A stretch of DNA of 64,000 bases, taken from NCBI GenBank assembly GCA_002189035.1, contig NEEC01000009.1, positions 2,852,001 through 2,916,000 of the forward strand, given 5' to 3'. Source of the DNA: Utricularia gibba (taxonomy: Eukaryota > Plantae > Magnoliophyta). Numbering within the stretch: the stretch's first letter is position 1; each line of letters begins with the position of its first letter. The position numbers and the translations under genes were made by a program. Below are positions 1-64,000 of this stretch, piece after piece. The notes below the pieces were generated by a model. That model was not told the DNA's origin. It saw only the letters and a list, made by a program, of their open reading frames with translations, and searched no databases.

Positions 1-302
1 ATCCAGCACAATGCAAACTGTATATCTATGTCATGTCTGTTTTCATTTCATCTATCAAAAACAAGTCTGAAGGAAAATGGCTTAAGAGTATTAAAGGACA
101 CTAGTATCTCCTGAATGCATAAAATTCTGATGGAAGACCGGACCAAGGTTATCCATTATGAAAAACCCGTACATCAAGGTGCAACAGTCATGATAGATTG
201 GACTCATCATTTTCTAACACTCACGCCTTTCTTTTCATATATATTGTGCAGCCATGGGCATCAAGTTGGTTCTATGTGATGAATAAAAGTGATTTTCCTC
301 AC

Positions 303-3300
303 CAAATAACAAAGCAGGGTAACTCTTGCTGTAGGGTATCGATAGAAGAATCTTGTGGCCCTGAGAGCTCCCTTATCCAAAAATTTTGCAGCCCTCTGCA
401 ACTGCAGTTTTCAGATATGCTTAGATTAGCTCGCAATTTAGTATCGCATAATCAACAATCATACGCTGCAGAAACAAGAAAAAAAGCACACCTGTAGGCC
501 TGCCCCAGCTAGCTGGCGATGATACACAGGAAGAGGCCTGAAAAGTCGTCTTATAAGAAAACTTCACTTGGAATTAAGCCTTGTAAAATTGCCACCAGAT
601 TTAAAATAATATCAGATGTTTCTATAAGGCAGAGGATTTGATTGGCGGGGCAGATAATACAACTACTTTTCACAGCGTGTCATACATCTAACTAAACCTA
701 CATTTATAAAACAAGCAAAAGGGAAAAAAAGAGAAACATTTTACTCGGATAAAAAAGTAGGTTACATGAGTTCTGCAGGGAATTAAGTGGTTCTAGTGAC
801 ATGTCATTTAAAAACCGTGTTTAACCAGGGTAACAACATATGGTCAGTTTCGCAAAACTTGACAAATAACACAAAACAAGCTAAACATACTCAAGTGCTT
901 TCATGTCGCTTTCCTCCTCCCAAGAGGACGATGTCCTGCGAGAAGTTCTGTTCCTTTCAGCCTCCAGCTGTTTCACCATTGATCAATATTGTTAAAGATG
1001 GAGAAGGGAAATTGAAAAGTAATGGGATATTAAACAGCGTGCACATCAATCTAAGCAACATATACAAATTTCAGACTTGCGCTTCTTGAAGACGCTTGAC
1101 TTCTTTTTCCAACTGAAACTCAGCAGCTGCTTTTTCACTAGCCATTGTTTCCAATTGCGTTTGCTTGTAATACTGAAATATATGATGAAAGAAGTTATCA
1201 TAATTACTATTTCTACTAATGCTGTTCTATAAATAAAACAAAAATAACAGCATACCAATAAATCAGTTAGCTCACTGTAACGCTTCTCCAGCTCCATGTG
1301 TTCCTGATTACATATATCATGCAATGCAACATGAAAAAAAAAAAAAAAAAACTCATTGCTATCATATACATGTAAGCGGTTTGATTAAAATTTTCTACAA
1401 CAGTAACCTTTGTATGGCATTCTCTTCGGGCAATTCTAAGTCAAGAATCTGAACAATCATATTTAAGGCCTATAATAACTAGTGACCTATCATTCAAGGT
1501 CGATTCAACAGTCTGATAAAAGTTTGCTATATCCTTAGACCTATTTGAAGCAACGCATAACCAGATGAAGTTTTGGAGGTGACTAGTTAAGGAGAATCAT
1601 ATAGAAATAGCCTATGCTGCAGAATCCTACAGATATTACTGTTACCTGACGTGAATAATGCTCAGCATCCCTTGTCATGGACGCTACTTGAACTCTCATC
1701 TTCTGGAATTCCACCTACAAGAGCCGCATACATTTAGTACAAATTTCCCATTAAATACTTCCCCCCTAGATAATTCCTTCCATGAACAAGTAGGAACAAA
1801 TAATTAGTATTTTTGAAGTTTATCTTCATTGATGTATGGACTAAACTATTTATCGCTGAAGATAATTTATTGAGGAGAAGATAGAACATATACCTCCATT
1901 AATGAAAGTTTACTTTCAGCCTCTCTCTGACTTTGACGCGCACGCTCAACTTCTTCTTGCCATGCCTGAACCTAAGGAACAAACAAATATCACATAAGAA
2001 ATAGTCAAATGTAGTAGGGAAGTCATATATTGTTGATAAAAGAGTTACTAATGGATGGCTTGAGAAGAGGATACAATGTTCATGTGCGAAGGGATTAGGC
2101 ACTATCGCAATTCTAAAATATCAGAGCCTAGTCAAGTTTCGAAACTTTGTTACTTTACAGTTGTTTTGTCGAACTATACCACACAACTGGAAAGCCCTTG
2201 AAAATTTATTCTTGACATTTCATTTCGTATAATATTATCTAAATGAACAGCAGCCATGAATCAATAGCTATTCTTCAAGAGAAAATAATAAAAATACAGA
2301 AACCTGAAGTTCATTTCAAGTATGTGAGTGTTAAAAACAGGCTTCCAACACCCAAAGTAACTAATGTTAAGAAAGGCATGGGGAAGAAAATGCTGAGGAT
2401 CATCTAAGGTAATCTCCGTTGAAACAGCTATTTAAGTTCGTCATTAGATCTTTTATTCAGTGCTATGTATTTTACCTGGATAGCTTGGTTTGAATCTTCA
2501 GAGGACTTCTTTTGTGAAAGACGTGAGGAAGCTTGCATGTCTTGAAGTTCTTGATTAAGTGATGCACACTCAACCTGCAATTACCAGGCATCAATTTTTC
2601 CTTTTTTTTTTTTTTGATCAGTTACCAGGCATCAATTGAATTTTCACAAATCGGTTTATTTTAGACTTGATTATGCAGACAGAAAATTTGAATAGATGGC
2701 ATGACTTTTTCAAGAAATAAAGAGACACCAATACCTCAAGAAGTGCTATTTTCTGCTCAAGTTCAGAAACCCTTGAAGCCTTGTCATCAGCTGCCCTCTA
2801 ACAGAATAATAGATAAATAAAGGTTGATTACTTTGAAAGGGTGTACATTTATTTTTAACATAAGAACCAAACACTCCCAATATAGTTTCTAACAGCATCT
2901 TAAAACTCAATGACACAATTCAAACAAAAATGATGATAGCAGCCCTGATAGAGCATGCTGAAACTTCAAAAACAATCCACAGAAAATTTAAAAAGGAAAG
3001 CCCGTTTCTAAGCATTACCTGAATCTTGGCTAATGCAGTGGAGGCCTCAAGAGCTCTATGTTCCAATTCTACTTCCCTTTCTCTAGCAGCCTATTCAGAA
3101 ACAAATTCATTGTTCTCAATGATAGCAGATCTAGAAAAATAACAGCAAAAAAATACATGAAAAGAAATGAGTCAAGGTGATCCAACCAGCTTTATGGCAT
3201 TATGTGCAGCACGCTCTTCATCAGCTCTTCTTTCAGCAGCAGCTAGTTCCTCTCTGAGTGCCTGAGCATCAGTTATTCATTATGTTGCCCATGAAGAGTT

Positions 3301-6091
3301 ACGAAAAAAGAGCGTCTTTACTTGTATCATTCTGGTTTCTGCTAGCTCTCTGTTTCTCATAACAGACTCCATAGTCTCCTGTAAAGCACAAGAAAAGTAT
3401 GTGTGTAACAAAAAAAAATGTCAGGAATTATCGAAAAAATAAGAAACCAGCAAAGAAGGATACAGTAATCAATTGAAAGTTAGAACATCAACCAGTTATC
3501 AATCTCCCTGCCAACCCATTCATTTATTCCACCAAATGATATGTACTTATCGTGGTATGTATTATTTTCCGAACAGAGACAAGATTCACTATCTCCAGCT
3601 TTGAGACAAAGAAAGATTTGATTTTCGTGCTTATTTTGAGAAAATATATGCAATGTCAGAGACAACCTTTCAGATACCTGAACTGATGCGTAGTTTCCTT
3701 CAGCCAAAGCAGCTTGCTTTTTTAACGAGTCAACAGAACTGACAAGTAACTCGATTTCAGCATTTTTAGCTGATAAAGCTTCAAGCATGTTTGCCTCAGC
3801 TCTGGTTGTCTCTTCCTTGGATGCAGAAAGCTCTCTTTTCAGCTGCTTGATATGAGCCTCATAAGATCTTGTCAACTCTTTCTGTTACACATGAGGACCT
3901 TCTTAGTATCATGAGCTAATAAACGTTGATGAAGCCTTCAGTTCATCTTAGAGGGTAGTTGTCGGTTTACCTCTGCCACAAGAAGTTCCTCCAGTTGAGT
4001 ATTTTCAGATTTGTACTCCTGAAGGCGGGAAGAAAGTCCAGCACAAACCTGAGGTTGGAAACAACAATATCAGTGAATAAATGTGCATGCAAAAGAAGTC
4101 ACTACTTTATTCGCAAGGAAACAAATCAAGCAGTAAAAAGAACATCTAAAGTTAAATGCCCTAAAACACTAGTCGATCCAGCAAACTAGAGTCCCATCAA
4201 AATGATAAACCACTGTTATCATAATTTTTGGTCAAAGCCGCAGGTTAGATTTACAGCTTTTCTAGAGAAAAATTAACCACAAAAGATAGTAAACTGGTCT
4301 GAAATAATGATATTGTCAACACAAGAAATATGGATAGAGAGTGGCAGTGAGGCCAGGGAAGACAAAAGATTTAAGATATTTCATTATAAAACTAAATGCG
4401 AACTCTCCATAATATTTTACCCGGGCTAGTCTTGCTTCCTTTGACTGCCCTGTTGAAACAGCACTTTTCAGCAATCCTTGAGCCTGTTTAGTTCAAATAG
4501 CACCACCATCGTGAATTGATGGTCACAAAATATAAGGAAAATCATCAAGTTACCAACATTACCTCATCAAGTTGCTCTTGAATTTTTACATCCGAGTTTA
4601 GACTTTTTTGTTCCTGTGTTTCTTTATTTTGAACATCAGGGTCAGATGCTGACTTTGGATTCTTCAGTGGTGCAGTACTAGGCATTTCATCTTCATATTC
4701 CATCCGTGAATCTAATATTTTGCTTTTTTGTACAGAGTTTTCATCTTCTAATGTAAGACCCTGATTAGTGATATCCACATTATCACTGATAACAACATTG
4801 ACATCTTTCACTTGATCTCGATTTTCTTCAAGATCCATTGCACCACTAGAATTCTGTTCTACGTTAAATGTTCTGGATCCCTGATCAGCAGCTGACACAG
4901 TCTCATTATTTGTTGTCTCATGGCTAAAATCCTCAACTATTGAACCATCTATTGGATTCTTGTGTTGCTCTGCTCCAAGAATGTTAGTCACAGAACTACT
5001 TTCACTGACTCCATTCTGTGATGCGTGTTTATTTCTCTCATTCTCTAGATGAGGTTCCAAGGATTCAGTGACTGACTGAACTCGTTTAGCATTTTCCACA
5101 GCAGAATCTTTGCTAGAAGACAGCTCCTTCTGGGGCTGCAGGAAATTGTCTCAATGGCAAGCAAGAAAAACTGGAAGTGGCATAATGATCATCTGAATTG
5201 AAGAGTACCTTTGCTCTTAGTTTAGGCTTCTTCACTTCGGATCTAGACCTCTGACCGTTATGTTCTTTGCAAAATCAATAGAAATATACTTAGTTAATTA
5301 GGACATCACAATCCACTTACAAAAAATACAATCTCAGATACTGGTACCACTAAATTGTTAACACAATATGGAGCCTCAAGGTAATTACACAATATGGATG
5401 GATCCTACCTTTCACAATTGACACCTTTGCTATCACATACATCCAAAACGATGAATAATAAATAAGATTCACCAAGCATCTCCATGATCTATTCTTGCAG
5501 CTAGTTTAAAGAAAAATGCGTAGAGCCCGTAGCACAGTGCATTGCCAAAGTAAACAAATTGTCATCTTTTAACAAGACAAGCACTACACATTTTTAACAA
5601 CCCCAAAAGATTCATTAGTTAACCAAACATGCTGGATTAATCTAATTTCAGGTACATACCTGCATTAACAACAGGCTGCTCTTCGGATTTCTCCCCAGCA
5701 ACAAGCTTCACCCTCCGGTCCACTCCTTCAAGTATATCTGGTAAATATAGCTATACATTTCAAAACGTGATAAAAAAAAATACATTCTTTTCCCTAATCA
5801 GATACGAAGAATGAAGATCCTCCTAGGATCAAAATGATTGCAAAACCAAGCCTAAACCTACACTTGGTTCCCAAAAACATCATGCTACCAAGCAAAGAAA
5901 ACAAGCATTCCGATCATATAAATTGGACCTCCTCTTAATCTTTAATCCAAAATGTCGTTACGGGTACAGAAGTATGCACTGGATACCACATCATACACGC
6001 GAATAAAACGCAAAGAACACAAAAATGAACTTCGATTTCGGAGAAGGAGAGTTAATAGCGTACCTTCGGCAGCTTTTAGCCAAGAGGCCAT
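303..6091 (-). CDS. GC1: Golgin-84-like coiled-coil Golgi protein (golgin candidate 1), multi-exon; last exon(s) lie beyond the window start
   Basis: ATG at 6091 gives MASWLKAAE, and the next exon gives DILEGVDRRVKLVAGE (family N-terminus). Later exons read AWQEEVERARQ, YYKQTQLETMASEKAAAEFQLEKE, EAERNRTSRRTSSSWEEE, PLPVYHRQ and LQRAAKFLDKGALRATRFFYRYPTAR. GT-AG boundaries were checked for these exons. Confidence 0.92.
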
Positions 6092-7127
6092 CGGAAGAGA
6101 CGATCATACGAATGAAAGGGATTCACGCACTTGCGGGCGCCAAGTCAAATTAACAAAAAGTGAACACTTCGGTAGCCGATTCCTATCACGCTTATCTGGG
6201 ACTGATTGAGAATCAAGGAAGCGTATCTGACACTCAAAATGCAAATCCGATCGGCTTGCGGATTGTGAATGCTTACCGATTCGCGACTGATCAGAGTTAA
6301 GAAATCTCGGATACCGTTACCGTACTGCCACTACTTACAATTTTCTACCCCAAAAGGTATATCTTTCTTCATTTTAACCCTATAAAATATCTTCACCTGA
6401 TTGCGAATCCAAACCTCAGTCAAAGTCAGACCCGACCCTATGCTCTGCGGGTCATCTTCTCTAATTCATCTTGGTCTCTTCTTTTAGGTACACTGTCTCT
6501 TCACTCTTGTGACTCGCCTGGAGGTTGGATCAATCATTACTCTGAAGAATCAAGTGACTTAAGGAGTGTTGACTTTTGTACCAGGATTGTGTTTTTTTTT
6601 TGTTTCAACTTCGGTGTAAATTATCTTTGTACAGTAACTTGATCGCTACCTTATCCTGTCCTGTGTAGTGGATAATGCTTATTTATTGGTATATTGAGGC
6701 AGGAATATATTGCTTAGTGAACATGAAAATGTCTAAAGATAATGTTTGGTTAGCGAGCGAATTGGAGATAAAGAGACAGGTCCCATCCATAAATCATCTC
6801 ACACATGCACTTGTAGAGCTTCGTCTTCCACTTTTCCGCCTGCCATTTATTTCCTTGATTGGATTGTGATAAAGCAACTGTTTTCTTGCCAATTTTTTTC
6901 CCTTGTGCTGCTGTGCTTTTGAGATGTGCGGATGGGGTTTGATCACTGTTCCATTTTGTGGAGCTTGCGGTTATTTGTGGTTTTCAGAGGTGGTGCAGCT
7001 TTGTTTTCCAAATGGGTATTAGAGACTATGAAAGTACTGCAGTTCCTTGTCCAGGATTGATATTGTTTCTGTGAGTGGCTTTTATTGCTTGGAACAGGCT
7101 GTGGGTTGAAACTGTATTTTTTGAGTG

Positions 7128-10100
7128 ATGGGTTGTGTTTACTCGAAGGCATACCTTGGTGACTTGGGTGCTCCCCGAGCACTGAAGGGGGTACCTGTAG
7201 AAGCTTTGAGAAATGATAGGGATGAGATTGATGTTTTTAATCCTCAAGAGTCAAGGAGAGGCGAAGTGGGTAGCCGCTTAGGTGAAATAACCTGCAAGAC
7301 GGATTTTGAATCAAGTATTGCCAAATTACCGAGGGTATCATCTCAATATCTTCCAACTGGTGGAATGGGGACAGTGAAAGTTCCCTCAGGGGGTTATGAA
7401 TTGCGGTATTCGTACCTATCTCAGAAAGGCTACTATCCTGAGGCCCCAGATAAGATAAACCAGGATAGCTACTGCATTCGTTCTCCACTTGGAGCAAGTT
7501 TAGATGATCATTTATTTGGGGTTTTTGATGGACATGGGGAATTTGGAGCTCAGTGCTCACAGTTTGTGAAGCTCAAGTTGGCAGAAAATTTGCTTAATAA
7601 TAGTAAATTTAATGTGGATGTAGTGGCGGCATTACGAGCTGCTTACATGTCAATAAATGAACAACTGCACGCTGATGCTGTGGATGACAGTATGAGTGGA
7701 ACTACTGCCATAACAGTGCTGGTAAGAGGCAAGACGCTTTATGTTGCCAATGCAGGTGATTCAAGGGCCATAGTAGGTCAGAAAAAAGGCAATGATTATG
7801 TAGCTGTTGACTTATCAATTGATCAAACGCCTTTCCGGCCTGATGAACTTGAGAGAGTAAAGGGTTGTGGTGCTAGAGTTCTCACATTGGATCAGATTGA
7901 GGGGCTAAAGGATCCGGATCTCCAGTGTTGGGGGGCTGAAGAAGGTGAGGATGGAGATCCTCCTAGGCTGTGGGTGCCAAATGGTATGTATCCCGGAACA
8001 GCATTTACTAGAAGTATTGGAGACTCCATTGCCGAGACGATAGGTGTTGTCGCAGACCCTGAAATTGTAGTTTTCGAGCTTACAAGGGATCATCCTTTCT
8101 TTGTGATTGCTAGTGATGGAGTTTTTGAGTTTCTTTCTAGCCAAACTGTGGTGGACATGGTAAAATATTCTTCCCAGCGGAATTTCTTCATTTAGGAACA
8201 TAGTTTAAAGTCAACTAACAATTAATCGCCAAGCTGCTCCCAAGATCTTTTTTTTTATGCATTTTTTTTATTATTATCTCTTACATGGCGTTTGCTCTGT
8301 CAAGGTTGCGAAACACAAAGATCCACGTGATGCTTGTGCTGAAATAGTTGCTGAGTCATATCGTCTCTGGCTGCAATATGAGACTCGCACTGATGACATC
8401 ACATTGATAGTTGCTCATGTAAATGGATTAACTGATGTAAGAAGTCAAAAAATCTGTTCCTTAAAGCTCTTGTATTATTTTACTGGTATAGCCATAACCG
8501 TGTGAATATCATCACAGGCTGCATCTGGTCAGCTTTCAAACTCGGATGCAGTCATAGGATCCCAGATACCTCAAATTATTCAAGTGTCCGGATCAGAGCC
8601 AATTTCTAAGTTCAATTGGAGATCTAGAAACCAGTGTTCAAGAAGTGATATATCTCGTGCACAAGTTGAGGCATTGGAAAAGTCCCTGGAAACTGGACAA
8701 GCTTGGGCTCCTTCAACAGTGCCCAACAGAAAGAGCCGCCAGGAAGAGGTAAACTCTTGAAAACATGTTATTTGTCTGATTTTCTTCCCATGCATTATTC
8801 TGAAAACTGCATGCTTACTGGTTTTTTGGTTGATTTTGCTGATTCAGGCGCATATTGAACGGGCCTTGTGCGACCACTTTCTATTCAGAAAGCTCACTGA
8901 TACTCAGGTTCATGTTTTGTTGGACTGCATGAAAAGGGTTGAGTATCAAGCAGGAGAACTAGTTGTAAAGCAGGTAAAATGCTATTTAATTTATGATGAT
9001 TTCCAGAATGATGACCTTTTTATAATTTTGCTTCCTATCCACAAAATTGTCAGCATAATTTTGTCTGTTAAAAAGCCATTATGATGCATGAAAAAACTGA
9101 AGTCTTCTTAACATAGCATCTGAAAGTTGAACTGGAAGTACAAATCAAAGCCATGATTTACCTTGTATTTTACTAGCCTTACAATCCAAATGCAGCTAAA
9201 TTTAGATAGACTTGATCTGTGTTTCTTCTCATTGTAAAAAAACTGATCTATTTGACTCTGTAAAATTTTCAGGGTGAAGAGGGTAACTATTTCTTCGTTG
9301 TTGGGAGTGGGGAGTTCGATGTCTTTGTATCTCAGGTACAGGCAGGCATTCTACCTGCAATACTACACAACACACGAAACTTTATAGTGCCCTTAATTTC
9401 AGATGTGCTCATAAATAACCATGATGAATGCTTGACTTTTATCATATGTTCTTAGTCCGTTTAATTCATCTTCCAGGATGATGAAAATGAAGGTGCTCCC
9501 AGGGTACTGCAGCGCTACACAGCTGCAAAGTTATCTTCCTTTGGCGAGTTAGCACTAATGTGAGATACTTGCCTGTCTCTTGTTTCAATGAAAATATAAA
9601 CTTTCGTCAAGAGTTTATATCGGTACATCGATGTGATGTTATTTTGACTGCACAAGCTATGGAAATTGATTTAAAAAAAAGTAAATTACATCTCCAGTTG
9701 TTCGCATCTATTTGCTCACTTGTTAGTAAATCCTCCTGGACATGATGCATTTTTTAAGGGGTGTCTTGTGACATATGGCCTGTCCCTCACACCAACATGA
9801 GTCGCTCTTGTGCAATGTATGAACCATAATCTGCATGCTTGAGTACTATTGTGCCTGAAGTTTAATTTTTAGAACTTATAAGATTGCAGGTCCAACAAGC
9901 CACTCCAAACTTCTGTTCGAGCTGTGACAGATGGGACTCTCTGGGCTCTAAAAAGAGAGGATTTCAAAGGAATTCTAGTATCCGAGTTTTCCAATCTATC
10001 ATCATTGAAGTTACTCCGATCCATCCATATTTTTTCAAGGATGACAATTCTGGACTTGGGTCATCTTGCAAACACTCTTTCTGAGATATCTTTCTCTGAT

Positions 10101-10593
10101 GGACAAGCCATAGCTGATGAGGTAAAATCCTCTCCCTGATCCAGTACACCATCCTCAAAGCGCTCTTATTTTCTAAAACCTGTGGCAGAATGGAGATCTC
10201 CTAGGCTTGTACATCATTCAAAAAGGAGCTGTAAACATCACCTGCGACAAGGATGCAGCAAAGACAGTAAACGCAAACAGTCTCCTCATGCCTGAAGCTG
10301 AAAACCAAAATGATGAAACGCCTGGTGAGAGCTTCTCAGTTGAGAAGAAATCAGGGAGTTACTTTGGGGAATGGACACTTCTTGGTGAGAAAATCTCCCC
10401 ATTACAAGCCACCGCTGTCGGCGACGTCGTATGCTCCATCTTAACCAAAGCACATTTGCAATCAGTTACAACCTCTCTGGAAATTCTTCCACACGATCAT
10501 GATGATACAAGTATGCTTCTGATGTGTGTTCTGGGCTGTTCAGTATGGTTCTAGAAGCTTCTTTCTTATGAGTGGCGATGTGTTGCAGGTTAA
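7128..10593 (+). CDS. PP2C plus two cyclic-nucleotide-binding domains (plant PKG-type gene), ending without the C-terminal kinase domain
   Basis: MGCVYSK start. PP2C motifs FGVFDGHG, ANAGDSRA, FFVIASDGVFEFLSSQ and ETRTDDIT. cNMP motifs SSFGELALM and SYFGEWTLLGE. The frame stops at 10554 if unspliced, or at TAA 10591-10593 after a 10511-10588 GT-AG intron. Confidence 0.9.
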
Positions 10594-11094
10594 AGCACAA
10601 CCTTGAAGGCTTTGGGTGGGTGGAAGTGATCGCCATGATCAGATGATGAAGGTGGAAGCCACAAGGCAACTTGTCTTGTTCAGTTACATGGACTTTTTAT
10701 AGCATCTACCAGAGAAGAATTTCTACCCTGCATTTTTGTTAATAAATTTAATGAAGAAAAAGAGCAAGTTTGTGTCTTTTTAAATTTTAACCAAATATTT
10801 ATTATTTGAAAAAAAACAAGGAAATAGTGTGCTTTGTTGAAATTTTATAATTGGTAAAAAAATCAAATGTGGTGCAGTGTTTTAAAATTGATTGAATTTA
10901 ATATTCAGTTTAATTATACATTTTAATTATATTTTAAAATATTTAAAACATTGAGTCAAAGGGATGAAATTGGAAAATGGATTTTTGCAGGGGCAAAACT
11001 GAATATCAGAGAAAATTAAATTAATAAACAGCCGGCCGATACCGGAAGTGGTCCGAGGATTAAGAGAAGAGGGTATTCGGTTCCGGTTACAGGG

Positions 11095-14075
11095 ATGACG
11101 ATCGACGACAACAGCTCTATATACGTCGGCGGCCTACCTTACGAAGTGACGGAGGACAGCCTTCGCAGAGTTTTTGGCTTCTACGGCGCCGTTCTCGCTG
11201 TCAAGGTTTTGGCTTCCTCATTATCTGTTGCCTTGATTCAGTGCGAAATCAGTTTTTCAAATTTATGGGCATGGCAGTTGTCTTGAGTTGATGCATTTTT
11301 TGGAGGCGGAATATGTTCATTGCACCGTGTTTTGTTGAATCCTGCTTGTGTTTCTCCCCCCCGTGAACTGCTTCTTTGCTGTTTTGAACTTTTTTGGTGC
11401 TTCCCTTTGAGTTAGATTCAAAGGCGTATGGTTGAGGCGTAGTCACCGTTAGGCAGTCTGCCATATGCGGCTGTATATCAGTAATGTAATAGAAATGAGT
11501 AAAAGTAGAAAATTTAGGGCTATTGTCGGTTTCGAGTTGGATTATGCTTGCAGAATCTAAAGTTTCCAAATTTTGTGCTTTTGTGGACAGTTATAGTCTG
11601 TGGTTAAGGTCGCAGATAACCAGCTAGATCGTCCTTTATGTTACTCCTTTTTGTGTGCTTGCTTTCAGAACCGTGTTTTTGTGCTGTATTCTTTACAAAA
11701 TGAGCTCTATTTTTAATTTTATGACACAATGGGAAGTGACAAAGGATTTTGATTATCTGACCTTCAGATAATCAATGACCGCTCTGTTGGTGGAAAATGC
11801 TACGGTTTTGTTACTTTTGCAAATCCGAGATCAGCAATTCAAGCGATTGAGGACATGGATGGGAAGGTTATTTTCTCTTCATCTTTTTTGTGATTGGATT
11901 TGCATGGAGATGGATTTCTTTTGCATGCTCAAAGTCCATTAGTTTTTGTGCATCAAAACTCTCAAGTGTTCTTATTGCCCCAGACTATTGATGGGCGTCC
12001 TGTTAAGGTGAATGAAGTAAGGACTAGGGGTGGGAGGCCCCATTATGAACATGAAGGTTCTCGGCGTGATTTTGATAGGGGTGTTGGTCCTGAAAGGGAC
12101 AGAGTGCGGGGTAGAGACATTGACGATCCTTACGATGATCGACATCATAACATGGGACATAGAGGGAGGGCTCGGATTGATGATCAAAACCGGGAAAGAG
12201 GACATGATAGTCATCGAGATCAGTACTTGGAAGAGGAGAGGTTTCAAGATTATGACCGAACGGAGGATGAAGAGTTAGAGCATGGTAGGAAGCGTGAGGT
12301 TGGATGGGAAAGGGAGGGCGAGCAGCAGACGAGCAGTCATAAAATTGCTGATGAAGATGCACGGCCACTGCGCATGCCAGTGAAGAGGTACCACTCATGG
12401 CTTCTATCTTTCAGCTCATATTGAGTACCCATAGCTGCAGATAGTCATTTTTCAATGTATGCATTAGAATCTAGTCTAAATAACTGAACTTGGATCTGTA
12501 CTCTGGATCTAATTTGAACCATAGCACGTTTTTTTTGTGTTATTGTTCTCTAATTAGTTCTGTAGCGGATACTGATGATTCCTGGCGGAACAGGTCAAGA
12601 TTTGATGATCATGGGAGTACAGATCTATCATTGGAGTCATTGCATGACAATCAGTATCAAGTTGACCCCTTGACCTTTGTGGGTACACATCTGGGTTTAC
12701 CTGAGATCTTAGCTGATAATCATCACTTTGTCTCATCAGGGTGAAGGCCATCTGGCAGCTTCAAGTCAAAAGCTTGAAGAACTGCGCAAGGAGGTAGTTA
12801 TCATTTGCCCCTGATTTTTGACGCATTATGGAGCATGTGTCCGATTCCTGGGTCTGACTACAAATATCTTACAGTAGTTATTCTTGTATATATGCTGTTG
12901 GGGTTAATAGATCCGATGTCTATATTTTCATTGTCATTAGTCTGATCATGGCCCTATCTCACTAACTCTGAAGGTCTACCCATCGTTCTGTAACCTCTAG
13001 CAGATTCCACTAGATCTGACTAAATCACAATAACATAAGGGCTCTTCAATCATCTGTAATGTATTGCATATCTATGAGCCATTCTGATGGGTAGTAGGCT
13101 ATTTGATATTTGATGAGCGTAATGGTCATGAATGATTTTTTGGAAACCAGCAATTTGAGGCTATAATTACTATATCAGGGATTTTGCAGCCAACTTTTAA
13201 TACACTCATGCCTTGAATATTGTTTTTTTTTTCCTAAAAAAATGCAACATTTTAAGAATAGGCTTTCTGTTAATCAGGTATCTCATATCGATGGACTGGT
13301 TGCAAATAAGGAAGACACTGTCTCCTGGTTAAAGGATAAATACCAGGTACAGTACATTGTTATTTGCAGATATCATGTACTTACTCGACTGTACATTTCC
13401 CAGCTGTCATATCTGTTATATTTTATCCACGCTGTTTTTCTTAAAGAAATTGGAAGATTCCCTGGTGGCTGCAAAAAAGCTTAGCCAATATCGTCGCAAT
13501 CAGTTAGCCAAGGTAAAGATGCAATCTTTGGGTCTTTGTTGACCAAGTTTGCACTGTATTTTATTCATTTGTTGTTTCGTCCAGTTGTACAAGTGCTATG
13601 AACAAATGAGAGACTACGAGGCAATGTTCAAAAATTCAGAGCATGAGCTCCAGGTAACCCCTTTTCAAATTTTGCTATTTATGCCTCCAACATTTTGTAT
13701 CTGGCCATGGTATATTTATTGTTCATCCTGAATCAGAATCTGTGTCCTGAGTTCGAAATTCTGCTGAGCAAAATCCTGTCTCTTCTGATTGTTGCAATTG
13801 TAGCCATAGTAAAATATTATTCAGTTTTTTAGGCCATTCTTGAGCAGAAATGTTCATTTTCTGATTAGCGTGAACATCCACAAGGAACAGAAGTGGAAGT
13901 TATTATCAGGGTTTAGGCTGCACTTGCAATAGCCCCAGGCTCTCTGCTGAATCTCCTTCTCCCACAAAACTCATCAACCAAAGTCTCTCTCTTCTCCACG
14001 CAGGCCCTTGCTGATTCCACTGCGATCGAACTGGAAAACGGCGATGATGGAATAGTCGCCAACGGAAGAGCCTGA
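11095..14075 (+). CDS. RRM RNA-binding protein with an R/D/E-rich middle region and coiled-coil C-terminus, multi-exon
   Basis: RNP2 IYVGGL and RNP1 KCYGFVTF occur in spliced exons MTIDDNSSIYVGGLPY..., IINDRSVGGKCYGFVTFANP... and TIDGRPVKVNEVRTRGG. The last exon 14004-14075 ends GIVANGRA*. Confidence 0.85.
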
Positions 14076-14703
14076 TCAATGACTAGGTGCTACAAATCTT
14101 CTTTGCTTCAAGAAATTTGGTTTTCTGTAGTTTGCCTTCAGTTCTACTAAAATGACATGGGGATTCGTCCCTCCTGCATCCTGTTCACAGTTTAGGCCAT
14201 CCTACTTTCGAACCCACTCCTATTTATTGCTCTCTCCTCTTCTGCAACTTTGTTTTGGAGTAGAAAAGGAATAATTTCTATGTTGTGTTTTTTGCCAGAA
14301 AATGGAAAAAAAATTTGAGAACCAATCAGGTTATTGATAAATATTCTTCGCTTTGGGGTTGAAAATAATTTTTTAAAATAAATTTATTCGTAATTAATAA
14401 TAAAATTATTTATAAAAGTAAAAATTAGAGAATCATTTGTTGCAATCTTGGTAAAAATTACAACAAAAATTAATAAAAATAATAATTTTAATCACTTTAT
14501 TTAAAAATAAATGATTAGACCAAATTTCAAGTCGCTTGAAATGATTTAGTAATTTGAGTATTTTTTATATGTTTTTTTTATCAAATTTGCAAATGATAAA
14601 AAAACATGCCTTTTGATTTGAATAAATTTAATAGTTATTGCAAATTTCACATATTGAGCATTATTAACCACGCCCTTCGCCGGAGAAAAAAAGGATCCGC
14701 GAT

Positions 14704-16032
14704 TCAGTTGGGCGGGGGAAGAAGATGGCTTCCGCCGCTCTCTTGGAAGTGAACTTGTTTTCGACGTCGGCCGGCACATTGAACGCCGCCTGAAGAACCT
14801 GGGGCGACAGCGCCTTCCACACGGACGTCCTTCCGGCAAGGTGTGTGAACACAGGGCTACCGAGGCAACATGAAGGTAATAAGCGGAACCCTAGATAAGT
14901 GGAATGATGATTTTTGCTTACTCGGGAGTGGTGATGATAGAGAACCAGTCCATGCCGTCGGGATCGGCGATCTTGGAAACCACGAAGAATCGGGGGACGA
15001 TGAACAGATTGCCGGCCTTCACCGTCGTCTCCAGCACGCGCTTCCCATCGACGCCCACGACCTGGACTCTGCCGCCCCGCGGACTACGTAAGTCACCTGT
15101 TGAACTCCAAGATTGTGATGATATTTTATAATATTATAAAGTTTTGTAGTATATTACACACCTGAAGGGCGGAGTCGCAGGAGAATCCTGGGGAACACAT
15201 GGCGGAGCCGTCGAGGCGAACGAGATCCGCCCCAAGTCCGACTTCTCCGACCAACGGCAAATTCTTAGTCGTCAGAACCACCACTTTGCCACCGCCCTTG
15301 ATGTCGGTATCCAGCGGCGCCTCCTCGCAATTCAGGGCCATCCCTGAGTAGTGCTCCTTCTTCGGCTCCGGCATTTTGGTCCCCGGCGCCAGCTTCACGA
15401 TTCCCTTGGCCGATTGGGAACCGACGAGCGTCTTCACGGTGGCTTCGTCCAGATCCCATGCCCTGCTCACGAATTCCGGCGAGAATCCGGTGAATATTCC
15501 ATTGGGACCGGTGAGGTAGAAGTCGGTGAAGGAGCCCGGTTTGTGGGCTTTCGAGGTGTCTCCCAGAAACAGAACCGCGAATTCCGTGTCCTCTTTGTTG
15601 TACCACCATGTGGTTACTCCGAAAGGAAGAGCCACCGCGTCGCCCTTCTTGATTGCCACTACTTTCTCTTCCTTCTCCGGCAACACGATTCCGGCGACTC
15701 CACACCCTGCGACAAAATTCCGGAAATTAGTGCGCACGATATCAACTTACACTGCGGCATTGAGACTGACCCTTCCCATTGTGAATTTTGAAAACAAGGC
15801 ACCGGAAAGTGTAATCGGAGAACAAGCTTTGATTACCTTGGAGAACGTACGCGACTTTGGGGGAATCGGAGTAGCGGGGCAAGGCGAAGCCGTTCTTCTC
15901 TAGGACGAGTTTAGCAGCTCCGATATTGCCGTTTTTAAGCATGGGGAGTTCGTCGGGACACCACGCGTAGTACGCGCCGCCGTCCCCGCCGTAAACCTTC
16001 TTCGCCAGTTTCGGGGATAGATCGATCTCCAT
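14704..16032 (-). CDS. Legumin/glutelin-like bicupin (11S-related RmlC cupin), 4 exons; two -1 frameshifts as sequenced
   Basis: MEIDLSPKLAKKVYGGDGGAYYAW... and MCSPGFSCDSALQ motifs. Exons are 16032-15837, 15706-15162, ~15096-14922 and 14856-14704. One base is missing at C4 15075-15078 and one at G5 14714-14718 relative to the family motifs VRGxGRVQVVG and IFFPPPN*. Confidence 0.88.
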
Positions 16033-16483
16033 TCTCTTCAAGCACGGAAGAAATGGAGCAGGTTACGTAACCTATTTAAGGCTGTGCCGTGCGTAACTAA
16101 TGGCGAGGGAACGCCGTTTGGTAACGTTAACTTCTAACGGATTTGACCAACTATACTAAAATAATTAAATAATGTCCTAATGTGATTTATAGTTTAATTA
16201 CATACCATAAAATCATTAAATTTTATTAAATTCAAATTAATCAATGGTTTCAATCCATTTAAATAATAATTTTTATTTAAAAAAATGTTTAAAGTTAATT
16301 TAATTCATTATAGAATTCAATATGAAATAAATTCAACTTGTTTTTAAAATTCATGCAAATTCATTATTATTATTGTTTTTTATTTTTCTGTGTTTGGGAA
16401 AATGCAAAATACGGATAACCCCCCCTATCTTGTTTGCAGCATCGTCCTGGCAGCGATCAAGGGGTGAGTTTTTCCCAGAATCC

Positions 16484-19438
16484 ATGGCGAGGACCCTGAT
16501 TTCCTCTCCTTTAGTACTCAGGGATCCTCCTCTTCCTTCTCTCCCTCGTCATCTCCATCTTCACAGAGGAAGGCGCGTCAGCACCCAAGTGAAAGCCAGC
16601 CTCCATCATCATATTGCCCATTCAGTTGATTTTAATGGGATAGTTGAGAGAGCTGAGAGCTTGCTCTACGCTTTAGCCGACGCTACTGTGGCGGCGGGGG
16701 ATGCTGGCGGGGCAGTTATCTCTGATTCTGCTGCTACCCAAAAAAGCGGGGGCTGGTTTGGTTTCATTTCCGATTCTATGGAAGTTGTTTTGAAGGTAGG
16801 TATCAGTTTTGTAGGTTTTCTGTTACTGAAATTGGCTTTGTGTTTTATGATATTTCAGTAAAATTATGAACATTTTGAACTGGATGGAGAAATAAGATTC
16901 ACTGTCAGGTCGTCAGTTGAATCAGTTAGAAACTTTCTTTTGCGTTGTTGACGAGGGTCTCAAGTGTGATAGCCATGAGTTCATTTTTTGAGTTTCATTA
17001 GAAAACTTTTTATTTCTGTTCAAATTTCTTTATGCGATGTTTTGAAAATGGATAGCTGAGTGTTGGCATGTGTTTCACTTGTAATAGGTACTTAAGGATG
17101 TCCTGGCGACAGTTCATGTGCCATATGCTTATGGATTTGCAATCATACTGCTCACTGTCCTTGTCAAAATCGCAACGTTTCCATTGACAAAGCAACAGGT
17201 TAGTCGGTTGCATTCTCTTGGCAATCAGTATGTAACTCAATCTCCCAGTCAATTTCAACCGAAACTTCAACATGGTATTTGCTCCAGGTTGAATCCACAC
17301 TGGCAATGCAGAATCTTCAACCAAAGATCAAGGCCATCCAACAAAGATACGCTGGAAATCAAGTGAGCATATTTTTTTAGTATTCTGTCATACAATACTA
17401 TAATAGAGTATTGCTATTGAACCTTCTTTGAGTTGTCTTATACGAGTTTTTATATCCATGCATTAAATTTCTCTAAATGAAAACATTGAAATTAAATATT
17501 CCAACTGAAATCTGGGTTATGCTCCAGGAAAGAATCCAACTTGAAACTGCTCGTTTATACTCCCAGGCAGGGGTGAATCCTCTAGCAGGTAATGCTGTAA
17601 TTCAAGTTGGCTTGCCTAATAATTTCTTAGATGTTCATCTTGCAGTATATGGTTTCTTGAACTGATGTTTGCTTTGCTCCTCTCTCTTAAGAAGATACTT
17701 TTTTTTTTGCTTCATTGAGATACAATACTAAATGTTTCTTAGATGAGTCAGAGTCCAATGTAACCCACCACACTGTGTTACTCATCATTTCAAGAATGCG
17801 TTTGCTTCAGATATAATTTGTCTCCCCCGTTTCCCGTATGAAGGATGCTGTTTTTTTATCAGATTTAAGAAAAATAAAACATGATGCCAATCTTGTTCTG
17901 TTGTGACAGGATGCCTTCCAACCTTGGCTACTATACCTGTGTGGATAGGCTTATACCAGGCTCTCTCGAACGTAGCTAATGAGGTACCAGGGAAAATAAT
18001 ACAGTGTATCACTCTACTTACTGAATCTATAGACTTGAGTTATTTTCTAGTTTTTTAAGGGTTTCTGCATGAAAATAGGGTCTGCTGACTGAAGGATTCT
18101 TTTGGATTCCTTCCTTGGGGGGGCCAACGACAATAGCTGCTCGGCAGAGTGGATCTGGTATTTCATGGTTGTTACCTTTTGTGGTAAGATAAGCCAATGC
18201 TTTTTTTTTTTTTTTTTTGAAAGCAACTAAGAGTTATATACTGGTATTTATAAAAGCAAAACGGAGAAAACTGTAAAGAGAGGAAAATATAGATGCCTAT
18301 CATACACAATGTTTGTTTTCTAAAGAATAACTAATGCATGTCTTTTTCTTATGGAGAGCCTCCATAATAGCCGTCTATGCATGGGAATAGGAACTAAGTT
18401 TGGTGATCTCGTAGAAAACATTTTATGCATTTGCAGGATGGGCATCCTCCACTGGGTTGGAGTGACACTGCAGCGTACCTTGTGTTACCTGTTCTTCTTG
18501 TTGTATCACAATATGTCTCGATGGAAATAATGAAGCCCCCACAAGTAGGTTTTCCATTGAATGGGGATCTCTCTCTTGTTTTCATTTTCTCGGTTCCTTA
18601 TATCCATTTGTATTGATTCGTTCCATGTATCTCATAGACAGAAGATCCTTCTCAAAAGAACACACTTCTCATTCTGAAGTTTCTGCCACTCATGATCGGC
18701 TACTTTTCCCTGTCCGTTCCATCCGGGCTATCCATATACTGGTAATGTATGCTGCATTCAGCTACGTTGATGTCTATTTAGAAGCAAATTCTGCTTGAGC
18801 AGCCTCGCCTAAAACTCTTGGTGTGTATGATAGTGTATCACAATGCTTTTGAGTCCACCATGAAAGGGAATGTTAATCCGAAGTGTAGGTTCACGAACAA
18901 TGTACTCAGCACAGCACAGCAGGTATGGCTACGAAAGCCGGGAGGAGCTAAGCCTGCCGTGAATGAAAATGCTGGTGGGATCATCACCGCCGGACAAGCC
19001 AAACGATCAGGAGTCACCACTCCTGAAAGGAACGGCGAAAGGTAAAAGATTCTGGTTTCCCTCTTCAAGATGTTGACAGTTACATTTGACAGCTAAGAAA
19101 ATCTTCCTTTGAATAGATTCAGCAAATTAAAAGAAGAAGAGAGGAGGAAGAAGAAAACTGCTGCCGCACTTCCTATAGTTGATGTTGAAGCATCTGTTGC
19201 CCCTGCTTCAGACTCTTCTGAAACCGAAACCGAAACCAAAACGGATGCCGAAACAAAGGTTCAAAAATGCTGTGGATATTTATTCTAGCTTCTATGTGAC
19301 CATTGCTTATCAAGTATGTGCGCTGTTTGCTTCCACCAGGAACAAGAAGTTCTTGAGGCGTATGCTTCAAGTGGCGTTAAACCAGTACCTGCAGAACCCC
19401 GGAAAAGCAAACGATCGAGAAGGAAGCGTACGGTATGA
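16484..19438 (+). CDS. ALB3: Thylakoid membrane insertase ALBINO3 (YidC/Oxa1 family), multi-exon
   Basis: Transit peptide followed by QKSGGWFGFISDSMEVVLK, VPYAYGFAIILLTVLVK, ERIQLETARLYSQAGVNPLAG, GLLTEGFFWIPSLGGPT and the ALB3-type C-terminal motif RKSKRSRRKRTV* (TGA 19436-19438). Confidence 0.95.
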
Positions 19439-19694
19439 CAGACAGTGTTTGTATATCTTTGTCGACATAGAAGATTCAGATTCAGATTGATTCATAAATC
19501 ACATAGCGGCCATTTTTGTAACCGGCCAACAGTCGAAGGTGCAACCACTAAGGCCTAGTTGAGAGTGATTATAAGTCGTATTTAAAAAACTGTAATTGAA
19601 TCGTTCATAATAAAAAAAATGGATTAATTTATTATAAGTTATTCGTGAAAAATTTATGATTGAAATATATTTATCTAATATAATGTTATTAAAG

Positions 19695-19712
19695 TATATA
19701 TATATATATATA
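19695..19712. repeat. (TA)9 microsatellite
   Basis: Seen directly in the ALB3-MSH7 intergenic region. Confidence 0.8.
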
Positions 19713-19912
19713 TGATACATATTTATTTAAATATAAATAATTTAAATACAATATTAATTAAACCTTACTGACGAATGTTAGCATTATCTGCATTTTGGGA
19801 AAGAAATTATATTTTCTTGATGGAATATGTAATTATTATCCATCTAATTTTGTATAATTTATTTTTAATTATAATTTCCAGCGGGCAGAAGAGGGGGTTG
19901 GGTTTCTCGTTT

Positions 19913-19942
19913 CCCAACGGCTCTGCGTCCAACTTTTGGCGC
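19913..19942 (+). promoter_or_regulatory. MSA-like (CCCAACGGCT) and E2F (TTTGGCGC) elements upstream of MSH7
   Basis: CCCAACGGCT at 19913-19922 and TTTGGCGC at 19935-19942, within 90 bp of the ATG; both match established consensus sequences. Confidence 0.55.
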
Positions 19943-19998
19943 CATTCCTCTAAACCTCGAGGAACCACCGCCCCGCCGCTCTGACTTCTGAAGCCAAA

Positions 19999-22900
19999 AT
20001 GAAGCGGCAGCTATCGATACTCTCGTTTTTCAAAGAGCCGGAACCAATCGTTGATGAAGTCAAAGGGATTGATACTCCGCCGGAGAAGGTGCCGCGGAAG
20101 GTTCTGCCCGACGGCGGGGACTCTCTGTTCTCGAGCATTAAACACAAGTTCTCCAAACTTGAAAGCAGCAAAAAACCTCCGTCCGAAAACAGGTTTATCT
20201 TCTTGATATTTTATATGTCTTTTTTGTTTATAGAAGTTTTTTTTTTTTTTTTTGCATTTTTGTAGTGTTGGGCCTGAAGAAGATTCGTAGATGTCATGTT
20301 CTGCCGCATTTTACTCCAAAAGATGTTTGAGTTATCTTGTTTGTCTGTTTTTTTTTTCCTGCACATTTGGTGGAATCTCTACTTTTGATTGTTATGAAGC
20401 GTTTGGTACGGAAATTTCAAATAACCTCTCTGTAATCTGAAAATGAAGCCTATGCATTTTGAAAATCTTACTTGACGATGTTGTACATTTATTAGGTTTT
20501 TTTTTAGAGTAGAAAATGATGTTACTTAACTATGGGATTCCTCGAAGTGATCAGGTTGTCTTTTGTGTTGTTGCAAGTGCGCTTGTAAAACCAAGAGGCT
20601 TCTAAAGAATTTTTCTATCAGTTATTAATCTGTGCAGGAAAAAAATGATATCTATTTTTTTGCTGCGTTGAGTCATAATTTTCATTATGTACAAGTATTC
20701 ATGGGTGTTCGAGTATCCTCATCTTTTGTGACATGCAGGGTCAATTTGGAAGACATTGCACTTGTTGATACCCGGTCTGCAAAATACCATGGACCAGAAT
20801 TCTTGGACGAAACAGGTTCCTCACCAATAGCAAATTTCACTAAGAATGCTGTCTTTGCTGAAAGGCAAGTTGGTTCAGGACGGGGTAAAAGTCGCTCATT
20901 TCCAAAATGTATGGAGGATGATATTCTTGGGTCAGAAAAGCCTATCGTGAAATCTCTTGTTCCTGGACTGAAGCGTGTCCAGAAGGATACATGTGACTAT
21001 GAGAAAAAGACAGAATTTCATTTGCATGACCAAACAAAAAAGGTTAAACTTCAGCAGGACTCTGGCGCTGTAAATAAAAGTATAGATCTGGATTCTGGAG
21101 TTCTCAGTAAATTTGAATGGCTACATCCATCGCGAATCAAGGATGCTAACGGGCGAAAGCCTTCGGATCCTCTCTATGATGCAAAGACTCTTTACATCCC
21201 TTCTGATGCCCTGAAAAAAATGACAGCATCTCAAAGGCAATATTGGGATGTAAAACGAAACTACATGGATGTGATCCTTTTTTTCAAAGTGGTTAGTTTG
21301 TTATTATCTCCCATTTTCTTTAGCGTTCTTTAAGTCATGTCATGTATTAAGTATTTTATTACTTCAACATGAACTAGGATATCTCATTCGTCTTCCATGG
21401 TATAGTCAATAAATACTTCTTACTTTTGTACTTTATGTCTTTTTCATAAAATTGTGCTTTGTTTTTTACAAATGTTCTCGTTAGCTAATACTATCATTCA
21501 AAACAGGGGAAATTTTATGAGCTGTATGAATTAGATGCTGAAGTTGGTCACAAGGAACTGGATTGGAAAATAACATTGAGTGGCGTAGGAAAATGTAGAC
21601 AAGTAAGCTGTTGCTCTATTTAACGCTTCACATGCAGTGCCCATTATTATGAATTTGTTGTTTTCTGCAGGTTGGTGTATCCGAAAGTGGAATTGATGAT
21701 GCCGTTGAGAAGTTGATTGCTCGTGGGTATGAAAAACTTTTGAACTTCCATTACCTAAGCATGCGATTACTTTTTGTCTGGAACAAAAAAAAAATGTGAA
21801 AAATTTTTAAGATGGTTGTTGAAATTTGGATCCATCCCCACTTGTAGTTAACAAATGTCATTTTTTTCTGACCATTATGATTTCATCATTTCGTTAAACA
21901 TGTTTCAGCAATGTAATATACTTCGTGTTTGATATATCTTAAAGTCTTACCTCTTTAGATCCATAAGATTAGGTTGCAATGCTGAGACTATCCTTATCCC
22001 TGTTTCTTTTGGATTGAAGCTACAAGGTTGGCAGGATGGAACAGCTGGAAACATCTGAACATGCAAAATCTAGGGGGGCTGCATCTGTAAGTTTGTTATT
22101 TAGTTCTCTGGAGATCCAAGGCTTTTATGTTTTGATTGAATTTAAATGAACAAATATGTCAAATCAATGATTACTTTTGAAGAAAAATCTGAATATGTTC
22201 ATATCAAAATGTTCATATCACATAAGGTTGGCAGTGCTTTTTTTTTTTTAATACAGAACCTTAGCTCTCAAAATGTTCATATCACATATGGAGCACTCTA
22301 AGTTACTTCATTACATTAAACCAAGAAATGATGGGTTTTGAGTGTGGTAGTTATTTTAATATTCTCTGCACCGTCTCTGTATACATACTATGTGCTTAAG
22401 TAGCCACTGAATGAGATTGGAGAGACATTCTCAGGTCATTCCAAGAAAGCTGATTCATGTACTGACTCCTGCAACTTCGTACGGAAGTAGTGTTGGACCT
22501 GATGCTGTTCACCTTCTATCATTAAGGGAGGTTAGTTGATGTAACGTTGTCGTTTTTTTACTTTTTATCGTAGTGAGGAAAATGTATGGTGTTTCATTTG
22601 ATAGAGAACATCTTTTTTAAATGGTTATAAAATTTTAATACTGGAGATGCAAGGAAATGCTCCGAAGTTTCTATATCCATCTTCAGATCATGTTACGAGA
22701 AAAACCTATGTATGCAAAGCTCTTTTAATTGAGAACACCTTTTTTATTTGCTTCAACTCAGGATTGTAGCATAGGAAGTTCTTCAAATGCCTTTGGTTTT
22801 GCATTTGTGGATTGCGCTTCTTTAAAATTCTGGGTTGGTTCAATCGCTGATGATGCAGCATGCTCAGCTTTGGGATCTTTGCTGGCGCAGGTATGCTCGT

Positions 22901-25900
22901 TTACTCATTTTTTTTATAATTCCTAATTGGCTTTTACGAGGCATAAATATCACCCATTGTCTTTTGAAGGTATCACCTAAGGAAATTATTTATGAAAACC
23001 AAGGTAAAAATGATGCCTTGCAATACATGGAATGATGTCACTGGATTTTACCATGCATCGCGAAACTGAAGGTCTTTTTTTGGGCTGCTGCTTCATTTTC
23101 TTTCAGGGTTGTCCAATGCTACTAAGAGGTTTCTGAAGAAGTATACCTTGACTGGTTAGCTTTCTTATGATACAATCTTTCATAATTCAATTTAATATCA
23201 TACAAATCTATTGCATCATTCCTTCAAAATGCAGTTTGTATTTTTTCATCTTCTTCTTTGGGATGTACTTTTAACTGTCACATGTCTCCTCAGAAAATTT
23301 TAAATCTTAATGCATATGTAGGATTTATTTTGCTACCGTTCTATCACAGGATCAACAATGCTCCATATAAACCCTAGTGATACTTTTGGAGAAGCCTCAG
23401 AAGTTGAAGCTATGCTTCAGTCAAAAAATTACTTTAATGGATCTTGGTCTCATGCATTTGATGGAATTGAGCTCCATGATCTTGCACTGTGTGCTGTCGG
23501 GGGACTTATTAATCATCTATCCCGACTGATGGTAAGATATTTACTTAAAAAACCCAGAGTTCTTAAATTGAAATTCCTGTATTTTTCTTGATATTTATAA
23601 TTGCCTATGATCTTCTCAGTTAGATGATCTCCTTCGAAATGGTGATATTTTTTCCTATGAAGTCTTCGGAGGATTCCTTAGATTAGATGGTCAAACTCTG
23701 GAAAATTTGGAGATCTTCAATAATAATTCTGATGGTGGTCTATCAGGTCATCGACTTTTCTAACACAATGTCGCATTTCCTAGTTTTTCTGTTTTTTCCT
23801 TCATTTAAATAGTTGATAGATGCAGGTACTCTGTACAAATATCTTGATAACTGTGTCACTTCGTTCGGTAAGCGGCTGCTAAGAAATTGGATTAGCCATC
23901 CACTTCAAGACGCTGGAAAGATAAATAACAGGCTTGCTGTGGTAGAGGACTTCATGGCAAGCCCTGAAATCATGGCAAACCTTTCTCAATTACTTCGAAA
24001 GCTTCCAGATATGGAAAGGTTGTTGGGACGTGTGAAGTCTAGCTTGATGTCTTCTAAAGTGCTGTTGCTGCCTTTCATTGGAAAAAGGATACTGAAACAG
24101 CGTGTAAGTTTCACTTTTTAAAATGTTTTTTTTTTCCTGCACCCGTTGACTTGACATGATTTAATGATACTTGCTCCATGCGTTGGTGCAATAACTGTTT
24201 CTATGTTTAGACACATTCTCATGGAACTCGGACTTAGCTTGGCCATATTTACCAAGTCGGTATAGTGAATCTTTATGTACGGTTTTAGATTAAAAAAAAC
24301 CATTTCTACAGGTAAGAGCGTTTGGGTCACTCATAAAGGGGCTTCGAACTGGAGTTCAAACGTTACTGGTCCTGCAAGATAATGAAATGATGCCAAATTT
24401 CTCCAAAATTGTAGATCTTCCTGCAATTACTGGACCCGATCTTGACGACTCACTTGCTCAGTTTGAAGCTGCAATAGATAGTGACTTTGCAAATTATCAG
24501 GTTGGATTGGGGTCGTGATTGAAGCTATTCTACTCTAGAAGTACAGTTTATCATTGTGATAATTTCTTGACCAATGTCTCCTTAAATGAATCCATAGGAA
24601 AAAAATAAAAAGGCACTTCAGCTGATATTCCATTTCATTTGCATGATTCCATCCTACGAACATGCAAATCTTTTGCTGTTTTTCTTGTTCTCAATTTTGC
24701 ATCCTTGCTTCTTGTGTAGTAGCTCCTTTTTAAGGTCGTTAGGAACTTTCTCTTTTTCCATGTCAGGATCATACTGTTATAGAAGGAGATGCAGAAACAC
24801 TTTCAGTTCTGATAGAGCTTTTCCTTGATAAGGCAGCTCAGTGGTCTCAGGTCATATATGCAATAAGCTGCATTGATGTGCTGAGGTCATTTGCAAGTTC
24901 AGCAGTGTCTTCGTGTGGGGTGATGTGTAGACCAACAGTGCTGCCTTGTTCGAAAGTTGGTAATTCATCAATAGAGGCAACCTGTCCGCTTCTTGTGATG
25001 AAAGGTCTATGGCATCCCTATGCCCTTTGTGATGATGGAGCAGTGCCTGTACCAAATGATGTTCATCTGGGAGACGATAAAAGCAGCTATACTCCTGGTA
25101 CACTTCTGTTGACTGGGCCAAATATGGGTGGCAAATCAACTCTTTTACGTGCTACCTGCTTGAGTGTCATATTGGCCCAGGTTTGTTATTGTTTATCGAT
25201 GCTGTGTTGAACTTGCAGATTTTATCTTGTTAACATATAATGTATTTGCACAGCTGGGCAGTTATGTACCATGTGAAGAATGCACTCTGTCAATTGTAGA
25301 CACCATATTTACTCGACTTGGTGCAACAGATCGAATCATGACAGGAGAGAGTAAGTTGATCAATAAATTCTTTTCTGCACTGTTAAGAATCCATATCCAT
25401 GAAATTTGGAAACTTAAAGATTTGGATATTTAAATGATTTTCTTTCGTGAATGCGACTAGTTCTTGAATAGGGTTAGCTGAAAACTATTAAAATTTTGAC
25501 GTTTGGGCAGGATGATTAATTTTTCCTTTGGCAGGTACATTTCTTGTTGAGTGCTCAGAGACAGCATCAATTTTGCAACATGCTACACAGAACTCACTCG
25601 TGCTTCTTGATGAGTTGGGTCGAGGAACAAGCACTTTTGACGGATACGCAATTGCATATGCTGTGAGATACCCCTTCCATCTTTATAATATGTTTATCCC
25701 TTCATATGCAAGTCACACTTTCCTGGTTGTTTATTGACTGGAAATGTCTAACCTAAATGGTTATTCCTGAAAACGTGTACTTTCTGAGGAGACAAAACGT
25801 CTTGTATACTGTATGTAGCATATACTGCTACTATTTGGTCCCTGGACAGTGGAGTTATTTTTGAAAACCTGAGAATGTCGCCTTCACTGCGCTGACTTTT

Positions 25901-26395
25901 TCCTTATTCGTTGGTAATGTACAGGTCCTGCGTCATCTCATCGAGTCCGTCAACTGCAGGTTGCTGTTTGCTACGCATTATCATTCTCTGACCAAGGAGT
26001 TCGCTTCCCATCCTCGTGTAAAATTACAGCATATGGCTTACTCTTTCGAGAGCACTCCCGGTTCATCCTCCGATGCAGAGCGCAAGCTAGTTTTCCTCTA
26101 TCGCCTAGCATCCGGCGCATGCCCAGAGAGCTATGGAATGCAAATAGCCCTCATGGCTGGAATCCCAAAATCAGTAATTGAAGCAGCATCAAAAGCAGGA
26201 TTGGCATTGAAAGGAACCGTCGGACAATGTTTCAAGTCTAGCGAGCAGAGGGAGAACTTCTCCAGTTACCATGAAGAATGCCTGAAACTTCTTATATCGA
26301 TGTCATCCAAACCGGAGTCAGATTTCAACGACGGCATGTGGGATTCCCTCTGTTGCCTGTGGCACGAGATAAGATCTTTGCCTCTGGTTGGCTGA
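19999..26395 (+). CDS. MSH7: Plant-specific MutS homologue MSH7, multi-exon, apparently intact
   Basis: N-terminus [11 protein letters not shown], mismatch-binding [12 protein letters not shown], Walker [29 protein letters not shown] and GACPESYG. Exons were traced in frame through GT-AG junctions. The short central region is typical of MSH7 rather than MSH6. Confidence 0.93.
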
Positions 26396-26662
26396 AGAAG
26401 ACTCAAGCATGAGACTTATTCACAAGGCGTTTTGTGTTATTGGCAAGCTGAATCAAGGTGCTTTTTTGCTTATTCATGATCAGGGTTTGCCTAAATATGA
26501 GCTTTCTTTGTAGAGCAACTTTAGATCGCAAGGCATGGAATTTCTGCAAATTATGCTAATTCAAGCTCTCGTAGGAGATAATATTAACCGCTTGGATCAC
26601 ACTAAGAACATTGGCCACATATTCAACTTGTTGTCGAGGTGATGAGAGATATTGCAGGAGAA

Positions 26663-28305
26663 TTAGGAACGCAGTAGACGTGACCGAGCAGCAGCTCTCT
26701 CTAACGCTTTCTGCTTGTTGGCCTCCATGCGAGCTTTCTGTTCATCTGAAATCAGATTTTGATTGGCAACTTCTTTGACAGCACGGGTCTCAGGAAAGCT
26801 CAGGGAACAGGAGCTCCTCTCTTCTGCACCTCCACCAGCGCCATCCTGAAAACATGCAGGAATCAGCAACATAACTTGGTTGCATGGATTTCCCTTCACT
26901 GGTTTCTAAGCATTCTTTTGGAAGAAAACACAGTGGGGGGTTGGATGCACGAGAATATAGAAAAAGAAACTGGACCGAAAATGTAGGCATGAAGATGATG
27001 GACATCGAGATCACATGTGGGATAGAGCCTGGAATTTCAAATCAGAGCAAATGAACTCACTTTAATGGAGTCTTCACCAACATCCCCAGGTGACAAATTA
27101 CTAGAGCCTTCATTCTGCTCATTTTGAAACGGTAAGGCACTTCTTTTGGAAGAAAACACAGTGGGGGGTTGGATGCACGAGAATATAGAAAAAGAAACTG
27201 GACCGAAAATGTAGGCATGAAGATGATGGACATCGAGATCACATGTGGGATAGAGCCTGGAATTTCAAATCAGAGCAAATGAACTCACTTTAATGGAGTC
27301 TTCACCAACATCCCCAGGTGACAAATTACTAGAGCCTTCATTCTGCTCATTTTGAAACGGTAAGGCACTTGGCATGTCCATGTTCCCAGAGTCATCTGCA
27401 TTGCCACAAATCAGCATCAAAACAGAGAAACTCAAATAGAAAAACAAGCCTCATGTGCAGGAGGTGAAGGTCATGAAGCAACCAATAGCTCTACTGCAGC
27501 CCAAACATCCCTTCAGTTTCCAGCACAGATTTATACTTGGCGTACCTTTTGTAACAACATGGTTTTGCTTAGGTTGAAGCTCTGTTGGCTCTATTCCATG
27601 AGAAACTTTATCTCGAAGGTCTCCAAGACATACCTACAGGATGAACAGCAGTAATATTAGAATACTGAAAACGCACCAAGGTGTCAGGAGGAAGATCAAA
27701 CGCTTGCCTTGACGCGCCTTGTTGCACCGACTTCTTCAACCTTGTGTATGAATTGATCGAAGTTGTAATAGGGGAGCAGGCGTGAGTGCCATTCAGCATA
27801 CAAGGAAAGCAGGTGCCCTAGATCATCCACCTGCATTATCATGAAACAATGAATTGAAGAAAACTGAATTCGCTATTCCCATTTTCTAGGGCTCCGATTC
27901 AAAAATTGATGGAACGAGAAAGGCGCATCTCAGTAAAAGGCTTCATACAGAGAACTAGAGAAGACGATTGATTGAATATGAGGAAAGAAAAATTGTCACC
28001 TCGTGACCGCGTCCGTGATACTTGAAGGCCTTTGGGAAGTAGCGGAGAACACTGCCGATGCCTGCATCGGAAAGGAGGAGTTCTGGCGTAAGCTTCGGTC
28101 GAGTTTTTTTCTGCCTCGGCTTCTGGATCACCGGAGGAGGTCGCGATCTAGAATTCGCGTTCGACGAGGAAGATTTTAGCGGCGGGTGAGTATCAGAAGC
28201 AGAGGAGCCCAAAACATCGGGCTTCGAAGGGCAGTCCCTCGACCAGTGACCGGGACGGCCGCACTTATAACATCCAGTAGGGGCGGCGCCGCCGGCAGCG
28301 CTCAT
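26663..28305 (-). CDS. Zinc-knuckle Swi3/Csm3/TIPIN replication fork protection protein, multi-exon
   Basis: CCHC knuckle CYKCGRPGHWSRDC, Swi3 domain RPKLTPELLLS...KYHGRGHE/VDDLGHLLSLYAEWHSRLLPYYNFDQFIHKVEEVG, and the C-terminal ISDEQKARMEANKQKALERAAAR motif. Confidence 0.88.
26913..27368. repeat. Perfect 228-bp tandem duplication (26913-27140 and 27141-27368) within the TIPIN gene
   Basis: Direct comparison shows both copies running ttcttttggaagaaaacacagtgggggg...ttttgaaacggtaaggcac with no differences seen. Confidence 0.95.
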
Positions 28306-28409
28306 TTTCTTGGCCCCAGGCAACGGGAACTGATGGCCTTGCTACAGATCGGCTTGGCGGGAACCAGGGTTTATTCGTAGAGCTCGTATCGTAACCCAGG
28401 CGCTATTTC

Positions 28410-28424
28410 TTGGCGCGCGCCAAA
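28410..28424. promoter_or_regulatory. Palindromic E2F-type element upstream of TIPIN
   Basis: TTGGCGCGCGCCAA is a 14-bp perfect palindrome at 28410-28423 and contains TTTGGCGC on the minus strand, ~105 bp upstream of the ATG. Confidence 0.6.
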
Positions 28425-28717
28425 ACCACAAAGGCCCATATTTTTTAATTAGTTTTTCATATAAAATTTTCGTCCAAAACGATAATGTGCATTTACATAT
28501 TTGTCCTCATTGATAATCAATGAAAGATCACTATCGATTTTACAAATACTTTACACTCCAAATCCATTAAATCACAATTCAAGTGCATTAAATTTTATTC
28601 ATGATCCAAAAGGATTCAACTATACAGTTCAATCACAATTTTTAAAATTTTTAAAGCAATGATTTGCTAATGGATGAATTGCACAGTTCAGTGATCATAC
28701 AAGCTCATGTACATTAT

Positions 28718-31185
28718 TCACATGTAAGGACTGCTCTCGACGTAATGAAACAGTTCCGAAGCAGCATTTACAGTGGTACCAACGAACACTTCCCAGAACC
28801 AGAGATCCAAAGCAAGGACTGAAGAGAAAATCAGCAGTGCAAGAGTTTGGTACCTGTTCAAGGGCCACCCACTGACCTCGGCTAACTTCTTCAGCAACGG
28901 CAAAGACTCGCTACTCAGGTTCTTCTTCCTGATGGCCCATGCTGTTATCCACTGCACATCGGAAGGGACGAGGTCAAATTCTGCCTGCAGGCGGCGCCCC
29001 AGGTCCGGCATATGCCCACCTCCGTATAGGATGGCAATCTTATTGCTTCCTCTGCTTACTGCTTGATGTAAAGCTTTGGTTGCAGCTTTGTTTCTCTCGC
29101 CAATGATAACAGACTTCTCTTCTATATCAGCTGTCACCTGAGTGAACCTGAACATGGCATCCACCAAGTTTTTTTTGGCATCATTCAGTAGAGGGACACG
29201 AGCATATATAGTAGAGACTCAGATCATTAATGAAATAAACAGTTTTCCACATGAACGAAGAGAAGAGCATTCGATTACTTACTCGGACGTCAGCCTCTTT
29301 GCGAGAAAAACTTTCATTGCAGCACCAAAATCAAGTCGTGACAGTGCTTCTAATTCGGGATACTCTACTTGGTTTCCTAGGTCAGTGCAAACACTGCTGA
29401 TTAGGAAAAGGCCGAGGAGAGGCATTGGAATGATACGGGAAGCCCACAAGAGTTTAGATCTCAAAGGGTCGAGATCTTCTGGGATAGGGACAGCCTGCAC
29501 TACAGCCTTTGTGGATCTAATTGTCATATCCTTTGCAAATGTGAAGAGGTCCTCTCCTTTTTCAAGCTGAAAAGAGATAAAGTACCAAGAAACAAACAAG
29601 GGAATGATGAAAGATAACATCTTAGCAATAACAGCTTTTACCTTCTTAATTCAATATAGAAAAGGAAAAATTAAACCAACAACTACAAAACAACGCATCA
29701 GCCCCGGACAATATGCATGATCCAAGAAAAGATGAGAGATTTTTAAGAAAGCAAATGAGAAAATACGCAAATATTGTTCTTTTCCTTGGATGCAAATTCT
29801 GGATAAAGTGCATGCAGAATCTTTTAGCATGCCATTCTTTTTTTACGAAGAGCAAGTAAAAGGGTCACAGAATTCAATAAAAATCTGATTTTTCCAATTG
29901 CTGAAAAGAGCTAGATAATTGTCAAAATCACATTTAAAACTGACGCATGCATACATCTATATCAGGTGTTGGATAGATATCTAAGCCCCAACCCCAAGGA
30001 GGTTTTAAAAGAAGACCACTATCAATCACTTTCATTTCTGATGCCATTAGTTTCTCTGATCATCTTTGTTGTCCATTATCTACATTAGAAAGAGTACGTA
30101 GGAATATAAACTAATGCTATGCAGCAGTACCTGAAGCATTTTGAATGTTTCAAAGTCAAGATCTGCATGATACCAATTTTCAGCATCATAGTCAAGGCAA
30201 TCTAACTGAAAGTCAAGCACTAGCAACTTTGCCATCTGCCTCTGAATGCATCCAAGAATATTAAATCCACGAGACTGTTGACGCACAATTTTTTTCCCAG
30301 CAGCTGGATTTCGTCTACTTTCTAAACTTTCTCTGCTAGTCACCATTTCATAAAGAACGCAATCATATTGCTCAAGTACACTTTGCAGGGTGGAGAAATA
30401 CCTGCAAAAACACGTTGCTTAATAGATCTATAAGATGAGAAGTTGCAGGCAAATGATAAGGATCCGTCCATTACTAATACAAAGTTGCGTTTCTCGACAT
30501 TCTATTATCAATGAATGATAACTTCAGAGAGGTTGGCCATGTCATGAAAATGAGAAGAGAAAGGAGACATAGGATGCGAAAATATCTTGCATATTTCACG
30601 GAGAAGACAGATCAAAAAATGTCAAAAGCTATGACTATTATGAATACCACCAAAAAAACGTAGACATAAAAATCACGCAGCATGAAAATCAACAATAAAG
30701 AAAACTTGACCTTAATAGATTTTATCAATTATAAATAAACGAACGGATGATAAAGGCTTACTCTTTGTCAGCAATGTGGATAGTTGACACCAAGTCCACC
30801 TACACAAGCAGGAAAACGTATTGGTAAACCAACGCAACGACGCTACCAAGAGACCCAAAAAAATCAGTATATTTATACGACGGAAATTGAAAAATGACAA
30901 GGTTACCTGAAGGAAGGGTTGGAAAAGGGACCACGGGAACTTCTTGCGGTAACTAACAACAGCAGTCTGCAACTGAGCATGCGAATCCTTCTTATACCTC
31001 ATGAAATCAGCTATGGAATTGTTCTTTGAGAATTCCTCCACCGAGCCATCGCCAATTTTGCAGAAGATCTTGTATCTAGGAAGCCCACATCTCGCTGTTC
31101 TGGAGGAACGACACGATTGGGATGTGGCAACGGAAAATGAGAAGGCTAATCTTGGGTCTGTTATCGGCAGGCAACTATGAACCAT
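28718..31185 (-). CDS. Conserved uncharacterised plastid protein (resembles Arabidopsis At5g19540 from recollection), 5 coding exons
   Basis: Spliced frame MVHSCLP...ELQTAVV-like LQTAVVSYRKKFPW/VDLVSTIHIADKE/YFSTLQ...VLYEMV...HADLDFETF/...LSRLDFGAAMKVFLAKRLTSE/...IAILYGGGHMPDLGRRL...WPLNRYQTLALLIFSSVLALDLWFWE. All junctions are GT-AG and in frame. Confidence 0.85.
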
Positions 31186-31290
31186 TCCTCCGACTCTAAG
31201 ATTGACAGGCAAGTCTCCGGCGGAGGAAACGGCTCAGAGAAACCGAATTACGTCTCCGGTTGCGTACGAAGGTACGAAAGAAGAAGACAC
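31088..31290 (-). repeat. Copy A of a ~200-bp dispersed direct repeat (5' leader, ATG and first ~32 codons of the plastid protein gene)
   Basis: Aligns by eye with 32988-33190, e.g. aaggctaatcttgggtctgttatcggcaggcaactatgaaccat versus aaggataatcttgcgtcggttaccggcaaacaaccatgagccat. Confidence 0.85.
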
Positions 31291-32220
31291 CGACACCGGT
31301 GGTCGATAAGTTCCCAAAAATCAAGGATTTCTGCACCTTTATATCGTCCTGTCGGAAAACCCGACGGGTGAACCACACGAGTTGAACCGTTTCCGGTTCG
31401 AGCCGACTCGGACCTGTATATTACGTAATCAAACCCGCCACCAAATCCATGTATTATGACATTCAAACACATTATCAGATTTCAAGTTTGAAATTACGAG
31501 AGCATTTGGTTCACGGTTTCAGATCACCCAACTCTAAGAACAAGGAAGGTCTCAGCTTTTTGCATGGAGAAGTATCCTGGGGAGCTTTTGAACCCGGGGC
31601 TTCAGAGCAACCTACAAAATGTAACTGGAATTCAGCTGATGGGAGACAAACTTAACGCATATATGCCACAACTCTTCGGAACCAAGACAATGTCAAGCAT
31701 GGAAGCCAGGCATTGAAAAAAGACCAAAACAGATTTTGGATGATAAGGGGATGATGAACTGATGAAAAACCCTGATATAGACTCTCTCTGTAACGAGCCC
31801 GCTCTGCGTGCATTACATAGAGCAGTTTTATAGGATTTTGGGGGGGGGGGGTGAAGTTGTACGAGAACATCTCTTGAAGGTGGTAAAAAGAATAATTTGT
31901 TGCGTGCAGTCAATTGTCATCCGAAGAGACAGAATTCATTGTTCACCGGAAAAGGGCATTAGACATCATTTTCGCTCAAGACAATATGTATTCCCATGTA
32001 AAACCGTGAGCAAGGATTTGAACTTCAGCTCATACGCAGAATTACATTCAAACAAAGCAAATGATGGCAAAAGGAACATGAACTATGCATGTCAGAGAAA
32101 TCACATCCAGCAGACACAAAGTTGTAACTTTCCAAGCATTCAGTAAGATTCATCAACAAAATAAAACAGTGCACAACCGTGGATTTTGGAACCAAGGAGA
32201 AGCTTGTTTGCTTACCTTGT

Positions 32221-33087
32221 CTACACATCCCGGGATGGGATCATCCCTGTTTTTCTTGCATAGGCGAAAATTCCACCAGCCTCAATGACTGGCCCAGCAT
32301 CACCAATTGGCTTCAAGTTGTACTCTTTTCCAGAAGTATGGTTTATCAGCTTACTGTGATCTCCAGTTAGCTCAATAGTAACGACATCCCCAGTCTTACA
32401 TTCCTCGCATAACCTGCCTTCAGACTCCAATGGATAAATCTCTCCCGTCGCCACCGAATTCCTGAAGAAAATTCTTGCGTATGACTCCGCCACCACTGCT
32501 GTCACTCCGGCGGCACCCAATGCCACCGGAGCATGCTCGCGAGATGAGCCACAGCCGAAGTTATCGCCTGCGATCACAATTTTATATCTCGTTTTCATGG
32601 CCCCCGGTTCTATGAACCGTGTTTCATATGAAGAGGGCAATCCGATTAGGGCATAAGACCCGAGCTTTTCGTACTCATCGGGCTTCGAAGGGACGAGCGT
32701 AAGGTACTCGGCAGGGATAATTTGATCCGTGTCGATGTTATCACCAACAATGTAGCATTCGCCGTGGAATGTAGTGGAGACATCAGCAGCAGCACCAGCG
32801 GCGGCGCGGGGAATGGATGCTGGGGAATGACTGTCATACGTGAGAGGCCTTGAGGAATGAAACGAAAAGATGGAAGGTGTGCTGGAAAACTTGAAGCCGG
32901 AGCAAACAGCTGAGAGAGACGGAAAATTAGGTCTCTCAGCGGAATAATATCCGCCGAAACCAGCAATGTAGCTGCATCCTGAGATCGCATAGCTCGATGT
33001 TTTGGAGCATCGATACGATTGACATGAGGCCGCGGGAAAAGAGAAGGATAATCTTGCGTCGGTTACCGGCAAACAACCATGAGCCAT
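32221..33087 (-). CDS. leuD: 3-isopropylmalate dehydratase small subunit (LeuD/IPMI SSU), intronless CDS, 288 aa with an unusually long N-terminal extension
   Basis: TFHGECYIVGDNIDTDQIIPAEYL, NFGCGSSREHAP, SYARIFFRN and IEAGGIFAYARK motifs; first plausible ATG at 33087. Confidence 0.95.
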   Translation of the reverse strand: MAHGCLPVTDARLSFSFPAASCQSYRCSKTSSYAISGCSYIAGFGGYYSAERPNFPSLSAVCSGFKFSSTPSIFSFHSSRPLTYDSHSPASIPRAAAGAAADVSTTFHGECYIVGDNIDTDQIIPAEYLTLVPSKPDEYEKLGSYALIGLPSSYETRFIEPGAMKTRYKIVIAGDNFGCGSSREHAPVALGAAGVTAVVAESYARIFFRNSVATGEIYPLESEGRLCEECKTGDVVTIELTGDHSKLINHTSGKEYNLKPIGDAGPVIEAGGIFAYARKTGMIPSRDV

Positions 33088-33190
33088 TGCTCCCACTCCG
33101 CTTTCGACAAGAAGTCTCCGGCGAATGAACGCGGCCGAGACCGAGAGAAGGGGGGAATTAGGTTTCCCAGTAGCGTACGAATAGAAGACA
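32988..33190 (-). repeat. Copy B of the ~200-bp dispersed direct repeat (5' leader, ATG and first ~32 codons of LeuD)
   Basis: Homologous to 31088-31290; 18 of the first 30 encoded residues are identical. Confidence 0.85.
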
Positions 33191-34324
33191 GAAGTCCGGA
33201 CGGCCGCATCAGCGGTGGTGCTGTAACAAAGGGCCAAGGATGTCGGCCCGTGAATGGCCCAGCCCGACTCGGGCCGCCATATGTAACACTGCCATTTTTT
33301 TATTGGACACTGCAATTTATTTTTTTTATTCGTTTATAAAAATTTCTAAATTAGTAAATCAACCAATAATTAAAAAATCATAATTGAATTGGTTAGAAAT
33401 GAATTCTAAATAATAGAGTGTCTAAGAAAAAAAGAATATAAAATCATAAATCTTATAATGATATTTCACATTGATTAGAAACGTGATAAGTAATATACTT
33501 AAATAGAATGAGTTCTATTAATCTTATATAAGGTTTTTTTAAAAAAAAAGATAACATAAAAATGTGACAATTGAATGTTTAAAGTGGACAATATGTTATA
33601 AGTAGAGAATAAGTCGTTACATATTGTTTCAAAATGATGATACAATTGATAAATTTTGGGGATTTTTTTATGAAATTTCTCATAAAAAAATATATTAAAT
33701 TTAAATAATAGTGATTAAATGATTCTAAATCCTAAATGATTCATGAGAACTATTTTATGAAAAAAAAATGAAATTGTTTCCGAGTTTCAAGCCTGGTGCA
33801 TGTGAAGACGATAAAGAGGGAGCATGGAGATTCAGATACGGTGTTCTTTCGCAATTTTTTTTTTTTTTTTTTGAATGGTACGGGCGCAAGTGGTGATAAA
33901 TAAATATGACGAGGAGGAAGCTGGATACCCGGCATGATTCATCGAACGGTGAACGCATTCAAAGTACTAGTGTTTTAGGCCATAATGAACGTGTATCAGA
34001 ATCTGCGACACCTCAACAAATGGGTGTGCAACTGGTTGCCTGCCTTATGATTTCCATTTAATACATCCAAGTTGGATTCCTGACTAGTTTATATAAGCGA
34101 CTAGTGTGCAAAACCAGGTCTGAAGCACCCGGATTTGTTATTCCTCCTGCTTCTTTTCCTTGCCTTTTCCCTTTTCGTAGATCGGGGTTTTGATGGTTAG
34201 GAGAATTTTGGAGGTGTTTTTGGTGTTTGTTCTTGTTCCAGAATGAAATCTTGATCTGGGTTTTGTTGATATCTTCGAAAGTTTTGTCTTTGTGGCTTTA
34301 CCTCCGAGGTTCTCGTAACCAGTC

Positions 34325-36523
34325 ATGCCCGGCCTGGTGAACAACGGTGAGTTATTTTTTTCATTATTTCTCCTTGGGGGGTTGTTTTATGGCATCTCAG
34401 AATACCGTCGGTGAAGTCGAGTAATTTGTGTTGTGATGCTTTATCATGATGTTGATATCTTGTTTTGGGGAGTAGATGCGGGAGGTAAGTCGTAATAACC
34501 TTAGCTGATACTTTTCGTTGAGAACTGGGAATTGATTCTTGTGTTTGAGTGTTTGATCAGTGAAAGGTTTATCATGAAGTTCCTGGACTCATATTTTGCT
34601 GCCTTAGCTGTTGAAAGTAATTTATATCATGGATATTGTTTGCATTCTATAGGTTCTGGGATTGTGTTCGCCATTGGCTCCCACATTGAGGTCTTCAGTC
34701 CATCAAGAAAGTACTCCCGCATCAGCGGTCCTTTGACCTTCAGTAGAGAAGCTGCCAATACAAGGCCTTCAATTGATCTGCTCCCTGATGAGTGCATATT
34801 CGAGATCTTGAGACGATTGCCTAGTGGCCACGAAAGAAGCATATCTGCTTGTGTTTCGAAGCGTTGGCTGACAATCTTGAGCAGCATTCGTATTTCAGAG
34901 TATAGCTGGAGCAAGAATTCTGAGGGACACATGATCAACTTCGATGAAATTGTAAGTAATGAAGAAGTTGATGCTGAATGTGATGAGTGGCTTTCTAGGA
35001 GTGTGGAAAGTAGAAAAGCAGCAGATTTGCGGCTTGCTGCCATTGCGATTGGCACTTCAGCTCGTGGAGGTCTTGGAAAGCTCTCAATTCAAGGCAGTAA
35101 CTCGTTTATCGGTGTTTCAGACAGCGGTTTGGCAGCCATTGCTCGAGGCTGCCCATCTCTCAAAGATTTATCCTTATGGTGTCTACCCTCCATCAGTGAT
35201 GAAGGTCTCCTTGAAATAGCTCGAGAGTGCCATTCATTGGAAAAGCTCGACCTTTGCCTACTGCGTTCCATTTCAGACAGGAGTTTAGCAGTAATAGCCA
35301 AGAACTGTCAAAGCTTGAATGCATTGAGCATAGATTCATGCCCCAGAATTGGTGACAACACTCTACGTGCAGTTGCAAAGTTCTGCTCCAATCTGAAGTC
35401 CATTACTATCTTAGACTGTCCTCTTATTGGGGATTGTGGGATTTCAAATCTCCTGTCTTCACCTACTTGTGCCTTGACTCATGTGAAATTCCAAGCTCTA
35501 AATTTCTCCGATTACTCAGTTGCTGTGATAGGTTGCTACGGGAAGGCAATCACTAACCTCGTTTTATCCCATCTTCCCAATGTGAGGCAGAGAAGCTTGT
35601 GGGCTATGGCGAAAGCTAAAGGTCTGCAGTCCCTCACTTCCTTGACAGTGGCAGCATGCGGCGGCATGGGTGATTTGAGCCTTGAAGCTGTAGGAAGGGA
35701 CATTCCAAACCTGAAACACTTGACTATCCGCATGAACTGCTTCGTATCAGACAAGGGGCTTGTCTGCTTTCTGAAAGATGCTAATTCTCTTGAGTCGTTG
35801 CACCTGGAGGAATGTGATATGATCACTGAAACAGGCGTTTTTATGGTGCTTTCCGGCGCACTTTCAAAACTGAAGTCCTTAACACTGATCAAATGCATGG
35901 GGATTAAGGATGGAACATCCACAGAGCTCTCCTTTGTTTCTCCATCCAGATCTCTTCGACATCTTTCCATCCGAAACTGCCCTGGGATCGGAAACAGAAC
36001 CATGAGCATCATTGGGAAGCTGTGCCCGAAGCTCCACCATTTAGTTCTCAATGGACTTTGCAGGATCACAGATGATGGCCTGTTTCCACTACTGCAGAAA
36101 TGTGAAGATGGGCTTTCCAAGGTTTCTCTCAGCAACTGCTCCAGCTTGAGCGATGAAGTGGTGTTGTTCTTGTCAAGGCATCACAGCAAAACACTCAAGC
36201 AGCTAAACCTCTACGGTTGTTGCAAGATCACAGATACAAGTTTGTCTGCAGTTGCTGAGAAATGTCCCTCCCTGAACGACCTCGACCTGTCCAAATGCTC
36301 CATCACAGATACCGGCCTGGCCGCCTTGTCCAATGGGGTGCAGCTCAACTTGCAGGTTCTTTCCCTGTCTGGGTGCGCAATGATCTCCAGTAAGAGCCTG
36401 GCAGCTCTAGAGAAGCTTGGGAAGACTCTGGTAGCCTTGAATCTCCAGAAGTGCAGTTCCATGAGCACAGCCTCGATAGAACTTCTCTCTGAGAGATTAT
36501 GGATGTGTGATCTGCTGTACTAA
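34325..36523 (+). CDS. EBF1: EIN3-binding F-box/LRR protein (EBF1/2-like), 2 exons
   Basis: Micro-exon MPGLVNN(G) at 34325-34346, intron to 34607, then F-box LLPDECIFEILRRLP, LAAIAIGTSARGGLGKLSI, cysteine-containing LRRs and terminal LWMCDLLY*. The EBF1 versus EBF2 assignment is uncertain. Confidence 0.9.
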
Positions 36524-37430
36524 ACGATGACACTAGCAAATGCCCAGCTGCGCATGATGATGCACTTGCTTACTACAACAAGGGAAGCTCGTTTTTAGCA
36601 GGCCGACTGTAGCCTGTTTCCCTTTAGCATCATCATCATCATCATGCTGCTGCTTCATCTGCTGTTTGTGTTAAACAGCAAGACTTCCTTGCTGTGGCTT
36701 TTCCTGGGTGCATTTTTTTCAGATGTCCTTCCCCTTAAACCTGAGGTTGCTTGCTTCCATGGGGGTTGGGAATTTGTCATATGGACCAGTTTGTGATTTG
36801 CAGAAATTGGGGGTTGTTGAGCAATTAAAATTTCTACCTTCATCGTTTGGGTCCATGTAACGTGGACCACATCTACATACATGCACCTTCATAATATAAA
36901 AAAATGTCAACGTTACATATTTAATACTTAAAAAAGTGAGTCACCGTCATAGTTTACAAGTTGCATCAATAGTCAAAAATGAGATCGTTTACAAATCTAA
37001 TCATTTTTATTTTTTATTTCACATTAAAACAAAAAAATAATATTGAAGATAATTTTTACACATTGTTCAAAATTGGAACCGATGCTCGGGCAATTCGATC
37101 ATTAAAAACACTAATCCTTTTTGCCAGCCAAATGTAATATCGAAAAAAAAATGAAATTTGGATGTGTCCAAAAACGAGAACTTTGAAAAATATTTTGTTT
37201 CAAAAAAGATCCTAAATGCGAAATTTTCTGAAATGTAGACCGGACATTGCCCAGATATAGACCGGATCCAACATGCACACACAGCAGGAAGATAATGGAG
37301 AAATGGGTTGCACAGAACTCTCAAGATCATGATCGCATTTCAGTCTTGAGCTCAGATAATTCTTTGACAAGAGCAGCAGAAGTTCGTAGTGGGAATGTCT
37401 CCCCTCCTTTTGGACTTACCACTGAAGAGA

Positions 37431-38701
37431 TCATCCAAGGAAGTTCATGATCACCAAATGAAGCACCAGGTTGCAGAGCACAAAATCCGCAAAGGCACGC
37501 TCTGGAGGCAAATCCTGCATATTTCAGGGGCGATGCAAGCAAGCGTCATTATGGTTCATGAATAGCATCATTTCAGGGAATTCTGTCACGAGTTTCAGTG
37601 GCCAACACTTGTAATAATAGCTAAAAGCATTTATTATAAACTATAGAGATGATACGATTCAGTGGTTTTCGGCTCTTAGAAATTGGCTAGCACAGGTGAT
37701 CACATATTTCGACCGGAGAAAATACATTTAGCAGGTTCTTGCCGAAGGTAAACAAACATCATCCTGATTTAAATAAAAAATGATGTAGAAATGCACCATC
37801 AAATAGCTGAAAGCTCTACATCTTGTAAGATCAACATAACAAAAGATACAGTTATCTGATAACCCAACTAGGTTTTAAACGTAAAACGCAGTTTTTCTCT
37901 CTACTTTCATGGATGCAAACAAACATATTTTATTCTTCACAACTAAGAGACAACATGTTTATATGGCTGAGATGGTGTCATGGTTCCAATTCCATAGTGT
38001 AATGCAAAGGGTACATGTAGAAAGATTGGAAAACATATAATTTCGCATTCCAGGGTGTTACCTTGAATTCCTCCTTGTTTTCCTTGTTTACTTGAATCCG
38101 AAGACAAGCTGTAACATTAGAAAAAAATCAGCAATTCACTGGACACTAGTTCACCCTGTGGGCAATAAAAGCGCACAAAAAAAGGTATTTAACTCACCAG
38201 CGAGGACAGCTGTCCCCACACAGGAAAGTACTCCTGAAAGAAAGGAGTTGAAGGGGAACGATCCAACAACGGCCATGTAAACAACCTAACAATCAAAAAG
38301 AGAAAACAGACCTGTTAAGCCATGAAAGCAGAATGGACATCATCGTTCTATCCTTCCAAACCACGGTTTTAAAATATTTCACAAACGGCGTCATATGATC
38401 AAAGCAATCTGAACCAACCCAGTCCAAAAACCTTCATATTGAAAACCAATTATCACGGAAGGGGTAAAATAAAGAAACAGACAAAAACCTGAATCAAGGC
38501 AGTAACCACCGCAAAGGCAATGTAAAGATCAATTATCTGCACGAATTCAAAGAATAATCAGGATAGCCATCCATATGCAGACACACATTCTCCAATGAGA
38601 ACTGATCTTGGGACCTTGAGGTTAGTTGGTGTGGCCGAGTAGGCGGAGCGAAGAGAATGCACAAGCGCTTCGGCATCCTTCGTTGTCGTAGATCTGCCCA
38701 T
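37431..38701 (-). CDS. DAD1: DAD1/OST2 oligosaccharyltransferase subunit, 5 coding exons
   Basis: Spliced product MGRSTTTKDAEALVHSLRSAYSATPTNLK/IIDLYIAFAVVTALIQ/VVYMAVVGSFPFNSFLSGVLSCVGTAVLA/CLRIQVNKENKEEFK/DLPPERAFADFVLCNLVLHLVIMNFLG*. Confidence 0.96.
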
Positions 38702-39886
38702 ATCTTCTTCACGCGCAATCCCCCCTCAGAAGCCTAACAAAACGGAAAATCCACTACAAGTAAACCTTCAAAGTCACGCCAGGACACCAAACCCGCCAGA
38801 AAACAAAAAGATTTACACCGAAAGTTTCAGAATTAAAACAATAGTGCATCGACGAAATCCTAACCATTAAATCGCAAGGCTCCTAGCCAAAACCAGTCGA
38901 TTCTTAAACCTAAGCATCATATATTTTGAATCACAAAGACAACGTAATACACACTGCACTCTACCTCAAGTAAATGGATCGGACTACGAGAGCACCAACA
39001 GGAAGAGCAACCGTCTCCTTCCTCGAATTCAACGCAGGTACGAGAAAGAGAAGGAACCAATCACAGAGGGCCGGAAACTTTAGATCCAACTTTGGCCCAG
39101 AGTGTTATAATGGACCGGCCCACATCAGAGCGATCCAAATCCATATTATTCTAAGATATTTAGATGGAATAAAATTAATTGATTAATAAATTATAAATAA
39201 AATGAAAAATGATTCATTTATATGAAAAAAATCACCATTTTTTAATGCAAATAAAAAATAAAGCATAAAAATATAAAATATATCGTGTTATATATAAATT
39301 TTGGTGGGATTTTCAAAATGGAGATATATTGAATTTTAATTTATTTTTCATAAATTTTATTTCACATAAAAATATAATATTTTATCATAATTATTTTCAC
39401 AAAATTGGGTTATTTCCTACTAAAAATAGTAGTAGTCTCTCTCGTTAAGCCTAAAAAAGAAACTTTTTACAGGCTGTATATGAATGTAAATTTCCTTTTT
39501 GAAATCAGGAAGAATGCTCCTTTGTGAAGGGTAGATAAGAAAAGGGAAGGGAAGCCTCCTTAAAATCTAAACCGAACTTCACGAAGATAAGGGAGTGGAC
39601 GCGGAGAAGTCATTGAAGAAATAAATGGAGTCTTTGGAGAATTAAGTGACTTCGCCGCCACCTTTGTTGTCTCTCATTCTGGTTAATTTCACACTCGGCA
39701 GCACTGGCTGTCGACGCCCTCCAGTCCATGAATTTTCTTGGCCGCTGCCGGGGATGCACTGAATGATAAGGGTTTCGGCGGGCTGGAGTGAGAACTGCGA
39801 TTTGGGACGAAGGTAGGAGGAACCATCAATGGTTTGGTTTGTCTCCGCAAGAAGACGTGCTTAAGGATTTTGTTTGACTGGCTGAA

Positions 39887-41234
39887 ATGGAGAGGTTCGT
39901 GGGGATTCTGCGGTTCTTGGTTTTATTTTTCTTCGCCGGACGTGGTGGTACGTGGATTCCTCTGTTTTCTTTTGTTTTCTGTCTTTCTTGAAACTCGGTG
40001 ATCAGATACATATGCGCCATGGTTTCTTTTGTTGTTGAGGGCATGGGCATGAATCTTTTAGGTGGGAGATGATCAAAGTCTTAAGCTTGGTGCCTTTTTC
40101 ATCGACTTTCTGATTTTTCGTTTTGTTAATGTGATCTTGCGCTTTTCAGCAATCATGGCATCAGCGTTTACCGGAACATATGGAATCGATTACGGGAGAA
40201 TCGCGAATAACATCCCTTCTCCAAACGAAGTGGTTACGCTCCTAAAAGCTGCTAAAATCAAGAACGTGAGAATCTATGATGCTGATCATAGTGTTCTCAC
40301 TGCATTCAAGGGGTCAGGGCTTGAGTTGGTTATTGGGCTTTCAAACGACCATGTTCAGGAAATGAGCGCCGACGCGCATCATGCAGTGGATTGGGTCAGG
40401 GATAATTTGGTTTCTTTCCTTCCTGATACAAACATTGTTGGTATTGCCGTAGGAAACGAAGTTCTTGGAGGAAGCGACAATGGCCTTGCTGTAGCTCTGT
40501 TAGGTGCTGTGAAGAATATATATAATGCTACCAAGGAGCTTGGGATAAGCAATGAAGTTCAGATTACAACTGCACATTCGCAAGCAGTATTCGCAAATTC
40601 ATTCCCACCTTCTTCATGTATCTTCCAGGAGAGCGTTGCTCACGTAATGAAAGGGTTGCTGGAGTTCTTTTTTGAAATCGGGTCACCTTTCTGTCTAAAT
40701 GCATATCCTTTTTTGGCTTATACATACAACTCTGATGAGATTGATATCAATTATGCTCTGTTTCAGCCAAATGAGGGGATATATGATAAGAAAACTAATC
40801 TACATTATGATAACCTGCTGGATGCTCAGATTGATGCAGCATATGCTGCCTTGGAGGATGCTGGTTTCCCCAAAACAGAAGTCATAATTACAGAGACGGG
40901 GTGGGCTTCTCATGGAGATCCAAGTGAGCCTGCTGCCACCCCTGGCAATGCAAGAACTTACAATTATAACTTAAGGAAAAGGCTTGCCTTAAGGAAAGGA
41001 ACTCCAAGGAGACCAAACCATAGGCTGAAAGCTTACATTTTTGCCTTGTTTAATGAGAACTTAAAACCTGGAGCTGGTTCTGAGAAATACTATGGACTGT
41101 TCAAAGCAGACGGCAGTGTGTCATCCAATATCGGGTTCCCTGGGCTTAAATCTTCCTCTGGTGCTTCTTCATGCAAGGTACTTTTTGCTGTTTTCCTTAT
41201 TCTGTTTTGCATGTTTACTCTCTGTCATTGTTGA
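39887..41234 (+). CDS. Glycoside hydrolase family 17 glucan endo-1,3-beta-glucosidase, signal peptide and probable GPI-anchor tail, 2 exons
   Basis: Exon 1 (39887-39947) encodes a hydrophobic signal, intron to 40149, then GIDYGRIANN, IAVGNE, ITETGW and YIFALFNENLKPG, with a hydrophobic C-terminus. Confidence 0.92.
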
Positions 41235-41525
41235 TTATAAACTGCTTCTCATGCCATGTAGCAAGTCAAAAAAATGTGTGGCACAACAACTAATCTATAT
41301 TGTATGCGTTATGCAGGAGCTGATTGTTCTGCTGTCATTCTTAGTTTCATTTCTTCACTTGCTCTTGGGATGTCCATAGTTTTCAAATAAACTGGATGTA
41401 TCTCATGGTATGATTATGATTAAGCCGATAGTTACAGAATCATTTATTCTTCTCCAATCCTCAGGACATTTTGTCTCAAAGCCACAAGATATTAGCAAGA
41501 TAACTTTTAATGTGATCCACAAAAC

Positions 41526-43217
41526 TTACAGTAATGGATGGTAGTAATTCCCTGGCTGCTCCAATCCAGTGTATTGTGACAGGCCATGAGGAAAACCAGC
41601 ACCATGGTAACTTACTGGTGAGCCATTAATTTTGGCAAAGCCCATTTCTCCTGGCATTCCATTGTTGGCATACTGCTGCCAGAGGATTTGCTCCTGTGTC
41701 AGCAGCTGTTGCTTCCTCTCCATGTCTGCTATTTGCACATATGCTGGTGGAGGCACCACAAGAGATGCTGCGAATGGATCGACAGGTGGTGCCGATCCAT
41801 CCGGTGCCGGCAAGAGGAGTTGCTTATTCTGTGTGGATACAGGCAATGCCACACTGCTTGCACTTCCATTGCTTAGATGAGAGTTGTTTATGTGTTGTGT
41901 GGCAGTTCCCTGATCGTAAATGCCGTTCAGTAGTAACATGTCAAAGCCACCGGTGAACTCAGCCTTGTGACTGGATAAACTGCTGGTGCAATCAACCAGA
42001 AGAAGCTCCCAATTGGCTTTGTCACCTTCTGAAGCAGGATCTTTCCAAGCTGAGGTTGCTTCAGGCTCCGAGAAATCAATCCATTCGTTGTTTTTGGTAG
42101 CAGAACCAGGAGACGAGAACAGAGCCAATGCCATTTTGTTGCTCTCTTCTAGTGCTGATTCTGCACCATTTTTTAGATCAACCAAATCCTCTGTAACTTG
42201 ATGGCTAGTACTCTTCTGTGGAGGCTGTGAAATTGTCTCCTGAATCAGATTCTCCGGCGGGGGAAGAGCTCGAACTTCATTCAAGCTCTGTTCTTTCTGG
42301 CTACCCGTTTCTCTTCTCTTGTCCCTCAAGAGAGCTTCAAGATTCCCCAGGAGCTCGTCAGTGATTCTCTCAACTTCCGGGAAGTCAGAAGGCCTCAAGA
42401 GTCCTATTCCCTTGCACCAGCAATATAACTTCATGAGATCTCCGACGATCTTCGCCGCATCGACGTACGCATCGAAAGCGTTGGCACAAGAAGGATAATC
42501 CATCTCTGAGAAGGAATCCAACCAGCTTTCTAGCACGGCGGATACATCACTATACAATCTGAAACTATCCTTCACCAGCAACTCCATGGCAACCAGCACC
42601 AGCTGGGAGTTTTCCGCAGCGCCGGTAGGCTTCGAGTCCAGGAGACGAGCAAGAAGGTGAAGCCACCGGTTTAATCTTCCCAAAACTCTGTCTGGCTGCA
42701 TCCTCCAATTCACAGCAGCATCATCTCTTGAATCCTTGTTCTCATTGTTGGCTTGGACCATGAACTCGAGCTTACGATCCAAATACTCTGAATATCTTCT
42801 CACGAAGCGCGAATGATCCCAGGAATTCAAATGGGCGTCGTCTCGGAAACCCGACATGTCCAGAATCCTCACCCCTTTCCCATTCGAAACCATCAGATGC
42901 TGTGCGAACAGAGTCTCCCCTTCGCTCAGCAACTGATGAACAAGCATCAAAGCTTTCAGAGCCACCACCCAATCGTGGGTTCGATTCAGTCTTTTCCAAA
43001 CGGCGGACACCGCCACTTGCACATACGCATCGGAATTCCAGAGCATGTTGAGTATCTGCTTCACATACTTACCATCTGCAGGCTCCCCATCATGGCTCGT
43101 GGCCTTCAGAACCAAGACTTCGAGATCAGGGGCAGCACTCCCAGCAACCTTCGCCAAGCGTATGCTCGTTTGATCCTTCACCAACCCGATTGCCTTCCTG
43201 ATGCTCCTGGTCGCCAT
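41526..43217 (-). CDS. ANTH-domain clathrin assembly protein (AP180/PICALM family), intronless
   Basis: MATRSIRKAIGLVKDQTSI, VLKATSHD, DWVVALKALMLVHQLL, DPFAASL and QMADMERKQQLL-like motifs in a 563-aa frame. Confidence 0.93.
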   Translation of the reverse strand: MATRSIRKAIGLVKDQTSIRLAKVAGSAAPDLEVLVLKATSHDGEPADGKYVKQILNMLWNSDAYVQVAVSAVWKRLNRTHDWVVALKALMLVHQLLSEGETLFAQHLMVSNGKGVRILDMSGFRDDAHLNSWDHSRFVRRYSEYLDRKLEFMVQANNENKDSRDDAAVNWRMQPDRVLGRLNRWLHLLARLLDSKPTGAAENSQLVLVAMELLVKDSFRLYSDVSAVLESWLDSFSEMDYPSCANAFDAYVDAAKIVGDLMKLYCWCKGIGLLRPSDFPEVERITDELLGNLEALLRDKRRETGSQKEQSLNEVRALPPPENLIQETISQPPQKSTSHQVTEDLVDLKNGAESALEESNKMALALFSSPGSATKNNEWIDFSEPEATSAWKDPASEGDKANWELLLVDCTSSLSSHKAEFTGGFDMLLLNGIYDQGTATQHINNSHLSNGSASSVALPVSTQNKQLLLPAPDGSAPPVDPFAASLVVPPPAYVQIADMERKQQLLTQEQILWQQYANNGMPGEMGFAKINGSPVSYHGAGFPHGLSQYTGLEQPGNYYHPLL

Positions 43218-43782
43218 CCTCCGAAAACCCACTGTTCAATAAACAACACCCCAGACCATCACTTGACTACAAACTCAATATAAAACCACCATGTTTGAAT
43301 TCAGAGTAACTGACAAACACAGCAAGACCCCTGCTTCCATTACGTAGAGAAAGGGGAGAAGTAACGACTTTTAAGAGTGACAGGAGGAGCAAAGGAAAAC
43401 TACACAGGAGAAGCAAGAACGCGTGAGGACTTTGTTGAGTCTGCGAGAAAATCTTTTCTTTCTCCATAAGGTATGGTTTTTCCAACTTTTGACTAAGACG
43501 CTGATTTGCCCTGCTTTAAACACACGGTTTAGTCATTAATTAAGAACAATTATCACCACATTAAGTAGCCATAGATGTAATTAAATACTGCAAATAACCG
43601 CAATTGGAAGGAATCCAGCTACCAACATTAAAAAAACATTCATCATGTCCTGCATGTGAGGATAAGTTGCTGTTGATGATTGATGCATGGGCTGGGCTGG
43701 CTGTGTTCCTGTTTTGTTGCTTCCCTTTTCCATAAAGCTGCTCCATGGTTCCATCCATCTATCCATCAGGCATCCTGTACAA

Positions 43783-43808
43783 GGAACTGGGAACTGGGAA
43801 CTGGGAAC
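43783..43808 (+). repeat. 7-bp tandem repeat (GGGAACT) x ~3.7, G-quadruplex-like
   Basis: ggaactgggaactgggaactgggaac seen directly. Confidence 0.8.
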
Positions 43809-43940
43809 ACACCCACACAAACCCTGCAAAAGTGGCCCATCTCATTCTCCCCCCTTTCTCTAATTTCGCCTTCCTCCTCCTCCTCCTCCTCCTCTCTCGC
43901 TCTCTGCTGTGCAGCACCGCTCCCCCGGATTCGCAAGTTC

Positions 43941-44024
43941 CTTCATGCTTTTCCACAGCTTTCTTGAACTTACTCCTGCCTTCTCCAGATGTCAGTTCAA
44001 GGACGCTGCGGGAAAATTTGATGT
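43941..44024 (+). ncRNA. MIR396: MIR396 precursor (miR396b-type mature)
   Basis: Mature UUCCACAGCUUUCUUGAACUU at 43951-43971. Star GUUCAAGGACGCUGCGGGAAA at 43995-44015 pairs with 2 mismatches, 2 G:U and a 2-nt 3' overhang. The loop is 23 nt. Confidence 0.93.
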
Positions 44025-45341
44025 ATCTGAACTTCCAATCCCCAAGGTAACGCTTCTCACCAACTTCACTTCCCCCACCTGGTTGTCTGGATTTTCTTTC
44101 TCGTACGGATCCAAGGAGACAAAAAAAAAAGTTACCTTTCACCTGTTTAGTGCAAGTTACCTTGGATTTGGAGTGTTTTTGTTCTTCAAATTGGATCAAA
44201 AGTAGGTTAAAAACCTCTTTTTACCTACTGTCATCTTGCTCTTCAGGCTCCACTTTGCATTCTTATCAACTCCTGTGTTTTGGGCTTAGTGGGCCCCTTG
44301 CATCATTTTCACTGTCCAAAATCATATGAAATAAATTAACTACTTTTGTAAATGATCTCATATTACTCTAATGGCATTGGCATTGGCATAGGCATAGGCA
44401 TAGTACCATTTTACATTCCACAGGGGCACCACATCTCCTTGGTACTTGACTTAGGAGGTCCATGCTTCCATATTTTTATAAATCCTAACAATAGATTTTC
44501 AAAACATGCGTGATTCGTAAAACATTTGTATAATCTATGCAAAAAACATCTTTCAAAACTATTAACGTCTCTTAATCAAACGAGTTTTATATTTCAACTA
44601 TTCTAAACTCATATATCAAACACAATATCATTTTAATATATGCTCCTAAAATCCATTCATACAAATAACTTAAATATATTATTAATTAAATTAATGAATC
44701 CAAAAAATGAGGGAGATAGATAAAATTATATATGATAATTGCGTACGTGTGCAGGGCAAATGAAAGGATTGATTCAGATGTCAGAGAAGATTCCCTGCCC
44801 TTGTTTCCTCTTTGTCATAACTGAATTCACCTTTTTTATTTATTATTTTACATTTATCCTCATCAATGTCAAAATATTACAATAAAACTTATTTAATTTT
44901 CATTATATACAAAAAACAAACAATTGAACCATTATAATTTATTTATAAACTATGTTATTAATTAAATGTATTATTTATGTTTCATGATTATCGTATTGAC
45001 ATAATAACATATTATCATATCAATCCACATGCACCATAGGGTTAAACATGTAAAATAAAAAATATTTAAAAGGTTAGTTTACTGTTTAAACATTAATGTG
45101 TTTGATAATAATATATGTTTGATAAACTAGTTTAACAATACACAAATATTTTACAAAACTACTATAAAATACTCCCTCTGAATTAGGTATTTCAAGATTT
45201 ACATTTTATGTGAGTTCTAAACAATTCAATTTATAAGGTTTTTTTTAAAATACATCTCCCAAACATAATATTATTTTAAAAACATGTATTTAAAACCTAT
45301 GTACCAAACAAACTTTCATGTTAATTACATATATAAGCCGA

Positions 45342-45450
45342 GGCCCAAATATATTAGTCTACAGCCCAGGCCCATGGTCCAATCGAGAAACGGAAAACGT
45401 TTAAGGCTTCGGTTGGGTTCATATGGGCCGAGCCGGGGGTGGGCCCCCAC
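45342..45450. promoter_or_regulatory. Cluster of five site II (TGGGCY) elements including a TCP-type GTGGGCCCCCAC
   Basis: GGCCCA 45342, AGCCCA 45363, GGCCCA 45369, TGGGCC 45424 and TGGGCC 45440; telo-box-like AACCCTAAT at 45776. Confidence 0.5.
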
Positions 45451-46051
45451 ATTTGATTCAGAAGTATTTTTTTTAAAAAAATTAAATACGTGTATACAAC
45501 TTTCTAAATTTGTTCTGGTAATCGAATGCTTACTGACAACTCTTGCTCCTATATTTACGTGTTGAATGTTTCCAATATTGGAAACCATTTCCATTTCTGG
45601 TCTTGCAGGCGACAATTTATTTTATTTATCTATTAATTAGTATTATTTTTTGAAGGCTTTCGATAATTAGACTGCTGTAACTATGCGTAGAGTACGATTA
45701 ACTGCCATTTTCAGTAAGTTAATTGTCCTTTAATTCTCTCACGTTCCATCAGCGATTTCCTTCCCTGGAATTCCGAACCCTAATCAATTTGATTAATAAA
45801 ATATATTCCAGAAAAAAATAAAATTTAAATTTTGTGACAAAAATAAAGGAATATATTATTAATAGTGGGGATGAACCGGACAAATAAAAGAGCAGGATTT
45901 GAGGGTAAATTGGAAAAAAAGACAATTTTACAATTAGGGCTTCCATGTTTTACAGTTGTTGCCACGAGAGTCGCCTACTTTTGGGAGCATGTGGGTTTTC
46001 CAATATTGGGCAAGCACTTGTCTCAATGGAAACCCTTTTCTCTGGTTCCTT

Positions 46052-46071
46052 GGGGGGGGGGGGGGGGGGGG
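46052..46071. repeat. G20 homopolymer
   Basis: 20 consecutive G counted in the sequence. Confidence 0.85.
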
Positions 46072-46429
46072 AATGTTTGGGAACCTGATTTTCCAGAAAA
46101 GTTTCTAAAATGTCAAATACCAACTCAAGATTATTAGGTCTAGCATGCCGCCAAGTGCCAATGGAGCACGGGTAGGATTCCCTTTTGTGTTGGCAGCTAT
46201 TGATGCTTGACTGGTTCAACCAGCGCCCCACAATTGGGAGGCGAAGATTCCAAGAACCCCCTGCTCATCTTCTCCTGCTCCCCTTTGGGAAAATAATCCA
46301 ATGCTTCTGGTCCTTCATAAAGTGTGATATAATGTCGCGTAAAGCCCTAAAGTGGGTGCCTTCTGAATTCCTTAGCAACTCAGATCCGATCTGGGTTTAT
46401 GGGTAGAGGACGTGGTATTTATTTGTTCT

Positions 46430-46540
46430 GTCCTGACAGAAGAGAGTGAGCGCTCGCCGGGTGCAATTGGGTACCGAATGAAGGAGAATGTTGTGGTGCC
46501 TTTGCGTGTTTGCGTGCGCTCACTTCTCTTGCTGTCGGGC
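46430..46540 (+). ncRNA. MIR156: MIR156 precursor copy 1, variant mature UGACAGAAGAGAGUGAGCGC
   Basis: Mature at 46434-46453; 3' arm GCGCUCACUUCUCUUGCUGUCGG (~46516-46538) pairs all 20 nt with two 1-nt bulges. Confidence 0.9.
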
Positions 46541-49041
46541 GGGTGATGACGTTCATTCATCTCTCTGATTTCCCTCACCTTCACTCTCTCGCTTCTCAGA
46601 TCTTGCTTCCCATATTTCTTGATTAATGAAAAGGTTGTAACTTGCACAGCAGCCGCCGCCGCACTGTCAAAGACGAGAGATTATTTTTAGGTTTCTGCCG
46701 CACGCAAAGAACACACTTTTCTGTACGATTGCCTAGAATGATTTCAGCCCCTTCCCTTCCTTTAATTCTTCTTCTGTTTATCCTTTCGTTATTCTTTTTC
46801 TCTAATATAGCTACAGCAAGTAGCAAGTAACCTGTTTTAGCCCCCTGAGGAGATGATTCCCTTCGGCTGAGAAGACGATCTTCGCTTTTATTTCACTTTT
46901 TAACCATCCATTAGTGCCTCTTTTCTGTATCCACTTACCTTTAGAAGCATGATTTGAAATTTTTTTTTTGTTGAGTGGGTTGAATTCGCCTTAGGATATG
47001 AGTAAAAATAGCTGTGATTATGAGAAATAATGAGCCCGTAGACGATGGTTATGAGGTTTTTATGCTACGGTAACTTATATTGTGATGATCTGGATGCCAA
47101 GCTTAGGTTTATTTGATGAATCTTCTTTCGTTGGAGAGTTGAGGTATCAATTGTATTGTTTGTGCAGAAGCAGTCGATGTGGATTTCTTTACCCGTGTTG
47201 TAATATACTGTGGCATATTATGGGAGTTAGATATTGGTCTAATGTAAGAGCCACACGTGTGAAGTTTATGGTAAGAACAACCTCCACTGTGTCCATTGCT
47301 GTAGAGCTTTGCAGCGGCTCCGTGTGTGGAGGCCTCCCTTGCTGATTGTCTTTCATTAGCCACTTTCTCCAGGTAGTGCCTTTTAACTTGGAGCTTTCAT
47401 GTTGAATTCCTTGGAATATGCGGCAACTGTTTTGATTTCACCATGGCAGTGTCCTATTGTGCTGTGAACATGAAAGCTTACCAAAAGAATGGCTTGCATC
47501 GCAATCTCCTTCTTGAATGCAGAGTGAAGCTTTCAACAAAAAGAAGGGTTCAAGCTTTGACTGAACCTCAGCTCTTCTCCATTCCCATCACCTAATAGTT
47601 GATTCATCGACCACAGGAAGCAGCTACCAAGTTACAGTTTCCATGCAGGATGCCGGTCGCCACAGTGGCCATGTGCTTGCAACATCTCGATTTGTTCTGT
47701 TGTATCCTGAAGAAGAACTGGAAGATTATGTTAGTTTAACAGTCTCTCTGATGCCTCTTGCAAGACAAATGGCGTTTTTACCACTTTCTGTACATGCAGC
47801 GTTTACTGGCAGCAAAAACACCATGCCCCTTTCTCCACGGCCATGATTTACTCCAGGAACATCCCTGCGTGAATCCCAGGCTCCAGAACCAGTAGGGCTA
47901 CTGCACACAAGCCTAATCCTTATGCCTTCAGGACGCTCTTTCTTTCTGTTCAGTCACTTCATGGTGTACTTTGAATTGCAGATCACGTCCAGTGGGCCAG
48001 ATTTGGGTCACCAGTGGAGGGTTTGCCGACCCTTGGCCCAAGAACCCAGTACTGGCGGCCCGATCTCCGTACCCTGCCTCAAAACACGTTTTCTAAATAC
48101 AAATATATTTAAATTATATTAATAATATAACATATAACTTATAAATTTATAAAATATGCCATTTACTTATATAAATCGATCATATTAAAAATACAAATCA
48201 ATACTATAAGAATTATTCTTAATTCTTATAAACATATATGAGTTGTAATACTTGAAAATAGTTTGGGTTTAATTTCTTTGAATTTTTATTTTCATTGGAG
48301 CAACGGAATCCGACGCAAATATTCTTCAAGGCATGTGAACTAAAGACCGCCACGTGGGCACTAATTTGTAGTACACAAATATATTCGGAAAATAGAAAAT
48401 CAGAAAAAGCGTGTTACTCTTAAAACTGCGATTAAACTTTCTTGAGAATGGCGTGTTTGACTCGCAAGCATTTTCTTTTTCTGATTTTAAATATTAAACA
48501 AAAAGGCTGACAACAATTTAAACCGGAAATGACGTTTGACAAGACAACCCCCACGGTTGTCGGCAACGTGGGCCCCCTTCAAATATTATCAACCCATTTG
48601 CTTCTTTTTTTTTGTTTAAATTCCTTTGGATTAGAATTTTGACTTGGTCCAATCGTTTCTTAATTATTTTGACGTCATAAAAATATTCTCTAAAACAACA
48701 CTATAAAAAATAAATTCTTTTTTAAATACCAAAAATAATAATTTATTTCCCAAAATATTAGTAGATACCTACCCCGTGCATTATTTAAAATATGTTCTAT
48801 TTTTGTTTCCACGCTATTGTACTTTTGTTCGACGTCCTTCAACCCAAGTCTATAGTGAAGATTGTAACGGTGTAGTATGTGAAATGACAATTAAACCCTT
48901 CTCTCGAATCGATTTAAACTGTAATTTATCTAAATATTTCGGAAGTATTTTAATGAAAATTATCTCAATTTGTAATGGTTTCACCGTGATATTTTTTAAA
49001 ATAAAATGGATAAAAAAGCGCACCCTCAAATAAAATAAAAG

Positions 49042-49168
49042 AGGGTATTTGTAAATTAATTTTAAAATTAAGGGTATTTGTAAATTAATTTTAAAACTAA
49101 GGGTATTTGCGTCAGATCAAGTTGGACAGATAGGAGTTGTAAATTAATTAATTTTAAAATTAAGGGTG
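49042..49168. repeat. 29-bp AT-rich tandem repeat (agggtatttgtaaattaattttaaaatta) x ~2.4 plus a displaced partial copy
   Basis: Units start at 49042, 49071 and 49100; a partial copy lies near 49137-49168. Confidence 0.8.
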
Positions 49169-50799
49169 TGGGCGTTCCCACCGTATCATGTCCGCACCTC
49201 CATCGACAGTTGATGATACCAAATAATTACTATTTACAAATTATTATCAATAAAATTAAATAAATAAATTTAAAACATGATGACGACATTCGTGTCCTAT
49301 CGAGACAGCTTAGTTAGAACGTACGTCCAATAACAAATTTAACATCTATTCAATAATAATAAATACTTTATGATATAAATAGATATTTTTAATTTTAATT
49401 TATTTATGATTCGCCACCTCCGACATTTCTCTATTTAGATTATGATACGACATGAGTCAAGGAAACGACCACGTAAGTAAAAGTCGGACAATGTAGTAAT
49501 TATGTTTTTATTATTTAATTATATAATATATTTATAATATATCTATTTTCTGTTAAAAAAAAAAACTTTACTATATCCTTTTCTTTTTAAAATGTATTTT
49601 TCTCAAATTTTATCATATCCTCTTCTTTTTTTTTCTTTTGAATAGCGGTTTTTGTTTTTTTATTTTTATTCACCGCTTTTAAAAATTATAAATCTATTTT
49701 TCAATTACTAAAATGCTATTTAATCATCTACCCAGGCAACAAACTACTACTTTGATGCCTCTAACGAAACACAAATGTTGTCACGTACAGCATATTGTCA
49801 AATGAGAATTTGAACATTTCAATGTACTACAAATTTTGAACGTATATCAATCGATTCATGGAAGCAATTGATCTAAATACGACCACATTCATAGTGTGTT
49901 TGGTTATTACATTCAAATATACAGTGATGATATCTTTATGGATGGAGGATGAAACGTTTCTAAATAGAAGATTTATTCTAATCTTGCATAAACTTATTTT
50001 CACTGTTATGGAGAATGTAAAACCGTAAAAGTTAGATTGGCAAAACGAACAATATTGTATATTAATAACATGATACAATATTAAATAAGCAATGGGTGGA
50101 GTTTGGAGTTACATATCCTAAATTTTCGGGATATCAAATCTAATATCACTTAACACACTTGATATTATGATATATTTATTAAAACACGTTAGCATCATCC
50201 ATGAGCTGGATGCTACGTATTGAAGATGCGCATCACCGGTCCTATGTGCATACAGCCTCTTCAATTGTAAAAAGCTATTTTTTATGGAAATATAATAAGA
50301 ATTGAAAAAATCAATTTTGATTTTAATTTTAATTTTTTTTGGGTGCGCACTGTTGAGGGTTGATAAGACATGTCGAATGTCAGTAGAAGAACTTCAAATC
50401 ATTTGACTGACTGTCAGTTATGTCCGTCAACCGCACTTATTTCCTTCTCTTCTTTTCATACCCCCAAATCTTTTACATTATTTCACTCTCACTCACTCCA
50501 GGCAGTAAATTATATGTAATAATTGTTTTTTTATTTATTTCCAGGCAGTGAAAATAGGGTTTAGTTATGTGGTAAAAAAATGGGGTAAATAGGGTTGGGG
50601 TGAGAATGGGTCCAAAAAAGAGATAAGATAAGGTTGTTTGGGGTATAAAATAAAGATGGTAAATTAGTTGTGTACAGGAATGAATGATATTTATTTTGAA
50701 TATAAAAAAAATAATACTAAAAGGAAAAGGAAAATTACAAGGGAGGGAGCGACAGTGCAATCCATCGCCCTTCCCCTTTTTCATCCTGGAAACCGAAGC

Positions 50800-52490
50800 A
50801 TGAACAATGAGGAATCCCTCAGATCTCTCTCCTTTGATTATCTCAATCTTCTAATCAACGGTCAGGCCTACAGCGATGTGACCTTCGGCGTCGAGGGCCG
50901 CGTCGTTCACGCCCACCGCTGTATCCTCGCCGCCCGTAGTCCCTTCTTCCGGAAATTCTTTGCCGCCGGGGAGCAATCCTACACCGCCGCCGCCGCGCAG
51001 GTGGTGGTCCCGTTGAATTCCGTCAGCTACGAGGTGTTTATGCTGATGCTCCAGTTTTTGTACAGCGGCCAGGTTTGTATCGTTCCCCAGAAACACGAAC
51101 CTAGGCCTGACTGCAGCGTGCGTGGGTGTTGGCACACGCATTGCTCCTCCGCTGTAGATCTCGCCGTACAAACCCTAGCAGCCGCTAGATCCTTCGGGGT
51201 GGAACAGCTTGCTTTGCTCACTCAGGTTCTGTGTTTCTTCCTTGCTTACACTTCCCCCCTCGTTAATTGCTTTTCACAGAGAAAAGTGATTTGATGAACT
51301 AGTGTTCCGTCTGTGCTTCCTTTCCTAGAATCTTCTTCCTTATCATTAGATTTTTGTTTAAGTCTGCACAAAACCAGATTGAAACCCCTAAACGCCTTGA
51401 AGTGGCTAGGTTTTTTTGGCTTGGAAGTTTCCTATTTTGGATTCTTTCTGTGCAAGTCTAATCAGCTTACATGGTGTTGGCAGAAGCAATTGGCGATCAT
51501 GGTTGAGAAAGCTTCCATTGAAGATGTTATGAAGGTTCTGATAGCCTCAAGGAAGCACGAAATGCAGCAACTGTTGAATACTTGTTCGCAGCTTGTTGCC
51601 AGATCAGGCCTCCCGCCGGAGATGCTGGCCAAGCATCTTCCTGTGGAGCTGGTGGCCAGAATCGTAGAGCTTCGAATCCAGGTTGTTGCAAAAAATATAT
51701 ATAGCAGCACGTACCAGATAGTTATTTGAATATGTGCGTATTGAATAACAATTTGACTGTTGCTGCTTTGAGGTAGGCTTCAGTTTCCTGCCAGCAACTC
51801 CTAGGCCCACATTCGACGGGAGAAATGGACCAGAAAATCCGGCGGATGCGGAGCGCGCTCGACGCCTCCGACGTGGAGCTTATAAAGCTGATGGTTATGG
51901 AGGGGTTGAATCTAAATGAAGCATTGGCTCTGCACTACGCCGTTGAGAATTGCAGCAGAGAAGTAGTAAAGGCTCTACTGGAGCTCGGCGCTGCGGATGT
52001 TAACTACCCCGCCGGGCCGGCGGGGAAAACCCCACTCCATTTGGCGGCAGAGATGGTGTCGCCGGAGATCGTGTCCGTGCTTCTCGACCACCACGCGGAT
52101 CCGAACAGCAGAACCGTCGATGGAGTGACACCGATGGACGTTCTCCGAACCCTAACCTCCGACTTTCTCTTCAAAGGAGCGATCCCAGGGTTAGCGCACA
52201 TCGAACCCAACAAGCTCAGGCTTTGCCACGAGCTTGTGCAGTCCGCGGTGGATGTGATAGCAAGGGAAGACGCAAATGCTGCCGCTGCCGCTGCCGCAGC
52301 CGCCACCGGTGATCACGGGAGAGAGTCGAGTTCCGGCGATGGTGGACCAAACGCCGTGTTCTTAAATCTGGTAACCGGGAAAACAGGTGACTCCGAGCCG
52401 AGCAGCAGCAGGCGACGTCGAAGGGATGCTGCCAACCGCCGGGGATCTTCTTCTTCCTCTTCCACTTCGTCCATGTACCACCATTTTTAA
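50800..52490 (+). CDS. BOP: BLADE-ON-PETIOLE-like BTB/POZ-ankyrin protein (NPR5/6 clade), divergent, 3 exons
   Basis: EESLRSLSFDYLNLLINGQAYSDVTF, AHRCILAARS, KQLAIMVEKASIEDVMKVL, DQKIRRMR.ALD.SDVEL, GKTPLHLAAEMVSP and EPNKLRLC. Exons are 50800-51225, 51484-51681 and 51777-52490. Confidence 0.92.
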
Positions 52491-54018
52491 CTGAACTCTC
52501 CTAATAATAATAATCTGGACAACCCCTTCTTCATGCGCCATCAATGCAGACGGCTGCCTTAAAACCAGGTGCCAAAATGCTTTTCAAAGAAACCCCTCGA
52601 ACTCCTCCTCCTCCTCCTACCTCTGGAATCCAAACAATCAACAACAACAGCAAAAACGAAGATCCAGTCTCACAGCTCTCTGAAAACCAGCAAAGTTTTG
52701 CATGAGAAGGGCGACGAGATTCCACTCACCGCCGGCTATTACAATATCACACGGCTTCTGAGTTTGTCGGTTTTGTGTTCCATGATGCTTTTCCTTGACC
52801 TCACACCCCACTACAGTGGACACGGGAAACCGTTTTCTGACATGAACAACAAAGTTCCAGTCCCAGGGCTCATCTATTTTCTTTTCGTACCCCACGGTTT
52901 TTCAATAATTTTAAATGCCCCCAACCCGCCCCAAACCCAACCTATAAATATATTCTATTGCATGTACAGAATTGGCATGAAACGTTGTCGTTTCCCTGCC
53001 CTACTTTCGCCTTTATGTGTATTGCAGTACAGTGTGCTATTAACAAAGATTATACAAATAGGGGATATAACGTAAAATAATTTGATTAATTATATATTTA
53101 AATCATTTATTATTGGATTGGATCGAATAGATTTTCTAAAATATTAAAAAAATGAAATTGTGGGGTTTAGAAAATGCTTTATAAATATATTTTATATATA
53201 ATATGTTTTATGATTAATATCAGTAAAATTAAACGACTTAAATCAGAAAATGAATAAAAATTATTTTTAAAATATCGAACTCTAAATAATATACTAATGT
53301 GGGCTTTTTGGACCGGCCCAATATCCATCTTTTCTGGAGGCCGTCTTTCTGCTGGGTGATTTGAAAACCCAAAACGCAGAGTGGAGAAGCTTCTTCTCGT
53401 GTACAGACGGCCCTGCGGCAGAATTGCTGCCGGAATGAACCTTGCCGGTGTGCCTTGGCGTCGAAGGCGAATTGGAAAAGAAAAGGGGCCCGATTAATAC
53501 ACGAAAATGGGGCATTCTCCATTTGATCGTTCACCCTAACTAAGGATTTCATGTCTGATGAATGGGATCCCGATGTTGGCAATCGTAGCACCTTCAGATG
53601 CTGATCTGGGGTTTGCATTGGATTATCCGCAAACCCTCGCTCATCGTTGCAGTCGACAAATATGCTCATTTAGTTTGATGATTGGATTGTAGCAAAACCC
53701 TTGGATTCACATCCGATGATGTCCAATCGTTGTCATGGGTTTCCTTTCGAGTATGGAAATTAGATACACTTATCGCGGTCTACGGGCCCTACTACCAAGG
53801 CGCCATAACTGTGGCCATCAGACATCTACGGACCACTAGCTTTATTTAGCGGTGGAAATGGCCGAAGCCGTACACCAGGAAGAATCAAAAGGTACTGTTC
53901 CCAGATCTGCTGCTGCACCAGCCCACAAGCAAAACCCTAGTTTTTGAAAACCAAGTTCGGTTTTTTCAGATCTGGGGGTGTTTTTTTTCCCCTTTGGATC
54001 GGAGCGGGGTGAAAAAGG

Positions 54019-54105
54019 AGTCTGACAGAAGAGAGTGAGCGCTCGCCGGCGAATGAAACGGGTTCCTTCGCATTCGCGTGCGCTCGCTTATCTTGCTGTC
54101 AGGTT
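54019..54105 (+). ncRNA. MIR156: MIR156 precursor copy 2, variant mature UGACAGAAGAGAGUGAGCGC
   Basis: Mature at 54023-54042; 3' arm GCGCUCGCUUAUCUUGCUGUCAG (~54080-54102) pairs with two G:U and two bulges. Confidence 0.9.
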
Positions 54106-55644
54106 TTAGTTTGCATCTTGTTCCTGTGATTCGGCTCCCCTCTCTGCCCTTTTTAATTTTTTCTCGTAGCTTCCGTGGCCTCTGGAAAGCGTGGATGAAA
54201 TCTGTGGCAGTAAAGTGGAGAAAGCAAGATCCTTCGCTTCCTGTCACACGCCAAGGGTATGTTGGAGGGCGAATAGGGTGAGTCATTTTCACCATTCTGC
54301 TGCTGTGTTTACTCGTTCTTTTTTTATGCAATATTTTGGGATGCCGATGCACCAATGGGGGGAGCACCAGAGCCTCCGCTGTCATCCAATGAAGACAAAC
54401 CAGCTCTAGGGTCTTGCGGTAAACTCTTGCACTATTCTCAGTCTCTTTCTATTCCTCCACACAAGGGCTAGATTGTGTGCCCCATTTGCCATGCTTAGGG
54501 TGACTATGCGTCTTTAATCAACAGTAGAGTCGTTCTTAACATCAGTCAAATCCATCAGAGTCATTCCACGCAAGGGCTAGCTCAGATGACAGTTGCAGGA
54601 ATGGCCTTTGCGGCGAAGGGGAAGACAGACATCATCACACTAACCATTTCCAAAAAGCCCTATGTATGAAATCAGAACACATGAATGCTAACTTCCAGCA
54701 TGGCATTTGCACCTGAACTCCGAAAGAACCTTCTTTTTTTCAGAACTAATTGAAACTACCAAGACCATGCTTGGGTAAAAAGAAAAACAAAGTGTGCCCC
54801 TTCAATGATGCATTCCTCCCATGGCTTCTTTTTCTTTCTTCCTTCACAGCTGCGCTTGTCTGGTTTTCAAATCCAATGTCTTTAAATCCCACAAACAACC
54901 ATAGCTTGTGATTCCATTCAAAGTACAAGCAAGCATTGATTCATTCATTCCTTGTTGTGTTCCCCCCGTTCTCAAGGACTCATGATATAAAAGCAATGGC
55001 CCTGATTCCTGATCACGCCGGGACTCTCAGAAGATTAGCACACAAGCTTATACCATCCTTAAAGTGCCCCGCCGTACGTTCCTGAGATGTCGGAATAAAT
55101 TCCCCAGACAAGCCTTTGCCCCATTGTCACTTCCTTTGTGCTTTAAATCGCCGCAGCACTTAACACTTCTTCATATAACTGTATGAGATAAATAGCTTTC
55201 AAAAACACCCTATTTTTCAAAAGTTTTTTTTAAAAAATAAAATAAGCAAAAGTAAAAAAAAAAAAAAACGAAAAATAAATCAATAAATAATAAAAATAAA
55301 GATTTGGTTGGATATTTGAATTTCCCATCCCGAGATCTTTGGGTCGTGGAGGACCCTAATTGGGTCGCTCCCTGTTTTGGACGGCCACTTCATCCCTTCG
55401 GCACAGCCTGATGCCCTCCCCCCGCCCCGACGATAAAGCTGAAGGTTAGGGTTTCGGGCAGTAAATAAAGCTGGAGACGATGAATGCAGCGCCGCACCCA
55501 AATCCTGACCTAATCCCTCGCCCTCCCACTCCGCCATGGAGGAGTGGATGGGCAAACCAATGCCATTCAGCAAGCCCTAGTTTAATGTTTCTGTCTCGCC
55601 GGTGAAGTGTTTGTCTCAGGGATCGGAGAAGGGGAACAGCAGCG

Positions 55645-55736
55645 AATCTGACAGAAGAGAGTGAGCGCCCGCCGGCAAATGAACAACCCTGAGTACATTT
55701 GCATCCGCAGGCGCTCACTCATCTTGCTGCCAGGTT
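55645..55736 (+). ncRNA. MIR156: MIR156 precursor copy 3, variant mature UGACAGAAGAGAGUGAGCGC
   Basis: Mature at 55649-55668; 3' arm GCGCUCACUCAUCUUGCUGCCAG (~55711-55733) pairs with two bulges and one A-C mismatch. Confidence 0.87.
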
Positions 55737-58700
55737 CTTTTTCTTCTTCATGACACTGTTTCCCCCTCCAGGTTCCTTTTCTTTTTTTTTTTTTTTTTTT
55801 TTCTAATCTTCATCCTGTAGTGTTGCCCTCGATGGGCAAAACGCGACGATGATTTGCTATCTGTCAAACCTCCTTAGCTACCCTTTTGAGATGAGATAAC
55901 ATGGAGCTCAGTCGTTTTCAGTCCCTTTGTGGATCCCTCTTTCTGCTCTGCATTGAATTGGATATGCTGTTGGGGGATTGTCTCCAATAGAATTAGGGTT
56001 TAGGCATGATCATTATATGGAAGATTAGGTCATGTTGGATATGCTTATTTATTCCTTGAACACAACATATGGTCTTTTCATTTTACATTATATTTAAATG
56101 TCATTTGATATCAATAAAATGGAATTTCAGAAAAAAAAAACGAATAGTAAAGTTAATTTCGTATTTTTAATCATGAAATTAGTTAAATGTATTAAGTACA
56201 TGAAATTATATTTCACCATAAATTTATTAATAAGTAAATAAGAAAATTGTATTGTCAAGTGATGTAAGTTTTATTAATTGAGAAAGATTTATTTTTATTC
56301 CATTTTAAATAAATATTTATAAAACTTGTATATAAAACATTTTCTCAATTTTAATCGTATAAGTTATATTTATTGTATATAAATAATTATATATCTAATC
56401 TTGAATATTCTTTTTTATTTTTATTTAAATGAAAAAAAAACCCATTAGTTTATGTGTGCAGAATAAATAAGTTAATTATTAAATTAAAAGAGAGAGTGCG
56501 TCTTTTAATATTTAATATTATGAATTTATTTTTGGATGAAGACGACGGCGAAGGGAGTTTCGATGGGAGCAAATTGGGTCTGGCTTTTGCAGGAGGGAGT
56601 ACTTGCGGTTCACAGTCGCACGGTGCGGCAACTACACTTCTGAGATGCCAATTCGCTCGGAGGGGACGTCAGTTTTAGGGTTTGGGTCTATGGTCCTTAC
56701 GCGCCTCACCTCGATTGGATGCTTTCCGTTATTGGGGTTGCTCACTGCGGCTTCGTTGTTTTTTTCGTCGGAATTTCTGCGCCGAGGCCGTCAATTTAAA
56801 TGGTTCTACTTGGAAGGGAACCAATGAATTCGATTTTTGAAGACTGCGTTCCAACTTTATCATGCGTCTGGGGTCGTATCTGCAGCCGGAAGGTTACACA
56901 AAATTGGTACCCTATTTTGCTGGGTATTTTTTTAAAAAAAAAAATATGCTTGAGATTTTGTATTGTAGAAGGGGGGCGAGGGATTTCCTTTTGTTAATTA
57001 TTTGGAAACCTGCAAGAAACAATGGTGTGTTCATTTCCTGAACAGTTATTTGATTTTCTGCGGAAATGAAAGAACTTTTCATTTTTTTAGTATGGATGAG
57101 TTTTTCATCTCATTTGAATCAGTTATCACTTTTCCGCTGATTGAAAACTTGGCCTTTGTGCGTTCACTCACGAGTTTATAATACACTTCTTGTCTTCTAC
57201 ATTCATGTACTTCAGCTCGTGTTAGGAAGTTTGCCGTTGATAAACAGAATGCCATGCTGAGCATTATTGAAGGAGAAACGTTCCTCTGGAGATCTTAGGT
57301 ACATCGGTTGTGCCTGTGACTGAGGAGGCAGCAGCAATGCAAATATTTGTCATATTTCTAGCACTTCAGAGGAACTTACTGTTATTATTAGATATATCCT
57401 GGAATTTGAATTCCTCCAATGCAGTCATCTTGATGGTAGCCATCTGCAACCGAAATGAAGTCTTGAAGTTAACCTACAGCTCTGGGGTTTAGTTTTATAT
57501 AGCGGCGAACGAGTGACATTGAGATGATCACACACTGGCTTACCGCTTACCTAACGCTGTTTGAATATGCACCCCATTCTGATACTAGTGCAGTTCTGGT
57601 GAAATGAGACCGGTGTCCAGGTTCCAGGTTGGTGCTTTACAGAATCCCCATTCTTCATCACATAACGATTTTTGCATCTTGTATGGATTACATTTAACAC
57701 TTCCGTTGCTTAACTCTTGTATATCCTGTTGAACTCTCCAGATTCAAGATCACATCTGGAGTCTTTCTTCCAGCATTTATTCGATTCATAAAGAAGAAAG
57801 CGTTGCTTTGTTCTGTGCCACTTTATGCAGACTTCCTTTGCGGTGGCTGGTCAACCCGCCACATGGAGCAAACTGCAGCAACTTGGAAGTGTACTACTGT
57901 ACTTGATTCCTCACAGTAGTACTATGCACGATTACTATTTGGAAGGGTACAGTTATTATTTTCGCACTGAATGATAATATTATGTGATTCTGAATTCTAG
58001 AGTATAATTGTATCAAAATATTACAATAACGAATTTTAGTTCCTTTTTCTAAGGTGATGGGTCAACATACTAACCAGAACCTGGCTAAGCCCTTACCAAG
58101 AAGAAAGCATTTTGGAAGGAGAGCAGCCTAGGCCAGGAGTACAAATACAGGGGAGAGGCTTCTCTGGACCATTCAGAAAAGTGGCCACCCTCACTTTCTG
58201 TTTGGAGACTGACTGCTCACGGGCGATTTATTTCAATCGGGTCCTGAAGGCAACATGCCACCAACAAGCAGGACGCATTGGACATGAGCCATGTAAAATG
58301 GGTGTGCTGTTTGTCTTTACATTATACACTGCACCGCTTGGTGCTACGCTGCAGCACACGTAGGATGATGATATTACCAGCATGAGGGAATTCCAGCTTA
58401 GTACTCTTCGGTAAGACGGCCATGCACACTGACCCTGCAGTGTTAATTCTTAGGTAAAGAGAGATACAGCCACCAGAAGAAGATGTGTGGGAATCATGCG
58501 TCCGCCCATCAAGAGATGAAGATGTGGGTGCTCCTCCAATTGCCTACGACCAAATTCTATGTAGCAGCTAATTGAGGAAAGATAACATGTATACTCAAAA
58601 AGATGTGTTTTCTGCAACCCAGAGCTCAAAGCACACATTCACTACCAAAATGAAACTCGTGTTGTAATGGAATCAGATGTGCCAGTGAGATCAAAGAACA

Positions 58701-60109
58701 TTAGGGAAAGACGAGGGAGGAAAAAAAAAGGCACTCCCACCAGCCACCTTGCATTAGAAAATAAATATCAGGGAACTAAAATCATCCACAGAGCGTGATA
58801 CTCAAGACAGCTATCGAGATGCACATAGAGAACAAGAAGTATGCGGACATGTCTAACTACAGATAGATTCTGCAGCCATCAAGTATTTCTAAGTGAAACA
58901 CAATCCAACAGACTGAAACATGAAAGACATGTCCAGGAATGAAATCATATTACTAAGCCAAAACTTGACATTTTCATCCGATCACATTGCATTTCAAACA
59001 CAGGTGCGATGAAGGGCAATGGCACACAAAATGAAGCACAGAAGAGTAATATGCTATAACTCATGACCATCAGTCTTACCCAGGATATCATACAGCCGGA
59101 CAATCAGAAACCCTTTTCTTTTTCATTTACAGTGATCGTGATTCTTTGAATATGCTCTTTGAAGTGAAATAGAATCAACAGCTATATAGAGAGGGAGGTC
59201 CTTACAGAGCAATAGCCAACAAGTTGCATGCCATTGACTTGAGGAGGATGCAAGAAAAACTTCGATGAAGACACTGCAATGTAGGTCCAACACATTCGAA
59301 ACTAATATAGGATACTAATATAGAGAATTTCCATCGTTGAGCATACTATGTAGAATATTCTCAAAGATAATACCCTACAAGATCAAGCACCACAACAAAT
59401 ATGCGAACGTATAATATATCAGCTCACCGAAGGAGGATTGCATCAAACCTATCAGAACAGACAGCAGCAGGCTGATAAGAGATAAACAGCAGAACTGACA
59501 TAAAACACTAAAAACGAATTAACATAAAAATAATTCCCACTCAATACCTTTTCGATGAATAGGGTCCTAACAAAAAGCAAGATGAGAAAGAACCTTATTA
59601 CCATAGTGCAACAACACAAGTTTCGAAAGCGAGGTCATAGAAGATTCTCATAAAGGCTGTTGGAAATTATATGCCTCCGTCTCTAACGTTCACATCTCTT
59701 TTTTAGTTGCTACAAAAGGAGTAGGAAAAAAACAAAACACGCTCACGCTTTGCCTGGAGATAAGCTATGTTAGTTGCCTTACACCCGTTAACACGCCCGT
59801 AAGCTTCAAGGAAACAATACAAAAAAAAAAGAGCTTGAAAACATCGAAATCCAAAAAAAAGGGATCCGGTGAAAGACCAAAAGAAGTGAAATGTGATCAG
59901 GAAATGATCTAAGTAGAGCGGAAAAAGTAACTGGTGAACCTGAAAAACGGTGGATTTACCGTATTTCGTTGGAGTGTTTGGCAGAAAGACGGGTCTACAA
60001 AATTAACTTGTTTTTCACTCTTTAAATTTTTTGCAGTTTTCCATTTCCCCATGGAAAGGAAAAAAAGAAGTGGACAAAAGTTCAGGAAATGTAACAAGAG
60101 ATGCAGAAG

Positions 60110-60195
60110 CAGCTGACAGAAGAGAGTAAGCACACATCGAACAAATGTGCATCATCTACAATTGCCAGCGTGTGCTCACTCTCTTCTGTCAAGTT
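60110..60195 (-). ncRNA. MIR156: MIR156 precursor copy 4, canonical mature UGACAGAAGAGAGUGAGCAC, inverted relative to copies 1-3
   Basis: Plus-strand 60172-60191 is the exact reverse complement of canonical miR156. The partner arm at 60114-60133 gives star GUGCUUACUCUCUUCUGUCA with only one G:U. The upstream TTTCAGATCTG motif is shared with copy 2 in this orientation. Confidence 0.92.
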
Positions 60196-60765
60196 CCGAA
60201 TTTTCCTGCCCCCCTCTCCAGAAAAATTCAGATCTGAAACCCCAGACCCATTGTTCTAAAGAAAACAACATGAACGAAAAATTAACCTTTTGCACATGCA
60301 TTTTGTCGAACAGTTAGCCTACATATTTCAACAAACACACTACAAGCCCTCGAAGGGCGATCTGGACAGAAGAATTCAAAATCGAGGTCGCCTCTGTTTT
60401 TCGCATGCAAGGAGATGCCGGGGCGAAGTAGATTACAAGGAAGATGCCCTATCGGTATACGGAACGGCAGCCTCTGCGTCGGATGACAATCATTTTGTAC
60501 CAAAAGACGAAGCAAACATGGGGAAAGTACACCCCATTAATTATGATTAACTACCCTAATTTCATTCAACTCCACTCCACCATTCTTAAAATAATGATTA
60601 AAAAAGAATAATCATTACATAAGAAATAAAAAACTAATAATGAAAATAAATATAACTGAATTTCCACGCTTTTTGGATGATAATTCTTTTAAATGAAATA
60701 TGCTTTATTTTATATATTTTTAAATTTTTTAACTTGAAATAATGAATTAATTGAATTTGGAAAAT

Positions 60766-60777
60766 GGCCCAAGCCCA
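60766..60777. promoter_or_regulatory. Tandem site II elements upstream of the COA6-like gene
   Basis: GGCCCA AGCCCA about 115 bp before the ATG; site II elements are established features of nuclear genes for respiratory-chain components. Confidence 0.5.
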
Positions 60778-60888
60778 TTAGATCATTTCTTTTTGTCCAA
60801 GTAACGGGGCAAAAGAAGAAAGGGATCGGCTTGTAAATTGGAGTGCAGTTCAACGGCGTCGAAGTGGAAGCTTTCTTCATCGCCGCCG

Positions 60889-61375
60889 ATGGCGGGGGAT
60901 ACAATTCACACAGATGTTCTCTCTGAAGCACGTGCATCTTGCTATAAGGTAATTTATAGGTTTTGCTGTAACCGATTGCCTATTCATTTTAGCACAATTG
61001 TTTTTCTAATTGCCTCCAGGCGCGAGATGCTTTCTACGCATGTTTGGAGAAAGAATGCGTCAAGAAACCGACCGAAATTGCTTCGGTGGGACTGCTATAC
61101 CCGGTAGATTGTAAGATGTCTAGGGAGGAATTCATGAGTCGCTGCAGATCAACATGGGTAATTTTTCTACCTTTTTTTTTTCTGCGTTTTGTTTCAGCAT
61201 TTAGGGTTTTTTGTGTTTAATTTCACCCCAACGATTTGGGTTAAAGGTGAAGCATTTTGATCGGAATTATTGTGCAAAAAAGAGGGCTCAAAGGCTTTTG
61301 GACGACAATGAATCGAGGAGAGGTCCGTTGTCACTTCCACAGCCTTATACATTCAAGGGTCCTTGCCCTTCATGA
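60889..61375 (+). CDS. Small twin-Cys COX6B/COA6-like cytochrome c oxidase assembly protein, 3 exons
   Basis: Spliced product MAGDTIHTDVLSEARASCYK/ARDAFYACLEKE...DCKMSREEFMSRCRSTW/VKHFDRNYCAKKRAQRLL...* with CX9C...CX10C spacing and the WVKHF motif. Confidence 0.85.
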
Positions 61376-62323
61376 TCTTGAGTTCCTAGAGCATTGATTC
61401 TTTCCCTACTTTCGGAAAAATGGGCGATTTCCAATGCATATAATGCTTTCTCTGTGAGTATCTTTGCTTTGCATACATGTTATTTACCAATTAATTATCC
61501 ATGAGCAATGGAGATTTCGATATCAATCCAGAGCATAACAAACTTCTGCCTTTCTCATGAACCCGCCTTCTTTTTAACATATATGCCTAGATTCTTTGAC
61601 ATTAGGTATCAACGGATGATAAGATGATGAGATTCAGGATTGCAAGTTTCTCATGATATATCGTGTTATATTGTGCTTCCATCTTTTCATGGTGTACGTT
61701 TCATCTATGAGTAGGACTTGTTTAAAAAGAAGGCGGCATTTGCATTGAAAATGATGAGAGGCAACACTCTTCTACATTGGCAGGGGTGTGAGAGTATTGT
61801 GTGCTGTTGGGAAAGAGAAAAAAACTCTCCATTAGCCATGAACAACTTAGGGATTTGAGTTAGCGTGCATGCCCATCAAAGAGAGCTGCTCATTTGCTTA
61901 TTCCATGGTTAGCATGTTCCATACCTTCATGCTGTTCTCTTGGCACTGATTCTGTACGCACAATTTGACTATCGCTTTGTACCTATTCATGTTTCTTGGT
62001 CCTTCAGGTAGACCTTTGTCTGTAAACAAAGAATGGAATATGACATTTGGCAGGTGCTAATGCATCTAAAGAAGGCATCAACCATCAAGATACGTAAACT
62101 CCCAATTGCAAAGAAGAAGCACAGTAGAATTTTTCAACAGTAGCATCCAATACCGAACATGATGCCTTTCTGTCCCTACCTCAAAAAGTGCCATTTCTAT
62201 GGTGAAGAGAGGAAATACTCTAGGAAGCATAGTCACTGGGAAAATATTTTACATGACAAAGGTTGAAACTGAAATGCAGTTGAAAATGGGAACAGAAGCC
62301 GCCGTTCAAATAGTGGCCTTCAG

Positions 62324-64000
62324 TTATGTGGACGTTTCAGATGCGAAGTTGAGGTTGAGGGAGATGGGCATGAGGCAGAGGCCTTTGCCCTGAAGGTACT
62401 GCATCGCCGCACCCATATCCTCCTCCATCAGCTTCGCCACCTCCGCCTCGTGCGCCGCCGTCGCTTCCCTGTCATCACCCTGACATCAAGAAAGCGACCA
62501 GTCAAGAAAAGCGGCCAACCCCAGTAGAGGAATCTTGGATAAAGAAAGAGGGCGCATGCTGTGGATGGCATCTTTCCCGCTTTGGGCGGAACGCTGCAAC
62601 ACATCCTCCTCAGCTGAGAAAAACAAAGCTCTTTATGCATGAAAGCCACCTAAAGCTATCCAACAGTGAGACTCTTTATCTTCCATGTGCCCACGCATTG
62701 ACAACAACGATGGTTTTTGTACGGTGTGTCAAACAGGTGCAGTTTACACAGAGAGGATAAAAAAATGTACCCGCTGAGACTTGCCATTAGCTGCTACTGA
62801 AGAAGAAACACCATTAGCAGGGGGACAACATCCTAATCTGCTCATACTCAGAACCTATATATATATTTCACAGTTGAGTGAAGAGATGATGCGAACTGAG
62901 ACATACAGCAGTTGCAGTAAAGACATACCTTGACTTGAAGCTGGAGGAACTTGACATAGTCGATGATCTCTTCGAGCATCAAAGCCTTGTCTGCCTGTTG
63001 TTTGAAGTACATCAGTAACACTGATCCTGAATTCAACACGACTAGCACGAGAATTCAGGAGTAAAGAAGAAGCTTTTTCTACTTGGAAGCAACAAACCAG
63101 CGCGTTTTCCTAGGAACACTGCTACGTAACTGAAAAAAGTGGCATAAAGCAGAGTGAGTGGAAAGTAGGGGATTTGGGGAGAGCGACCTTGTTGGCGTTA
63201 GGTAGAAGCTCTTGCAGTGCCTTCATTCTCTCTGCAATTCTCTCTCGTCGTAACTGCCCATGTTTCAGATTAATCCGCAGCATTGAACTCCCCAAGCAAA
63301 AAAGTGAACAAGCATGTAAGAAAAATAAGAAGGGTTGGTGATAAAGCTTTCGTACTCTCTCGGCGATGCTGTGGGGTCGGTAGCCTGTCCTCTTCTAGCC
63401 CTCACCCTCTGACGTGACTGGGTCATGGTGTTTCTCCTGCAAGATCCGATTGCCGTGGCAGTTGGACTCCCGGAATTCTGGGTCTGTGGCTGAGCTACTG
63501 CCTGGAAAACGGTGAAACAGTTATAATAGGCTCTGATTTGATGCTCAATGGGAAGCGATTGTTCAAGGAAACCGGAGGGTGGTTGAAGGAATTGAGTTTC
63601 GGGCAAGAGACCCTTGGAGCAGATCTGTGGAGCCAACGCCGTTCGTCGGTGCGTAAACCTCGAACGCTAGTCAAGAACTCAAATTCCGGGTTTGATTTTT
63701 ACTCAAGGAAGATTAAAAATTAAAACGGCGGAGCAGAATCGGAGAACGGAGAGATACCCTTTCAGTGACGTCGTTCTGATCAGCACTAGACGTCGGTCCA
63801 TTGCCGGCGGTGAGTCCCCTTGGTTGCGCCAACTGCTGTTGAAGAATCCGCGAGCTCGCCTCTAAATGTTTAATTTCCTGGTGCACAACCACCGTCGGCA
63901 GGTGGTCACCCGAATTCCCCAGCGCGGCAAGCGGCTGCTGATCTTCCCCCCACGGGAACGCGGAAGCCGGAACGGATGAAAGCATTTTCTCGAGAAAATC
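62324..64000 (-). CDS. LRL-type bHLH transcription factor (subfamily XI), 5' end beyond the window; one -1 frameshift as sequenced
   Basis: DFLEKMLSS...[14 protein letters not shown](H)[43 protein letters not shown] and the LRL motif [29 protein letters not shown]; TAA at 62324-62326. Confidence 0.9.

Follow-up and report, generated by a model that had tools for sequence, protein, structure and literature searches.

A probable DY1-derived 5′ end and composite transit peptide in the LeuD gene of Utricularia gibba

The window analysed here, a 64-kb stretch of Utricularia gibba DNA, holds two neighbouring genes on the minus strand, LeuD and an orthologue of DY1, whose ATGs at 33087 and 31185 lie 1902 bp apart. 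The genes and associated features are as follows.

32221..33087, minus strand: LeuD (3-isopropylmalate dehydratase small subunit), intronless; assigned from the ORF, Pfam, orthologue identity and dN/dS
32773..32992, minus strand: retained, putatively ancestral LeuD transit peptide, residues 33–105, without a start codon of its own; from alignment with Lamiales LeuD N-termini
28718..31185, minus strand: DY1 (At5g19540) orthologue, intact; from tblastn with Rehmannia DY1 and family assignment
31185-30907, ~30799-30761, ~30400-30128, ~29581-29282 and ~29150-28718, minus strand: approximate exons of DY1
31338..31343, minus strand: TATA-like box TATAAA of DY1, read from the sequence and of putative function

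The LeuD reading frame runs from the ATG at 33087 to a stop at 32221 and comprises 288 codons plus stop (288 aa). Its top protein matches are IPMI small subunits of Lamiales (E ~1e-111; Genlisea 89% identical), and the protein search identifies it as the orthologue of annotated plant IPMI SSU proteins. A Pfam match to Aconitase_C (PF00694; E = 4e-18) covers the aconitase C-terminal (swivel) domain, which has the conserved core GDNFGCGSSREHA and whose invariant columns are all common to 18 orthologues. The mature domain, which begins at approximately residue 106 with TFHG, shares 88–92% identity with Lamiales LeuD, and a dN/dS of 0.05 between U. gibba and Genlisea places the enzyme under strong purifying selection. 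This implies that the gene is functional and requires an upstream start, and the next in-frame Met after the ATG at 33087 is residue 164, within the mature domain. Neither the 288-aa protein nor the longer ORF product had an exact match in public collections.

The DY1 locus covers residues 1–438 of the Rehmannia protein in tblastn, in five exons with an unbroken frame, the small exon encoding VDLVSTIHIADKE. Family placement rests on a search against representative sequences (E = 1e-63), the family list containing 'DWARF AND YELLOW 1'. Single U. gibba DY1 exons matched no Pfam family, and a full-length DY1 orthologue gave only a sub-threshold TraB match. Arabidopsis DY1 is a protein of the chloroplast stroma with an experimentally verified, cleaved N-terminal transit peptide (PMC5742152), and by orthology the U. 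gibba protein is probably stromal as well.

The 5′ ends of the two genes share a repeat of ~200 bp (LeuD 32993-33194 versus DY1 31091-31286, both on the minus strand; 77–83% identical), which spans in each case ~100 bp of 5′ leader and codons 1–32.

31091..31286, minus strand: donor segment A, DY1 5′ leader plus codons 1–32; aligns with the LeuD copy
32993..33087, minus strand: copy A′, coding part, LeuD codons 1–32 (MAHGCLPVTDARLSFSFPAASCQSYRCSKTSS); 79% identical to 31091-31185, gap-free
33088..33194, minus strand: copy A′, leader part, the 107 bp that precede the LeuD ATG; aligns with the DY1 leader at 31186-31286
33195..33260, minus strand: a weaker stretch of ~65 bp by which the copy may extend upstream; matches the DY1 TATA region, with the TATA not kept

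The similarity begins 101 and 107 bp upstream of the DY1 and LeuD ATGs, respectively, continues to codon 32 and ends abruptly downstream. In the leader part there are 78 matches and 16 mismatches (83% identity without gaps), both copies keep the context of the ATG (A at −3, G at +4), and 18 of the first 30 residues of the two proteins are identical. The local alignment score of 122 compares with 20.0 ± 2.4 for shuffled sequences (maximum 30, n = 300), and blastn returns a core of 138 bp with 76.8% identity (E = 4.2e-24). The 64-kb window holds no third copy of the segment. The initial annotation had pointed to the resemblance of the two 5′ ends, with its residue count, its upstream reach of ~100 bp and the distance and shared strand of the ATGs, and had set the alignment against shuffled controls as its test; all of this is borne out.

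Transit peptides have a biased composition, and two Ser-rich ones could come to resemble each other by chance or convergence; however, the DNA score lies ~40 SD above the shuffles, ~100 bp of the homologous sequence is non-coding leader, and the identity extends to synonymous positions. Chance similarity of the two starts is refuted by the shuffle test and blastn, and we give it a negligible probability.

Comparison with related species indicates the direction of copying. DY1 orthologues in Lamiales, Solanales and Gentianales all start with MV(H/Q)xSLxI...SF, and because this start is conserved across three asterid orders the MVHSxLxI...SF N-terminus is, as judged from these sequences, ancestral to DY1. 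The coding part of segment A aligns with the DY1 genes of Handroanthus and Rehmannia at both protein and DNA level. In LeuD, by contrast, 18 orthologous Lamiales-type sequences including Genlisea start ~32–35 residues later and are without the leader, and in-frame stops 16 codons (Genlisea) and 25 codons (Handroanthus) upstream of the LeuD ATG rule out hidden extensions there. When the 105 N-terminal residues of LeuD were searched by themselves, no relatives were found. Scored against other asterid DY1 sequences, the LeuD leader has the Utricularia-specific states of U. gibba DY1 (C5, P7, D10, R12, F15, Q23, S24, R26) and the same indels, and it retains the ancestral P18 and S21, both lost in U. 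gibba DY1. Shared derived states together with these two retained residues suggest that the leader was copied from a DY1 gene of the Utricularia lineage, and the sequence comparison thus identifies DY1 as donor and LeuD as recipient. Taken by themselves, the two copies show no direction, and that of LeuD is the upstream one, as would suit a segment that was originally the 5′ end of LeuD and was copied onto DY1, but the presence of the MVHS... start in DY1 orthologues of three orders and its absence from every LeuD orthologue examined, with upstream stops excluding hidden extensions, make this reversed polarity very improbable.

The copying of DY1 sequence onto LeuD is old and fixed, because the copies differ at ~17–21% of aligned sites (dS ~0.38 between the two copies versus ~1.17 for U. 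gibba and Genlisea LeuD), and the earlier description of a case caught in the act is not upheld. Nor does promoter capture, also proposed initially, find support: clear homology extends no further than ~100 bp ahead of the ATG and is 5′ UTR-like, and the DY1 TATA-like box, which sits 153–158 nt upstream of the DY1 ATG just beyond the strongly conserved repeat, is not retained in LeuD. For the possible extension at 33195-33260, a collinear global alignment scored 10 versus 2.6 ± 1.5 for shuffles (the score was reached by 1 of 1000), at only one of the four lengths tried, and unconstrained local alignment upstream of the strong repeat was not significant. Relics of a first tandem unit were sought upstream of 33260, where no resemblance to the LeuD–DY1 intergenic region or to LeuD was found. 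If transcription began far upstream, the out-of-frame ATGs at ~33296, 33281 and 33209 would open upstream ORFs, an observation that counts against the history proposed below.

An uninterrupted frame leads from the copied ATG at 33087 across the junction into LeuD, and 105 residues precede TFHG. Residues 33–105 align with Lamiales LeuD N-termini through the motifs NPNFPSL and FKLxS; the orthologues, 248–261 aa long, have ~70–75 residues ahead of TFHG. The initial annotation was accurate in counting ~105 residues before TFHG with no internal Met, and the length of roughly 60–75 residues that it gave for plant IPMI transit peptides agrees with the orthologues. Residues 1–105 contain 27% Ser+Thr and 4% acidic residues, a composition like that of transit peptides. 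Alignment with Lamiales proteins and Genlisea DNA places the old LeuD Met anywhere between residues ~32 and 40. The candidates for the old start, none decisive, are ATC (codon 35), ATT (codon 41) and, out of frame, the ATG at 32977-32975, which aligns within 1 nt of the Genlisea LeuD ATG, so that ATT GCT at codons 41–42 cannot be confirmed as the relic it was first taken for.

Non-AUG initiation as the only start of a housekeeping plastid enzyme would be unusual, and this bears on a reading in which the DNA copy is real and the extension untranslated: transcripts would start within or downstream of the copy, or translation at a near-cognate codon such as ATC (codon 35) or ATT (codon 41), and the DY1 piece would be an inert 5′ leader. 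The placement of the old start near codons 32–40, where ATC and ATT codons occur, would fit such a reading, and the 32 codons common to both genes have diverged in a nearly neutral manner, which would fit it too. The three codon positions carry 8, 6 and 7 differences between the copies, an even spread. The initial annotation had put forward dN/dS on the shared segment as a check; over these 32 codons alone it is ~0.6, and on this evidence selection on the copied peptide cannot be demonstrated. Besides the rarity of a sole non-AUG start, an untranslated extension is opposed by the open frame from the copied ATG into LeuD, by the favourable surroundings of that ATG, conserved in both copies (A at −3, G at +4), and by the lack of any further in-frame ATG before residue 164 despite strong purifying selection on the enzyme. 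We consider this reading quite improbable and regard the ATG at 33087 as the presumable start, transcribed and used.

Synteny was compared with 10 kb flanks, less at contig ends. DY1 and LeuD are not adjacent at the loci compared (DY1 in Handroanthus and Rehmannia, LeuD in Handroanthus and Genlisea). A convergent MutS-family gene lies downstream of LeuD in both U. gibba and Handroanthus, and apart from it no other gene of the window is shared at these loci. The history of U. gibba includes whole-genome duplications, and the neighbours on the upstream side of LeuD differ among U. gibba, Genlisea and Handroanthus; LeuD at this locus might be a redundant, relocated duplicate of a canonical LeuD elsewhere, with the chimeric leader tolerated and not required. 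Against this stand the dN/dS of 0.05 in the mature domain and the convergent LeuD/MutS-family arrangement common to Handroanthus, which suggests an ancestral locus, and we hold redundancy to be somewhat unlikely, although it deserves more weight than the other alternatives. It bears on the importance of the capture only and is compatible with the capture itself.

We consider it likely, from the sequence relationships described above, that LeuD carries a DY1-derived 5′ end captured in the Utricularia lineage and is translated from the copied ATG with a composite transit peptide. The capture would postdate the divergence of Utricularia and Genlisea. A stretch of ~200 bp from the DY1 5′ end (perhaps as much as ~265 bp), with the larger part of the leader, the start codon and transit-peptide codons 1–32, would have been placed 1.9 kb upstream, at the head of the intronless LeuD gene next door, and joined in frame at the original LeuD start codon or within a few codons of it. 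Translation of LeuD would now begin at the DY1-derived ATG at 33087 and yield a 105-residue composite transit peptide of 32 residues from DY1 and ~73 from LeuD, with the original Met lost and the mature enzyme unchanged. The homology, its direction, the continuity of the frame, the lack of another usable ATG and the purifying selection on the enzyme are established by the sequences; that the ATG is transcribed and used, that the hybrid leader directs plastid import and which kind of duplication took place are inferred. The proposal that LeuD obtained its present leader, start codon and N-terminal targeting segment through a partial duplication, joined in frame to its old transit peptide, is therefore supported, and is now polarised through related species. 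Copying would have occurred at the DNA level, either by tandem duplication followed by deletion or as a templated patch in break repair. With one LeuD body and no second intergenic copy, tandem duplication needs a later deletion, and a templated repair patch would account for the locus equally well in a single step; since no relics are seen beyond the marginal 65 bp, tandem duplication plus deletion is indistinguishable from templated insertion.

The LeuD locus would represent a well-polarised natural swap of the extreme N-terminus of a transit peptide, together with the start codon, for those of another stromal protein. The donor DY1 still adjoins and LeuD has kept its former transit peptide, which makes the locus a natural test of how modular transit peptides are and poses the question of whether a composite of 32 + 73 residues imports as well as either parent; no change is expected in enzyme function. 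A broader and rather doubtful proposal is that in the compact U. gibba genome nearby-templated break repair, or small tandem duplications with deletion, repeatedly overwrite the 5′ ends of genes with those of their neighbours, LeuD being one instance whose start codon would have been rescued or neutrally replaced by the graft of another stromal protein's import signal. If this were true, compaction itself would drive the shuffling of leaders and transit peptides at an unusual rate.

The presequences of rice mitochondrial rps11 were reportedly copied from atp2 and coxVb, in work by Kadowaki et al. from 1996. Nuclear RPL32 of Populus and Malpighiales has a transit peptide derived from SODcp, as related in PMC8429499 (citing Cusack & Wolfe 2007; Ueda et al. 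2007). To the extent that these accounts describe the two cases, LeuD resembles them in that it appears to reuse, in frame, the targeting segment of an unrelated organelle protein through duplication or fusion at the DNA level; unlike LeuD, the recipients RPL32 and rps11 are genes newly moved from the organelle and without a leader. LeuD, in contrast, is long established in the nucleus; it was already equipped with a functional transit peptide, nearly all of which it keeps, only the start codon and the extreme N-terminus being replaced, and its capture, unlike those of RPL32 and rps11, involves no intron or splicing. Chimeric genes whose 5′ end was taken from a different gene, through partial tandem duplication or exon shuffling, have been described in Drosophila yakuba (PMC5460883) and rice (PMC3673630), and as in these chimeras a local duplication would have set a 5′ UTR and first codons before a same-strand neighbour. 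The LeuD and DY1 copies are 1902 bp apart, which is the size expected of the duplication unit, as in partial tandem duplication, whereas the single LeuD body and the lack of a second intergenic copy in U. gibba differ from it. The capture by LeuD involves no new mechanism and is an old, clean example of an already known route to targeting leaders.

LeuD, the gene for the 3-isopropylmalate dehydratase small subunit, and the U. gibba orthologue of Arabidopsis DWARF AND YELLOW 1 (DY1) are both on the minus strand in head-to-tail order, the DY1 ATG following that of LeuD by 1902 bp. The best protein matches come from Lamiales and Genlisea, as expected for U. gibba; the U. gibba LeuD protein itself was not found in public collections.

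33087 to 32221, minus strand: LeuD, intronless, 288 amino acids, ATG to stop (open reading frame with a Pfam Aconitase_C match)
31185 to 28718, minus strand: DY1 orthologue, multi-exon, from the ATG at 31185 to the end of the last exon; exon 1 is 31185-30907
31338-31343, minus strand: TATA-like box of DY1, just beyond the well-conserved repeat

The last DY1 exon, used as search query, retrieves full-length plant proteins of ~430–470 residues, from a family that contains proteins named DWARF AND YELLOW 1. DY1 (At5g19540) resides in the chloroplast stroma and loses its N-terminal transit peptide once imported (PMC5742152). Five U. gibba exons cover residues 1–438 of the Rehmannia orthologue without frame breaks (tblastn), the small exon, VDLVSTIHIADKE, having been located by a separate search, so the gene is intact.

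The 5′ ends of the two genes are homologous. LeuD positions 32993–33194 pair with 31091–31286 at DY1 with a local alignment score of 122, and the shuffled controls called for in the initial annotation score 20.0 ± 2.4 (n = 300, maximum 30); the blastn core spans 138 bp at 76.8% identity (E = 4e-24), and blastn found no third copy within the window. Identity is 83%, with a few indels, over the 101 and 107 bp upstream of the ATGs and 79%, ungapped, over codons 1–32, past which the homology ends sharply. A further ~65 bp upstream is collinear, marginally so, its score being reached by 1 in 1000 shuffles and at only one of four lengths tried. The initial annotation was right in every detail of its description, i.e., 18 of the first 30 residues identical, the spacing of the ATGs, ~100 bp of upstream similarity, and 105 LeuD residues ahead of TFHG, where the mature domain starts.

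Orthologue comparison assigns a direction to the copying. All DY1 orthologues compared, from Lamiales (Handroanthus, Rehmannia, Salvia, Forsythia), Solanales and Gentianales, start with MV(H/Q)xSLxI...SF, to which U. gibba DY1 conforms, and within the shared segment the coding DNA can be aligned to the DY1 start of Handroanthus and Rehmannia. In 18 LeuD orthologues, including that of Genlisea, the closest genus to Utricularia among those compared, a MAAAA... start falls opposite U. gibba residues ~32–40; in-frame stops 16 (Genlisea) and 25 codons (Handroanthus) upstream of the LeuD ATG exclude a hidden extension in these two. The comparison of N-termini in relatives that the initial annotation proposed thus places the leader as ancestral to DY1 and missing from the LeuD orthologues compared. 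Moreover, the LeuD leader and U. gibba DY1 have in common, against all other DY1 sequences, the derived residues C5, P7, D10, R12, F15, Q23, S24 and R26 as well as identical indels, while ancestral P18 and S21 are kept in the LeuD leader and have since changed in U. gibba DY1. From the conserved DY1 start, the leaderless LeuD orthologues and the Utricularia-type states in the LeuD leader, we infer that the segment is derived from DY1 of the Utricularia lineage and was copied onto LeuD, both copies diverging afterwards. This bears out the main claim of the initial annotation, that partial duplication of the neighbour supplied the LeuD 5′ end.

Strong purifying selection acts on the mature domain of LeuD (dN/dS 0.05), and the gene is therefore functional. 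A plastid enzyme requires a translated N-terminal leader, and ahead of the mature domain LeuD has no ATG in frame other than the DY1-derived one at 33087, the next in-frame Met being no earlier than residue 164. Both copies have A at −3 and G at +4, and translation of LeuD most likely starts at 33087. Downstream of the junction after codon 32 the old transit peptide is still recognizable by its NPNFPSL and FKxS motifs, without a Met. Since the only ATG is DY1-derived and the old transit peptide is retained, the predicted precursor would carry a composite leader of 105 residues, which is Ser/Thr-rich with few acidic residues. Substitutions in the copied codons are spread evenly over codon positions (8/6/7; dN/dS ~0.6), a transit-peptide stretch too short to be informative. 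A 48-codon out-of-frame ORF (33063–33209, minus strand, ATG at 33209) overlaps the LeuD start and, should LeuD transcription begin upstream of the copied segment, would function as an upstream ORF.

LeuD and DY1 are not adjacent in Handroanthus or Genlisea, and lie on separate contigs in Rehmannia and Salvia splendens. A MutS-family (MSH-like) gene is convergent to LeuD on its downstream side in both U. gibba (24878–26395, plus strand) and Handroanthus (L004:20710-20780, in the sequence that carries LeuD), which suggests that U. gibba LeuD is at its ancestral locus. DY1 and TIPIN-like genes stand between the two in U. gibba; no DY1 or TIPIN homology was detected in the intervening 10 kb of Handroanthus. 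The upstream neighbour of LeuD differs, being a same-strand heme oxygenase gene ending 135 bp before the LeuD ATG in Genlisea aurea (L001:1980-3090, in the sequence that carries LeuD), DWNN/zf-CCHC in Handroanthus, and in U. gibba a divergent F-box/leucine-rich-repeat ORF of 663 residues (34532–36523, plus strand; EBF-like by eye) across an AT-rich spacer of ~1 kb. In or beside the TIPIN-like gene (minus strand) lies a perfect two-copy tandem repeat (26913–27370, 228-bp period, 100% identity), which may reflect either tandem duplication in the very recent past or an artefact of assembly; since the ORF fragment '...ALPFQNEQNEGSSNLSPGDVGEDSIKVSSFALI' is present in two copies, a small exon may be duplicated. 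A search with the 105-residue N-terminal region of LeuD found no relatives, and no sequence from another Utricularia.

Two routes could have produced the copy. A patch of 200–265 bp may have been templated by DNA 1.9 kb distant while repair took place at the start of LeuD, or a unit of LeuD body, intergenic region and DY1 5′ end may have been duplicated in tandem, with later deletion of the upstream LeuD copy. The copy spacing equals the 1902-bp period of the unit in the tandem route; no relic of a first unit was detected in window self-comparison or upstream alignments, so either route would fit. A homopolymer of 12 G lies in the intergenic region (~31841–31852).

The observation of the initial annotation is confirmed and its main inference supported. 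Its claims of promoter capture and recency are not supported. The DY1 TATA-like box falls outside the conserved repeat and, in the alignment upstream of it, is not kept in the LeuD copy. Nor was the event 'caught in the act': the copies differ at 17–21% of aligned sites, with dS ~0.38 over the 32 shared codons, against ~1.17 when the mature domain of LeuD is compared between U. gibba and Genlisea. From these rough figures the capture would be about one-fifth to one-third as old as the Utricularia/Genlisea split, and the divergence indicates an old, fixed event.

Reuse of targeting leaders through duplication or fusion is already established. Rice rps11 presequences are one example; the SODcp-derived leader of nuclear RPL32 is another (PMC8429499). 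Partial tandem duplication also commonly recruits the 5′ end of a neighbouring gene (PMC5460883). Unlike RPL32 and rps11, U. gibba LeuD already had a transit peptide, which it keeps, and the replacement is limited to the start and extreme N-terminus of the recipient.

Follow-up and report, generated by a model that had tools for sequence, protein, structure and literature searches.

In land plants, the switch from juvenile to adult is controlled by miR156, and few plant miRNA sequences vary as little as the miR156 guide. Pairwise identity between mature miR156 sequences exceeds 95% (PMC4409300). The 64-kb stretch of Utricularia gibba DNA analyzed here (the window) contains three hairpins whose miR156-like guide carries a G in place of A at position 19 (G19), raising the question of whether these are functional MIR156 genes, how they came to share the change, and what the altered guide would do. 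It is highly probable that they are three genuine, expressed MIR156 genes that descend from one ancestor with a G19-C pair and are largely redundant with canonical miR156.

Sequence and structure of the G19 hairpins

The 20-mer TGACAGAAGAGAGTGAGCGC is found as an exact match at three positions on the plus strand of the window (Table 1). It has no match in 100 dinucleotide-preserving shuffles, and none is expected by chance. The three hairpins fall within 9.3 kb, with a spacing of 7.6 kb between hairpins 1 and 2 and of 1.6 kb between hairpins 2 and 3. In every copy the guide is a 5'-arm sequence with an initial U that agrees with canonical UGACAGAAGAGAGUGAGCAC at 19 of 20 letters. The opposing star arms read GCGCTC (at 46516, 54080, and 55711). 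The loops, at 62, 37, and 42 nt, are unalignable, and similarity between the flanks ends 30-50 nt outside the hairpins. The G+C content of the G19 hairpins is 55-57%, compared with 45% in a fourth, canonical MIR156 hairpin of the window (hairpin 4).

Table 1. Positions of the microRNA hairpins and of a neighboring spliced transcript in the window.
Feature	Position	Strand	Details
MIR396 hairpin	43947..44022	+	guide 43951-43971, exact match; fold -34.8 kcal/mol, z -3.6
MIR156 hairpin 1 (G19)	46428..46543	+	guide 46434-46453, star 46516-46537, 62-nt loop region
MIR156 hairpin 2 (G19)	54017..54108	+	guide 54023-54042, star 54080-54101
Spliced transcript	54390..54800	+	immediately 3' of hairpin 2; seen in contigs and loose ends of RNA run X6
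MIR156 hairpin 3 (G19)	55643..55739	+	guide 55649-55668, star 55711-55732
MIR156 hairpin 4, canonical	60113..60192	-	guide UGACAGAAGAGAGUGAGCAC at 60191..60172

Hairpins 1, 2, and 3 fold stably, with energies of -61.3, -47.3, and -51.6 kcal/mol and z-scores of -7.0, -4.0, and -6.9. All three folds have the same geometry: a 20-nt guide, a 22-nt star with an asymmetric bulge, and a short structured upper stem. Each duplex contains two 1-nt star bulges, one of them the G in CUUGCUG, and at most one mismatch; hairpin 3 has an A3/C mismatch close to the base. In the Infernal alignment to the MIR156 consensus, position 19 and its partner form a kept but changed pair. RNAalifold reports this pair as G-C in all three G19 hairpins and as A-U only in canonical hairpin 4. 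An initial annotation of this DNA had described three paralogous MIR156 hairpins sharing A19G, an opposing arm reading GCGCUC so that A-U became G-C, a common bulged G in CUUGCUG, and strongly diverged loops and flanks. All of these observations are borne out by the exact matches, the folds, and the alignments.

Alignments of the G19 hairpins to Rfam MIR156 (RF00073) span the full model, positions 1-88, with significant E-values: 50.3 bits (E 3.6e-8) for hairpin 1, 42.8 bits (E 3.8e-6) for hairpin 2, and 37.2 bits (E 1.2e-4) for hairpin 3. These scores, together with the 58.1 bits of canonical hairpin 4, are below the curated RF00073 cut-off of 62 bits. An Rfam scan of the whole window at gathering thresholds accordingly returns no match, and MIR156 is visible only in E-value mode.

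MIR156 precursors are cut from loop to base, releasing a guide of ~20 nt and a star of ~22 nt with asymmetric bulges (PMC3787264). This duplex form, combined with a short structured upper stem, is a hallmark of loop-to-base processing (PMC3787264, PMC4615586), and Arabidopsis MIR156a/c/d belong to the short loop-to-base class (Bologna et al. 2013, PMC3787264; Lee et al. 2015, PMC4615586). Like these Arabidopsis precursors, the G19 hairpins have a 20-nt 5'-arm guide with a U start; their 22-nt star carries asymmetric bulges of one base each, including one in the star 3' half. The short structured upper stem over the duplex is likewise present, and the 3-bp extension above the unpaired base is conserved. 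By analogy, loop-to-base cutting by DCL1 would be expected for the G19 precursors. For ath-MIR156c, removal of the corresponding bulge has been shown to shift the guide to 21 nt. Unlike MIR156a/c/d, the U. gibba hairpins have G rather than A at guide position 19 and C rather than U as its partner, the bulged base in the star 3' half is a G, and the G+C content is higher.

Expression and duplication history

All three G19 loci are listed in Table S2 of a U. gibba small-RNA survey (Cervantes-Perez et al. 2021, PMC8333044): hairpin 1 as unitig_899:2898407-2898540 +, hairpin 2 as unitig_899:2906016-2906129 +, and hairpin 3 as unitig_899:2907640-2907770 +. The major RNA of hairpins 1 and 2 is UGACAGAAGAGAGUGAGCGC, 20 nt in both cases, and that of hairpin 3 is a 21-mer ending in GCGCC, which extends the guide to 55669; among the copies, the additional C fits hairpin 3 alone. 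The same table lists the MIR396 hairpin as unitig_899:2895922-2896015 +, with UUCCACAGCUUUCUUGAACUU. Order and strand of the four loci agree between the window and Table S2, and the inter-locus distances (2485, 7609, and 1624 in Table S2; 2483, 7589, and 1626 in the window) reflect a coordinate deviation of at most 20 nt across 12 kb. With the MIR396 locus as anchor, the window is thereby identified as U. gibba unitig_899. Since MIR396 and the three G19 loci match Table S2 and the major RNAs end in GCGC or GCGCC, the loci and the variant are expressed and already catalogued. The survey names public small-RNA libraries of U. gibba under BioProjects PRJNA526734 and PRJNA633566. In the available rows of the ShortStack table of that study, Table S2 loci have MIRNA = Y, and an N12 locus is excluded. 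The MIR396 hairpin was absent from the initial annotation.

The 20-mer is identical in the three copies, so the per-locus evidence comes from the published calls and not from reads examined here. These calls, with a GCGC-ending major product at all three loci, support the earlier view of genuine, locally duplicated MIR156 genes. The variant, not recognized in the initial annotation, is already present in Table S2. It is nevertheless undiscussed in the cataloguing paper, in which miR156 comes up a single time, as an abundant family, and the three loci appear without names, structures, or remark on A19G or its compensation (PMC8333044). Several further variant miR156 guides of U. gibba appear in the same Table S2.

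An assembly or sequencing error hiding a canonical CAC ending has a negligible probability. Single-nucleotide indel errors do occur nearby (at 56758, 57483, and 60208), but an error would have to produce the identical substitution and the paired change in three separate copies. In an independent DNA run from 2013, contigs across hairpin 3 leave G19 (55667) unchanged, and the published small RNAs end in GCGC or GCGCC (PMC8333044). The small RNAs and the 2013 DNA contig together refute CAC as the true sequence.

Across the three copies, none of the 20 guide sites is variable, compared with five of 22 star sites; at four of these five, pairing is kept or the site is located in a bulge. An invariant guide, set against a variable star and unalignable loops and flanks, indicates purifying selection on the guide arm and an old origin of the duplicates. 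This supports, for the guide arm, the earlier claim that the duplex is still under selection. The simplest reading of A19G, the U-to-C change, and the bulged G common to all copies is a single ancestral event that the three copies inherited, and not an independent compensation in each. The ancestral copy would have changed from A to G at guide position 19 and from U to C at the star partner before the duplications. The likeliest mutational route would pass through a tolerated G.U intermediate, which costs 0.4 kcal/mol compared with 2.8 for A/C. A kept three-copy locus with an altered guide and a compensated star would then illustrate how a miRNA gene can shift via G.U while retaining its structure.

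Two other accounts of the invariant guide have to be weighed. Gene conversion between copies, in place of selection on each, could keep the guide arms alike, and hairpins 1 and 2 do have an identical 28-nt tract in common and all copies lie close together. That tract, however, coincides with the guide, which itself shares 19 of 20 letters with a miR156 sequence conserved across plants, and the star arms only 40-60 nt from the guide show 3-4 differences per pair of copies. With loops that are unalignable, conversion tracts would need to be unusually short and to land repeatedly on the guide, which makes this explanation very improbable. It is slightly less probable still that the hairpins are redundant duplicates in decay, yielding small RNAs as by-products without a regulatory role. 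The stepwise drop in Rfam bits from copy 1 to copy 3 and the 21-mer produced by copy 3, with its mismatch close to the base, are in line with decay. Against it, the guide has stayed invariant while its surroundings diverged beyond alignment, star-arm pairing is preserved, and ShortStack calls all three loci as miRNAs in published data (PMC8333044). Purifying selection on inherited copies is therefore the preferred reading.

In other plants, tandem and segmental duplications have enlarged the MIR156 family (Zhang et al. 2015, PMC4409300). As in those duplicates, the guide is the slowest-evolving part of the U. gibba hairpins and the loop the fastest. Unlike them, all local G19 duplicates share a derived guide, and copies 2 and 3 lack a visible shared primary transcript. 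The guide also resembles other miR156 isoforms, such as GAGCGAGCAC (zma-miR156k-like, PMC3602245), in having one or two changes outside the guide 5' half. That form and the U. gibba Table S2 variants are still classed as miR156, as the G19 guide is here, but the position altered in G19 is a different one.

A search of the searchable full text for the GCGC ending (20-mer, 17-mer core, and reverse complements) returned only a minor Brassica napus seed read variant without a locus behind it, and the 20-mer has no match in metagenome contigs. The full-text result weakly supports a variant that is not widespread. The neighboring ANTH gene has its best homologues in Lamiales and other asterids, at ~55% identity. 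No miR156 or miR396 lies within 10 kb on either side of the ANTH loci of Paulownia fortunei and Primulina eburnea, an absence that says little because orthology is uncertain and these genomes are larger.

Predicted targeting by the G19 guide

In plants, mismatches and wobbles are tolerated at the guide end that contains position 19. On a canonical SPL site, the G19 guide forms the G:U wobble that the initial annotation had proposed, reaching -32.6 kcal/mol compared with -33.0 for the canonical guide, a cost of 0.4. Pairing with SPL (SBP-box) mRNAs should persist, with a single G:U at the far 3' end of the guide, and AGO1 loading would be expected from the guide's 5' U. Given this small energy difference, redundancy appears the likeliest role in these duplex models, with G19 miR156 acting largely alongside canonical miR156 from other loci.

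Retuned or extended targeting is unlikely, since the change sits at the guide 3' end. Such a subfamily would have co-evolved with GCGCUC target sites or gained targets, becoming sub- or neofunctionalized. If the target site read GCGC, the G19 guide would reach -34.5 kcal/mol, a gain of 1.9, while the canonical guide would fall to -30.2, a loss of 2.8; the retention of three copies with an invariant guide and the further variant miR156 guides of U. gibba in Table S2 (PMC8333044) would also suit this explanation. Yet the altered position is at the wobble-tolerant end, the energy penalty on canonical SPL pairing is slight, and no co-variant site is found within the window. The window likewise contains no SPL gene, SPL site, or target mimic, and matches to the site pattern are hairpin arms only.

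A more specific version is somewhat less probable again. Read in the usual frame, the SPL site has its second letter at the third position of a serine codon, where a change from U to C would be silent. Through this change, some of the SPL genes of U. gibba could have co-varied with G19 and become a subset under preferential control of the cluster. Canonical miR156, facing an A/C mismatch and pairing 2.8 kcal/mol more weakly on that subset, would control the remaining SPL genes. If true, the oldest plant miRNA-target module would have split within one species.

The G19 cluster extends the picture of unusually diversified miR156/157 in the tiny, fast-evolving, odd-bodied U. gibba. Because the change is at a tolerated position and the loci were already catalogued, the practical value is modest; the gain is a tidier cluster annotation that also takes in hairpin 4, missing from the published list.

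Neighboring transcripts and canonical hairpin 4

The spliced transcript downstream of hairpin 2 is a candidate for the tail of the hairpin 2 primary transcript. It has an exon end near 54417, followed by a GT..AG intron to 54498 or 54524, and loose-end sequence from RNA run X6 maps to 54390-54417 with two mismatches. Of sampled words from 53800-56000, 28% are present in X6. No RNA-seq contig covers hairpin 3, and none lies between 54800 and 56400 in three RNA runs, although contigs cannot prove absence. A single primary transcript for hairpins 2 and 3 is consequently unsupported. The primary transcript of hairpin 3 might have had its tail in an abundant spliced transcript at 56557-58706, but ~800 nt without RNA separate the two, and the latter is therefore treated as a separate non-coding transcript.

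Hairpin 4 has a nearly perfect stem without a star bulge. Both its Rfam MIR156 score (58.1 bits on the minus strand, 50.3 on the plus) and its fold energy (-49.2 and -39.8 kcal/mol, respectively) are better on the minus strand. Contigs from run X12 lie on either side of it and lack 60085-60193. An RNA contig from run X6 spans the hairpin, and its sole internal difference, G>A at 60126, retains a G.U pair on the minus strand. Hairpin 4 does not appear in the published miRNA list (PMC8333044) and was missed by the initial annotation; it is newly described here.

The G19 hairpins and their canonical neighbour

The 20-mer TGACAGAAGAGAGTGAGCGC, a miR156 guide with G in place of A at position 19 (A19G), has three exact matches in the window, all on the plus strand, and none in 100 shuffled sequences. 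Sequence reading and folding place every GCGC copy in the 5′ arm of a stable hairpin (hairpins 1–3). Each star arm begins with GCGCUC and has two single-nucleotide bulges, including the G of CUUGCUG. At curated Rfam thresholds the whole window gives no match; scored by E-value, all four hairpins, including canonical-guide hairpin 4, match the MIR156 model along its full length. In the Rfam alignment position 19 and the base opposite remain paired with changed bases, and RNAalifold assigns G-C to this pair in three hairpins and A-U in one. The initial annotation had reported three G19 MIR156 hairpins with a compensatory star change, an observation that holds throughout in the exact 20-mer, the folds, the Rfam alignment and RNAalifold. 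Hairpins 1–3 are MIR156 genes on every structural feature tested and would work like MIR156 genes; only their Rfam scores stay under a threshold, the curated cut-off of 62 bits, as does that of hairpin 4.

miRNA hairpins and neighbouring transcription units (folds in kcal/mol; bits from the Rfam MIR156 model; published loci on unitig_899, plus strand, with their major RNAs, from Table S2, the miRNA locus list of Cervantes-Perez et al. 2021, PMC8333044)
Feature	Position	Strand	Guide	Star start	Loop (nt)	Fold	z-score	Bits	Published locus	Major RNA
MIR396 hairpin	43947-44022	+	43951-43971						2895922-2896015	UUCCACAGCUUUCUUGAACUU
Hairpin 1	46428-46543	+	46434	46516	62	-61.3	-7.0	50.3	2898407-2898540	UGACAGAAGAGAGUGAGCGC
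BTB/POZ–ankyrin gene	50668-53075	+								
Hairpin 2	54017-54108	+	54023	54080	37	-47.3	-4.0	42.8	2906016-2906129	UGACAGAAGAGAGUGAGCGC
Hairpin 3	55643-55739	+	55649	55711	42	-51.6	-6.9	37.2	2907640-2907770	UGACAGAAGAGAGUGAGCGCC
Spliced transcript	56557-58706	+								
Hairpin 4	60113-60192	-	60172-60191			-49.2		58.1		

Hairpin 4, overlooked in the initial annotation, emerged from a mismatch-tolerant search as an inverted pair, with TAAGCAC at 60114-60133 on the plus strand and canonical GAGCAC on the minus strand. The minus strand, which carries the canonical guide, is the better reading, as the plus strand scores 50.3 bits and folds at -39.8 kcal/mol. Its stem is near perfect and lacks the star bulge, so that a 21-mer product would be expected by the result of Lee et al. 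2015 (PMC4615586). Up to 53% of sampled words from its surroundings occur in the RNA runs. One contig of RNA run X6 spans it with a single internal difference, G>A at 60126 in the star arm; read on the minus strand, but not on the plus, the changed base still forms a G.U pair. Contigs of RNA run X12 flank the hairpin and omit 60085-60193, a gap that fits hairpin excision and could equally be an assembly break.

Ancestry and constraint of the variant copies

Outside the hairpin, similarity among copies 1–3 extends no further than 30-50 nt. Upstream and downstream stretches common to both make hairpins 2 and 3 (72% identity over 175 nt) the closest pair; hairpins 1 and 2 share 69% over 107 nt, and hairpins 1 and 3 are similar in the arms alone. 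The guide has no variable site in 20, and the star has five in 22. Three of these five keep pairing (A-U to G.U, G-C to G.U, U.G to U-A), one lies in a bulge, and one is an A/C mismatch in copy 3. The loops cannot be aligned. Assuming ~70% background identity, we estimate the chance of an unchanged 20-nt block in three copies as 0.72^20 x 0.69^20, or ~1e-6, a conservative figure because the identities used include the arms. Identity of the guide block across all three copies would thus be very unlikely without constraint.

The joint occurrence of A19G, the U-to-C star change and the bulged G in all three copies would most simply be the legacy of one ancestor. This pattern points to one compensatory event inherited by hairpins 1–3, not to three separate ones. 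Predicted duplex energies of the four pair states (ancestral A-U -29.5, G.U intermediate -29.1, A/C intermediate -26.7 and derived G-C -31.0 kcal/mol) support a near-neutral mutational path for pair 19. A GC-biased process could have aided the two substitutions, as both are AT-to-GC and the G+C content is higher in hairpins 1–3 (55-57%) than in hairpin 4 (45%). Synteny is uninformative: no miR156 or miR396 lies within 10 kb of the Paulownia and Primulina homologues of the ANTH gene. The best matches of this nearby single-exon gene, from Lamiales and other asterid plants, reach just ~55% identity, a pattern that suggested a fast-evolving asterid.

Bologna et al. 2013 (PMC3787264) assign MIR156 precursors to the short loop-to-base class; these precursors have a structured upper stem, and their products are always a miRNA of ~20 nt and a star of ~22 nt, with asymmetric bulges. 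Two base pairs separate pair 19 from the loop-side cut, and this closeness may plausibly explain why pairing was restored there. The G-C pair is computed to stabilise the guide 3′ end by 1.5 kcal/mol, which should favour guide-strand loading. On a canonical SPL site the G19 guide has a computed energy of -32.6 kcal/mol, versus -33.0 for the canonical guide. The guide 3′ end, where the G19 wobble falls, is tolerant in targeting. Given this and the small energy cost, retained SPL targeting, redundant with canonical miR156, is the best-supported prediction.

Published identity and expression

PMC8333044 was found by searching the literature on miR156 in Utricularia gibba. Successive distances from MIR396 through hairpins 1, 2 and 3 are 2483, 7589 and 1626 in the window and 2485, 7609 and 1624 in that paper. 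A miR396 sequence lies within a plus-strand hairpin at 43951, and the extra C of the published 21-mer fits only hairpin 3 (GCGCC, versus GCGCT in hairpins 1 and 2). The window therefore corresponds to U. gibba unitig_899, and hairpins 1–3 are already published, small-RNA-supported miRNA loci.

For ShortStack, a MIRNA = Y call demands a sequenced star. In the portion of the ShortStack table of PMC8333044 considered here, whose rows precede unitig_899, the Table S2 loci carry this flag and an N12 locus is omitted from Table S2; as star sequences differ among hairpins 1–3, each would have small-RNA support of its own. The major RNA is 20 nt from copies 1 and 2 and 21 nt from copy 3, which bears an additional mismatch close to its base. 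The main text names miR156 once, among five abundant families, and passes over the variant without comment. Because loci and variant products stand in the published supplement, they are already known. New here are the attribution of the compensated pair to one ancestral event, the invariant guide arm set against the rest of the hairpin, the energy estimates, and hairpin 4, which is absent from Table S2. Within searchable full text, with other papers' supplements, miRBase and PmiREN outside the scope, the GCGC ending recurs only in a low-ranking Brassica napus read variant.

Beyond these loci, Table S2 contains two canonical miR156 loci (15,086 major reads at one of them) and four more variant miR156-type major RNAs, with the 3′ parts GUGGGCAU, GAGCGAGCAC, GAGAGGGCAC and GGGAGGGCACU; a miR157 guide and two miR157 stars also appear there as major RNAs. 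The miR156 family is thus diversified in this species, and the G19 form is one departure among several.

Transcripts and neighbouring features

Contigs of three RNA runs (X6, X12 and X16) and one 2013 DNA run were aligned to 54400-60399. A DNA contig (55418-55766) covers hairpin 3 with G19 unchanged, bearing out the assembly base against canonical CAC. The three RNA runs contain no contig over 54800-56400, and show no primary transcript of hairpin 3 and none that would join copies 2 and 3. Just 3′ of hairpin 2, X6 has a spliced plus-strand transcript with an exon end near 54417 and a GT..AG intron to 54498 or 54524, which may be the tail of the copy 2 primary transcript. Over 59201-60399, X12 and X16 contigs are identical to the window; those of X6 differ by ~1-2% in non-coding parts, with several small indels, suggesting a divergent accession or line, or a mislabelled close relative.

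Five miRNA hairpins lie within ~16 kb, the MIR396 hairpin being 2.5 kb upstream of hairpin 1; mechanical ORFs over it (43745-44050, plus; 43759-44199, minus) are probably spurious. The gene between hairpins 1 and 2 encodes BTB/POZ, DUF3420 and ankyrin repeats (NPR/BOP-type architecture), and hairpin 2 begins ~950 nt past its last ORF piece. Between hairpins 3 and 4, the abundant spliced transcript has three GT..AG introns (56905/57215, 57622/57737, 57945/58053). Its longest ORF is at most 63 aa once two assembly indels are corrected, making it a candidate long non-coding RNA. All covering runs, the 2013 DNA run included, have one extra base at 56758 (T), 57483 (G) and 60208 (C); these are likely 1-nt deletion errors of the assembly, which would break reading frames. 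Telobox-like (A/G)CCCTA motifs at 46343-46349, 53932-53939 and 55573-55579 lie 91, 91 and 76 nt upstream of G19 guides 1–3. Hairpins 1, 2 and 4 are preceded at 45-56 nt by a CAGATCTG-type palindrome, degenerate in the case of hairpin 1. Both motifs could be remnants of homology or shared parts of a promoter or leader.
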